This document shows positions 1 to 43,198 of a stretch of DNA of 43,198 bases, piece by piece. A program made the translations under genes and the position numbers. Source of the stretch: a virus (Duplodnaviria > Caudoviricetes); the IMG/VR virus record IMGVR_UViG_3300031953_000037, positions 1 to 43,198 of that record; one strand, 5' to 3'. Each line of letters opens with the position of its first letter. Positions within the stretch are counted from its first letter, which is position 1. The notes beneath the pieces are model-generated. The model ran no database searches. It saw only the letters and a program-made list of their open reading frames with translations, and had not been told where the DNA came from.

Positions 1-74
1 CGACGGAGAGACAGATGACCAAGGAAGAACACGACGCGCTGCGGGCTCAGACCGTGGCGGATATGCACGCGATG
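1..74. repeat. Terminal direct repeat, copy 1 (74 bp); circular-assembly overlap
   Basis: 1-74 is identical to 43125-43198 and falls inside a continuous gene (RBS GGAGAG, ATG at 15/43139). Confidence 0.95.
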
Positions 75-254
75 GCCCGGCCTCTCGCGATGCGGTTCAC
101 CCAGCCTGAGCCCCGCAAGGGTCGGACCTATCCGCCCGCCTTGGCTGCTGAGTTGGTGTTGTCCGCCGTTCAGGACGATGGCGAAGGTCGTCCGTATGTC
201 GAGGACGCTCATGGACGCCGCTGGCTGCTAGATGGCTCTGGCGATGTCGCCTGA
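15..254 (+). CDS. Hypothetical protein
   Basis: GGAGAG RBS; promoter-like sequence upstream across the junction; stop overlaps next ORF. Confidence 0.7.
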   Translation: MTKEEHDALRAQTVADMHAMARPLAMRFTQPEPRKGRTYPPALAAELVLSAVQDDGEGRPYVEDAHGRRWLLDGSGDVA

Positions 255-492
255 ATCGAGCGAGCCGTTCGATTACGTCGGCCGGGATGAGGCCAGACGG
301 ATCAGGTCCGAAGCTGAAGGCGTGAACCGGGCTGACGCCGGCCTTCGCCAGATTGCGTTGCGTGAGGGCGATGCTACGTTCTGCCGCAAGTGTGATGGTG
401 CAGGATACATCGAGAGACCATCCCGCCACTACCTCGACCACATCATGAAGTGCCCGCGCTGCGCTGGCGAAGGATTGGAGCCGAACGAATGA
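244..492 (+). CDS. Small zinc-finger protein with DnaJ-type CXXCXGXG motifs
   Basis: CRKCDGAG and CPRCAGEG; start 244 chosen over 232. Confidence 0.65.
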   Translation: MSPESSEPFDYVGRDEARRIRSEAEGVNRADAGLRQIALREGDATFCRKCDGAGYIERPSRHYLDHIMKCPRCAGEGLEPNE

Positions 493-548
493 TCCGCCTG
501 ATACTCGCCATGCACTGGCTGCTGTTCAGAGGGAGGCGCGCGCTGTGA
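489..548 (+). CDS. Putative 19-aa peptide MIRLILAMHWLLFRGRRAL
   Basis: ATGA overlap upstream and GTGA overlap downstream; too short for the ORF track. Confidence 0.45.
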   Translation: MIRLILAMHWLLFRGRRAL

Positions 549-688
549 CCGCCCGTCGTCGCCTCGCCAAATACAAGCGCCGGAAAGACACGGCACGGAC
601 GGCTCGCCAGTTCGAGAAGTGGTCGCTCCGGTTTCATCGTCTCTGCGCCCGCCTCTATGGCCCGCCGAACCTGTGGGGTGTGGAATGA
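545..688 (+). CDS. Basic 47-aa hypothetical protein (MTARRRLAKYKRRKD...)
   Basis: GGGAGG RBS, GTG start, TGA overlaps ATG at 685. Confidence 0.55.
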   Translation: MTARRRLAKYKRRKDTARTARQFEKWSLRFHRLCARLYGPPNLWGVE

Positions 689-1035
689 CCCCGCTCGAAC
701 GCCTGGGCCTTGAGGTGGCCGCGTTCAACCTTCTCGGATCGCGCGCCAGGGCAAGCATCGTCTGCGCCTTGATCGAGGCCAATGGCCGGATCGTCACTGT
801 CGAGGCTATCCAAGCCCTGCGACCGCGCCACTGGACGGAACAGGACACCTTGAGCCGTCGTGGGCTTCACGCCCGCATCTGCTGGCTCCGTGAGGCGCTT
901 GAGGACATCGGCCTTCCCGGCCTGATCGTCACGGCCCGCGATGGGCGCAGCACACCGGCTGATGGCTATTCCCTGCCCGAGCCAGGGCGAACCGCGTTGA
1001 TCGCGCGGCTGATTGAAGATGCTGGAACATGCTGA
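685..1035 (+). CDS. Stand-alone OmpR/PhoB (CtrA-like) winged-helix DNA-binding protein
   Basis: ALIEANGRIVT...LHARICWLREAL...IVT...GYSL pattern typical of Trans_reg_C; no receiver domain. Confidence 0.6.
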   Translation: MTPLERLGLEVAAFNLLGSRARASIVCALIEANGRIVTVEAIQALRPRHWTEQDTLSRRGLHARICWLREALEDIGLPGLIVTARDGRSTPADGYSLPEPGRTALIARLIEDAGTC

Positions 1036-1292
1036 CCACCAAAGACCTGATCGCCAAACTTCAGGCGCTGGACCCTGAAGGGACTATGCGTGTCGTTACT
1101 GCGGTCCACGAAATCCCCGGCGCTGATGGACAGCCGGAAGACCCGGACGCCGTGACGGCACACTACGCTCGCCACAGACGTTTCACCTTCTACCCGACCA
1201 ACGAGACTCGTATTGATCCCAAATCTCTCGAATGGTCAGGTGAGACCGACGAGGGCGCCTTTCCTGTCATTGTGCTTCAAGGTGGATGGTGA
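1029..1292 (+). CDS. Hypothetical protein
   Basis: Coupled ORF; N-terminus TTKDLIAKLQALDPE is typical of small phage proteins. Confidence 0.65.
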   Translation: MLTTKDLIAKLQALDPEGTMRVVTAVHEIPGADGQPEDPDAVTAHYARHRRFTFYPTNETRIDPKSLEWSGETDEGAFPVIVLQGGW

Positions 1293-1561
1293 AGCGCCCT
1301 CCGCTCCAGCCCGCCAGTGACCCGGCCAGGGCAGAGGTGTGCGACCGCAAGTCGATCTATGCCTCAGAGGGTAGCGCGCGGACGGTGGGGCAATACCGGC
1401 TCCGAGAGCATCATATCAGCGGAGACGCCAAGGCCCCGACGCGGTTCTGGCCCTACGCCTGCGCCCGGTGTCGGCATTGGCATCTGACGAGCATGGAACA
1501 ACCGGGCCTCGCCATCACGGCCAGGCAACAGAGGGAGGGCATGGATGACCCAACACACTAA
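1286..1561 (+). CDS. Small zinc-binding protein
   Basis: C..K..Y.S...A and YACARCRHWHLTS motif. Confidence 0.65.
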   Translation: MVKRPPLQPASDPARAEVCDRKSIYASEGSARTVGQYRLREHHISGDAKAPTRFWPYACARCRHWHLTSMEQPGLAITARQQREGMDDPTH

Positions 1562-1847
1562 GAGCGACCGCGCGATGGTGAGGGCAGACCGCATAGCGCG
1601 CCGATCTCTGCTGTATCGCATCGCGGCCGTCATCGCGGCGACGCACCGATATGAGACTGCACCCATGATCCGCCAGTACATACCCCATGCGCGGATCATT
1701 CTGGCCGAAATGCAGAATCTGGATGAGGGGTCATGGGACCGGGCGAACACGCGGGCCTGGCACCTGAACCGCGAGACCGTCGATCACACGCCAGAAGAGG
1801 TCTGGCCGTTGATGCTGGATGAGATCGCCAAGGGCATCCCTCTGTGA
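1545..1847 (+). CDS. Hypothetical protein
   Basis: GGGAGG RBS; coupled operon. Confidence 0.6.
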   Translation: MTQHTKSDRAMVRADRIARRSLLYRIAAVIAATHRYETAPMIRQYIPHARIILAEMQNLDEGSWDRANTRAWHLNRETVDHTPEEVWPLMLDEIAKGIPL

Positions 1848-2047
1848 TCCCGCCCGACTGGACAGAGACCACCGTGAGCGGCGTTGACCGGCCCGAGCGC
1901 GTCTATCGTAAACACGTCGCCGGTCTGGTATGCACGCTTGACGCCGTTTCGATCGACCGCTGCGCCCTCAGCCTGACGGGCGGCCTGCCGGAAGTTTTGC
2001 AAATGGAATGGGCGCGATTTGTGGACGTGCAGCGCCGCTACGCCTGA
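1844..2047 (+). CDS. Hypothetical protein
   Basis: GTGA overlap with the upstream ORF. Confidence 0.5.
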   Translation: MIPPDWTETTVSGVDRPERVYRKHVAGLVCTLDAVSIDRCALSLTGGLPEVLQMEWARFVDVQRRYA

Positions 2048-2075
2048 GCGATAGTGTTGCACAAAGAGGTGCAGT

Positions 2076-3626
2076 TTGACCGAAGACGAACAGCTAACCG
2101 CCTATGCTGAGGCCCTGGCGTCGTTCCGTCACGATCCGCTCGGGTTCGTCATGTGGGCGTTCCCTTGGGGCGAAGGAGAGCTTGCCGAGGAAGACGGCCC
2201 CGACGTGTGGCAACGGTCTGAGCTTGCGGACATGGGCGACCATCTTCGGCGCGAGGTGAAGGCCAAGACCTATGCGCCGTTCAGGGGCGGCACGGCATCG
2301 GGCCACGGCATCGGCAAGAGCGCCCAGACATCGTTCGTCATCCTGTGGGCGGCTCAGACGTGTGTTGACGCGCGCGGCGTGGTCACGGCCAACTCTGACA
2401 CCCAGCTCCGAACCAAGACCTGGGCCGAGGTGTCGAAGTGGTGGGGCCTGCACGTTCAGCAGTTCCCCATCGCGAGCAAGGTGTTCGAGCTGACCAAGAC
2501 GGAGTTCAGGGCCATCCAGCGGCCTGACACCTGGCGCATCACGGCAATCCCGAACAACCCGAACAACCCGGCCGCCTTCGCCGGTATGCACAACGCGGGC
2601 AAGCGCGTCCTCATGCTGGTGGATGAAGCCTCCGAGATCCAAGAGCCCATTTGGGACACGATCGAGGGCGCCCTGACCGACAAGGACACGGAGATTGTCC
2701 TGCTCTGCTACGGGAACCCGACGCAGAATACCGGGCGGTTTCACGAGATCATCGCCGGCAAGTTCCGCCGCTACTGGCGCGCGAGGCAGATCGACGGCCG
2801 CAATGTGAAGCGGACCAACAAGGCCCTGATCCAGACCTGGCTTGAGAGCTACGGCGAAGACAGCGACTTCTTCAAGGTCCGGGTGCGGGGGCAGTTCCCG
2901 ACCGTGGGCTCGATGCAGTTGATCCCGCTCGATCTGGTCGAGACGGCGCGGAAGCGTGACCCGATATTCATCCCGTCTGATCCTCTGATCGCTGGCCTAG
3001 ACGTGGCCCGGTTCGGCGATGACTCGTCCGTCCTTCAGCCCAGGCGCGGACGTGACGCCAAGACCATCCCGCACAAGGAATGGAAGGGGCTCGACACGAT
3101 GACCCTGGCGACGGAGGCCGCGCTGTGGTGCGTTCAGAACGGCCCCGATGCGGTGTTCGTCGATGTCGGCGGGATCGGCGCCGGGGTCTATGACCGGATG
3201 CAGCAGCTGATCGGCAAGCGCTACCTGATCTACCCGGTCAACTTCGGCGGCAAGGGCGGCGTCGTGGGCTATGACGGGATCGAGGCTCGCACGGTGAACG
3301 CAGCCGCGACCATGTGGGTCGGGATGCGTGATTGGCTCCAGTTGGGCGCCATCGCCGATGATGACGACCTTCAGGCGGATCTCGTCGGCCGGCAATACGG
3401 CTTCGACGGCAACAGCGCGATCGTGCTGGAGAAGAAGGCTGACATGAAGAAGCGCGGCCTCGCCTCGCCTGACCGTGCCGACGCCCTCGGACTGACCTTC
3501 GCCATGCCCGTCGCCCCCCGCAAAGTCGCTGGTAGCGCAGACGAGATCGGTGAGGTAAACAGGGCCAACGGTGGCGGTGACAGTTTCGCCGCGATCATGG
3601 ACCGTGCAATGCAGGATGTGCGCTGA
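2076..3626 (+). CDS. terL: Terminase large subunit
   Basis: Walker A ASGHGIGKS, Walker B LMLVDEAS, coupling motif YGNP, nuclease motifs GLDVARFGDDSS and SPDRADAL; TTG start after GAGGT. Confidence 0.95.
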   Translation: MTEDEQLTAYAEALASFRHDPLGFVMWAFPWGEGELAEEDGPDVWQRSELADMGDHLRREVKAKTYAPFRGGTASGHGIGKSAQTSFVILWAAQTCVDARGVVTANSDTQLRTKTWAEVSKWWGLHVQQFPIASKVFELTKTEFRAIQRPDTWRITAIPNNPNNPAAFAGMHNAGKRVLMLVDEASEIQEPIWDTIEGALTDKDTEIVLLCYGNPTQNTGRFHEIIAGKFRRYWRARQIDGRNVKRTNKALIQTWLESYGEDSDFFKVRVRGQFPTVGSMQLIPLDLVETARKRDPIFIPSDPLIAGLDVARFGDDSSVLQPRRGRDAKTIPHKEWKGLDTMTLATEAALWCVQNGPDAVFVDVGGIGAGVYDRMQQLIGKRYLIYPVNFGGKGGVVGYDGIEARTVNAAATMWVGMRDWLQLGAIADDDDLQADLVGRQYGFDGNSAIVLEKKADMKKRGLASPDRADALGLTFAMPVAPRKVAGSADEIGEVNRANGGGDSFAAIMDRAMQDVR

Positions 3627-3823
3627 TGTGTACCGGTGGACGGCCCCAGGCCCCAGCAGCGCCCGCCGCGCGTCAAGCGCCTCGGATGCCTGACGCGCCG
3701 GCACTCGTCGGTCAGAATCAAGACATGCTGGCCCGTCGTGCGACGATGGCCTCGATGATCCTGACGGCTCCGGGTGGTGTTGGTGCGGCGCCGGTCGCCG
3801 GGAAACAGGTGCTAGGCGCGTGA
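3626..3823 (+). CDS. Small virion protein (pre-portal, BPP-1/epsilon15-like)
   Basis: MC-G start, Pro/Ala-rich, SMILT...GV...KQVLG C-terminus; sits before the portal. Confidence 0.7.
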   Translation: MCTGGRPQAPAAPAARQAPRMPDAPALVGQNQDMLARRATMASMILTAPGGVGAAPVAGKQVLGA

Positions 3824-4071
3824 TTATGGGGATGCCATCATTCCCCGGCTTCGTGCCGACGATGGACCCCGCCAAGACGATGCTTGGCCGTGACGTTCCG
3901 TCTTTCATGCTTCAGCCGGCCCGCCGTGTGGATTGCTCAACCGTCATCAAGATGAGGGATGAAGCTGTGCTTGTGGTTCCTGCTGGGTCCATCATTCAGC
4001 ATGTCAGCGCCTATGATGTCGAGGTTCGCGAGAGTGGCGGCCCGTCATACATTGCGCGCGTGAAGGTCTAG
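3820..4071 (+). CDS. Hypothetical protein
   Basis: Fills the gap between the small virion gene and the portal; GTGA overlap. Confidence 0.5.
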   Translation: MIMGMPSFPGFVPTMDPAKTMLGRDVPSFMLQPARRVDCSTVIKMRDEAVLVVPAGSIIQHVSAYDVEVRESGGPSYIARVKV

Positions 4072-4076
4072 GCCCC

Positions 4077-5840
4077 GTGCATATCTCAAACCTCGAATTG
4101 TTGAAGAAGTCCGAGGCGCGGGCCAAGGGCCTGTACGCCCTCCGCAAGCCGTGGGAGATCGGGAACGAGGAAGTCGCCCGCAACACCCTGCGTTGGCTCT
4201 CGCCCTATGTGTCGGGTCAACGCGGCTCGGACAAGGGAACGAACATCGACCGCAACGGTGGGCGCGCTGCGTCGGGCGGGACGGCAAACAACCGCCTGTT
4301 CAACGCCACGGCCATGCGCGCACACCGGACGCTGAGCAACGGCATGTCGTCGGGCCTTTCGTCGCCAAGCCAGCCCTGGTTCAAGTTCGACGCCTCTGAT
4401 CCTGCGCTTCGTACCGTCCATGAGGTTCGCCTCTGGATGGATGCCTGCACCGAGATCGTCCGCAACTTCATGCACCGCACGAATATCTACACGGCGATGC
4501 AGCAGGGCTATCGCGAGATCGGCTGGGCTGGGACTGAAGCGACGATCTTTGCCCCTCACTGGCAGTATGGCGGCGTCGGCTATAACCTGACCTGGGGTCA
4601 ATACTGGCTCGGGTCAGATCAGGGCCTGCGGATCGACACCCTCATGCGCGACGTGCCGATGACCGTGGGTCAGGTCGTCGAAATGTGCGGGTCTGTGGAT
4701 GCGGCGAAGAAAACCGTATCGCGCACCACGCGGACGCTGATCGAGAACAGCAAGTGGGAGGCCTCGGTTCCCGTGCGGAACCTGATCGAGCCGAACACGG
4801 ATCGTATCTACGGTCGCATCGACAAGACGAACAAGCCGTTCCGCTCGATCATGTGGGAGCCCGGTGCCGAAGGTAACTCGGACACTGACGGCATCCTCAA
4901 GGTTGACGGCTTCGACCGCAAGCCTTTCGCGACGCCTCGCTGGGAGACGCAGGGCTTTGACCCGTATGCGTTCGGCCCTGGCTTCGACGCCCTGCCGGAT
5001 AGCCGCAAGCTCCAGCTTCAGGAGATCAGGCTTCAGGCCACGATCGACTATGTTGCGCGGCCTCCGGTTCAGGCTCCTGTTCAGTCCCGCAACGATGGCA
5101 TGAACCTCGTCCCCGGTGGGATCAGCTTCACCGCCGCGACGGACATGAACGCTGGCGCTCGCCCGATCTGGCAAGTCCCGCCTCAAGCCATCGACTATAT
5201 CGCCCGCGACATTTCCGGCCGCACTGAGCCCGCGATCGAGCAAGGCTTCTACACGCCCCTGTTCACGGCCATCACGAACATGCCCGGTGTTCAGCCTCGC
5301 AACGTCGAAGAAATCGCCCGGCGCCATGAGGAACAGCTGGCCCAGCTCGGCCCGGTGGTTGATCGCGTCCAGATCGAGAAGCTTGAGCCGCTGGTCATGC
5401 AGTCGTTCAGCATCTGCGCCGATGCTGGCCTCCTGCCTCCCGCACCTGAAGTGCTTCAAGGTCAGGAAATGAAGCTGGAGTTCGTCTCCATCCTCGCCCA
5501 GGCGCAGCGCATGATCGGCCTGACCTCGATGGAGCGCGGCCTTGGCCTGATCGGCAACCTGTCCGCGACGAACCCGGCCGTGCTGGATCTGGTCAACTTC
5601 GACGAGACGGTTCGCGAGTATTGGGAACGCCTCGGTGTGCCGGCGCGCACGCTCAACTCGGCGGAAGCGGTGGCGTCGAAACGTCAGGCTGACGCCCAGG
5701 CGGCTCAGGCTGAACGCACGGCGGCGATGATGCCGGCCATGAATCAGGGCGCTCAAGCGGCGTCCCTTCTTGCCGAGACCGACGCGGGCAACGGGCAATC
5801 CCTGCTGCAAGCGGCTGGCGGCATGTTGCCGGGGGTTTGA
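4077..5840 (+). CDS. Portal (head-tail connector), T7/BPP-1 type
   Basis: 587 aa; LSSPSQPWF, TPRW, EIARRHEEQLAQLGPV and EFVSILAQAQR motifs. Confidence 0.93.
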   Translation: MHISNLELLKKSEARAKGLYALRKPWEIGNEEVARNTLRWLSPYVSGQRGSDKGTNIDRNGGRAASGGTANNRLFNATAMRAHRTLSNGMSSGLSSPSQPWFKFDASDPALRTVHEVRLWMDACTEIVRNFMHRTNIYTAMQQGYREIGWAGTEATIFAPHWQYGGVGYNLTWGQYWLGSDQGLRIDTLMRDVPMTVGQVVEMCGSVDAAKKTVSRTTRTLIENSKWEASVPVRNLIEPNTDRIYGRIDKTNKPFRSIMWEPGAEGNSDTDGILKVDGFDRKPFATPRWETQGFDPYAFGPGFDALPDSRKLQLQEIRLQATIDYVARPPVQAPVQSRNDGMNLVPGGISFTAATDMNAGARPIWQVPPQAIDYIARDISGRTEPAIEQGFYTPLFTAITNMPGVQPRNVEEIARRHEEQLAQLGPVVDRVQIEKLEPLVMQSFSICADAGLLPPAPEVLQGQEMKLEFVSILAQAQRMIGLTSMERGLGLIGNLSATNPAVLDLVNFDETVREYWERLGVPARTLNSAEAVASKRQADAQAAQAERTAAMMPAMNQGAQAASLLAETDAGNGQSLLQAAGGMLPGV

Positions 5841-6247
5841 TGCAACGCGAAGACCGCGACCAGATCGAACGGTCCTACTCGGACCTGAACCCTGAAGTAG
5901 CTGCGAACAACGAGCGGCTGGCGCTGAAAGAGAAGCGCCGCACGCGGGCTATCAAGAAGCAGGGCGACATCGACGCGGAAGGCCTGCTGGCCGATCCTCG
6001 ATTCATTCGCTGGCTCTTTACACTCTCGGAAAAAGCAGGCATTTTCACGCCGTCCTTCCACGCGCAAGAAGGGAGCCGCCAGTTTCTGGATGGTTTCCGC
6101 GCTTTTGGGTTGGCGTTGTTCGATGATCTTGAGGTGCTGGATAGTACGCTCTGGGTCCGCATTGCTCTTGAACGCGCGAAAACCCTAAACCAGAAGGATG
6201 CCCCTGATGACGACGACACCGGAAGCGACGATCGAGACCCCGGCTGA
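5837..6247 (+). CDS. Bbp19-like protein
   Basis: LLADPRFIRWL...AGIF...F.DG.RAFGL motif; between portal and scaffold. Confidence 0.75.
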   Translation: MMQREDRDQIERSYSDLNPEVAANNERLALKEKRRTRAIKKQGDIDAEGLLADPRFIRWLFTLSEKAGIFTPSFHAQEGSRQFLDGFRAFGLALFDDLEVLDSTLWVRIALERAKTLNQKDAPDDDDTGSDDRDPG

Positions 6248-6959
6248 TGCGGCGCCTGCCGCCGTCACGCCTGAAGCCTCTCCCGCTGCCGCCGAAGCCG
6301 CGCCTGAGCCCACGTCGATCCTTGGCGATGCGGTCGCGGGCGGTACGGATGACGCTGCCCCGGCTGCTGAGCCCGCTGCCGCTGCCGCTGGCGACGGGCC
6401 TGCTGCTGGATCTGCTGATGGTGGGGTGGCTGACCCTGAAGCTGCCCCCGTGGAAGCGACGGCCTACGAGGGCCTGACGCCGCCCGAAGGTTTCGAGGCT
6501 CTCGACACCGATGCCATCGCGGCTGCGACGCCTCTGATGCGCGCGTTCGGCGTGGCTGACGACAAGGCCCAGGACTTCATCAACCAAGCCGCGCCTGTCA
6601 TTACCGGCATGATCGAACGGGCGACGGCTGCTGCTGCGACGGCTCAGGCTGAGCAACAAGCCGCGCTCCGCACCGAATGGGCGAACGCGGTCAAGGCTGA
6701 TCCCGAGTTGGGCGGCGCTCACTTCGACAAGACGGTCGCCATGTCGGCGGTGGCCCTCGACAAGTTCTTCGACCAAGAGACCCGCGACATGTTCAACGTC
6801 ACGGGCCTCGGCAATCACCCCGGCGTGGTGAAGGGGTTCGCCAAGATGGGCGCGCACTTCGCCGAAGGGGAAATCGTGACGGGGGAGCCTGCGCCGCTGA
6901 CCAAGGCGCATCCCCTTTACGATGACAAGTTCCTGCCGCCTGAACAGCGTCGGGGTTAA
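6198..6959 (+). CDS. Capsid assembly scaffolding protein
   Basis: Acidic Ala/Pro-rich N-terminus; W...KADPELGG and GLGNHPGVVKGF; precedes the major capsid gene. Confidence 0.85.
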   Translation: MPLMTTTPEATIETPADAAPAAVTPEASPAAAEAAPEPTSILGDAVAGGTDDAAPAAEPAAAAAGDGPAAGSADGGVADPEAAPVEATAYEGLTPPEGFEALDTDAIAAATPLMRAFGVADDKAQDFINQAAPVITGMIERATAAAATAQAEQQAALRTEWANAVKADPELGGAHFDKTVAMSAVALDKFFDQETRDMFNVTGLGNHPGVVKGFAKMGAHFAEGEIVTGEPAPLTKAHPLYDDKFLPPEQRRG

Positions 6960-6971
6960 CCGGAAGGCCTG

Positions 6972-7031
6972 TACGTCGTGAGACGCTAGGGGCTGACCAC
7001 TTCAGAGGCTCATACGCCGCGAGGCGCTAGG
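6972..7031 (+). promoter_or_regulatory. Two GNRA hairpin motifs TACGYC-GYGA-GRCGCTAGG in the capsid 5' leader
   Basis: 6972-6990 TACGTCGTGAGACGCTAGG and 7013-7031 TACGCCGCGAGGCGCTAGG; third copy at 25354-25372. Confidence 0.7.
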
Positions 7032-7041
7032 AGAGAAACAA

Positions 7042-8076
7042 ATGGCTATTCGGAACACTGAAGTCCCGAGCCTCGTGGATGTGGTCGCCGGCCTCAATCC
7101 CGATGGTTCGGCTGCGACCATCGCCGAAGTCCTGCAAAAGGCTGACGGCATCCAAGACGACATGTCGTGGAAGGTCGGTAACCTCGTCTCCGGTGATCGC
7201 GTCCACGCGCGCACCAAGAACGCGACCGCCACATGGCGCCGCCTGAACGAGGGCATCCGTCCCAGCAAGGGCGCGACCCGCTCGTTCGATGAAACCGCCG
7301 CTCTGCTGGAGAGCAAGGGCCAGGTTGACCGTGAAGCGGCCATCCTGTCGGGTAACCCCGCCCTGTTCCGCCAGCGCCAGGGCGTCGCGCACATCAACGG
7401 GATGCACGACGAGTTCACCGAGACCCTGATCTACGGGAACGAATTCTTCAACGACACCGAGTTCACCGGCTTCATGCCGCGCTTCAATGAGCTGGCGAAC
7501 CCCCAGGTCATCGACGGCGGCGGCTCTGGCTCGAACCTCCGTTCGATCCTGCTGGTCGGCTGGTCGCCTGAAACCGTCACCGGCATCGTCCCCAAGGGCA
7601 CGACGGGCGGCCTGAACCACTTCGACACTACGTCGAACATGAACCTCGGCGAAGATGGCTTCCCCATCGGTGACGAGATCGACGACGGCACGGGCGCCAC
7701 CTACCTCGGCTATCGTGACCGCTGGCTGTGGCGCTGCGGCCTCGCGATCACTGACCCGCGCTATGTGGTTCGGATCGCGAACATCGACCTGGACCAACTG
7801 AAGGCCAACCCTGCGGACGGCGGCGCCTATCTCGAAAGCCTGCTGATCCGTGCGGAGGAACGCTTCGGCGCCGGCTCCGATCCCATGCGCGGCGTCAACG
7901 CCTCGTTCTACGCTCCCCGCGACATTGCTCTGTGGGCTCGCCTGCAACAGGTCGAGGCGAAGAACAAGACGAACTGGACCCGCGACGAGATCGGAGGCCG
8001 CAAGGTCACCACGTTCGGCGACATGCCCTTCCGCCGTCTCGACGCGATGGAAGTGGATGAGGCGCGCGTCACCTAA
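7042..8076 (+). CDS. Major capsid protein (BPP-1/epsilon15 type)
   Basis: 344 aa; WRRLNEG, TLIYGN, FTGFMPRF, D.RYVVRIANID; AGGAGAG RBS. Confidence 0.93.
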   Translation: MAIRNTEVPSLVDVVAGLNPDGSAATIAEVLQKADGIQDDMSWKVGNLVSGDRVHARTKNATATWRRLNEGIRPSKGATRSFDETAALLESKGQVDREAAILSGNPALFRQRQGVAHINGMHDEFTETLIYGNEFFNDTEFTGFMPRFNELANPQVIDGGGSGSNLRSILLVGWSPETVTGIVPKGTTGGLNHFDTTSNMNLGEDGFPIGDEIDDGTGATYLGYRDRWLWRCGLAITDPRYVVRIANIDLDQLKANPADGGAYLESLLIRAEERFGAGSDPMRGVNASFYAPRDIALWARLQQVEAKNKTNWTRDEIGGRKVTTFGDMPFRRLDAMEVDEARVT

Positions 8077-8091
8077 AAGCTGCGATGCAAC

Positions 8092-8123
8092 GGGCCTCGG
8101 CTTCGGCCGGGGCCTACCCCTTT
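8092..8123 (+). terminator. UUCG-loop hairpin after the capsid gene (weak terminator or stabiliser)
   Basis: GGGCCTCGGC-TTCG-GCCGGGGCCT followed by a poor U-tract (ACCCCTTT). Confidence 0.55.
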
Positions 8124-8149
8124 CGGCTCTCACACAAAGGATCTGAGCC

Positions 8150-8596
8150 ATGATTACCGATCGCGAACTGACTTTCTCCAAGAACCAGATCGTCACCGCC
8201 ACCGCCGTCTCCACCGATTCCGTGGCGCTCGACGGTCTCTTCCTCGGCCGCAACGGCGACACGCTCCGCGTTTATGCCCTGGTCACCGAGACCTTCCTCG
8301 CTGCCGGCGCCGGAACCCTGACCATCGAGGTCATTCAGGCCACCGATGGCGCTCTGACCACGGGTATTGACAGCCTCGCCACCTCCGTCGCCATTCCCAA
8401 GACGGGCCTGGTGGCTGGCGGCAAGGCCTTCGAGTTCGACATTCCCATGCCGAAGAACACCAAGGCCTTTGTCGGCGGGCGTTACACCGTCGCCACTGGC
8501 CCGTTCACGGCCGGCAAGATTGTCATGGGTATCGTCCCCAGCACGCCGACTGCGCTCGATGACCGTCCCGCCTTCTACACGGGGCGCGGCGCCTAA
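8150..8596 (+). CDS. Capsid cement/decoration protein (Bbp16-like)
   Basis: MITD..L.FS..Q.VTATAVSTD and YTVATGPFTAGK motifs; follows the major capsid gene. Confidence 0.85.
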   Translation: MITDRELTFSKNQIVTATAVSTDSVALDGLFLGRNGDTLRVYALVTETFLAAGAGTLTIEVIQATDGALTTGIDSLATSVAIPKTGLVAGGKAFEFDIPMPKNTKAFVGGRYTVATGPFTAGKIVMGIVPSTPTALDDRPAFYTGRGA

Positions 8597-8669
8597 GTCT
8601 GAACCGCTGGACCTGTGGAATACGCAGGTCCAGCATCTTCCTCCATCGTGTCATTGAAGGATCATCGAC

Positions 8670-9056
8670 ATGACTACCGATCTGGACAAAGTGAAGCCTG
8701 CCGATCAAAAGGCCCGCGACAACGCCGACAAGGCCAATGGTCTTCCGCCGCTGAGCAACGAGCCCCAGGGCGAGGCCCAGAAGGCTGCTGAGCTGGCATC
8801 CAAGGCCGACGAGGCCCGCGATGCCGAAGCTGAAGGCAAGGTTTTGGAACCCCGTGTTCTGACCCGCAAGGCCTTCATCGGCGGTCGCCTGTATGAAGCG
8901 GGCGAAGACGCTCCGACCGATGCGGACGGCAACTATACCGTCGTTCCGAAGTCCACCCCTGCCGGCGCTCTGACCGAAGACCAGCTCAAGCAACTGCTGG
9001 CCCAGGTTCAGGCGAGCAACAAGGGCACTGCCGTCAAGAAGGGCGACAGCGAGTAA
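8670..9056 (+). CDS. Hypothetical virion-module protein
   Basis: GAAGGA RBS; AFIGGRLYEAGE motif. Confidence 0.7.
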   Translation: MTTDLDKVKPADQKARDNADKANGLPPLSNEPQGEAQKAAELASKADEARDAEAEGKVLEPRVLTRKAFIGGRLYEAGEDAPTDADGNYTVVPKSTPAGALTEDQLKQLLAQVQASNKGTAVKKGDSE

Positions 9057-9079
9057 CACCGGCCTCAAGGCTGTGCTAT

Positions 9080-9110
9080 AGGGCGGGTGGAGCGATCTGC
9101 CCGCCCTTTT
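9080..9110 (+). terminator. Rho-independent terminator
   Basis: AGGGCGGGTGGA-GCGA-TCTGCCCGCCCT then TTT. Confidence 0.7.
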
Positions 9111-9124
9111 CGTAGGAGACTGAC

Positions 9125-9382
9125 ATGGGACTTGCCACACCTTCGCGGGGAATCAGCGGCCCCGCTCTTGGCTCGCGGGCGATCACGCCCAGCGACACGG
9201 TTTCCATCGCAAACGGGGCGGCCCGCGCGCTGTATGTGACAGTGACGGGCAACGTCTCGTTCCTGACCCCTGAAGGCGACACGGTGGCCCTCACGGCCGT
9301 TCCAGCCTTCACCGTCATTCCCATCGCCTGCGTCCGCGTGAACAGCACGGGGACCACCGCCACCGTTCGGACGCTCGACTGA
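9125..9382 (+). CDS. Head spike base protein (RcGTA Rcc01079-like)
   Basis: AITPSD...RALYV...GNV...G..V....VP....PI...RV..TGTTAT pattern; AGGAG RBS. Confidence 0.8.
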   Translation: MGLATPSRGISGPALGSRAITPSDTVSIANGAARALYVTVTGNVSFLTPEGDTVALTAVPAFTVIPIACVRVNSTGTTATVRTLD

Positions 9383-9891
9383 TGAACCTGGGGATCGGTC
9401 TGGGTCTGGCTTTCCGGCCGGTGATCGGCGGCGCGAGCGCCCCGCCCGCCAAGACTTACGCCGACTTCCAGACACACATAAAAGCGAAGGCGACATCAGG
9501 AAGCCGTGGCTTCGGCTCGACTATTCAGCCAAGCGCGGGCAAGTACTGGACCACAGCGACCGCATATGTCGGCGCGATGGCAGGCAGTCCGTACCTGGCG
9601 AACGCAAATCCAGACTTTACGGAGGTCAGCCCCTTCGTCCGACACGCCCTGCCTTCGCAGGTGGTGTTCGACGCCCAAGTCGCGGCTGGACGGGACCTCT
9701 ATTTCGAGCAAACGTCGTCAGCACCCGCCGCTGTCGTGGGGCTCGCTCGAAACGGCCTGACTTCGACAGCGCAAGCGAACAACGGGACGAACGTAATCGG
9801 CTGTCCTTTGGCGATTTGGTGGGACGGCACTCAAGCCCTACAATATGACCCGTCAACGAACACCGGCCCGACGCCCTACCCGATCCCCTAG
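9382..9891 (+). CDS. Head spike/fibre protein (Rcc01080-like N-terminal anchor)
   Basis: Starts MNLGIGLGL; coupled to the spike-base gene. Confidence 0.65.
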   Translation: MNLGIGLGLAFRPVIGGASAPPAKTYADFQTHIKAKATSGSRGFGSTIQPSAGKYWTTATAYVGAMAGSPYLANANPDFTEVSPFVRHALPSQVVFDAQVAAGRDLYFEQTSSAPAAVVGLARNGLTSTAQANNGTNVIGCPLAIWWDGTQALQYDPSTNTGPTPYPIP

Positions 9892-9904
9892 CGCGAGATA
9901 TGAC

Positions 9905-10525
9905 ATGACCCTATCCGCCGTAGAGATCAGCAACCTCGCTCTGGCCGATGTGCCGGCGAAGCGCATCGTCAGTATGAACGACACGACCGTTGCGGCTGAA
10001 GCTTGTCTGCGCGAGTTCAGCCAGGCCGTCGAAGAACTGATGGAAATGGGGGAGTGGGGCTTTGCCGTTCGACGCGCACCGCTGGTGGCCGTGACGAATA
10101 CGCGCGGCAACAGCTTCTGGCAATATCAGTACGCCATGCCGAACGATATGGCCTTCCCTGTGCGGGTGATCCCAGGCTCTGATTCTGACCTGTCTGTGTT
10201 GCGCGGTCGCTCGCTGGATTTCGACTTTGACGGCGGGATGATCTGGACGCGCAACGATGGCGTCGATCTGGAGTATATCACCAACACGCCAAGCTTCTCG
10301 TCGATGACAGCCATGTTCCGGCGCGGTCTGGCGACCGTGTTGGCCTCGCGCATCGTCATGGACATCACCCGCGACGCCGGCCGCAAGCGCGAATTGCTGC
10401 AAGAGGCTGAGGTGTGGCGTGATCGCGCCCTGGCCCGCAACCTGAACGCCAACGCGCAGCAGCAGACCTACGGCGCCAACTTCATCCCGTCATCGCTCAT
10501 GGGTCACTTTGGGGCGCCGGAATGA
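9905..10525 (+). CDS. Tail tubular protein A (adaptor)
   Basis: VEISNLAL, WGFAVRR, YQYAMPND and F...LA..LA motifs; start placed at ATG 9905. Confidence 0.85.
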   Translation: MTLSAVEISNLALADVPAKRIVSMNDTTVAAEACLREFSQAVEELMEMGEWGFAVRRAPLVAVTNTRGNSFWQYQYAMPNDMAFPVRVIPGSDSDLSVLRGRSLDFDFDGGMIWTRNDGVDLEYITNTPSFSSMTAMFRRGLATVLASRIVMDITRDAGRKRELLQEAEVWRDRALARNLNANAQQQTYGANFIPSSLMGHFGAPE

Positions 10526-11187
10526 GCTTCCGCAACACCCAGCCTACGTTCAGCGGTGGCGAGGTCAGCGATGCCGTCGCGGCGCGCTACGACGTGGCGA
10601 AGTATGCGACCGCGCTCTCTCGCGCGCGCAACGTCCTCGGCCTGCCTCAGGGAGGCCAGTACAACCGTGCGGGCCTCCTGTTCGGGGATGAGGTCTATGA
10701 CAGCGACCAGATCGCGATCCTGAAGCCGTTCGTCTTCTCGTCGGGCGATTCCTATGCGCTGGAGTTCACGCCGGGCAAGATGCGAATATTCTACAGGGGG
10801 CAGTTGGTCACGCGGCCCAAGCTGACGATCACGGCGATCACGAAGGCGGCGAACGCGGTCGTGACTGCGCCGGCTCATGGCTATCAGGTCGGATGGGTTG
10901 CGGTGTTCGATGGTGTTGAGGGGATGGTCGAAATCAACAGCCTGAGGGGCAAGGTCCTGTCGGTGACGACCGACACCTTCACCGTGGACATCGACACCAC
11001 GTCATTCTCCACCTTCACGGGCGACACCGGCGGCATTGGCGGCGCATCTGCTGGCGGGACAGGCGGCTATCCCGCTGATCCACCACCCGGCGAAGACCCG
11101 CCACCGCCCGAGACGCCGAACATTCCGACGCGGCCCCCGATCACCCCGCCCCAAACTGGCGGCAACTCTCTGGTGGTGATTCCATGA
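10522..11187 (+). CDS. Tail tubular protein B (nozzle), N-terminal part with an FCCH-like insert and Gly/Pro tail
   Basis: QPTFSGGEVS...RYD, PQGG..NRAG, PFVFS...YALEF; ITAITKA..AVVTAPAHG module. Confidence 0.8.
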   Translation: MSFRNTQPTFSGGEVSDAVAARYDVAKYATALSRARNVLGLPQGGQYNRAGLLFGDEVYDSDQIAILKPFVFSSGDSYALEFTPGKMRIFYRGQLVTRPKLTITAITKAANAVVTAPAHGYQVGWVAVFDGVEGMVEINSLRGKVLSVTTDTFTVDIDTTSFSTFTGDTGGIGGASAGGTGGYPADPPPGEDPPPPETPNIPTRPPITPPQTGGNSLVVIP

Positions 11188-13004
11188 GCGTCGCGGTTAT
11201 CTTTGAGATCGACACGCCGTTCTCTGCGGACGAGCTGCAGTTCCTCGGGCACGAGCAATCGGCCGACGTGTTCATCATCACGAGCCTGGGCGACCCGATC
11301 ACGCGCCTGCGTCGGTTTGCGCACAACAACTGGATCATGGACGACGCGCCGCTCGGGACGCAGATCGCCCCGCCGACTGGTGTGAGCGCGGCGCCAACGC
11401 AGCCGGTGACGACCGATGCGGTGAACATCGTGAAATACTATGTCGTCACGGCGGTGAACAATGCGGGGCAGGAAAGCCAGCCTAGCATCGGAACGAACGC
11501 CGACAATGATCTGAGCCTGCGCGGCAACTTCAACACGATCACCTGGGCGGCGCATCCCACCGCCTCGGAGTATCGTATCTACGAGGAACGCAGCGGCGTC
11601 TTCGGCTATATCGGAACGGCCAAGGCGGGGTTCCTGTCGTTCATCGACGACAACATTCAGGCCAACTTCGCCGATGGCCCGCCGAAGGGGAACAACCCGT
11701 TCGCCGATGGCAACTACCCGGCGACCGTCACCTTCCACGAAAGCCGGGCATGGTTCGGTCGGACGCTGACGATGCCGAACGCCCTGTTTGCCAGCCAGAC
11801 CGACGACCTGTTCAACTTCGACCGATCGTCACCGATACGCGCTACGGACAGCATTGCGCTGAGCCTGCGCGCCCGGCGCTTGAACACCGTCCGTCATTTG
11901 GTCCCCATGAAGGACCTGACGGTGATGACATCCGACATGATCTTCTCGATCCGCTCGACGGGGGAGGGATACCTGTCGCCCACGACGAGCAAGGCCGTTC
12001 CCGAGGGGCACAAGGGCGTCGGATCGGCTCGGCCTGAGCTGGTCGGTGACGTGGCGTTCTATTCCTCGGTGGCTGAAAACAGCATCCACACGCTCGGCTA
12101 TACGTTCGAGAAGGACGGCTATCGCGGGAACGACATCACCGTGTTCGCCTCGCATTTCTTCTCCATCTACATCGTCAAGGCGCTGGCCTGGACAGATGCC
12201 CCGGCCTCGGTGCTGTGGGCTCGCCGGGATGACGGCAAGCTGCCCGCTCTGACGTGGATGCAAGAGCAAGACGTGTGGGGCTGGACGCTCTGCGAGACTG
12301 ATGGCGTGGTCGAAAGCATCTGCGCCGTCGCGGAGGATCGGAGGGACGTGCTGTATGCCGTGGTGCGCCGCACGATCAGCGGGGAGCAACGTCGCTATGT
12401 CGAATATCTGGCCGATGCGCCGTGGACGCGCCAGGGCTGGAACGATCTGCCCGGCGCCGTGATCCTCGATAGCTCGGTTTATCTGGAGTTCGACGAGCCG
12501 GTCAACTCGATCAAGGGATGCTTCTGGCTGGAAGGCCGGGAGGTGGTGTGTCTGGCCGATGGCGTGGTCCGCCGTGGTCACTCGATCATCGGTGGAGAGT
12601 TGATCCCGCCCCTGCCCGATCCGGTGTCGCGCCTTGTGGTGGGTCTGCCGTATCAGTCTCGCATCCGATCCCTCCCGGCGTCTGGTCAGGCTCAAGGGCT
12701 TGGCTCTGTCGAAGGTCGGCGCCAGACCATCGCGAACGTCACGGTCAAGGTGATGAACACCTGTGGCATGGGAGACGGCCTGAAGATCGGCGCAAACCTT
12801 GCTGAAGGTGAAATCCCTCGGTATTCGGCCCCGCTCCCAGCTGGACGAGTGACGCAGACGCCGCCGCTTCCATACACCGGCCTGCTGGAAACCGATGGGG
12901 TCGAGGCTGGAGACTGGACGAACGCTTGCGTCGAGATCGTTCAGGACGACCCTCTTCCGCTCGTGGTGCTCAGTATCAGCCCAGACTTGGAAATGGGGCG
13001 GTGA
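11184..13004 (+). CDS. Tail tubular protein B (nozzle), C-terminal part
   Basis: EIDTPF...QSADV, YPATVTFHESR, EQDVWGW, WLEGREV..LADG, VVGLPY, QDDPLP motifs. Confidence 0.85.
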   Translation: MSVAVIFEIDTPFSADELQFLGHEQSADVFIITSLGDPITRLRRFAHNNWIMDDAPLGTQIAPPTGVSAAPTQPVTTDAVNIVKYYVVTAVNNAGQESQPSIGTNADNDLSLRGNFNTITWAAHPTASEYRIYEERSGVFGYIGTAKAGFLSFIDDNIQANFADGPPKGNNPFADGNYPATVTFHESRAWFGRTLTMPNALFASQTDDLFNFDRSSPIRATDSIALSLRARRLNTVRHLVPMKDLTVMTSDMIFSIRSTGEGYLSPTTSKAVPEGHKGVGSARPELVGDVAFYSSVAENSIHTLGYTFEKDGYRGNDITVFASHFFSIYIVKALAWTDAPASVLWARRDDGKLPALTWMQEQDVWGWTLCETDGVVESICAVAEDRRDVLYAVVRRTISGEQRRYVEYLADAPWTRQGWNDLPGAVILDSSVYLEFDEPVNSIKGCFWLEGREVVCLADGVVRRGHSIIGGELIPPLPDPVSRLVVGLPYQSRIRSLPASGQAQGLGSVEGRRQTIANVTVKVMNTCGMGDGLKIGANLAEGEIPRYSAPLPAGRVTQTPPLPYTGLLETDGVEAGDWTNACVEIVQDDPLPLVVLSISPDLEMGR

Positions 13005-13111
13005 ATGGCCCGTCACGTCGGCGCCGAACTATGGGAAATTCCCACAATTCCATCCGTAAAAGCCCGCTGTCACTAGGTTTGAGGTCGGCGCCGAGTTGTC
13101 GGAAATCCCGG

Positions 13112-13146
13112 AAAGCAAAACGCCCCAGCTGTGAGGCCGGGGCGTT
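13112..13146 (-). terminator. Rho-independent terminator of the reverse-strand gene
   Basis: On minus strand AACGCCCCGGC-CTCACA-GCTGGGGCGTT followed by TTGCTTT. Confidence 0.7.
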
Positions 13147-13168
13147 GGTCGTGTCGGGTGTCGGCGGA

Positions 13169-13477
13169 TTAGATGGCGTTGAAGCGTCGGGACTGTTCGT
13201 CGAGGCGCTGCATGGCGGTTTCTAGCCGGTCGATCTGGTCGTGAAGACCACCAAGTGCGCCACCCCGAACGGGTGACGGGGCTTGCTTACTGTCGGCTTC
13301 GGGACGAGATCCCAGGATATGGTCGGCGCGCTCGGTGATGCCGTGGGAAATCTGATAGGTATGGTTGATGAGGGCGTCGATTCTCTGAAGGGCCGAGACA
13401 AGTCCATCAGGCGATGATGGCATGTCGGTAGCGGGTTGAGCCCAGCCACCTCGAACGGCGTCGGTTTCTTGATACAT
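13169..13477 (-). CDS. Reverse-strand accessory (moron-like) coiled-coil protein
   Basis: ACAGGAGA RBS, own terminator, upstream TTGACA at 13544-13539. Confidence 0.75.
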   Translation of the reverse strand: MYQETDAVRGGWAQPATDMPSSPDGLVSALQRIDALINHTYQISHGITERADHILGSRPEADSKQAPSPVRGGALGGLHDQIDRLETAMQRLDEQSRRFNAI

Positions 13478-13524
13478 TGAAGTCTCCTGTTTCCGGCCCC
13501 ACGCCGGATAAGGTATGTGGTCAC

Positions 13525-13977
13525 ATGAGCCAGTGGTCTGTCAACGTCGCACACCCCTCGCACGTCGCGCGCATCGCGAACCGCATCCGCGCGATTGACG
13601 CCGCTGAGTGCAGGGCCGTGGGACACACGCCAAAGCAGGCTCTACGCTCCAGCCTGAAGGCGTCCACCTTCGCCCTAACGATCATGCTGGACGGCCAGCC
13701 AGTAGCCATGCTTGGGGTCGTTCCCTACTCGGTGCTTGAGGGCATCGGATCGCCCTGGCTGCTCGGCACGGATGATGTGCTGAAGGGTGCGAGGCAGTTC
13801 CTGACGGTCGGTCCAAGGGTGGTGACGGCCATGCAACGGGAGTGGCCGAAGCTTCAGAACTATGTCGGCGCTGAGAACAGGCAGGCGCTGCGCGTTCTCA
13901 AACGGCTAGGGTTCGACGTGAGCCCCGAAGTCGTGCTAATCGGTTCCATGCCTATGAGGCTGTTCACCAAGGGCTGA
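13525..13977 (+). CDS. Internal virion protein A-like (T7 gp13 / acetyltransferase-like fold)
   Basis: R..D..E, PWLLGTD, LQNYV..EN..A.R.LKRLGF; start placed at ATG 13525. Confidence 0.8.
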   Translation: MSQWSVNVAHPSHVARIANRIRAIDAAECRAVGHTPKQALRSSLKASTFALTIMLDGQPVAMLGVVPYSVLEGIGSPWLLGTDDVLKGARQFLTVGPRVVTAMQREWPKLQNYVGAENRQALRVLKRLGFDVSPEVVLIGSMPMRLFTKG

Positions 13978-13982
13978 AAACT

Positions 13983-14555
13983 GTGTGTATTGCTGCGGCT
14001 CCCCTTCTGATTGCGGCGGCGGCGGTGTCTGCGGCCGGGACTGCGTACAGCGGTTATCAGGCGGTCAGGGAATCCCGCTACCAGAACGACATCGCCCAGC
14101 AGAATGCCAAGCTGGAGCGCGACGCAGCCTATGACTCTGAGGTTCGGGGCCAGCGTTCCGAAATGCAGAAGTGGCGCGAGATCGCGGCGACGCGCTCGGC
14201 CCAGATTGCAGCCTTCGCGGCCAATGGCTTTGACACCTCGTTCGGCTCGGCGGCTGACGTGACCGGCGACACGCTGGCGCTCGGGTTCGAGGACACCAAC
14301 ACGATCCGCGAGAACGCTTCTCGTGAGGCGCGGGGACACATCATTTCCGCCCAGAACTATCGCGAGCAAGGCGCGGCGGCTCTCCGCTCTGGCAAGCAGG
14401 CTGCGATCAAGGCGGGCTTCCAGACGGTCGGGACGATCCTCGGCGGCGCCGGTCAGCTTCAGGGCATGAAGGCGGGGTCATCGCAGACGATCAGCGGCTT
14501 CGGAAAATCTGGCTGGGGCGGCACGAGCGCGGCCAACAGCACGTTTGCATGGTGA
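13983..14555 (+). CDS. Internal virion protein B-like (T7 gp14-like ejection protein)
   Basis: MC start, hydrophobic N-terminus, Q.AAFAANG.D...GSA.DV motif. Confidence 0.8.
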   Translation: MCIAAAPLLIAAAAVSAAGTAYSGYQAVRESRYQNDIAQQNAKLERDAAYDSEVRGQRSEMQKWREIAATRSAQIAAFAANGFDTSFGSAADVTGDTLALGFEDTNTIRENASREARGHIISAQNYREQGAAALRSGKQAAIKAGFQTVGTILGGAGQLQGMKAGSSQTISGFGKSGWGGTSAANSTFAW

Positions 14556-14560
14556 TCTGA

Positions 14561-16705
14561 ATGGCTACTGTTCCAGTTGCGCGCTCGACTGAGACCCTTC
14601 AGCCCCTGCCCGGCCAGCGCCAGCAAGCGCAGCGCCAGGACAGCGGGCTAGGCGAAGGCCTGCAATCGCTTGGCCAGGGCCTTCAGCAACTCGCCAAGGG
14701 CCGGCAAATCTATCTCGACAAGGTGGACGAGGCGACGGTCGCGGATCTCGATAGTGCAGCGGCCAACGACTTCCGCGAGATTGAGCGCGGCTTCACCTCA
14801 GCGCAGGGCAAGAACGCCGTGGACATTGCGGCCGATACGCAAAAGGCGTGGAATGAAACCCGCGCGTCCTATCTGTCGCGTGCGAATAATCCCGCTCAAG
14901 CCCGGATGCTGAATCAGGTTCTGGACCGCCGTAGTGAGCGGTGGGCCAGCCAGTACGATTCCCACCTGACCCGTCAGGCCGATACTTGGCAGACCCAGGC
15001 CTTTGAGAGCCGGAAGGCTACGATGGCGGTCGATGCCGCCGCGCTTCCGTTGGGCTCGACGGAGCGTCTTGATGCGTTCCTGGCTCTCGGCGCGGTCATG
15101 GACGATGAGGCCGCGCGCAAGGGCTGGGATGCTGAGACGCGCAAGGCTCAGGGGCTGGCGACGTTCAGCGAGATCCACAAGAGTACTGTCAACGCGCTCC
15201 TAGAGTCGAACGATCCGCACGGCGCGAAGGAATATCTCGAAGCCAATCGCGGGCAGATGCCGGTCGAAATGGCGACGGGCCTTTCCTCTCGGGTGCGCGA
15301 ACAGGTTGATGTTTCGGATGGTCGCGATTGGGCGCGCAATCAGGTCAGCTTCACCGCCGAGGGCCGGCCGGTTCAGGATGTTCTCGACGCGATCTGGGGC
15401 GCCCAGAAAAACCAAGAGAGCGGCAACCGACAGTTCGACGCGCGTGGCCGTCTCATTACCTCGCCGGTTGGCGCCTTCGGCGTTGCCCAGCTCATGCCGG
15501 GTACGGCGATCGACATTGCGAACGCGATGGGCGACCCGTCCCTAGCAGCGAAGGCGCGCACGGACCCCGCTGTAAACGAGCGGATGGGGCGCTGGTACAT
15601 GGGCAAGCAGCTTGAAAAATACGGCCTTCCGTCGTTGGCCCTCGCCGCTTACAACGCCGGCCCTGGTCGTGTGAACCGCTGGCTGGTGACCATTGGTGAT
15701 CCCCGCAACGGCGACATCACAGAGGCGGAATGGACCTCGCGCATCCCGTTCAACGAGACACGCGGATATGTGCAAAACATTCTTTCCAAGGCGGGCGCTG
15801 GCTCTGGTGGAGTGACGACCTCCATTATCCCAGAGGGCCGCGCGATCGAAATGGCGCGCGCCGCTGCTGGCGACGACCCGCGCCGCCAAGCGGCGTTCGA
15901 GGCTGCGGTGACGGGCGAGCGTCGTCGGTACGAGGCCGACCTTAACGACACGCGCCGGGCCGCGCGAGAAGCGGTGCAGACGTATCTCCCGAACGGAGCA
16001 ACGCCAGTCGCGTCGTGGACTGACATCCCCTCGCGCGAGTGGTCGGCTCTCGATCCTGAATATCAGAACAGCCTTCGGGGGGTTTATGCTTCTGCCGCAT
16101 CGGGTGTAGGTAAGGTCGAGACCGATCAGGAGGTTTATGGGGCGCTGCTTGAAATGCGGGCGCTCCAGCCGCAAAGATTCGCGCGCATCGACCTGACCGA
16201 ATATCAAGACTCCCTCTCTCCGAGCGATATGCGGGCGATGCAGGCCGCTCGCCTGAACATTCAGGCCCAGCCCGAAACGCCGACGAACAACCCCGCGCGT
16301 GTGGCCCGTCAGCAAGCCTGGCCCGAGGTTGTCCGTCTTGCGAACGATGCGGGGATCAAGACGGGCAAGGGCGCGACTGACGAAGATCGGCGCGAGCTGA
16401 ACGGCCTTCAGACCTATGTTGACATGGAGATCGAGGGCCATATCCGCCGCGATCAATCCATCATGACGCGGGAACAGATCATCGCTGCGACGGCGCGAGG
16501 ACTGCGCACCCTGCCCGGCCGTCGCCAAGGTCTTTTCGGATGGGGTGGACAAGAGGAGGTTCGTGCCTTCCAAGTCATCGTGCCCGCAGCCGCCCAAACC
16601 CGGATCGCCACGGAATATAGCAAGGTTCCCGGCGCCCCGCCCCTTACCGCAGACCGTATGCGAGAAATCTACATGCAGGGTCGCGCCCTTGGTGAGTTTG
16701 AATGA
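14561..16705 (+). CDS. Internal virion protein with lytic transglycosylase (SLT) domain
   Basis: QESG, GAFGVAQLMPGTA, ALAAYNAGPG, ETRGYV. Confidence 0.9.
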   Translation: MATVPVARSTETLQPLPGQRQQAQRQDSGLGEGLQSLGQGLQQLAKGRQIYLDKVDEATVADLDSAAANDFREIERGFTSAQGKNAVDIAADTQKAWNETRASYLSRANNPAQARMLNQVLDRRSERWASQYDSHLTRQADTWQTQAFESRKATMAVDAAALPLGSTERLDAFLALGAVMDDEAARKGWDAETRKAQGLATFSEIHKSTVNALLESNDPHGAKEYLEANRGQMPVEMATGLSSRVREQVDVSDGRDWARNQVSFTAEGRPVQDVLDAIWGAQKNQESGNRQFDARGRLITSPVGAFGVAQLMPGTAIDIANAMGDPSLAAKARTDPAVNERMGRWYMGKQLEKYGLPSLALAAYNAGPGRVNRWLVTIGDPRNGDITEAEWTSRIPFNETRGYVQNILSKAGAGSGGVTTSIIPEGRAIEMARAAAGDDPRRQAAFEAAVTGERRRYEADLNDTRRAAREAVQTYLPNGATPVASWTDIPSREWSALDPEYQNSLRGVYASAASGVGKVETDQEVYGALLEMRALQPQRFARIDLTEYQDSLSPSDMRAMQAARLNIQAQPETPTNNPARVARQQAWPEVVRLANDAGIKTGKGATDEDRRELNGLQTYVDMEIEGHIRRDQSIMTREQIIAATARGLRTLPGRRQGLFGWGGQEEVRAFQVIVPAAAQTRIATEYSKVPGAPPLTADRMREIYMQGRALGEFE

Positions 16706-19700
16706 CCGATAGCTTCATCACCGCCGCCGCCCGCGAAGACACGCAGCGCCGCGCTCAGCGCTCTACGGCCCTAGTCTCAGACGTTGATCCGGTACGCATG
16801 GCCCGAGCCCAGCGCAACGCTCAGGTTCTGGGGATGCCGGCCGATGTGATTTATAGTGACCCCTCGTATGATCGCGAGGCGCAGACCGTTCGCAATCAGA
16901 CCGCGCTCGCAACGGCGCCTAAGACGGCGGCTTTCCTCGCCGACGAGAACAACGCTGCCGTGGCGCACGATCAGGTCGAGGGACTAAGCGGTATCGAGGG
17001 TCTAGTTGATGGCGTCTTCGGTCGAGGCAAATGGGACACGAACGTCGATGTCGCGCGGCGGTTCGGCGGCGATCTTCTGACGGGCCTAGGTTCCGGCTTC
17101 TCCGGTGTTGCGCGGACGCTGGACACGGCTGATCGGCGCATCCCGCGCGTTGTTCAGGATAGTGGCTTGACCCGGCTCCTGAACCGATCCCTGATCGGCG
17201 GGCTGAACGATCTCGGTCTGAGCTTCAAGACGGTCGGCGCGGACGTGGCCGGTTCGGCTATCCCGGCGCAGCCTGCGGGCGTTGCATATGACCGTCGTTT
17301 CCCTGCGGCCAGTGGTCGCGACACAGGGCTTGCCGGCGATGTCGTGGGCGGGCTTGGACAAATCAGCGGGCAAGTTCTGGTCGCGGCTGGCACGGGCGGC
17401 ACGGCCACCTTGCCGTTCCTGTATGGACAGGGCGTCGATCAGATGGATGATCGGGTGCGTGCTGCGATGGTGCGCGAGGGCCGCACTGAACGATCGGTCA
17501 CGGATGATCTTGCAGCGCAGGGCGGTGGCGTCGTTACGGCGGTCACGGAGAAGATCGGCCTTGATCGCATCCTGAGTGCAGTCCCGTCATCGGTGCGCAA
17601 CCGGGTTCTTGGGCGCCTGACTGACATCGCCATTGCGGGTGTGACCGAGGGCTCGACGGAGGCCCTTGAACAAGTCGGACAGAACGCGCTTGCGATCAAT
17701 CTGCTCGGTGAGGACGCCAAGGGCGGTCTCGGCTATATCGACCAAGCAGCTGAACAGGGTGGAACGGCGTCTCTGATCGGGGCGATTGCACGCCTGGCGG
17801 TTACAGCGGCGGTCCCCGGCGTTCAGCACGTTCGCACGCAAGCGGCTGCGGTTCAGGCCACAGCGCAACACACAGAGTTTGAGAAGGCGGTCGAGGCGGT
17901 CACGTCAAACCCTTTGCTTGAACGCGCGCCGGAACGACTGCGCCAGTTCCTGGCTGGGGCGACAGACAATGCGAACGTCTATGTGCCGGCCGAAGCTGCT
18001 CGCGAGTTCTTCCAATCGCATCCTGACCTGAATCAATGGCTGGATGAATGGGACATCCGCGACCAGTACGAACAGGCCCTGACGGCCGGGACTGACATCG
18101 AGATTCCCACGGCCACATATCTGACCCAGATTGCACCGTCCGAGGCGCACGCTGCGTTCTCGCAGGATCTGAAGTTGGCGCCTGACGCGATGTCGTTGCG
18201 TGAAGCAAAAACTTTTGAGGCTGAAGGCGAGGCAAACCTAAGCGCATCAGTTGATTCAGCGTTGCAATCGGGGGTGCAAGAACAGGCGAACGAAGCCCCG
18301 ACAGAGCGGGTGCGTGCCGACATCTTCGAACAGCTTCGCGGCGCGGGCGTGTCGGTCGAGGTGGCGCGTCAGAACGCTGTGCTTGTGGCCTCGCGCGCAC
18401 GCACCCGTGCTGAACGCTCGCCGGGGCTCTACGCTGACGCCTGGGAGGCCTACACGGCCGATGGCGGACTTAGGGTGCAGGCAGAGGTTCCGGCCTCTGT
18501 CCAGCGCGAGCGCGACCGTCTGGACGTGGTTATGGAGGTCATGCGCAACCGCTCGGCCCAGCCGACGCAGAGGACGCTAAAGGGGCAATCCCTGTTGCAG
18601 TTCCTTTCCGACAACGGGGGCGTTGTAGATACGGGCGGCGAGTTGGCTGCGATGGGCGCCGGGGCGTTCAATCGTCCGTCTCAAGGCGGGCGGCGTGGCG
18701 CTCGACCCATCATCCGCACCGAGGGAGGCAATGCGTTCGGTTCGGACTATGCCGCCCAGCGCGCGGTCGAGGCTGGCTATCTGCCGGAAGGCTCGGACGG
18801 TAATGCTTTGTTCGCAGCTATGCGGGAAGAGTTGGCCGGACGCCCTGTCTATTCGGCATCCTACGCCCGCGACGCCCAGGCTGAGACGACGCTTGAGGCC
18901 GCCGCCGATCTTGAGGCCCTGCTGCCGACGCTCGGGCTGGATGCGACAGCGACGAACGAAGAAATCCGTGCGGCGATCCAGAAGATGGGCGATGCGCCCG
19001 TTGGCGGTCTCAACCAAGACGATGACGCCATAGGCCCCAAGCGCGGCAACATCACCTTCACCGACGCCGGCGCCACCATCACTCTTTTCAGGGCGAAGGA
19101 TCGCTCGACGTTCTTGCACGAGATCAGCCACAAATGGCTCGACGAGCTGGTGATCGACGGCACGGCTGAGAATGCCTCGCCCGAGGTCAAGGCTGACATG
19201 GACAAGGTTCTGTCGTGGTTCAGCGAGAACGCCGGACATCCGATCACTGTTGATGACATCGGTGTTGATCAGCATGAGCTTTGGGCGCGCGGTGGGGAGG
19301 TCTTCTTCATGGAAGGCAAGGCCCCGTCCGCTGAGCTTAGGCCCGCGTTCCGTCGCTTCACCGAATGGCTCAAGGGCGTCTATCGCTCGGTGCTGTCTCT
19401 GAATGCTCCGGTGTCCCAGCCGGTGCGTGAGGTCATGGGACGCTTGATCGCTACGGATGTCGAGATCGCGACGGCGCAGGAAGCCCAGGCGCTGAACCGT
19501 TTGTTCTCCACGCCGGAAGCGGCCGGCATGACGAAGGACGAATATGCCCGGTACACGGCTGCGGATTCGGTGGCGACGGCTGAGGCCTCCGCACGCCTGA
19601 TGAAAACGGCCATGACCAAGCTGCGTCGTGAACGGACCTTGGAATGGAAGAACGAGCGCGAGAGCCTACGCGAACGCCAGACTGAGATCGTGGATCAATT

Positions 19701-22700
19701 GCCGGATATTGCGGCAATTAGGACTTTGAACGAGACCGGCGAGCGTATCAATCGCGCCGCGCTGATCGACCTCTATGGATCGGATCGAGTGCTGAAGCTG
19801 CTGCCGCGCAGTAAGACGGCGATGTATGCAGAAGACGGTTCGGTTCATCCCGACGCCCTGGCGGATGCTGTCGGGGCTCGTTCTGGGGAAGCCTTGGTCA
19901 ACGCGCTCATGTCGAACCAGGCAGAGCGCCAAGCCCGCAAGGTTCAGGGCGACAATCGATCGGTGCGTGATGCTCGGATTGAAGACCGCCTCGATGCAGA
20001 AATGGAATTCCTGCACGGCGACCCGCTGAACGATGGGACGATGGAGGAAGAGGCGCTGAATGCGGTGCATGAGAAGCGCCGCGCTGCGCTCTTGGCGACG
20101 GAGGCTTCCCAACTGGCAAAGCTGGCTGGAACGAAAGCCTTGTGGACCCGCGAGGGGATCGAGGCCTATGCGAATGACACCATCCGCGACGCCCGCGCAT
20201 CTAAACTTCGGCCTGGGGCGTATCTCCGCGCTGAACGCAAGGCTGGTATCGACGCACAACGGGCATTGCTGAAGGGCGATCACGCCACGGCGCTAGATGC
20301 GAAGCTTCTCCAGTCGGTTAACTTCGCTCTGTATCGCTCCGCGCTCGACGCTCAGGAAAGCATCGAGAAAGGCGAAGCCCTGTTTGCGCGTGTGATCTCG
20401 GCGAAAGAGAAGACCGGCGCCAAGGCTCGGAATTGGGACATCGTTACTTCGGCCCGCTCGATCCTCGCTGGCTATGGCTTGGCGCGTAAAGGTGGTGAGC
20501 CGGTCGCAAACTACATGGCGGCATTGAAGGCCTACGACCCTGACGCCTGGGCTGCTCTGGATGAGACGGTCACGGATGCGCTCGCCATCGCCAAGCCGGT
20601 TGATGAGCTGACCGTGGGTGAGTTCCAAGACCTGACGGCGACGATTGACCAGATGTGGCAACTTTCTCGCGAGACGCAGAATAGCGTGATCGAGGGCCGA
20701 CAGGTTGAGAACGCTGAAATCCGTGCCGCCCTGGTTCAGGAGTTGTCAAAGGATGGCCCGCCGAAGGAACGGCCGGGCAAGTCCCAGGCAGTCACCAAGG
20801 CCGAACGTCGCAACCGCGCTCTGTGGTCTGTCCGCAACTTCTTCGGACGCGCCGAAGAGTGGGCTCTGCGTCGCGGGCCTGACTTCACGAAATACGTTTG
20901 GCGACCTGTCAGTCAGGCCGGTGACGCCTATAGGACGCTTCAGCGTGAACACCTCCCTGCTTTGCAGGCTGCGCTTGAGACGCTCGCCCAGGACGTTCAC
21001 AAGGTTCGACGGATTGAGGCTCCTGAAATCGGCTACACTTTTGGGGCGAGCGAGATCACGGGTGTAATGGAGATTGTCGGCGCCCTGCGTCACGTCGGTA
21101 ACGAATCGAACTATCGCAAGCTGCTGTTGGGCAGGGAGTGGGCGACGCAGAACGCAGAAGGCGTTCTTGATGACAGTCGTTTCCGCGCCATGCTCGATAG
21201 GTTCCATCGAGAAGGCGTGATCAAGAAGCACCATTGGGATTACGTTCAGGCCGAGTGGGACCTTCATGAAACAGTGAAGCCAGAGGTACAGCGCGCCCAT
21301 CGCCGCATGACAGGCTCGTATTTCGCGGAGATCACGGCGGCGCCGGTCACGACGCCATTCGGCGTTTACGCTGGCGGGTATGTCCCCGCCAAGGTCGATC
21401 CCGAGATCGATAGCCGCGCTGCCGAGTTTGATGTTCAGAGCATCCTGTCTGGCGGCACAAATGGGTCGTTCAGCTTCCCGGCCGCATCGAGCGGCGCCAC
21501 CAAGAGCCGGGTCGAATACAACGCCCCGCTGAACCTCGACGTTCGGCAAGCGATCAGTCAGTTCAGCGAGGTCATGCGCTACGCCACGCTCGGTCCCGCT
21601 GTGCAGGACGTGAGTCGTATCCTGCGTGAGAAAGAATTCGCCGCCACGCTGGATGCCTACGATCGCGATGTGTGGTCGGAGTTCCTTCAGCCCTGGCTCA
21701 CGCGCGCCGTCTCCCAGCGGGTCACTACGCAGGCCACAAGTCAGTGGGGAAGGATGGGCGAGCGCGCACTGAATACCGTTGCCTCTCGCACTGGCACGGC
21801 GATCATGATGGGTAATGTGCTGAACGCTGCTCAGCAGTTCACCGGTCTAGCGCCCGCTGCTCTCCGTACCGGCAAGACGAACCTCGCAAATTCGATGCGT
21901 CAGTATATCGCCAATCCTGCGGCCATGACGCGGAGGGTCACGGAATTGTCGCCCATGATGGCGAACCGCATGGGCACGCAGATGCGGGACCTGACGGATG
22001 CTGCTCGCGACATTTCGATTGCGCCAGGCGCGGTCGAGAAGGCCGTTAACTTCACCGATCGGCACAAGTATTTCCTTCAGACCGGCGTGCAAAATATGCT
22101 CGATCCGATGATTTGGACTGCGGCCTATAACCGGGCGCTGGAGCGTAGCGAAGAGAACCCGGTCGCCTATGCCGACATGGTTATCCGCACCACCCAAGAC
22201 AGCTACGCCGCCGAGGGCGCAACAAACTTCGCAGCGGGGCCAGCATGGGCCAACGCCCTGAAGATGTTCACTGGTTATTTCGTTGGTCAAGCCAACCTCC
22301 TTGCGACCGAGGTGTCTCGCACCAAGGGCATGAAGCCTGTGGCAAAGGCGGCGCGGCTGGCTGAGATTTACACCCTAGGGGTGTTCATCACGGCTGTCGG
22401 ATCTGAAGCCATCATGGAGGCCCTGGCCGGCGAGTTGGGGGATGAAGATAAAGACGGATGGTGGGACGACATTTCCGATCTCTTCCTCATGTCGCAGATT
22501 CGATACATTTTGGCCTTCGTGCCGATTGGTGGAGCGGTCGCAAACTCTGTTCTCAACCGGTTTGACGATCGCCCCTACAACGACAAGCTCTCACTTTCGC
22601 CGGTTACGTCGTCGGTCGAGGCCCTCGGAAGCGCGGCCATTGATGTGAAGAAGGGTCTCGATGGCAAGGGCGATGCGAGCCAGACGGTGAAGGACTTCGG

Positions 22701-22857
22701 CTCCCTGATCACCACATTCAAAGGCCTACCTACGTTCCCGAAGCAAACCGGGTATGTTGCAGATGTGCTTGAGGGTGATGTAAAGCCAACGTCTGGCGCC
22801 GATGCTGTGCGTGGGTTTATCAGCGGTCGGGCTTCCAAGGAATCGAGGACGGACTGA
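16702..22857 (+). CDS. Large internal virion/DNA-ejection protein (2051 aa) with an HExxH motif
   Basis: Position after the SLT protein; STFLHEISH...HELWAR. Confidence 0.8.
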   Translation: MTDSFITAAAREDTQRRAQRSTALVSDVDPVRMARAQRNAQVLGMPADVIYSDPSYDREAQTVRNQTALATAPKTAAFLADENNAAVAHDQVEGLSGIEGLVDGVFGRGKWDTNVDVARRFGGDLLTGLGSGFSGVARTLDTADRRIPRVVQDSGLTRLLNRSLIGGLNDLGLSFKTVGADVAGSAIPAQPAGVAYDRRFPAASGRDTGLAGDVVGGLGQISGQVLVAAGTGGTATLPFLYGQGVDQMDDRVRAAMVREGRTERSVTDDLAAQGGGVVTAVTEKIGLDRILSAVPSSVRNRVLGRLTDIAIAGVTEGSTEALEQVGQNALAINLLGEDAKGGLGYIDQAAEQGGTASLIGAIARLAVTAAVPGVQHVRTQAAAVQATAQHTEFEKAVEAVTSNPLLERAPERLRQFLAGATDNANVYVPAEAAREFFQSHPDLNQWLDEWDIRDQYEQALTAGTDIEIPTATYLTQIAPSEAHAAFSQDLKLAPDAMSLREAKTFEAEGEANLSASVDSALQSGVQEQANEAPTERVRADIFEQLRGAGVSVEVARQNAVLVASRARTRAERSPGLYADAWEAYTADGGLRVQAEVPASVQRERDRLDVVMEVMRNRSAQPTQRTLKGQSLLQFLSDNGGVVDTGGELAAMGAGAFNRPSQGGRRGARPIIRTEGGNAFGSDYAAQRAVEAGYLPEGSDGNALFAAMREELAGRPVYSASYARDAQAETTLEAAADLEALLPTLGLDATATNEEIRAAIQKMGDAPVGGLNQDDDAIGPKRGNITFTDAGATITLFRAKDRSTFLHEISHKWLDELVIDGTAENASPEVKADMDKVLSWFSENAGHPITVDDIGVDQHELWARGGEVFFMEGKAPSAELRPAFRRFTEWLKGVYRSVLSLNAPVSQPVREVMGRLIATDVEIATAQEAQALNRLFSTPEAAGMTKDEYARYTAADSVATAEASARLMKTAMTKLRRERTLEWKNERESLRERQTEIVDQLPDIAAIRTLNETGERINRAALIDLYGSDRVLKLLPRSKTAMYAEDGSVHPDALADAVGARSGEALVNALMSNQAERQARKVQGDNRSVRDARIEDRLDAEMEFLHGDPLNDGTMEEEALNAVHEKRRAALLATEASQLAKLAGTKALWTREGIEAYANDTIRDARASKLRPGAYLRAERKAGIDAQRALLKGDHATALDAKLLQSVNFALYRSALDAQESIEKGEALFARVISAKEKTGAKARNWDIVTSARSILAGYGLARKGGEPVANYMAALKAYDPDAWAALDETVTDALAIAKPVDELTVGEFQDLTATIDQMWQLSRETQNSVIEGRQVENAEIRAALVQELSKDGPPKERPGKSQAVTKAERRNRALWSVRNFFGRAEEWALRRGPDFTKYVWRPVSQAGDAYRTLQREHLPALQAALETLAQDVHKVRRIEAPEIGYTFGASEITGVMEIVGALRHVGNESNYRKLLLGREWATQNAEGVLDDSRFRAMLDRFHREGVIKKHHWDYVQAEWDLHETVKPEVQRAHRRMTGSYFAEITAAPVTTPFGVYAGGYVPAKVDPEIDSRAAEFDVQSILSGGTNGSFSFPAASSGATKSRVEYNAPLNLDVRQAISQFSEVMRYATLGPAVQDVSRILREKEFAATLDAYDRDVWSEFLQPWLTRAVSQRVTTQATSQWGRMGERALNTVASRTGTAIMMGNVLNAAQQFTGLAPAALRTGKTNLANSMRQYIANPAAMTRRVTELSPMMANRMGTQMRDLTDAARDISIAPGAVEKAVNFTDRHKYFLQTGVQNMLDPMIWTAAYNRALERSEENPVAYADMVIRTTQDSYAAEGATNFAAGPAWANALKMFTGYFVGQANLLATEVSRTKGMKPVAKAARLAEIYTLGVFITAVGSEAIMEALAGELGDEDKDGWWDDISDLFLMSQIRYILAFVPIGGAVANSVLNRFDDRPYNDKLSLSPVTSSVEALGSAAIDVKKGLDGKGDASQTVKDFGSLITTFKGLPTFPKQTGYVADVLEGDVKPTSGADAVRGFISGRASKESRTD

Positions 22858-22970
22858 TGAACGCCTATGATGTAGTTTTGATTGTCGCGGCAAGCCTCAC
22901 AATTGTGGGCGGCCTGTTTCTGATTGTTGGCGGGCTGTTTGGCGGATCGCGGGATAACCAGAAGAAGTGA
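22857..22970 (+). CDS. 37-aa single-TM protein MNAYDVVLIVAASLTIVGGLFLIVGGLFGGSRDNQKK
   Basis: TGATG overlap; GAGGA RBS; hydrophobic span with a basic tail. Confidence 0.55.
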   Translation: MNAYDVVLIVAASLTIVGGLFLIVGGLFGGSRDNQKK

Positions 22971-23023
22971 CTTCTGGCCTCTCTCGTTGTAACGGGTAGG
23001 CGAGAGGCAACGGAGCGGCGCTG

Positions 23024-23308
23024 ATGATCTGGCTGACATGGGCGGCTTTGCTGGCCTGGGCGGGGGTGGTGTTTTACATGGCCCCCTCTGCCTTGAGCAT
23101 CTACGTCAAGACGGCGAGGGTGAACGATCCGTTTCGGTTCGTCTGCCTGCTGTTCGGCCTGATCTCTATCGCTGGCCTGGGTCGGCGCATTGCGGTCATC
23201 CCTGGTGATGGCGACTGGCTGCTGGTCGGTGTGCTGCTGGCGCATATCGCAGTCGCCAGCCTGTCCATCATTTTCGCTCAAGCGCGCGGGCGGGGTGATC
23301 GTGTCTGA
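23024..23308 (+). CDS. Three-TM membrane protein (holin-like)
   Basis: GGAG RBS; three hydrophobic segments; at the head of the lysis cassette. Confidence 0.6.
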   Translation: MIWLTWAALLAWAGVVFYMAPSALSIYVKTARVNDPFRFVCLLFGLISIAGLGRRIAVIPGDGDWLLVGVLLAHIAVASLSIIFAQARGRGDRV

Positions 23309-23795
23309 CGGTATCATTGAGGCCATCGGCGGTTCGCTCGGAAGTAGCGTTGCGCGAGCGCCGTGGGGCTGGGGCGTCCTCATCATTCTCGTGGGCTTCT
23401 TCGTTCGCCTTCGCCCAATCATGGCGAAGCTGGCGCAGGACCGAGAAGCCTCATTGCTGGCGGGGCGCGCGGCGGATAATGCCGAACTTCGGGGCCGCGT
23501 CGAGGAACTTGAGCGCAGGCTCGAACAAGATCGGACGCAGTTTGAAACGCAGCGGATGATCGACCGTCACCGCATTAACAACCTGACGCAATGCCTCGAC
23601 GCCTTGCTGATGCTGCTGGAAGTCGCGCCTGAGAAGGCGGCGCAACACGTCGCCAAGATCAAGGAAATGCGGACGCAGCAGACCCACAACGAGACGTTGG
23701 AAAAAAGCACGGTTCAGGCGGCGGCTGTAGCTACCGCCGTGACGCCGCATCCCGTCACCTTCCTTCAGGCAGGACATGACCGCAATGAGGCGTGA
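23301..23795 (+). CDS. TM plus coiled-coil lysis-cassette protein
   Basis: GTG start after GGGGTGA; N-terminal TM; ELRGRVEELERRLEQ coil. Confidence 0.6.
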   Translation: MSDGIIEAIGGSLGSSVARAPWGWGVLIILVGFFVRLRPIMAKLAQDREASLLAGRAADNAELRGRVEELERRLEQDRTQFETQRMIDRHRINNLTQCLDALLMLLEVAPEKAAQHVAKIKEMRTQQTHNETLEKSTVQAAAVATAVTPHPVTFLQAGHDRNEA

Positions 23796-24066
23796 TTATC
23801 AGACGCTCGATGCCATCGTGGTCATCGCCTCCCTGTTCATCATCGGGGGCGCCGTCTCTGGCTTGATGTTTCTCGACGTGCCACAGAACAACCTCCCCAT
23901 CGTGGCGAGCCTTCTGGGTACGCTACTAGGGACCATCGTCGGCGGTTACGCGGGCTTCCGCTGGGGCGCGTCTGTCGCTCAGAAGCAAAGCAATGATGCG
24001 CTGGCTCAAATCGCAGGCGCTGGGCCGCCGCCGCCTGAACTTCCTATGGATGATGAAACCGCATGA
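23785..24066 (+). CDS. Two-TM holin candidate
   Basis: Two TM helices, YAGFRWGAS motif; directly before the endolysin. Confidence 0.65.
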   Translation: MRRDYQTLDAIVVIASLFIIGGAVSGLMFLDVPQNNLPIVASLLGTLLGTIVGGYAGFRWGASVAQKQSNDALAQIAGAGPPPPELPMDDETA

Positions 24067-24761
24067 GCAAGATCGAAGCGAATGAAGCCCTTGCGCGCGC
24101 CGTTCAGAAATGGCTCGGCGTGAAGATCGACGGCTGGGGTGGCGACGAGACCATGCGGGCTTTCCGCGAGAAGACGGGCCAGGAGGCTGATAGCGGCATT
24201 CACGCGCTTTCGGACCCCGATGCCTTCTATGCGTCTGTGCGGGCTTCTTTCGGGCCGCTGAAGGAGATCGCTCAGGTCGCTGGCTTCAACTTCCTGTTGG
24301 CTGCGATGAAGGCCTGGCCGGTCGAGTGGGCGGCCTATGGGCTGGCAACTGCTTGGCACGAGACCGGAACCAAGATGCAGCCGATCCGTGAGCTGGGCGG
24401 GAACGCCTATCTGTCGAAGTATGACACGGGTTCTCTGGCTGCTGCGCTCGGCAACACGCCTGCTGCTGACGGCGACGGCCAACTCTACGCCGGCCGTGGC
24501 TATGTGCAGATCACGGGCCGCGCCAACTACCGCAAGTTCGGCATCGAGGCGACGCCCGACGATGCGCTCAAGCCTGACGTGGCTGCGCGGATCATGGTCG
24601 AGGGAATGGAAACCGGCGCCTTCACCGGCAAGGGCCTGAAGTCCTATCCGCTGGGCCACTACACGGACTATCGACGCGTGATCAACGGCCAGGACAAGGC
24701 CGCGCTGATCGCCGGCTATGCCGTAAAGTTTGAAAATGCGCTGCGCGCGGGAGGCTGGTGA
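24063..24761 (+). CDS. Endolysin, GH19 (chitinase-like), with a short peptidoglycan-binding N-terminus
   Basis: VQKWLGVKIDG.GG.ET; AYGLATAWHET; YAGRGYVQITGRANY; RRVING. Confidence 0.88.
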   Translation: MSKIEANEALARAVQKWLGVKIDGWGGDETMRAFREKTGQEADSGIHALSDPDAFYASVRASFGPLKEIAQVAGFNFLLAAMKAWPVEWAAYGLATAWHETGTKMQPIRELGGNAYLSKYDTGSLAAALGNTPAADGDGQLYAGRGYVQITGRANYRKFGIEATPDDALKPDVAARIMVEGMETGAFTGKGLKSYPLGHYTDYRRVINGQDKAALIAGYAVKFENALRAGGW

Positions 24762-25105
24762 TGTTCGGCTTGGACAAGACGGCCTCTCGCATTGTGGGAG
24801 CGATGATCACCCTGGCGCTGTTGTGCCTGGTCGGCTTCACCTTCGGCTATTGCGCCCAAAGCGCGCGGCTGAAAGCGGCGAAGGGTGACGCGGCTATGTC
24901 GCAGGGCAGAACCGTATCGGCCGGCGAGGCGATCAAGGAAATCGGAGACCTGGGCGACCGGGGACAAATCATAGATGCTGAAGTGAAAGGCGCCCAAGAT
25001 GCAATCCGCCAAGCCCCTGCTGCTGACCGCGATCGTGTTGCTCGCTATCAGCTCTGCCTCGTGCAGCACCGTACCAATTGCGACGGGCTGCTCGACCCTA
25101 GCTGA
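24761..25105 (+). CDS. i-spanin (Rz-like)
   Basis: N-terminal TM then helical domain; follows the endolysin. Confidence 0.7.
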   Translation: MFGLDKTASRIVGAMITLALLCLVGFTFGYCAQSARLKAAKGDAAMSQGRTVSAGEAIKEIGDLGDRGQIIDAEVKGAQDAIRQAPAADRDRVARYQLCLVQHRTNCDGLLDPS

Positions 25106-25319
25106 AGGCGTCCTCACGCGCGAAACGCCCCATGCTGACATCGGCGTGGAGACGGCTGAGCCTGCGCTCGATTGGCAACTGTTTGGGGTCGCTGAGAGCG
25201 GCCAACTGAACAAGGCCAATGACGACAAGAAGACGGGTTTCAGGATCGTCCAGCTTTGCGAGGCCAGGGACGAGGCGAACCGCGCCAAGCTGAACCGTCC
25301 CTTCTGGCGTCTCTGGTAG
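24999..25319 (+). CDS. o-spanin lipoprotein (Rz1-like)
   Basis: Signal peptide ending in ASC; overlaps the 3' part of Rz in another frame. Confidence 0.7.
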   Translation: MQSAKPLLLTAIVLLAISSASCSTVPIATGCSTLAEGVLTRETPHADIGVETAEPALDWQLFGVAESGQLNKANDDKKTGFRIVQLCEARDEANRAKLNRPFWRLW

Positions 25320-25353
25320 AGGTCGGCCGTCTAGGGTAAACGGGGTCATCTAT

Positions 25354-25372
25354 TACGTCGCGAGACGCTAGG
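25354..25372 (+). promoter_or_regulatory. Third copy of the GNRA hairpin motif
   Basis: TACGTCGCGAGACGCTAGG, 9 nt before the HNH ATG. Confidence 0.65.
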
Positions 25373-25381
25373 GACGATGCC

Positions 25382-25906
25382 ATGACCCGCGAAGATGTCC
25401 TTGAACGAGTTTCCTATGACCCCGAGCGAGGGACCTTTTATCGCTTGGAGCGCAGCGGGCGCGGCGGATGTAGAGGGGGATTGGTCCCCACTCAGATTAA
25501 TCACGCTGGGTATCCAGTGCTGTCTGTCGCCTGTCGAAAGTTTTTGGCGCACCGCCTAGCGTGGCTGGTCATGACGGGCGAGGATCGGGATCCGTCGCTG
25601 CCCTTAGACCACATCAACGGAGATCGATCTGATTTCCGCTGGAATAACATTCGTGCTGCGACTCCCGCACTGAACACTCAAAATCGCGGGATCGGAAAAA
25701 ATAACACGAGTGGCGTTTTGGGCGTTTGTTGGGACAAGCAGTCTTCTAGGTGGAAGGCTCGTGTTAATCGGGACGGAAAGCAGAACGTCGTGATGAGCGA
25801 TTGCTTTGGCCGGGCGGTTCGAGCCCGCCGCGAGATGGAAAAAGTATATTTTGAACCGGGCTTTTGTGGGTCTAGACGGCCTGCCTACGCTGGAGAACTG
25901 CGATGA
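25382..25906 (+). CDS. HNH homing endonuclease with AP2-like domain
   Basis: AHRLAW, DHINGDRSD.RWNN, NNTSGVLGVCW....RWKA. Confidence 0.9.
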   Translation: MTREDVLERVSYDPERGTFYRLERSGRGGCRGGLVPTQINHAGYPVLSVACRKFLAHRLAWLVMTGEDRDPSLPLDHINGDRSDFRWNNIRAATPALNTQNRGIGKNNTSGVLGVCWDKQSSRWKARVNRDGKQNVVMSDCFGRAVRARREMEKVYFEPGFCGSRRPAYAGELR

Positions 25907-28203
25907 CGGTGACCGTGACCAACATCGTTGCCGGTCCCTTCGCCGCAACGGGCGCAGAACAGACGGTCTCCTTTGACTACAAGGTGTTTTCACCCTCTGA
26001 GGTCGAGGTCGTCACTGGTGTTGGATCGTCTCAAGTCACTGTTGATCCCGGCCTCTACACGGTCAACCGGAACATGGCTCTCGACGGCCAGGTTCTTGAG
26101 GGTGGGACCATCGTTCTGTCGGCCGGTGCGGTGGCTGTCGGCGTTTCGATGCGCGTCATCGCCAAGCCGAAACTTACGCAAGAACAAGTTTGGTCGGACA
26201 CATCGTCTCGGCTGAAGAACTTGAACGAGGGCTTGGACCGCGCGGCTCTGCGGGCGCAGCGCGCGGCCTATGACGGGGCGCTTGAGGGAGCGGGCGCTGA
26301 GCTGATCTCCCAGGCCGAGGAAGCGGGGGCCGCTGCTGGTGCGGCGGCCGTCAACAATCTGGCTGTGCGCCTCGATGGGTCCAACATCACTGAAGACGTG
26401 GGCGAAACCCTGTTCGATGCGATCGGTGCGCCTGCCTATATTCGCGAGTTCTCCAACAGCCGGATCGCCAATACGTCGGATTATGCCGGCTATGACTATT
26501 CGGGGAATAACTCGAACGTCGGCCCGCTCCAGGAGGCGATCAACGAGACATCGGCGGCGGGCGCTTCTCTACGAACGCAGGGCGGGGTTTCGACCCTGGA
26601 TGCTCCGATCTATCTGCGACCGGGAACAAAGATCGAGACAGGCGGTGCGGTGGCCGATGGTTATGGCAACAAGACCGATGAGTTTCGGCGCGGCGTGTTC
26701 AATGCCGCGCATAACGGGCACGCCTTCATCGTGGACAATGGCCGATCCGCGCCGGGCGGCCGGGTGTCTGGAATCACGGTCCTTCGCCCCCAGCCTGCTG
26801 TTCCTACATCGGGTAGCTGGACGCCGAACGAGGCTTGCCTTGCAGACTTCAAGGTCGATCTTGGCAATGACTGGCAGTTTGACGACATTTGGCATCCGCA
26901 CTCGACGCGCGGCTATGATCTGAGCGGCGACCGCATCCGTCTGCGCGATATTCGGATCAACGCGTTTATGAGCATCGCGACGCTCGAACACTCCTACGAC
27001 AAGGATCTGTTCGAGAACATCCATCAATGGCCCTGGTGGAATCAGGACACCAAGGTTCTTGACTACTGCAAGGCCAACCTGAAATCCTACACCTTCGGCC
27101 GGTGCGATCACCCGACGCTGCGGTCATGCTTCTCCATCGTCAACCGCACATTCATGACGATCAAGCAAAGCGTGACGCGCACCATCGTTGCGTCCTCGTT
27201 CACGGCCTCCATCGCCGGCAACGTCATGACCGTATCGGCCGTGTCGAGCGGTTCGATCACGGTCGGCCGGGTCATCACCGGGACTGGCGTGACGGCGGGT
27301 CAGCGGGTCACGGCGCTTGGTCCGAACACGTTCGGCGGCGTTGGAACCTACTATGTCTCGAGCGGTCAAACCCTATCGTCGCGCACGATGGCGGGTGAAG
27401 CTGAGAGCTATCCGGGCGGCTCGGTTGCGCGCCTGATTGCATGGGACTTGGACGCCGACATTACCCGTACCTCGCTCCACATGGAAGCGGGCGTCACTGG
27501 CGGGTTCTCTGCCCAGATTTACGGGTTCGTTGCCCAGGGTGACAACAAGGCTGATCCTCAAATCCTTCTGGAAGGCAATCAGGCTGTCCTTGAAATCGAC
27601 GGCTTCAATTGCTTTGAAAACGGCGGTGGCGTGTTCGAGGCTCCCGGCATCAACAACCGGCTGAAGGTTCGCTATGACGTGGACTATAACCGCCTGAACA
27701 TGGGCGCGGAGGCCGTTCAGAACCTCGGTCCCGGCTCTCGCTTTGATCGTCTTCAGGGCTCAATCGCTCGCGACACTGGCGGCTTTGGAACCGGCGAGTG
27801 GGACGGCTCGGGCACGTTCACGGGTATGCACAAGGGCGTCCCGCACGTCATGGCGGTCGCGGCCCAGGATGCTCGTCCGATCACCTATACCAGCCAGGCG
27901 CTGGAGTGGATCGACATTGATGGGTGGGCGACGCTCTGGTTCAAGATCACTGTCACTGACGACGGATCTGGAAGCCCGACCGGTGGCCTGCTGACCAATG
28001 TTCGCACGGCGCCGCAAGATGATCTAGCTGAAGGCGCGGTCAGCTTCGGCGGTACGGGTTACGGTCTGAGCGCCCGCGCTCCTGCTGGGAGCCTTGGCCT
28101 GTCCATCCAAGACTACAACAACGCATGGCCTGCGCCGGCTGTCCCCGGTACGCCGTCTATTATCGTCGGCACGCTGCGCTATAAGACAGCCTTGGCCCAA
28201 TAG
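25903..28203 (+). CDS. Tailspike/tail fibre, probable beta-helix polysaccharide-binding or depolymerase protein
   Basis: Podophage tail-attachment N-terminus (GPF..TG...FDYKVF; GLDR); ENIHQWPWW; beta-rich body. Confidence 0.8.
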   Translation: MTVTVTNIVAGPFAATGAEQTVSFDYKVFSPSEVEVVTGVGSSQVTVDPGLYTVNRNMALDGQVLEGGTIVLSAGAVAVGVSMRVIAKPKLTQEQVWSDTSSRLKNLNEGLDRAALRAQRAAYDGALEGAGAELISQAEEAGAAAGAAAVNNLAVRLDGSNITEDVGETLFDAIGAPAYIREFSNSRIANTSDYAGYDYSGNNSNVGPLQEAINETSAAGASLRTQGGVSTLDAPIYLRPGTKIETGGAVADGYGNKTDEFRRGVFNAAHNGHAFIVDNGRSAPGGRVSGITVLRPQPAVPTSGSWTPNEACLADFKVDLGNDWQFDDIWHPHSTRGYDLSGDRIRLRDIRINAFMSIATLEHSYDKDLFENIHQWPWWNQDTKVLDYCKANLKSYTFGRCDHPTLRSCFSIVNRTFMTIKQSVTRTIVASSFTASIAGNVMTVSAVSSGSITVGRVITGTGVTAGQRVTALGPNTFGGVGTYYVSSGQTLSSRTMAGEAESYPGGSVARLIAWDLDADITRTSLHMEAGVTGGFSAQIYGFVAQGDNKADPQILLEGNQAVLEIDGFNCFENGGGVFEAPGINNRLKVRYDVDYNRLNMGAEAVQNLGPGSRFDRLQGSIARDTGGFGTGEWDGSGTFTGMHKGVPHVMAVAAQDARPITYTSQALEWIDIDGWATLWFKITVTDDGSGSPTGGLLTNVRTAPQDDLAEGAVSFGGTGYGLSARAPAGSLGLSIQDYNNAWPAPAVPGTPSIIVGTLRYKTALAQ

Positions 28204-28213
28204 GAGAGACATC

Positions 28214-28480
28214 GTGCAGCCATTTCAGGTCGCGGCCCTATACGCCGCTGAACAGCCCTACGACACCACGCTGAAACTCGGCGTGGACGGCTTTGAGATC
28301 GAGTCTAAGACGCAGCGCAATGCGATCAACTTTGGCGCTGTGGTGGGCATCCCGTTCGACGCGACTGCCGATGCTATCAAGGCCGCGATCGACGACTGCA
28401 TTGAACGAGTCAACGTCAAGATCGCGATGGTCGAGAACGCGACGCCTCACGATCCTCGAATGTCGCTGCCGGGGGCTTAA
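28214..28480 (+). CDS. Hypothetical protein, possible tailspike chaperone
   Basis: AGGAGAG RBS with GTG at 28214; directly after the tailspike. Confidence 0.6.
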   Translation: MQPFQVAALYAAEQPYDTTLKLGVDGFEIESKTQRNAINFGAVVGIPFDATADAIKAAIDDCIERVNVKIAMVENATPHDPRMSLPGA

Positions 28481-28559
28481 GCGGCGGGGGAGACCAAACG
28501 CCAGACGATGGCGGTGAGGCGAGGGTCACGACTGATTCCACGCTTTCCTGAATCTTCGA

Positions 28560-29159
28560 TCAGGCCCTTGGCCTCTTCGGCGAAGATCGTCTCAGGACCC
28601 GCCGAGCGTGGTTTCCTTCATCGCTCCAAACCTGATTGTTCCTGATCTGGTGAATCAGGCTCGTGCTACAGCCGTACCTTTGGGCCGCACCGACAACGGA
28701 TCCATGTCTAGAGAAGTCGGTCTCTCTGATTTCCGCGACTTGTTTCTCAGTCAGTTTACAAGCTGGGTTCCGTTCACCGGAGGCCTCTCGTCCGTGGCGT
28801 CGTTTGTCATCTTCGTTTTCGATGAAGGTCGCCCATCGCAGGTTTGTGTAGCGGTTGTTTTGGTGGTTTCCATCGCCGTGCGCGACGAGGTCTTTATCGG
28901 CTGGGCGTGGCCCATGAAACGCTAAGCAAACTAGGCCTGAGACCTGTCGGGTGGTGATTACGCCTCTGACGCATGGCGTTACTAGAAAATACCCCTGTCT
29001 GTTTGTGTTCAACTTCAATACCACGCCTGAAGTTGTGGCGCGTGGAAGAGACCTTATCCTGCCCCAAGAGCTGGCTTGATAAAATCCGATCATGTCGGGT
29101 ATGTCGAGCCAGAACTCTTGCTCATCGGTCGCGCTAGTGGCATCGGTGGTTTCAGACAT
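28560..29159 (-). CDS. NUMOD4-HNH homing endonuclease with C-terminal HTH
   Basis: W.DIP...G.YQASSWGRIRS; V..LV..AFHGP; HGDGN..NN...NLRWAT; KLTEKQV.EIR. Confidence 0.9.
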   Translation of the reverse strand: MSETTDATSATDEQEFWLDIPDMIGFYQASSWGRIRSLPRATTSGVVLKLNTNRQGYFLVTPCVRGVITTRQVSGLVCLAFHGPRPADKDLVAHGDGNHQNNRYTNLRWATFIENEDDKRRHGREASGERNPACKLTEKQVAEIRETDFSRHGSVVGAAQRYGCSTSLIHQIRNNQVWSDEGNHARRVLRRSSPKRPRA

Positions 29160-29251
29160 TTGGTCCTCGTCATAGGGCTGAAGTCAGAAGGGCGAGGTCG
29201 GTTGGAGCCGCCTCGCCCTTTGCATATTCATCTCATCCTGCGTTGCGTCAA
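29160..29251 (-). promoter_or_regulatory. Promoter and structured leader of the HNH gene
   Basis: TTGACG (29251-29246), 16-nt spacer, GAATAT; long hairpin 29188-29220; GAGGA RBS in a small stem. Confidence 0.6.
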
Positions 29252-29490
29252 GTTTGTGTTTCGGCCTGCTCCTTGGCATAGGCCTCGTCACGCCTGTCGA
29301 TCTCGGCTTTCATGGCGTCGATCTCGGCTTCCGCTTGGCTGTTGGAATAGTCTTCGCCCATCGCGTCGGCGTGGGTGTGAGCGCGTTCCTCGGCCGAGAC
29401 GGCGCGCTTGTGGGCGTTGACGAGGTGGCTGTAAATCATCTCCGCGATGACTTCCTGTTCGCCTTTGGAATTTGTTCGGGTGGTGGTCAT
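29248..29490 (-). CDS. Hypothetical protein
   Basis: Coupled ORF in the leftward operon. Confidence 0.65.
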   Translation of the reverse strand: MTTTRTNSKGEQEVIAEMIYSHLVNAHKRAVSAEERAHTHADAMGEDYSNSQAEAEIDAMKAEIDRRDEAYAKEQAETQT

Positions 29491-29669
29491 TTGGTCACGT
29501 CCTTTATGATTTCGGAGAAGATGGCACAGGCCATTCCAACGGCGCCGATCGTTATGGCGATGGCGGCGAGCTTGTGGCCTGCAATGATGGCGTCGCTGAC
29601 CTGAACCGAACCGCTGAGGCTGATGTAGAAAGCGGCCAGGGCTAGGACGATGCGTCGTGTGGTGGTCAT
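29487..29669 (-). CDS. 60-aa two-TM membrane protein
   Basis: AGGAGG RBS, ATG at 29669; two hydrophobic segments. Confidence 0.65.
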   Translation of the reverse strand: MTTTRRIVLALAAFYISLSGSVQVSDAIIAGHKLAAIAITIGAVGMACAIFSEIIKDVTK

Positions 29670-30169
29670 GCGGATTCCTCCTGTTTCATAAGGGTGTCGG
29701 GATCGAGCCCGATCAGGGGTGCGACAAACGACGCAATGCCCCGCTTGCTGGCGTTGAACTCGGTCTTGTCCATGTGCCGATGAGACTGGCTCTTGGCGGT
29801 GCGCTCGACGGCCACGGCTCCGCGCACGATGACCCAGGCGAAAACATCCTTGGCCTTCATGTAGGCGGCGACGCGGAGAGCGGCGGCGTTCGAGCCGGCG
29901 TCCACGATCGTCTGATGATAGAACCCGCTTTCGATCAGGGCGCGCTTGCGAAGATGCTCGACGGTCGGAAACTGCTCGGCGTATTCCTCGGGCAAAGACT
30001 TCCACGCCTCGTTCAGCCAAGCAAAATTTTGTTTGTGGGATCCCTCGGATCGAATCTCAACCTCGCTCATGAGGTACTGATGGCCCTCGGCGTAGAGACG
30101 GGCGGCGATGCGGGGATATTTCGGGAGCATAGCCCCGCCCTGATAGATAAAAGCGACTGGCGGGTTCAT
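29666..30169 (-). CDS. NinB/DUF1367-like recombination accessory protein
   Basis: RS..SH...FAWL.EAW; KSQS...MDK.EF; next to exonuclease and ERF genes. Confidence 0.6.
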   Translation of the reverse strand: MNPPVAFIYQGGAMLPKYPRIAARLYAEGHQYLMSEVEIRSEGSHKQNFAWLNEAWKSLPEEYAEQFPTVEHLRKRALIESGFYHQTIVDAGSNAAALRVAAYMKAKDVFAWVIVRGAVAVERTAKSQSHRHMDKTEFNASKRGIASFVAPLIGLDPDTLMKQEESA

Positions 30170-30792
30170 TCGACTGGCTTGTGAACATACTGGTTGCGGA
30201 GCTGAGCGACCGTGCCGCGCACGTCGATCAGGAAGTCCTTCACGGCCTTTTCCATGTGTCCGATCAGGTAGTCATCGCGGGGGATGCGCTTGATGAACAG
30301 GCGCATGGCGGGATCCTTCAGGCGCGGATCGAAGGAGACGTAATCCCACCACTGGCGGCCGGTGCAGGCCATGTTCCAGTGCATTTGCTTGAGATAGCCG
30401 CCGTCGATCGCTGCGCCCTGGAGCGTGTCGATGTGTGTGGTGCTGTCGGGACACTTGATCTCGACGCCGCCCTCGTCAGCCACGAGACCGTCAGGGCTGG
30501 CACCGGCCATGTCGATCGTCGGATGATCGACGAACGCGACCTGATCGACGAATAGGCCGGTGTGATATTCGTAGGCCTCGCGGGCTTCGGCTTCCACCTC
30601 GTTCCCGCGTTGCATCGAACCGCTCTTGAATCCGCCCGGCGTCGGAAGTCCGGTCAACCGTTCGGCGACAAGCTGGCGCATATAGGCGGCGCGCATCTTT
30701 CCCCCGCCCTGAGCCATGATGTCCGCGATGCGGCTGGCCGTGGCCTTGCCGGCGCGAAGCTGATGCCATTCCGGTGAGCCCTGCTCGATCAT
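30166..30792 (-). CDS. YqaJ/lambda-type exonuclease
   Basis: QGSPEW...RAGK.TAS; GASPDGLV; EIKCP; QM.W.M.CTGR.W.D.VSFDPR. Confidence 0.92.
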   Translation of the reverse strand: MIEQGSPEWHQLRAGKATASRIADIMAQGGGKMRAAYMRQLVAERLTGLPTPGGFKSGSMQRGNEVEAEAREAYEYHTGLFVDQVAFVDHPTIDMAGASPDGLVADEGGVEIKCPDSTTHIDTLQGAAIDGGYLKQMHWNMACTGRQWWDYVSFDPRLKDPAMRLFIKRIPRDDYLIGHMEKAVKDFLIDVRGTVAQLRNQYVHKPVE

Positions 30793-31544
30793 TGAGCGTC
30801 ACCGATCTGGCGGCGGCGCTCTTTCCACGCGCGAACCACGGCGTCGGCATCGTTGCTGTCGAGCTTCTGAACGATGGGATCGTTCTTTACACGCCAGTCG
30901 GACAGGTCTTTCAGGGTGGTGCAGGCTGCAACAAGGTCGATTGCGGCCTGCGCGGCCCCGCTGATCGGCAAGTCCTCGCTTGAGGCTCCGTCATCGTCCC
31001 GATCCTGAGTTGCCAGCCCAAGGGCCAGTTTCAGGGTGTAGCGTTGAAGATAGGTCGTCGTTGAGCCGATGGCCTGGATGCTGTTCTTCTTGCCCGAGTC
31101 GTCAGCGCCGGCCGTCAGCGTCGTTTCCTCGGAGTAGCCGTCCCGATGCGAGAGAACGCACGTCACGCTGATACGGCCGCCGTCATGCTGCGCGGCGCGG
31201 TAGCGATATGACAGGCCATGCTTGTGCAGGACGGGATCAACCACGGCTGCGATGGCGCCCAAGGTCTCGTGTGAATAGCTGGTCGTGCTGCCGGTGCGCT
31301 GAGATTCAAAGCCGACATCCTTGTTCTTCACGATGGCGGGGATCTCGCCCTTCGCCTCGGACACGGCAATGTCGAAAGATTTGCGGCCCTGCGTCTTCTC
31401 CATGCGCTCTTGAAGGTCGATCAGCTTGGAAACCATTTCGATGCTGGCCCCGCTCGAAACGGCCTGGGACACCATAGCCATCGGCGTCAAGGCGCTGGAT
31501 TGCGGGATTGGCTCGAAATGAACAAGCTCGGCGGTTTGGGTCAT
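30789..31544 (-). CDS. erf: ERF-family single-strand annealing protein
   Basis: PVLHKHGLSY; H.DG.SE; QAIGS..TY..RYTL...LGL...D.DDDG; start at 31544 or 31568. Confidence 0.85.
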   Translation of the reverse strand: MTQTAELVHFEPIPQSSALTPMAMVSQAVSSGASIEMVSKLIDLQERMEKTQGRKSFDIAVSEAKGEIPAIVKNKDVGFESQRTGSTTSYSHETLGAIAAVVDPVLHKHGLSYRYRAAQHDGGRISVTCVLSHRDGYSEETTLTAGADDSGKKNSIQAIGSTTTYLQRYTLKLALGLATQDRDDDGASSEDLPISGAAQAAIDLVAACTTLKDLSDWRVKNDPIVQKLDSNDADAVVRAWKERRRQIGDAQ

Positions 31545-31569
31545 GGTGGGTTCTTTCTGGTCGGTCATA

Positions 31570-32361
31570 TCAGCGGACCTGAGCGGAGCGGTCTTCGAAG
31601 AAGCGAACGCCAGGGATGGGTTTGATGGTGGCGGCGGTGGCGCCGATCTTCTTGTTCGCGGTGACGTAGGACCGAATAGCCTTCTCGATCTCGACGGCTC
31701 CGAAGTGATCGCCCAGGGCTCCAAGCGTGGCGCGAAGGGCGGTGCTGTTCATTACCTCGAACGTGAGTTTCGTGGCGCTCGTAACCGTACCGAAGCTGGT
31801 GGTTGTGCGGACGAGATCAGCGGCCGATCCGGTCGAGACCCGATCCAGTTTCTCCGCGACGGCCTGGCTGTCGAGGGCTGAATCTAGAATGGTCTCAGCC
31901 ACGTCGTTCAGACCTTGCGATTCTACTGCTGCCGCTGCGGCGGCGCGGCGATCTGCCTCGATCCGTTCCACGCGAGCGGCCTCGGCGGCCTCGGCCCGGC
32001 GCTTCTCTTCCACGATGCGATTGTGCGCGTTGATGCGGCCCAAGGCGACGGCGCTGGTGGCGTCGAGCTTGGCCTGACGCGGGGTGAAGAGTGCTTGGAC
32101 TTCCTTGCCAGCCTCGTCGAACCGCTTCTTCTCGGTGGTGCGCGCGGCTTCAAGGCCTGCCTTCGCAGAGCGCGCGTCCTTCACGTGCTTTGCCAGCCGG
32201 TCGAGATCGGCGTCGGTCTCGACCTTGGCGGGTAGCTGGGCCTCGGCGTTTAGAACGGCCGTCGCGATGACGAACGCCGCCTTGTGCTTCATGCCGATGA
32301 ACTCGGCATCGACGAGCGGGGCGTCGAGGTCGTTGCGAAGTTGGAGAGTGGTGTCGGTCAT
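31570..32361 (-). CDS. Coiled-coil protein of the recombination operon
   Basis: EAAR..EK..F; IPGVRFFE C-terminus. Confidence 0.7.
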   Translation of the reverse strand: MTDTTLQLRNDLDAPLVDAEFIGMKHKAAFVIATAVLNAEAQLPAKVETDADLDRLAKHVKDARSAKAGLEAARTTEKKRFDEAGKEVQALFTPRQAKLDATSAVALGRINAHNRIVEEKRRAEAAEAARVERIEADRRAAAAAAVESQGLNDVAETILDSALDSQAVAEKLDRVSTGSAADLVRTTTSFGTVTSATKLTFEVMNSTALRATLGALGDHFGAVEIEKAIRSYVTANKKIGATAATIKPIPGVRFFEDRSAQVR

Positions 32362-32525
32362 TTCTTCATTCCTTGCACGGCCAGCTCGGCCTCATGTTCT
32401 TCGGGGTAGAGAATTTCGCTCTCTTCGACCCAGGCGAAATCGGTTTCGATGTCGTCTCCGACGCGGGCTTCCGTTACATCCATGATGCGGAAGCCGCCGT
32501 GAACCATGACGGGGGTGAGTGACAT
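32358..32525 (-). CDS. Small acidic protein, first gene of the leftward operon
   Basis: GGAG RBS before ATG 32525; 55 aa, Glu/Asp rich. Confidence 0.55.
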   Translation of the reverse strand: MSLTPVMVHGGFRIMDVTEARVGDDIETDFAWVEESEILYPEEHEAELAVQGMKK

Positions 32526-32559
32526 TTGATGATCTCCGGGGAGGCCCCACGCCTCCGAT

Positions 32560-32644
32560 GACTGACGGTCGCATATCGGCGGCGATGGCGTCAACATAAA
32601 AAATCATATTGCAAAAGACGGGAGTGTGATGCCAGAATGTACGC
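32560..32644. promoter_or_regulatory. Divergent early promoter region
   Basis: AT-rich; rightward TTGCAA(32609)-N18-CAGAAT(32633); leftward TTGACG at 32594-32589. Confidence 0.65.
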
Positions 32645-32962
32645 ATGACACAAATCTTTCCTCGCATCATCCATGAACGACGGGTTGCTCTGCGCCTGTC
32701 GTTGTCTGAAGCCGCCAAGGTCACAGGCCTGTCGAAGCCGCACATTTGGCAGATGGAGCAAGGCCGGGCGCAGAACCCGTCTGTCTCGACGATAGGGCTT
32801 CTGGCTGATGGCTATCGGATTTCAACGGCCAGCCTATTCAAAGCGGCGCTTGACGACTGGCGGCTGCGCGGGCATTTGTTCGCTACCGCTGGCGTTGACC
32901 CCACCTCGCCGTCAGCGCAGACCGCGCCCGATGATTCCGCGTCGGGCGCGGTCGGCCAATGA
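32645..32962 (+). CDS. XRE/Cro-family HTH regulator
   Basis: R....LSL.EAAK.TGLSK.HIWQMEQG...NPS..T...LA. Confidence 0.88.
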   Translation: MTQIFPRIIHERRVALRLSLSEAAKVTGLSKPHIWQMEQGRAQNPSVSTIGLLADGYRISTASLFKAALDDWRLRGHLFATAGVDPTSPSAQTAPDDSASGAVGQ

Positions 32963-33285
32963 CCCCTCGACAATCTGAAATCCTCGCCTTTGTCCTGAAG
33001 TGGCAATGCGAGAAGCCATATTCCCCGACTGTGAAAGAGATTTCCACCGGTACGGGCGTCGGCGTGAACGCGACGATGCAGGCGCTGTGGGACCTTGAAG
33101 ACCTGGGCCACCTTCGGCGCCGTGGGAGAGCCTTGGCGCTCGTCAATGAGCCGGTGACCTTTGCTCGGATCGAGAAGGGTCCGAAGGTTGGATCAAACAT
33201 CCGACTTCCGTCAACAAACGCGCCATCTCTAGGATCTCTGCTGGCGACGTTCGACCGTATGCACAACGCGACGGAACCGCGATGA
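32959..33285 (+). CDS. LexA-type N-terminal winged helix, no peptidase domain
   Basis: TPRQ.EIL.F......PYSPTVKEI...L..LE..G.LRR. Confidence 0.8.
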   Translation: MTPRQSEILAFVLKWQCEKPYSPTVKEISTGTGVGVNATMQALWDLEDLGHLRRRGRALALVNEPVTFARIEKGPKVGSNIRLPSTNAPSLGSLLATFDRMHNATEPR

Positions 33286-33719
33286 GCTGGCCGCCTCAAC
33301 ATTTGCGCTTGATCGAGAAGAGCGCCAGGCCGAAACAGCGCCGAAAGCAGCCCGAGGCGGACCTGCAAGAGCTGATGGTCGATTTCCTCGACATCGCTCT
33401 GCCCCAGCCGTCGCCGGACTACTGGTGGTCGGCGACCTTGAACGGGGTCCGTCTGCCTAGCGCGCGGGCGAAGGCCAAGGCCAAGCGCCAGGGCTTGCGG
33501 CCGGGCCTGTTCGATCTGGTGTTCATGAAGCTGACGGGGCCAGACGCAGGCCAGACCTACCACTATGAGGTCAAGGCGGCGACTGGAACCCTGACCCCAG
33601 ATCAGAAGCGCATCCTCGACATCCTGTGGGTGGCGGGCCGTGGCGCGAGCGGTCGATCGGTGGAGAACCTGTGCGCGGCCCTGGTCGCGTGGGGATTCCC
33701 GTTGCGGGCGCGTGTCTGA
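33282..33719 (+). CDS. VRR-NUC / Holliday junction resolvase-like nuclease
   Basis: E..LQ; K.QGLRPG..DL; EVK...G.LTPDQK. Confidence 0.85.
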   Translation: MSWPPQHLRLIEKSARPKQRRKQPEADLQELMVDFLDIALPQPSPDYWWSATLNGVRLPSARAKAKAKRQGLRPGLFDLVFMKLTGPDAGQTYHYEVKAATGTLTPDQKRILDILWVAGRGASGRSVENLCAALVAWGFPLRARV

Positions 33720-33800
33720 TAGCGGATAAGGAGGGAGGGGAGCGGCCTGCCAGGGCCTGCCCCCCTCATTTGCAGCCGGTTCTTGAAGGAGCCAACCGAC

Positions 33801-33845
33801 GTGCCTGATCAGAATACATACGCCCGCATAGGGTTTCAAGGATGA
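33801..33845 (+). CDS. Putative 14-aa leader peptide (MPDQNTYARIGFQG) coupled to the initiator
   Basis: GAAGGAG 9 nt before GTG; its TGA overlaps the initiator ATG (ATGA). Confidence 0.55.
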   Translation: MPDQNTYARIGFQG

Positions 33846-34579
33846 GTTCGTGGGTCCGTCTCTGGCATGACATGCCGACTGATCCGAAGTGGCGCGTGGT
33901 TGCGCGCCGTTCGGGTCAACGCGTCGGTGACGTGATCGCGGTGTTCAACTTTCTCATGGTCGCGGCGAGTGCGAACGCAGACGAACGCGGGCGAACGGAT
34001 GCGTTCGAGAGCGAGGATGTTGCCGCCGCTCTCGATCTTGAGACCTCCGATGTAGAGGCCATCATCGTTGCGATGAAGGGCAAGGTCCTGGACGACGATG
34101 GAAGGCTTACCGGATGGTCAAAACGCCAGCCACAGCGGGAAGATGGCGCCGCTGAGAGGGCGGCAGCTTGGCGAGAGAAACGCAAGCGAACGCAAGCGAA
34201 CGCAGATGAACGCCCAGATACAGATGCAGAGTCAGATACAGACAAAAACGCTCACACGTTTTTGGGCGCGAGTGACGAAAGTTTTGAGAAAGCGCTGAAG
34301 GCATACCCGGCCAGCGGCAAGGCCGCGACCAATGTCCCCGCCGCTCGTGAGGCGTGGTCTCGCGCTGTCGCGACGGGCGGTGAAGATCGTCTTTTCGTAG
34401 CGGTCTCGTCCTACAGCTCTGCGCCTGTCGAGAAAGGCAGGACGGGAGGTGCGCCGGGATTTCATAAGTGGCTCGCCGAGGAACGTTGGAGAGCCTTTTT
34501 GCAAGATGACACCTCAACCGTATCGGACGCTGCGCTTGAAGCGCGCCGCGCCCTTCTGGAGAACATGACCGATGCCTAA
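33842..34579 (+). CDS. Phage replication initiator
   Basis: WVRLWHDMPTDPKW; W.KRQ..REDG.AER...WRE; internal iterons; C-terminal YP...WL..ERW. Confidence 0.8.
   Translation: MSSWVRLWHDMPTDPKWRVVARRSGQRVGDVIAVFNFLMVAASANADERGRTDAFESEDVAAALDLETSDVEAIIVAMKGKVLDDDGRLTGWSKRQPQREDGAAERAAAWREKRKRTQANADERPDTDAESDTDKNAHTFLGASDESFEKALKAYPASGKAATNVPAAREAWSRAVATGGEDRLFVAVSSYSSAPVEKGRTGGAPGFHKWLAEERWRAFLQDDTSTVSDAALEARRALLENMTDA
33971..34243. repeat. Putative origin iterons inside the initiator gene
   Basis: 10-bp-period GAACGC units at 33971-34000 and 34179-34213, inverted copy at 34001-34007, CAGAT/CAGA repeats to 34243. Confidence 0.6.
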
Positions 34580-34829
34580 GTTCACCCCTGTCCTTCGCCT
34601 GACCGTTCCTCGTGAACTATGGGATGAAATCGCGGACTATACCTCGCGTGAGTATGCCGACAGCTATCTGTGCGGGGCCGTCCTCCACAACAACCGTCTG
34701 TTGCCCCGTACTCGGATGGCCTGGACCCGTCTGATGGACAATTTCAATGCGATGGCGATCCTGAAAAAAAGGAAGATCGAGCTGGTGAAGCCGCCGATTT
34801 TCGACGGATCTCTTGGACCCATAGATTAA
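34572..34829 (+). CDS. Hypothetical protein after the initiator
   Basis: Overlaps the initiator stop; GGAGA RBS. Confidence 0.6.
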   Translation: MPKFTPVLRLTVPRELWDEIADYTSREYADSYLCGAVLHNNRLLPRTRMAWTRLMDNFNAMAILKKRKIELVKPPIFDGSLGPID

Positions 34830-34832
34830 GTG

Positions 34833-34862
34833 TTGACAGACCCCGCGCCGTTGCAATACCTG
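34833..34862 (+). promoter_or_regulatory. Sigma70-like promoter
   Basis: TTGACA at 34833 in an intergenic gap; weak -10 (CAATAC/ATACCT). Confidence 0.5.
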
Positions 34863-34893
34863 TTGCACATCAGCCGTGGGGGCTGACGGAGAA

Positions 34894-35085
34894 ATGACCA
34901 TGCGACCCTATGACGAAATCTGGCAAGGCGACTGTATGCGCGAGGACGCCATGCGTGAGCGGAACCACAACAACCGTTATCCAGACTATAGCATCCCGCC
35001 TTCGACGCGGCGGTTCACATGGCTGTCCTTGGCCGCTATCGCTGCGATCGTGGTCACAACCATCGCGGCCTTTATCGTACTATGA
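34894..35085 (+). CDS. Small protein with C-terminal TM
   Basis: GGAG RBS; hydrophobic C-terminus. Confidence 0.55.
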   Translation: MTMRPYDEIWQGDCMREDAMRERNHNNRYPDYSIPPSTRRFTWLSLAAIAAIVVTTIAAFIVL

Positions 35086-35504
35086 CGGCTATCTCCGACA
35101 TGGACCCGTCTGAGGTCGCGTCGTGGATCGCCTCGGCCGGCGCGGTGCTGGTCGAGAAAGACCCGGCTATGGCGGCGAAGACGTTCACCGATCTGAACGT
35201 AAGCGCCGATGCTGCGCTGGGCGAGAAGATCGTTCGGTATCGCCTGGGCGTGGCGCACAGCAAGCGGGCGGCGGTCGAGGCCCTGACGAACGAGATCGCA
35301 AAGATGCACTTCGTCACCGTTGATGCGATCATGGGGAGCCGCAAGATGCCGCACATTGCACAGGCCCGGCGACACCTGGCCCACGCTTTGCGGAACCGGC
35401 TGCACCTTTCCTTGGGTGACATCGCCCGCGTTATGAGGTCCAATCGCTCGACGGCGATGCGTCAGATCCGCGCTTGGAACGCGCACATCGGAGGTGGATC
35501 GTGA
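35082..35504 (+). CDS. DnaA C-terminal (domain IV) HTH protein
   Basis: I.GSRK..HIAQARR......R..L.LSL.DIAR.M..NRST; no AAA+ domain. Confidence 0.8.
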   Translation: MTAISDMDPSEVASWIASAGAVLVEKDPAMAAKTFTDLNVSADAALGEKIVRYRLGVAHSKRAAVEALTNEIAKMHFVTVDAIMGSRKMPHIAQARRHLAHALRNRLHLSLGDIARVMRSNRSTAMRQIRAWNAHIGGGS

Positions 35505-35881
35505 AGGCGCCGCAACGTCCGTCCATGTCGAAGGCCCGCAAGGATCGCCTGTGGCTCCGCGACAAGGGTGTCTGCTACCTCTGTGGCCTGAAGGTACTCG
35601 GCGGGCAGGCGTGGGACGCTGAGCATAAAATCCCGTGGGCTCTGAGCCAGGACGACAGCGACAAGAACCTTGGCGTGGCCCACAAGGACGGTTGCCACGC
35701 TCTGAAGACGAAATCCGACGTGAAGACGATCGCCAAAGCCAAGGCGCAGGCGGGCGAGACCGGACAATGGGCGCGGCGCGCTAAGAACGGACCCCAGCTC
35801 AAGAGCCGAGGGTTCGACAAATCACAGACGCGCGGGTTCGACGGCAAGGTCCGCACTCGCAAGAACGGAGAATCGAAATGA
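35501..35881 (+). CDS. HNH endonuclease (McrA-like)
   Basis: CYLCG, EHKIP, NL...H..CH..KT..D. Confidence 0.85.
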   Translation: MKAPQRPSMSKARKDRLWLRDKGVCYLCGLKVLGGQAWDAEHKIPWALSQDDSDKNLGVAHKDGCHALKTKSDVKTIAKAKAQAGETGQWARRAKNGPQLKSRGFDKSQTRGFDGKVRTRKNGESK

Positions 35882-36333
35882 CCGACACCCCTATGGGCGG
35901 GGCTTCTGTCTCGGAGGTGCTGGCTCATCTTGAAGCTGCTGAGCGCCCGTCTATCGTTCTCGACGCCGAGATTTGCTGGACGCTGGAACGCGACCGGGCA
36001 ACCGCTGCATTCTGGCGCGGAGCCATGGGCCTGCCGAAGCCATTGCCTGGCGAGTTCTCTCGGTTGCCGCGCGGCTTAGGAATGGCCTCGTTGGAGGCCG
36101 GGTCGCCGAACTACACCACCTCCCTAGACGCCGCCCTGGCTCTGGCGGAACGGGCGCTGCCGTGTTGCCGGTGCATCGTTGAGCGCGATCACGATGGCTC
36201 GGGATGGGCTTGCGTCCGGTCCTACGAGGGTGCCCCCGCAATTATGAGTGACGCCCCCACCCCTGCGCTCGCACTCTGCATCGCCATCCTCCGAGCCCGC
36301 CAAGCCTCTAACCCTACTGCGGAGGGGGTGTGA
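35878..36333 (+). CDS. Phage protein, ABA-sandwich-like family
   Basis: YTTSLDAALAL and APTPALALCIAILRA. Confidence 0.6.
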   Translation: MTDTPMGGASVSEVLAHLEAAERPSIVLDAEICWTLERDRATAAFWRGAMGLPKPLPGEFSRLPRGLGMASLEAGSPNYTTSLDAALALAERALPCCRCIVERDHDGSGWACVRSYEGAPAIMSDAPTPALALCIAILRARQASNPTAEGV

Positions 36334-37535
36334 TGGGCCTCGTCTATGGATCCGTCTGTTCGGGCATCGAGGCCGCGTCGGTCGCCTGGCATCCACTCGG
36401 CTGGCGGGCATCCTTCCTGTCCGAAATCGAAGCCTTCCCCCGCGCGGTCCTGGCGCATCACTACCCGGAGACCCCGCTGCATGGCGACTTCACGACGATC
36501 GAGGCCGGTCAATACGAGCCAATCGACCTTCTGGTCGGAGGAACACCTTGCCAGTCTTTCAGCATCGCCGGCCTCAGAGGCGGATTGGACGATGACCGCG
36601 GTAACCTGGCCCTCGAATATCTTAGGCTGGCTGACCGACTGCGGCCCCGATGGCTGGTTTGGGAGAACGTCCCCGGCGTCCTGTCGTCGAACGGAGGACG
36701 GGACTTTGGAGCCATTCTCGGGGGCATGGTCGAACTCGGGTACGGGTTCGCCTACCGAGTGCTTGACGCTAAGCACCTTGGAGTTCCCCAGCAGCGCCGT
36801 CGCGTCTTCGCTGTCGCATATTTTGGAGACTGGCGACGTGCCGCTGCGGTACTTTTTGAGCGCCAAAGCCTGTCTGGGCATTCTGCGCCGCGCCGCGAAG
36901 AGGAATCGGTCGTTGCCGCCCTCACTGCAAATGGCGTTGGAACGTGTGGCGCAGACGACAACCAGGGACAAGCCGGACATCTAATCCCGGCTGGGATTGG
37001 AACCGATGGGCAAACCGCGAGGTCGCTCACGGCGAGCCACACGGCGAGCCACACGGCGACCGGACGGCTTGATCCGAACGAATGCACCCTGATCGCCTTC
37101 AGCGCAAAAGACCACGGCGCCGACGCGATGTCGGATCTATCGCCCACGCTTAGGGCGGGCGGTCACAGCAAGAGCCACGCGAACGCTGGCGTCATGCCGG
37201 CCATCGCTTTCGCCCTTCGTGGACGAGAGACCGGAGCGGTGCCGGAAGTCATGGGTGATGGTGAGGTTGTGGGCGCTCTGCGGGCGGCCAGCGGCGGATC
37301 CAGCCGGGATTACATTGCCACCATGGGTGTCCGGCGCCTGACGCCCCGCGAGTGCGAGCGCCTTCAGGGATTCCCCGACGACTACACGGCCATCCAGATG
37401 CGCGGAAAGCCCGCTGCGGACGGTCCCCGATACAAAGCCCTCGGCAACTCGATGGCGGTTCCTGTGATGGCCTGGATCGGCCAGCGCATCGCCGACGTGG
37501 ACGCCATCCCCCTCCAACAGCGAGCCGCCGCATGA
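36333..37535 (+). CDS. DNA (cytosine-5) methyltransferase
   Basis: SVCSGIE, GGTPCQ, WENVPG, PQ.RRRVF, RRLTPRECERLQGFPD, LGNSMAV. Confidence 0.93.
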   Translation: MGLVYGSVCSGIEAASVAWHPLGWRASFLSEIEAFPRAVLAHHYPETPLHGDFTTIEAGQYEPIDLLVGGTPCQSFSIAGLRGGLDDDRGNLALEYLRLADRLRPRWLVWENVPGVLSSNGGRDFGAILGGMVELGYGFAYRVLDAKHLGVPQQRRRVFAVAYFGDWRRAAAVLFERQSLSGHSAPRREEESVVAALTANGVGTCGADDNQGQAGHLIPAGIGTDGQTARSLTASHTASHTATGRLDPNECTLIAFSAKDHGADAMSDLSPTLRAGGHSKSHANAGVMPAIAFALRGRETGAVPEVMGDGEVVGALRAASGGSSRDYIATMGVRRLTPRECERLQGFPDDYTAIQMRGKPAADGPRYKALGNSMAVPVMAWIGQRIADVDAIPLQQRAAA

Positions 37536-38128
37536 GCCCGACCCCGCAAACCCCGCCGACCGACCGGCCTCTGACGGCTGGTGACGTTCCTCTGCTGCGG
37601 GAGGGGGATGTGTTGCGGTGCACGAACCCTCACACGCGCGCGCATCTTGAAGGCGAAGAATACGCTTTCGGCAAGCGGACCCATAACGCGCCGGGTTCTG
37701 GAAACGACATCGTTATGAAGGGGGACCGACACGGCACATGGAGCGGCATCTTCACCTTCGTATCCCGCCCAGCAACGTCAGCAGCGAGCGAGGGGGAGAC
37801 GATTGAACGCCGCTTCCCGGCGCTTAACGACCACCTTATCCGTATGGCGCATACCGGCAGCACGGGCTCGCTCTATGAATGGGGCGACTTCTTCGACTGC
37901 CTGAAAGCCGCCCTCGCATCCCCGCCCGTCTCAGAACGGGAGAGGGAGTTGGAGGGGGCTTTGCGGGAGGCGCGGACAACCCTCTCTATGCTGCGCCGAA
38001 ACGTCGCCAGCGAGATCAAGAACCACGACGGGCTGTTCCGCTGGGAGGGCGTCCCCGAGGCCATCGACAGCCGCGTATCGGACATCGACCGAGCCCTCAC
38101 CGCCCAACCCGCAGGAGAGGGGAAGTGA
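37532..38128 (+). CDS. Modular hypothetical protein
   Basis: ATGA coupling at 37532; segments joined by AALASPP / RALTAQP linkers. Confidence 0.6.
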   Translation: MSPTPQTPPTDRPLTAGDVPLLREGDVLRCTNPHTRAHLEGEEYAFGKRTHNAPGSGNDIVMKGDRHGTWSGIFTFVSRPATSAASEGETIERRFPALNDHLIRMAHTGSTGSLYEWGDFFDCLKAALASPPVSERERELEGALREARTTLSMLRRNVASEIKNHDGLFRWEGVPEAIDSRVSDIDRALTAQPAGEGK

Positions 38129-38313
38129 GCGTCCTGCGCCCGAACTATCGCCGCGCCCGCGAACTCGCGTCTGAGATCGAAGACGCGATGGCCGACAAAG
38201 AGGCCGCCGAAGCAGCGGGAAACTTCAGTCAAGTTCAAGAACTGAACGAACTCCTGCACGAACTTCAACACGCCATGTTCCTGACTGGCGTCACATCGGA
38301 ATACGAGCTGTGA
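38125..38313 (+). CDS. Small acidic helical protein
   Basis: GGAGAGG RBS; GTGA overlaps at both ends. Confidence 0.6.
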   Translation: MSVLRPNYRRARELASEIEDAMADKEAAEAAGNFSQVQELNELLHELQHAMFLTGVTSEYEL

Positions 38314-38519
38314 GCGCTTGGTTCAAGGATCGGCGGCAGGAGTTCATCGCCGCGACGCTTCGCCAGTTTGGGCAGATCAGGCGGGCCGATCTGATGCGCG
38401 AGTTTGACATAAGCCAGCCCCAAGCCAGTAACGACATTTCCGCCTTCATGGCCGCTGATCCGCCCCACGTTCGATACGACGTGAGCGCCAAGGCCTATAT
38501 TTTTGAGGAGCCCGTCTGA
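38310..38519 (+). CDS. Stand-alone winged HTH resembling the N-terminal DNA-binding domain of CapW/BrxR-type WYL repressors
   Basis: RQEFI...L...G.IRRADLM.EF.IS.PQAS.DI..F....P....YD.SAKAY; 69 aa, no WYL domain. Confidence 0.7.
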   Translation: MSAWFKDRRQEFIAATLRQFGQIRRADLMREFDISQPQASNDISAFMAADPPHVRYDVSAKAYIFEEPV

Positions 38520-39034
38520 TGGCTGATGCAATGAAGCTGCTGCTAGAAGAGGCGCGCGATCTTCTGCTGGAACGCCGCCACGGCAACCCCGCAAGGTCGG
38601 CCGGTCACAATGCGCGCCTAGTGATCGAAGAAGCCCTCAAGATCGCCGCCTCCCCGCCAGCCCGCGAGGAAGCCCCAGCCGAGGGGGCGGGGGACTTGTA
38701 CGAGCGCGCTAAGGTCTTTGCGACGCGCGACAAGCCTTCCACCTCCTACCTCCAGCGTCGTCTCCAGATCGGCTACAATCAGGCGGCTGAGCTGATTGAG
38801 CGGATGGAATCCGAGGGGCTTATCAGTCGCCGTAATCACGCCGGGATGCGAACGATCCTTGTTCCGTACCTGGGCCGACTCGCTCCATCCGCGCGGGATA
38901 GGCGTCCTATGACCGATACGGAAATCCGCCAGTGGATCGACGCCTGCAACCATGAGCCCGGCCGCCAAGTGCTTCGGGACTATCTCGCCCTCCGCAACCG
39001 CACGTCGGAGCCGGAAGCGGGGGCTGTAAAATGA
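38519..39034 (+). CDS. Modular protein containing an FtsK gamma (KOPS-binding) domain
   Basis: DLYERAK....STSYLQRRLQIGYNQAAELIERMESEGLIS..NHAG.R.IL. Confidence 0.85.
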   Translation: MADAMKLLLEEARDLLLERRHGNPARSAGHNARLVIEEALKIAASPPAREEAPAEGAGDLYERAKVFATRDKPSTSYLQRRLQIGYNQAAELIERMESEGLISRRNHAGMRTILVPYLGRLAPSARDRRPMTDTEIRQWIDACNHEPGRQVLRDYLALRNRTSEPEAGAVK

Positions 39035-39501
39035 ATAGGGCTCGCAGGCGGACTTTAGAAAACTTCCTTCCCGAAATACCATCACGCATACAAATGGATG
39101 CAGTTGGTGGGTGCTGGCTTTGGGAGGGGGTTACCGACCGAATTGGGTACGGGAAGGTCAAGTTCAACAAAAAGACGGTCTCCGCACACCGCGCATCGTT
39201 CCTAGCACACGGAGGATCACTAACGCCTGGTCAATGCGTTTTACATTCCTGCGATGTTCCTCAGTGCATTAATCCATCACACCTAAGAGCGGGGTCGCTG
39301 GTGGAAAACGCACGCGAAGCTGCTGCGCGAGGTCGCCTTAGACCACGGGGCCGAATCACCGACCAAGAGAAACACCACGTTCTACGCCTCAAAGACGAGG
39401 GGTTTAGCCAGACAAAGATTGCCTCCCAAGTAGGTATCGATGTCTCCACAGTCAGAAAGATCGTAACGCTAATGACCGCCCTGAATGAGCAGCCCCAATG
39501 A
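39031..39501 (+). CDS. HNH homing endonuclease with C-terminal HTH
   Basis: CWLW.G, GYG, AHRAS, VLHSCD.P.C.NP.HL; visibly AT-richer than flanks. Confidence 0.9.
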   Translation: MNRARRRTLENFLPEIPSRIQMDAVGGCWLWEGVTDRIGYGKVKFNKKTVSAHRASFLAHGGSLTPGQCVLHSCDVPQCINPSHLRAGSLVENAREAAARGRLRPRGRITDQEKHHVLRLKDEGFSQTKIASQVGIDVSTVRKIVTLMTALNEQPQ

Positions 39502-40220
39502 CCGCCGTGGATCACGCCGAGCTGAAGCGGGTGGAAGGCGAAGGTAAGAGCCCCGTCTATACCGCCGCATACGACACCATCAGGAAGGGCGCGCCTGGGC
39601 TCAGTGACGCCACTTGTTCCGTCCTTGCCGTGTCCATCAATATGAAGGTCGCTATCAAGGTCACAGCCCCCCTCCTGTCCGAGATCGAAGGGCTGAAGGC
39701 TGCTCTGAAGAAATCCAATGCGGGGTTCGAGGAATACGAGCGCAAATTCTATCTAGCCACCGATGACGTTGATCGTCTCAAGCTGGCGATCTGCGGCGGG
39801 GAGGACGTGCCCGGTTCGATCAACGCCGTGTCGGTCGAGGACTGCGAACGGTTCATCACAGAGGAACGCGGGCGTCACATCGATACCGAGGCTAGGCTTG
39901 AGTACGTTAGGGCTTCCAGAGACGGCGCTGCTGGACGCGCACATGACCTCTACATGGCTCTCGCTGAGGTCAAGGAACAGGTCGTAACATATCCGCTGAG
40001 CGACAACTCGACCTGTATGTGCGGGGCTCCGCTTGGGGGTCATAACGTCGGCAGCGGTCACGCGCCGGTAAGTCTGGCCGACCACGCAATCAGCCTGATT
40101 GTTGAAGCTATCGACAAGGCGCTTCGTTTCGGTGCGCCGACTGATGGTCGCCCTGACGATTACGAAGGTCCCGATGTCGGGATGCACGACACCGAAATCT
40201 CGGAGCGCGACGATGACTGA
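39498..40220 (+). CDS. Modular hypothetical protein
   Basis: Coupled ORF; CMCG...H...H segment; shares a 33-bp repeat with the next gene. Confidence 0.6.
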   Translation: MTAVDHAELKRVEGEGKSPVYTAAYDTIRKGAPGLSDATCSVLAVSINMKVAIKVTAPLLSEIEGLKAALKKSNAGFEEYERKFYLATDDVDRLKLAICGGEDVPGSINAVSVEDCERFITEERGRHIDTEARLEYVRASRDGAAGRAHDLYMALAEVKEQVVTYPLSDNSTCMCGAPLGGHNVGSGHAPVSLADHAISLIVEAIDKALRFGAPTDGRPDDYEGPDVGMHDTEISERDDD

Positions 40221-40611
40221 GGCCCTTTACGCCCTCCTGTCCGAGATCGAAGGGCTGAAGGCTGAGCGGGATGTTGTGGCCGAAATCGCAGAAGAGCGGG
40301 AACGTCAGAGGTCCACTGAAGGATGGATGACAGCCCATGACGACGAGCATGACCGATACCAAATGGCTCAGGCCGCAGCCACTTATGCGCTCGCTGCGGC
40401 ATGGCCTGACGAGGCTGAGCGGTACGTCATGGACTACCGTGGCGAGGGGCAATGCGGCGGCGATCACCAGTCTACGCCCTACGAGCTATTCAAGCACTGG
40501 CCGTGGTCAGAGACGTGGTGGAAGCCGAAAAATCGTCGCCGTGATCTGGTCCGCGCAGGCGCTCTGATTGTCGCTGAAATCGAACGCTTGGACCGGAAGG
40601 CCGCGAAATGA
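40213..40611 (+). CDS. Conserved phage protein
   Basis: ER.RQ...EGW...HDD.H and WPW...WWKP..RRRDLVRAGALI.AEIERLDR; start placed at 40213. Confidence 0.7.
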   Translation: MTEALYALLSEIEGLKAERDVVAEIAEERERQRSTEGWMTAHDDEHDRYQMAQAAATYALAAAWPDEAERYVMDYRGEGQCGGDHQSTPYELFKHWPWSETWWKPKNRRRDLVRAGALIVAEIERLDRKAAK

Positions 40612-41039
40612 CCTTGTACCGCAAGACCGCGCTCGTCAGCGCAGAGCAATTCCTGCCATCCGAGGGCAAAATCCCGGAGGGTGTATTCTCTGACGGGCTC
40701 TCCGATCCTCGCAGATCAACCGCCGAATGGTGTCTTCAAACCCTGGAGGGGCGGCACACGCTCCGCAACGGCGACTACATCTGCACCGGCCCGAACGGTG
40801 AGAAATGGAACGTTGAACAATCCATTTTCGAGGCGACCTATGAACTCGCCGCCCTCCGCACCCAGGCCCCGGATAGCTGGAGGCCGGACAGGGAGGCGGT
40901 GCGAAAGGCTGTTCTCGCGATGGAAGCGACAATCGTGTGGGACAAGGAACGCAAATACAAGATGCCGTATCGTGTCCGCGATCCGCTTTACGCGGCCTGT
41001 GCCGCCCTTCGCCCCCAGACAGCGGAGAGCGGGAAGTGA
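40608..41039 (+). CDS. PGDYG-like phage protein
   Basis: YRK...V.A.Q; TLEG......GDYI..G..GE......IF..TYE. Confidence 0.7.
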   Translation: MTLYRKTALVSAEQFLPSEGKIPEGVFSDGLSDPRRSTAEWCLQTLEGRHTLRNGDYICTGPNGEKWNVEQSIFEATYELAALRTQAPDSWRPDREAVRKAVLAMEATIVWDKERKYKMPYRVRDPLYAACAALRPQTAESGK

Positions 41040-41317
41040 GCGACACAACCGCATATTTCGAGGCCGCTTATCCTGATCCCGACTGCGGATGCCCCGTCGA
41101 GGAATGGGTCGTCTGCGGCATCACCATGCAGATCCATTTCGAGCCAGACGGAACGATGGAGGTCTTTGCGGACGCCGGGGAATGGGAGTGCGAAGTACCG
41201 CTCAAAGCCAAGTCGATGAGCGAAGGCCGAGACGAGGCATTCGCCTGGGCTCGCGGTCTTCCGACCGAGGAAGAACTCGCCGCCCGTTCCGCCCTCACAG
41301 GGAGCGCACAGGGATGA
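41036..41317 (+). CDS. Acidic hypothetical protein
   Basis: GGAGAG RBS; GTGA overlap. Confidence 0.6.
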   Translation: MSDTTAYFEAAYPDPDCGCPVEEWVVCGITMQIHFEPDGTMEVFADAGEWECEVPLKAKSMSEGRDEAFAWARGLPTEEELAARSALTGSAQG

Positions 41318-41326
41318 GTGGGATGC

Positions 41327-41361
41327 TTGCGGCTTGTAGATACGCGGTGTAGATACAGAGC
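41327..41361 (+). promoter_or_regulatory. Promoter with a tandem TGTAGATAC operator
   Basis: TTGCGG-N17-TAGATA-N6-ATG; TGTAGATAC at 41335-41343 and 41348-41356. Confidence 0.65.
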
Positions 41362-41829
41362 ATGGCACGAAAACCATTTCCCATCCGCCTCGATACGACT
41401 GTGATCGAGAAGATCGACGCGCTCTCGAAAAGCCTTGGCATCCCCAAGAGCCAGATCGTTGACGACGCCCTTGATCAACACCTCGACAAGCTCAAGAGCT
41501 ACGAGGAAATGGACAAGCGAACCCCGAAGCAAGTGAAGGCCGATCGCGCGCGGATCGTGAAAGCGTTGAGCGCGCCCGACCCGGCCCTTGGTGACGTGAC
41601 GTGGAAGCCCGGCCCTGATGCACCGAACAAGCTGACGCCAGGCGGCATCACCTACGTCGATGGCTTCTCTGATGCTGCTGTCGTCGCCGGCCGGATGAAG
41701 GCTGAAGCCAAGGTCCGCACCCAGCCCAAGGTCAAGCATTTGAAGCCGACTGACGATCTGCGCTCAGGCCTGGGACAAACCCGTACAGTGAGGGGGTATG
41801 CCAGCGATGGTAGCCCGATCTATCGGTGA
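41362..41829 (+). CDS. Ribbon-helix-helix DNA-binding protein with C-terminal extension
   Basis: RKPFPIRLD..VIEKIDALSKSLGIPKSQIVDDALD. Confidence 0.8.
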   Translation: MARKPFPIRLDTTVIEKIDALSKSLGIPKSQIVDDALDQHLDKLKSYEEMDKRTPKQVKADRARIVKALSAPDPALGDVTWKPGPDAPNKLTPGGITYVDGFSDAAVVAGRMKAEAKVRTQPKVKHLKPTDDLRSGLGQTRTVRGYASDGSPIYR

Positions 41830-42113
41830 GCCCGGCACTTGAGAAGGCAGCGAGGGCTGCTGCTGACGCTGATGCCAAGCTGAGCAACGGCCCGTCGCTC
41901 TATGCGAACTGCCCCGCTGTTTACGACGCCATCGCCCGCGCCGTCCTTCTTGCGATCAGGGAGCCTGACGACAAGGCCGTGATGGCTGGCGCTGAGTGCG
42001 TGTGGGATGAGCCGGGGCGCTGGAGCCAAACGCCACCACAGTCTGAACAGGACGAAGCACGAAACGCCTTTACCGCCATGATCGACGCGGTTCTGGGCGA
42101 GAAGCCCGCATGA
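41826..42113 (+). CDS. Hypothetical protein
   Basis: ARAVL.AIREP; F.AMIDA.L motif common in phage ORFs. Confidence 0.65.
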   Translation: MSPALEKAARAAADADAKLSNGPSLYANCPAVYDAIARAVLLAIREPDDKAVMAGAECVWDEPGRWSQTPPQSEQDEARNAFTAMIDAVLGEKPA

Positions 42114-42346
42114 CCAAGCAGGACCACATCGACGCCTTCGCCGATAAGCACGCGCTCTGCTGCGCCGGCTGCGACTTCTGGCGCTGGATCAACAGTGTGG
42201 TGGGCGAGTGCGTTCGCCATGCTCCAAATCCGGCCCATGACGCTGCTGCTGGCCTTGGCATCCACGGCTTCAGTGCTGGCCCTGTCTCGTCGATGCTGGT
42301 GAAGCGTGACCATTGGTGCGGCGACTTTGTAGATACGCCACGATGA
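42110..42346 (+). CDS. Cys-rich small protein
   Basis: CCAGCDFW, GEC.R.AP, HWCGDF. Confidence 0.65.
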   Translation: MTKQDHIDAFADKHALCCAGCDFWRWINSVVGECVRHAPNPAHDAAAGLGIHGFSAGPVSSMLVKRDHWCGDFVDTPR

Positions 42347-42867
42347 CCGACAAGCCTAAGACCCTCAACGCTCGACAGGAAGCGTTCTGCCAGTCGTATG
42401 CGCGATCTGCCAATGCCACCCAGGCCGCGAAGGATGCGGGATACAGCCAAAAGACGGCGTATGCTCAAGGTTTCCGCCTGCTGAAAGATGCTGAAATCCT
42501 ATCTCGCGTGAGGGATATTAGCCAAGAGCGGTTTCGTGCGGCCCATATGACGCCCGACGAGACCCTGGCGCTGATCGCCAAGCGGTCGCGGTTCAGCCTC
42601 AAGGGCATGGTCAAACTGATGGACGGTGTGCCCGTGGTCGATCTGGAGAACGCGACCGACGAACAGCTTGAGTGCTTGTCCGAAGCCTCCATGTCCGAGA
42701 CCGGCGTGCTGAAGGTGAAGGGACCAAACGTCGATGCCTCCCTGACCACGATGGCCCGTATCCAAGGGCTGTTGAAGGACAAGGTTGAGGTGTCGGTCGA
42801 CAGCGACTTCGCGGCCAAGATGGCGGCTGCATTTGCGCGGGCACGTCCCGCTGAGGGAGAAGAGTGA
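42343..42867 (+). CDS. terS: Terminase small subunit
   Basis: LN.RQE.FC..Y....NATQAA..AGYS.KTA..QG.RLL; start 42343. Confidence 0.9.
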   Translation: MTDKPKTLNARQEAFCQSYARSANATQAAKDAGYSQKTAYAQGFRLLKDAEILSRVRDISQERFRAAHMTPDETLALIAKRSRFSLKGMVKLMDGVPVVDLENATDEQLECLSEASMSETGVLKVKGPNVDASLTTMARIQGLLKDKVEVSVDSDFAAKMAAAFARARPAEGEE

Positions 42868-43079
42868 TGGACAAGAGCGACCTGACCGACGATCTGCGCG
42901 GGCCGGCCGAGATCAAGGCGGCGTGCCTGGTGGCGGTATTTGATGCGTGGGGAAATCGCCTTGGAGACGATGGCACGGAAAGCGCGGTCAACGCCGTCCT
43001 AGACACGATCATCGCGCACAGCCAGTCCCCCCGCACGGTTGACGAGCTGGTCAGGATCAGGGGGCCAATCTCGGATTGA
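42867..43079 (+). CDS. Hypothetical protein
   Basis: Coupled to the terS stop. Confidence 0.55.
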   Translation: MDKSDLTDDLRGPAEIKAACLVAVFDAWGNRLGDDGTESAVNAVLDTIIAHSQSPRTVDELVRIRGPISD

Positions 43080-43105
43080 CCAACGCTCCACAGTCTGTTG
43101 ATAGT
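43076..43105 (+). promoter_or_regulatory. Sigma70-like promoter
   Basis: TTGACC-N18-GATAGT upstream of the RBS for ORF 15. Confidence 0.5.
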
Positions 43106-43124
43106 GTCGGGCGCTCGTGGGGAG

Positions 43125-43198
43125 CGACGGAGAGACAGATGACCAAGGAAGAACACGACGCGCTGCGGGCTCAGACCGTGGCGGATATGCACGCGATG
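43125..43198. repeat. Terminal direct repeat, copy 2
   Basis: Identical to 1-74. Confidence 0.95.

Follow-up and report, generated by a model that had tools for sequence, protein, structure and literature searches.

The window analyzed here, a virus record of 43,198 bases, is a whole genome with direct terminal repeats. Its genes include those for terminase, a portal-like protein, capsid, and tail, together with a recombination block (Erf/RecE), and small genes follow one another in a long rightward run; the complete record contains no tyrosine integrase. The leftward and rightward gene runs diverge at positions 32358-33285, a region with one HTH gene of the HTH_3 type and another of the LexA type, and four HNH endonuclease genes (25382-25906, 28560-29159, 35501-35881, and 39031-39501) are present in this 43-kb phage. 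By annotation scan, the rightward accessory run (32645..43079, plus strand) features HTH and LexA-like regulators, a replication initiator, HNH nucleases, an RHH protein, the terminase small subunit, and a C5 DNA methyltransferase (36330-37535, plus strand). A scan of 32300-43198 for sigma-70 promoters and terminators returned chance-level results. Within the run, a frame of 69 amino acids extends from GTG to TGA on the plus strand (38310..38519) and encodes a stand-alone winged helix-turn-helix (wHTH) of the CapW/BrxR type, without linker, WYL, or WCX, as assigned with PF26109, phmmer, AlphaFold2, and Foldseek. Its start overlaps (GTGA) the stop of an adjoining 62-aa ORF of no known family (38125..38313, plus strand), to which it is probably coupled, and its own stop overlaps (TGATG) the start of a 171-aa ORF with an FtsK-gamma domain (38519..39034, plus strand). 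The lone FtsK-gamma domain encoded by this small ORF immediately after the solo gene (38519-39034), itself a KOPS-binding wHTH, is another DNA-binding head separated from a host protein. Neither adjoining ORF is a conserved partner of the wHTH gene in the loci of its relatives.

The structural genes of the phage gave little indication of its host: the best INPHARED matches of the terminase reach at most 46% and offer no host pointer, and the major capsid protein is matched in only 1 of 351 Caulobacteraceae genomes, at 38%, which assigns no host. Close relatives of the wHTH gene occur in five bacterial genomes, the alphaproteobacterial Brevundimonas diminuta, Sphingobium, Devosia, and Rhodobacterales, and a fifth lysogen that falls under the genus search made for the Sphingobium one. 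Furthermore, a homologue of the ORF at 37532 lies directly upstream of the solo relative in the B. diminuta prophage. From the taxonomy of the five lysogens (where named) and this homologue, we infer an alphaproteobacterial host.

Below an E-value of 0.1, a phmmer search of the PDB recovered only CapW chains (3 of the 8 matches at E<=10): 7tb6 at 6e-8, 7tb5 at 2e-7, and 9c5g at 2e-5, aligned ungapped across residues 3-64. The AlphaFold2 model (pLDDT 90.6) comprises three helices and a two-strand wing. In the structural comparison suggested with the original prediction, all eight Foldseek matches at E<=0.001 are CapW or BrxR (TMq 0.81-0.90) rather than DriD or unrelated HTH families, and unrelated wHTHs appear from E 0.02 on; DriD and PafBC supply no chain to the phmmer matches at E<=10 or to Foldseek ranks 1-50. 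PF26109 (WHD_BrxR) is precomputed on the protein and on all 120 matches listed, and a local Pfam scan and PHROGs returned nothing on it. These comparisons show that the protein is homologous to the CapW/BrxR wHTH, as first read by eye from its residue pattern, and that the sensor has been lost. The WYL domain (PF13280) is missing from the ORF and from the rest of the complete phage record, in a search whose control was positive in 7 of 14 genomes. The stop had been expected where the WYL domain begins; WYL is indeed absent, but the ORF ends earlier, ahead of the dimerizing linker helices (CapW residues about 71-136). The gene is not, however, a member of the CapW/BrxR family: the sensor domains are missing, its surroundings are phage accessory genes and not a defense operon, and the genome contains no operator-like site.

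Short proteins that match number 222 (37-121 aa); the 119 listed among them besides the phage protein are 72-85% identical to it. Only 9 of 7,995 longer candidates match, and these comprise 4 close relatives with unrelated tails, 4 full CapWs (44-47%), and 1 partial match. A profile search recovered 1,353 clusters at E<=0.001. Its best 150 supplied 149 new representatives, of which 12 are CapW-like (9 assigned from the linker profile and 3 by eye, some being short CapW fragments) and 137 are stand-alone, so that the proposed count of WYL-less homologues reveals a wide spread in phages. Likewise, the three best PF26109 clusters are 50-81% viral among their few members with a record. In INPHARED, the 69-aa query matched only Sonora (38%), and another member used as query gave two weak Acinetobacter matches; the 30 of 230 plasmid matches listed are WYL proteins or regulators (one unannotated), all below 60%.

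The solo gene typically sits in the middle of an operon, where it overlaps neighbors that differ between loci. It has no conserved partner gene, as the best real neighbor family is present in 9 of 108 loci; in five relatives' loci an integrase lies downstream and ends the operon. Two solo copies occur at 2 of 142 loci, 1.0 and 2.3 kb apart, as divergent pairs on one contig (L121:1329 and 2336; L197:2028 and 4350), and the phage described here has one copy. Heads of the CapW type (113-165 aa) that lack WYL and carry different C-terminal tails also occur in Caulobacteraceae chromosomes (L086:4805-5143, L087:4257-4739, and L088:1578-2072), and those of L087 and L088 adjoin an alcohol-dehydrogenase-like gene outside any obvious prophage.

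An ORF that ends where a truncation would fall, in a family whose 12 CapW-like representatives include CapW fragments, could be a decayed fragment or assembly artifact of a capW gene. This explanation is refuted by the size of the short family, the uniform ORF ends, the substitution pattern, and the tree, and we give it practically no credence. Among ORFs read from DNA, 117 of the 118 closed ones stop within 60 aa past the wing, and the linker HMM detects linker sequence in none of 119 viral and metagenome loci, a set from which two partial matches and the contig of the window itself were excluded. Against 16 in-register relatives (L028, one codon out of register, is excluded from the pN range), pN is 0.10-0.24 and pS 0.57-0.90, the latter near saturation; with pN far below pS, sequence comparison shows an intact gene under purifying selection. 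A tree of 63 columns separates the solos from CapW at weak support. The copy of Sonora falls inside the CapWs (97/86), although a single solo clade survives the AU test on the same 63 columns (p-AU 0.19). This copy (CPT_Sonora_088, L035:3980-4207) encodes a solo wHTH that shares about 55% identity with CapW heads and ends in a short tail resembling that of CapW; it looks like an independent truncation. Sonora is a cultured Stenotrophomonas phage and infects a species with a characterized CapW. The literature within reach of our search, which covered few subscription journals, contains no description of WYL-less phage CapW heads that we could find. Overall, the solo wHTHs are a genuine variant family, so far undescribed, for which a candidate role in counter-defense is plausible.

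Residues with which CapW holds DNA are kept in the protein. In the accessible text of PMC9122588, R32A or the triple change S42A/Q45A/S47A abolishes DNA binding by S. maltophilia CapW. In the ungapped phmmer alignment these four residues are identical in the phage protein: R25 in helix 2 (residues 25-32; 38382..38405, plus strand) corresponds to R32, and S35, Q38, and S40 in the recognition helix (residues 35-48; 38412..38453, plus strand) correspond to S42, Q45, and S47. All four are retained in 81 of 120 close relatives (at least one is altered in the other 39) and in 78 of the 123 distant solos that could be scored (34-56% identity), a set chosen by the close-family profile, which favors residue conservation there. 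All 122 full-length alphaproteobacterial CapWs and all 12 CapW-like rows retain them as well; the CapW sample (123) is one close clade and exaggerates the contrast in drift between solos and CapW. In helix 1 (residues 3-20; 38316..38369, plus strand; AlphaFold2 model and alignment), R9 aligns with the backbone contact R17 of BrxR-Efer (R11 of BrxR-Acin) and is invariant at every aligned row of both solo sets; R17 is essential in BrxR according to the available portion of PMC9122601. In the wing (residues 54-65; 38469..38504, plus strand), K61 and Y63 align with K64 and Y66 of BrxR-Acin. Of the ten BrxR-Acin contacts described in the accessible part of PMC9122589, five are identical in the phage protein (R9, S35, Q38, K61, and Y63) and five are not matched (R38, Q39, K46, R47, and H59); the equivalents of K46/R47 are S44/A45, and the solved CapWs likewise lack them. 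DNA binding by the protein is strongly implied by these residues.

The least variable positions (R9, R25, K61, and Y63) belong to backbone contacts, wing, and core, while base-reading sites vary; position 36, the equivalent of the base-specific BrxR R38, varies more than any other site in the domain core, at about 3 bits of entropy. This pattern would suit a low-specificity DNA-binding accessory protein that coats or protects DNA, or broadly damps host transcription, with its CapW ancestry incidental. In the same direction, the distant-solo profile weakly matches SSV1 F-112 (E 3.7e-4), and BrxR itself shows non-specific, low-affinity DNA binding, by the accessible text of PMC9122589. We nevertheless consider this role unlikely: the net charge of the protein is -1, unlike typical non-specific binders, and S-x-P-Q-A-S is still the commonest form of the recognition motif in both close relatives (68/120) and distant solos (57/123).

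Helix 1 differs from CapW on its other side. The conserved CapW residues R16 and W19 are replaced by T and Q in the phage protein; the R16 plus W/Y19 pair is present in 122 of 122 full-length CapWs and 11 of 12 CapW-like rows versus 0 of 120 close and 1 of 123 distant solos, and is thus gone in 242 of 243. This pair probably packs on the CapW linker, and we interpret the solos as having kept the DNA face while the probable linker-packing face was remodeled. The helix (RRQEFIAATLRQFGQ) is also the best-conserved stretch of the close family; its F20 never varies there, and the CapW residue at this position is polar. Such conservation would be expected if the protein replaced a native wHTH in the CapW/BrxR dimers of the host and locked or disabled them, or if it bound another host protein through helix 1, and the CapW wHTH does pack on its partner's WYL domain in the available text of PMC11662680. 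However, loss of the R/W pair with retention of the DNA face is the reverse of what a structural decoy predicts, and we regard protein contact as quite improbable. Interference with the host repressor protein, the second mode of action considered in the original prediction, is likewise less favored since the conserved face is the DNA face.

A candidate operator was derived from 23 Caulobacteraceae and other alphaproteobacterial CapW promoters. It is a 23-bp palindrome with the core CGTA-N9-TACG and an information content of 16.8 (8.2-8.8 in three shuffles), found from 2 of 6 seeds at width 23. Each of the 11 Sphingomonadaceae promoters held out from the derivation scores with the motif, at a level that at most 3 of 200 shuffles reach, and the E. 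coli CapW probe printed in the accessible text of PMC11662680 shares the core by eye. The complete phage, by comparison, contains no site of at least 11 bits (best 9.8, p 0.5); a CapW-type target of the 69-aa protein would therefore lie outside the phage. Across 701 kb around 108 solo genes there is at most a slight excess of sites (18 versus 11.9 expected at >=11 bits; 5 versus 1.8 at >=14 bits), and the median motif score in the 108 solo upstream regions equals that of shuffles. One of the 108 loci carries a CapW-type site upstream of the solo gene (0 of 200 shuffles). At L109:3959-3981, a near-perfect palindrome of 19.7 bits lies just upstream of the solo start, is the sole copy of the core in 78 kb, and stands beside the start of a divergent HNH gene. 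The site ties solos to CapW-type operators in a single case and fits autoregulation or an HNH promoter as well. A further site of 16.9 bits (L016:3614-3636) lies in the Devosia prophage, 6 kb from the solo gene and upstream of two unannotated ORFs.

Most small HTH genes of accessory operons regulate themselves. The phage protein might accordingly be an Aca/Cro-like regulator of the phage's own genes, derived from CapW and acting on a phage site of other spacing or sequence. The palindrome directly upstream of the L109 gene and the prophage site of L016 are both compatible with this, and a recognition helix that varies across phages is expected of private operators. The scans for the CapW-type motif, both in the complete phage genome and around the 108 loci, do not favor it, and neither does the position of the gene in mid-operon among overlapping neighbors, none of them conserved. 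We consider regulation of the phage's own genes rather unlikely, though not to be dismissed lightly.

Host CapW genes are commonly linked to defense. Among 20 sampled loci (84 of 135 ORFs scanned), 16 adjoin recognizable defense genes, with CBASS, BREX, type I RM, CRISPR I-G, Druantia, and Hma represented. Of the five lysogens that carry a solo gene, three also have a full CapW. It adjoins CBASS in B. diminuta; in the Rhodobacterales genome its neighbor is BREX, and in the third lysogen an Hma-like helicase. A CapW match occurs in 6-22% of matched background genomes, so that most sampled candidate hosts have none. The probability of at least three is 0.021 for this post hoc observation on n=5, and a nonsignificant 0.063 if the background is 1.5 times higher. 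The recognition helices of solo and host CapW are similar by eye in one of the three lysogens. In Brevundimonas diminuta ATCC 11568, the prophage solo gene (L013:10001-10231) coexists with a capW that faces a CBASS cyclase and phospholipase (L036:9619-13588).

We tentatively favor, at somewhat less than an even chance, the reading that the stand-alone CapW/BrxR-type head binds host CapW-type operators and keeps defense promoters shut after the host repressor has been released. The solo gene would be expressed with the early or middle accessory genes. Single-stranded DNA from infection or prophage induction would release host CapW from its operator, and the sensor-less head would refill the vacated site by sequence-specific binding, perhaps aided by a new dimer face that helix 1 provides, or by high copy number. 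With WYL missing, the head presumably neither senses ssDNA nor is released, and defense promoters would stay shut to the benefit of the phage. According to the accessible portion of PMC11662680, host CapW is released by the ssDNA that infection or induction generates, and sensor-dead CapW mutants strongly weaken CBASS protection against prophage induction; the available text of 10.1101/2025.11.13.688357 adds that WYL derepression primes cells against phages carrying inhibitors. A gain for a phage that blocks derepression is plausible on both grounds.

In favor of operator occupancy we count the kept DNA-contact residues, the lost R/W pair, purifying selection, a validated motif missing from the phage, the lack of a partner gene, defense-linked host CapWs, the lysogen co-occurrence, the L109 site, and the AmrZ precedent described below. 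The integrase-ending operons of five relatives supply a motive, given the weakness of sensor-dead CapW against prophage induction. The absence of the dimerizing linker is the main mechanistic gap. CapW and BrxR bind DNA as domain-swapped dimers, which the linker and WYL/WCX hold together, and dimeric CapW has an affinity of only 0.3-3 uM, as far as the accessible parts of the literature describe; the linker, WYL, and WCX that keep the two CapW heads in register are all missing here. Also counted against occupancy are a recognition helix whose drift in solos exceeds that of the CapW sample (one close clade) and the CapW match in only 6-22% of sampled candidate hosts. Furthermore, constitutively repressing CapW mutants still block lytic lambda, in the available text on those mutants, and the present phage is without integrase. 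Finally, BrxR and WYL-DE of V. cholerae show no cross-talk in the accessible part of 10.1101/2025.11.13.688357, which argues that WYL operators are not freely interchangeable.

The closest known proteins delimit what is distinctive in the phage family. CapW, the CBASS repressor (7TB6, 7TB5, and 9C5G; PMC9122588 and PMC11662680), shares the wHTH fold (TMq 0.81-0.90) at 32-42% identity with identical equivalents of R32, S42, Q45, and S47, whereas the phage protein, lacking linker, WYL, and WCX, would have no ssDNA sensing and has no known dimer interface; its gene is phage-borne and mid-operon, with no adjoining defense operon and no upstream operator. BrxR, repressor of BREX and defense islands (7QFZ, 7T8K/7T8L; PMC9122601 and PMC9122589), has the same wHTH (TMq 0.77-0.88) with equivalents of R11/R17, S37, Q40, K64, and Y66 kept, but identity is 23-27%, R38, Q39, K46, R47, and H59 are not kept, and the sensor domains are missing. 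SSV1 F-112 (PDB 2VQC) is also a small stand-alone viral wHTH (profile E 3.7e-4, fold E 0.02, TMq 0.67), but it belongs to an archaeal virus and matches far more weakly than CapW. The nearest functional precedent is provided by phage and plasmid AmrZ homologues, which repress type I-F CRISPR-Cas in Pseudomonas by experiment in the accessible text of 10.1101/673095. These are mobile copies of a host repressor that keep the DNA-contact residues and silence defense transcription, a likeness predicted only for the wHTH; they have an unrelated ribbon-helix-helix fold, and sensor loss is the distinctive step of the phage wHTH. This analysis newly contributes a validated motif for host operators and the finding that the phage lacks it, as well as the L109 site and the co-occurrence in lysogens.

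A broader and more doubtful proposal is that phages domesticated the CapW/BrxR head as uninducible, broad-range repressors that silence CBASS, BREX, RM, CRISPR, and Druantia together through a common operator and thereby jam the ssDNA alarm, possibly as a repeated invention given that Sonora nests among CapWs. Such repressors would be aimed at immune priming, not at any single defense protein. If the phage protein instead proves to be an ordinary phage regulator, it would still represent an undescribed family and show what a CapW head does when the dimer scaffold is gone. WYL repressors govern many unrelated defense systems via one ssDNA cue. If operator occupancy is correct, one phage protein of 70 aa would block derepression and so counter several defense systems at the level of regulation, and would offer a direct test of why inducible immunity matters in prophage induction and priming.
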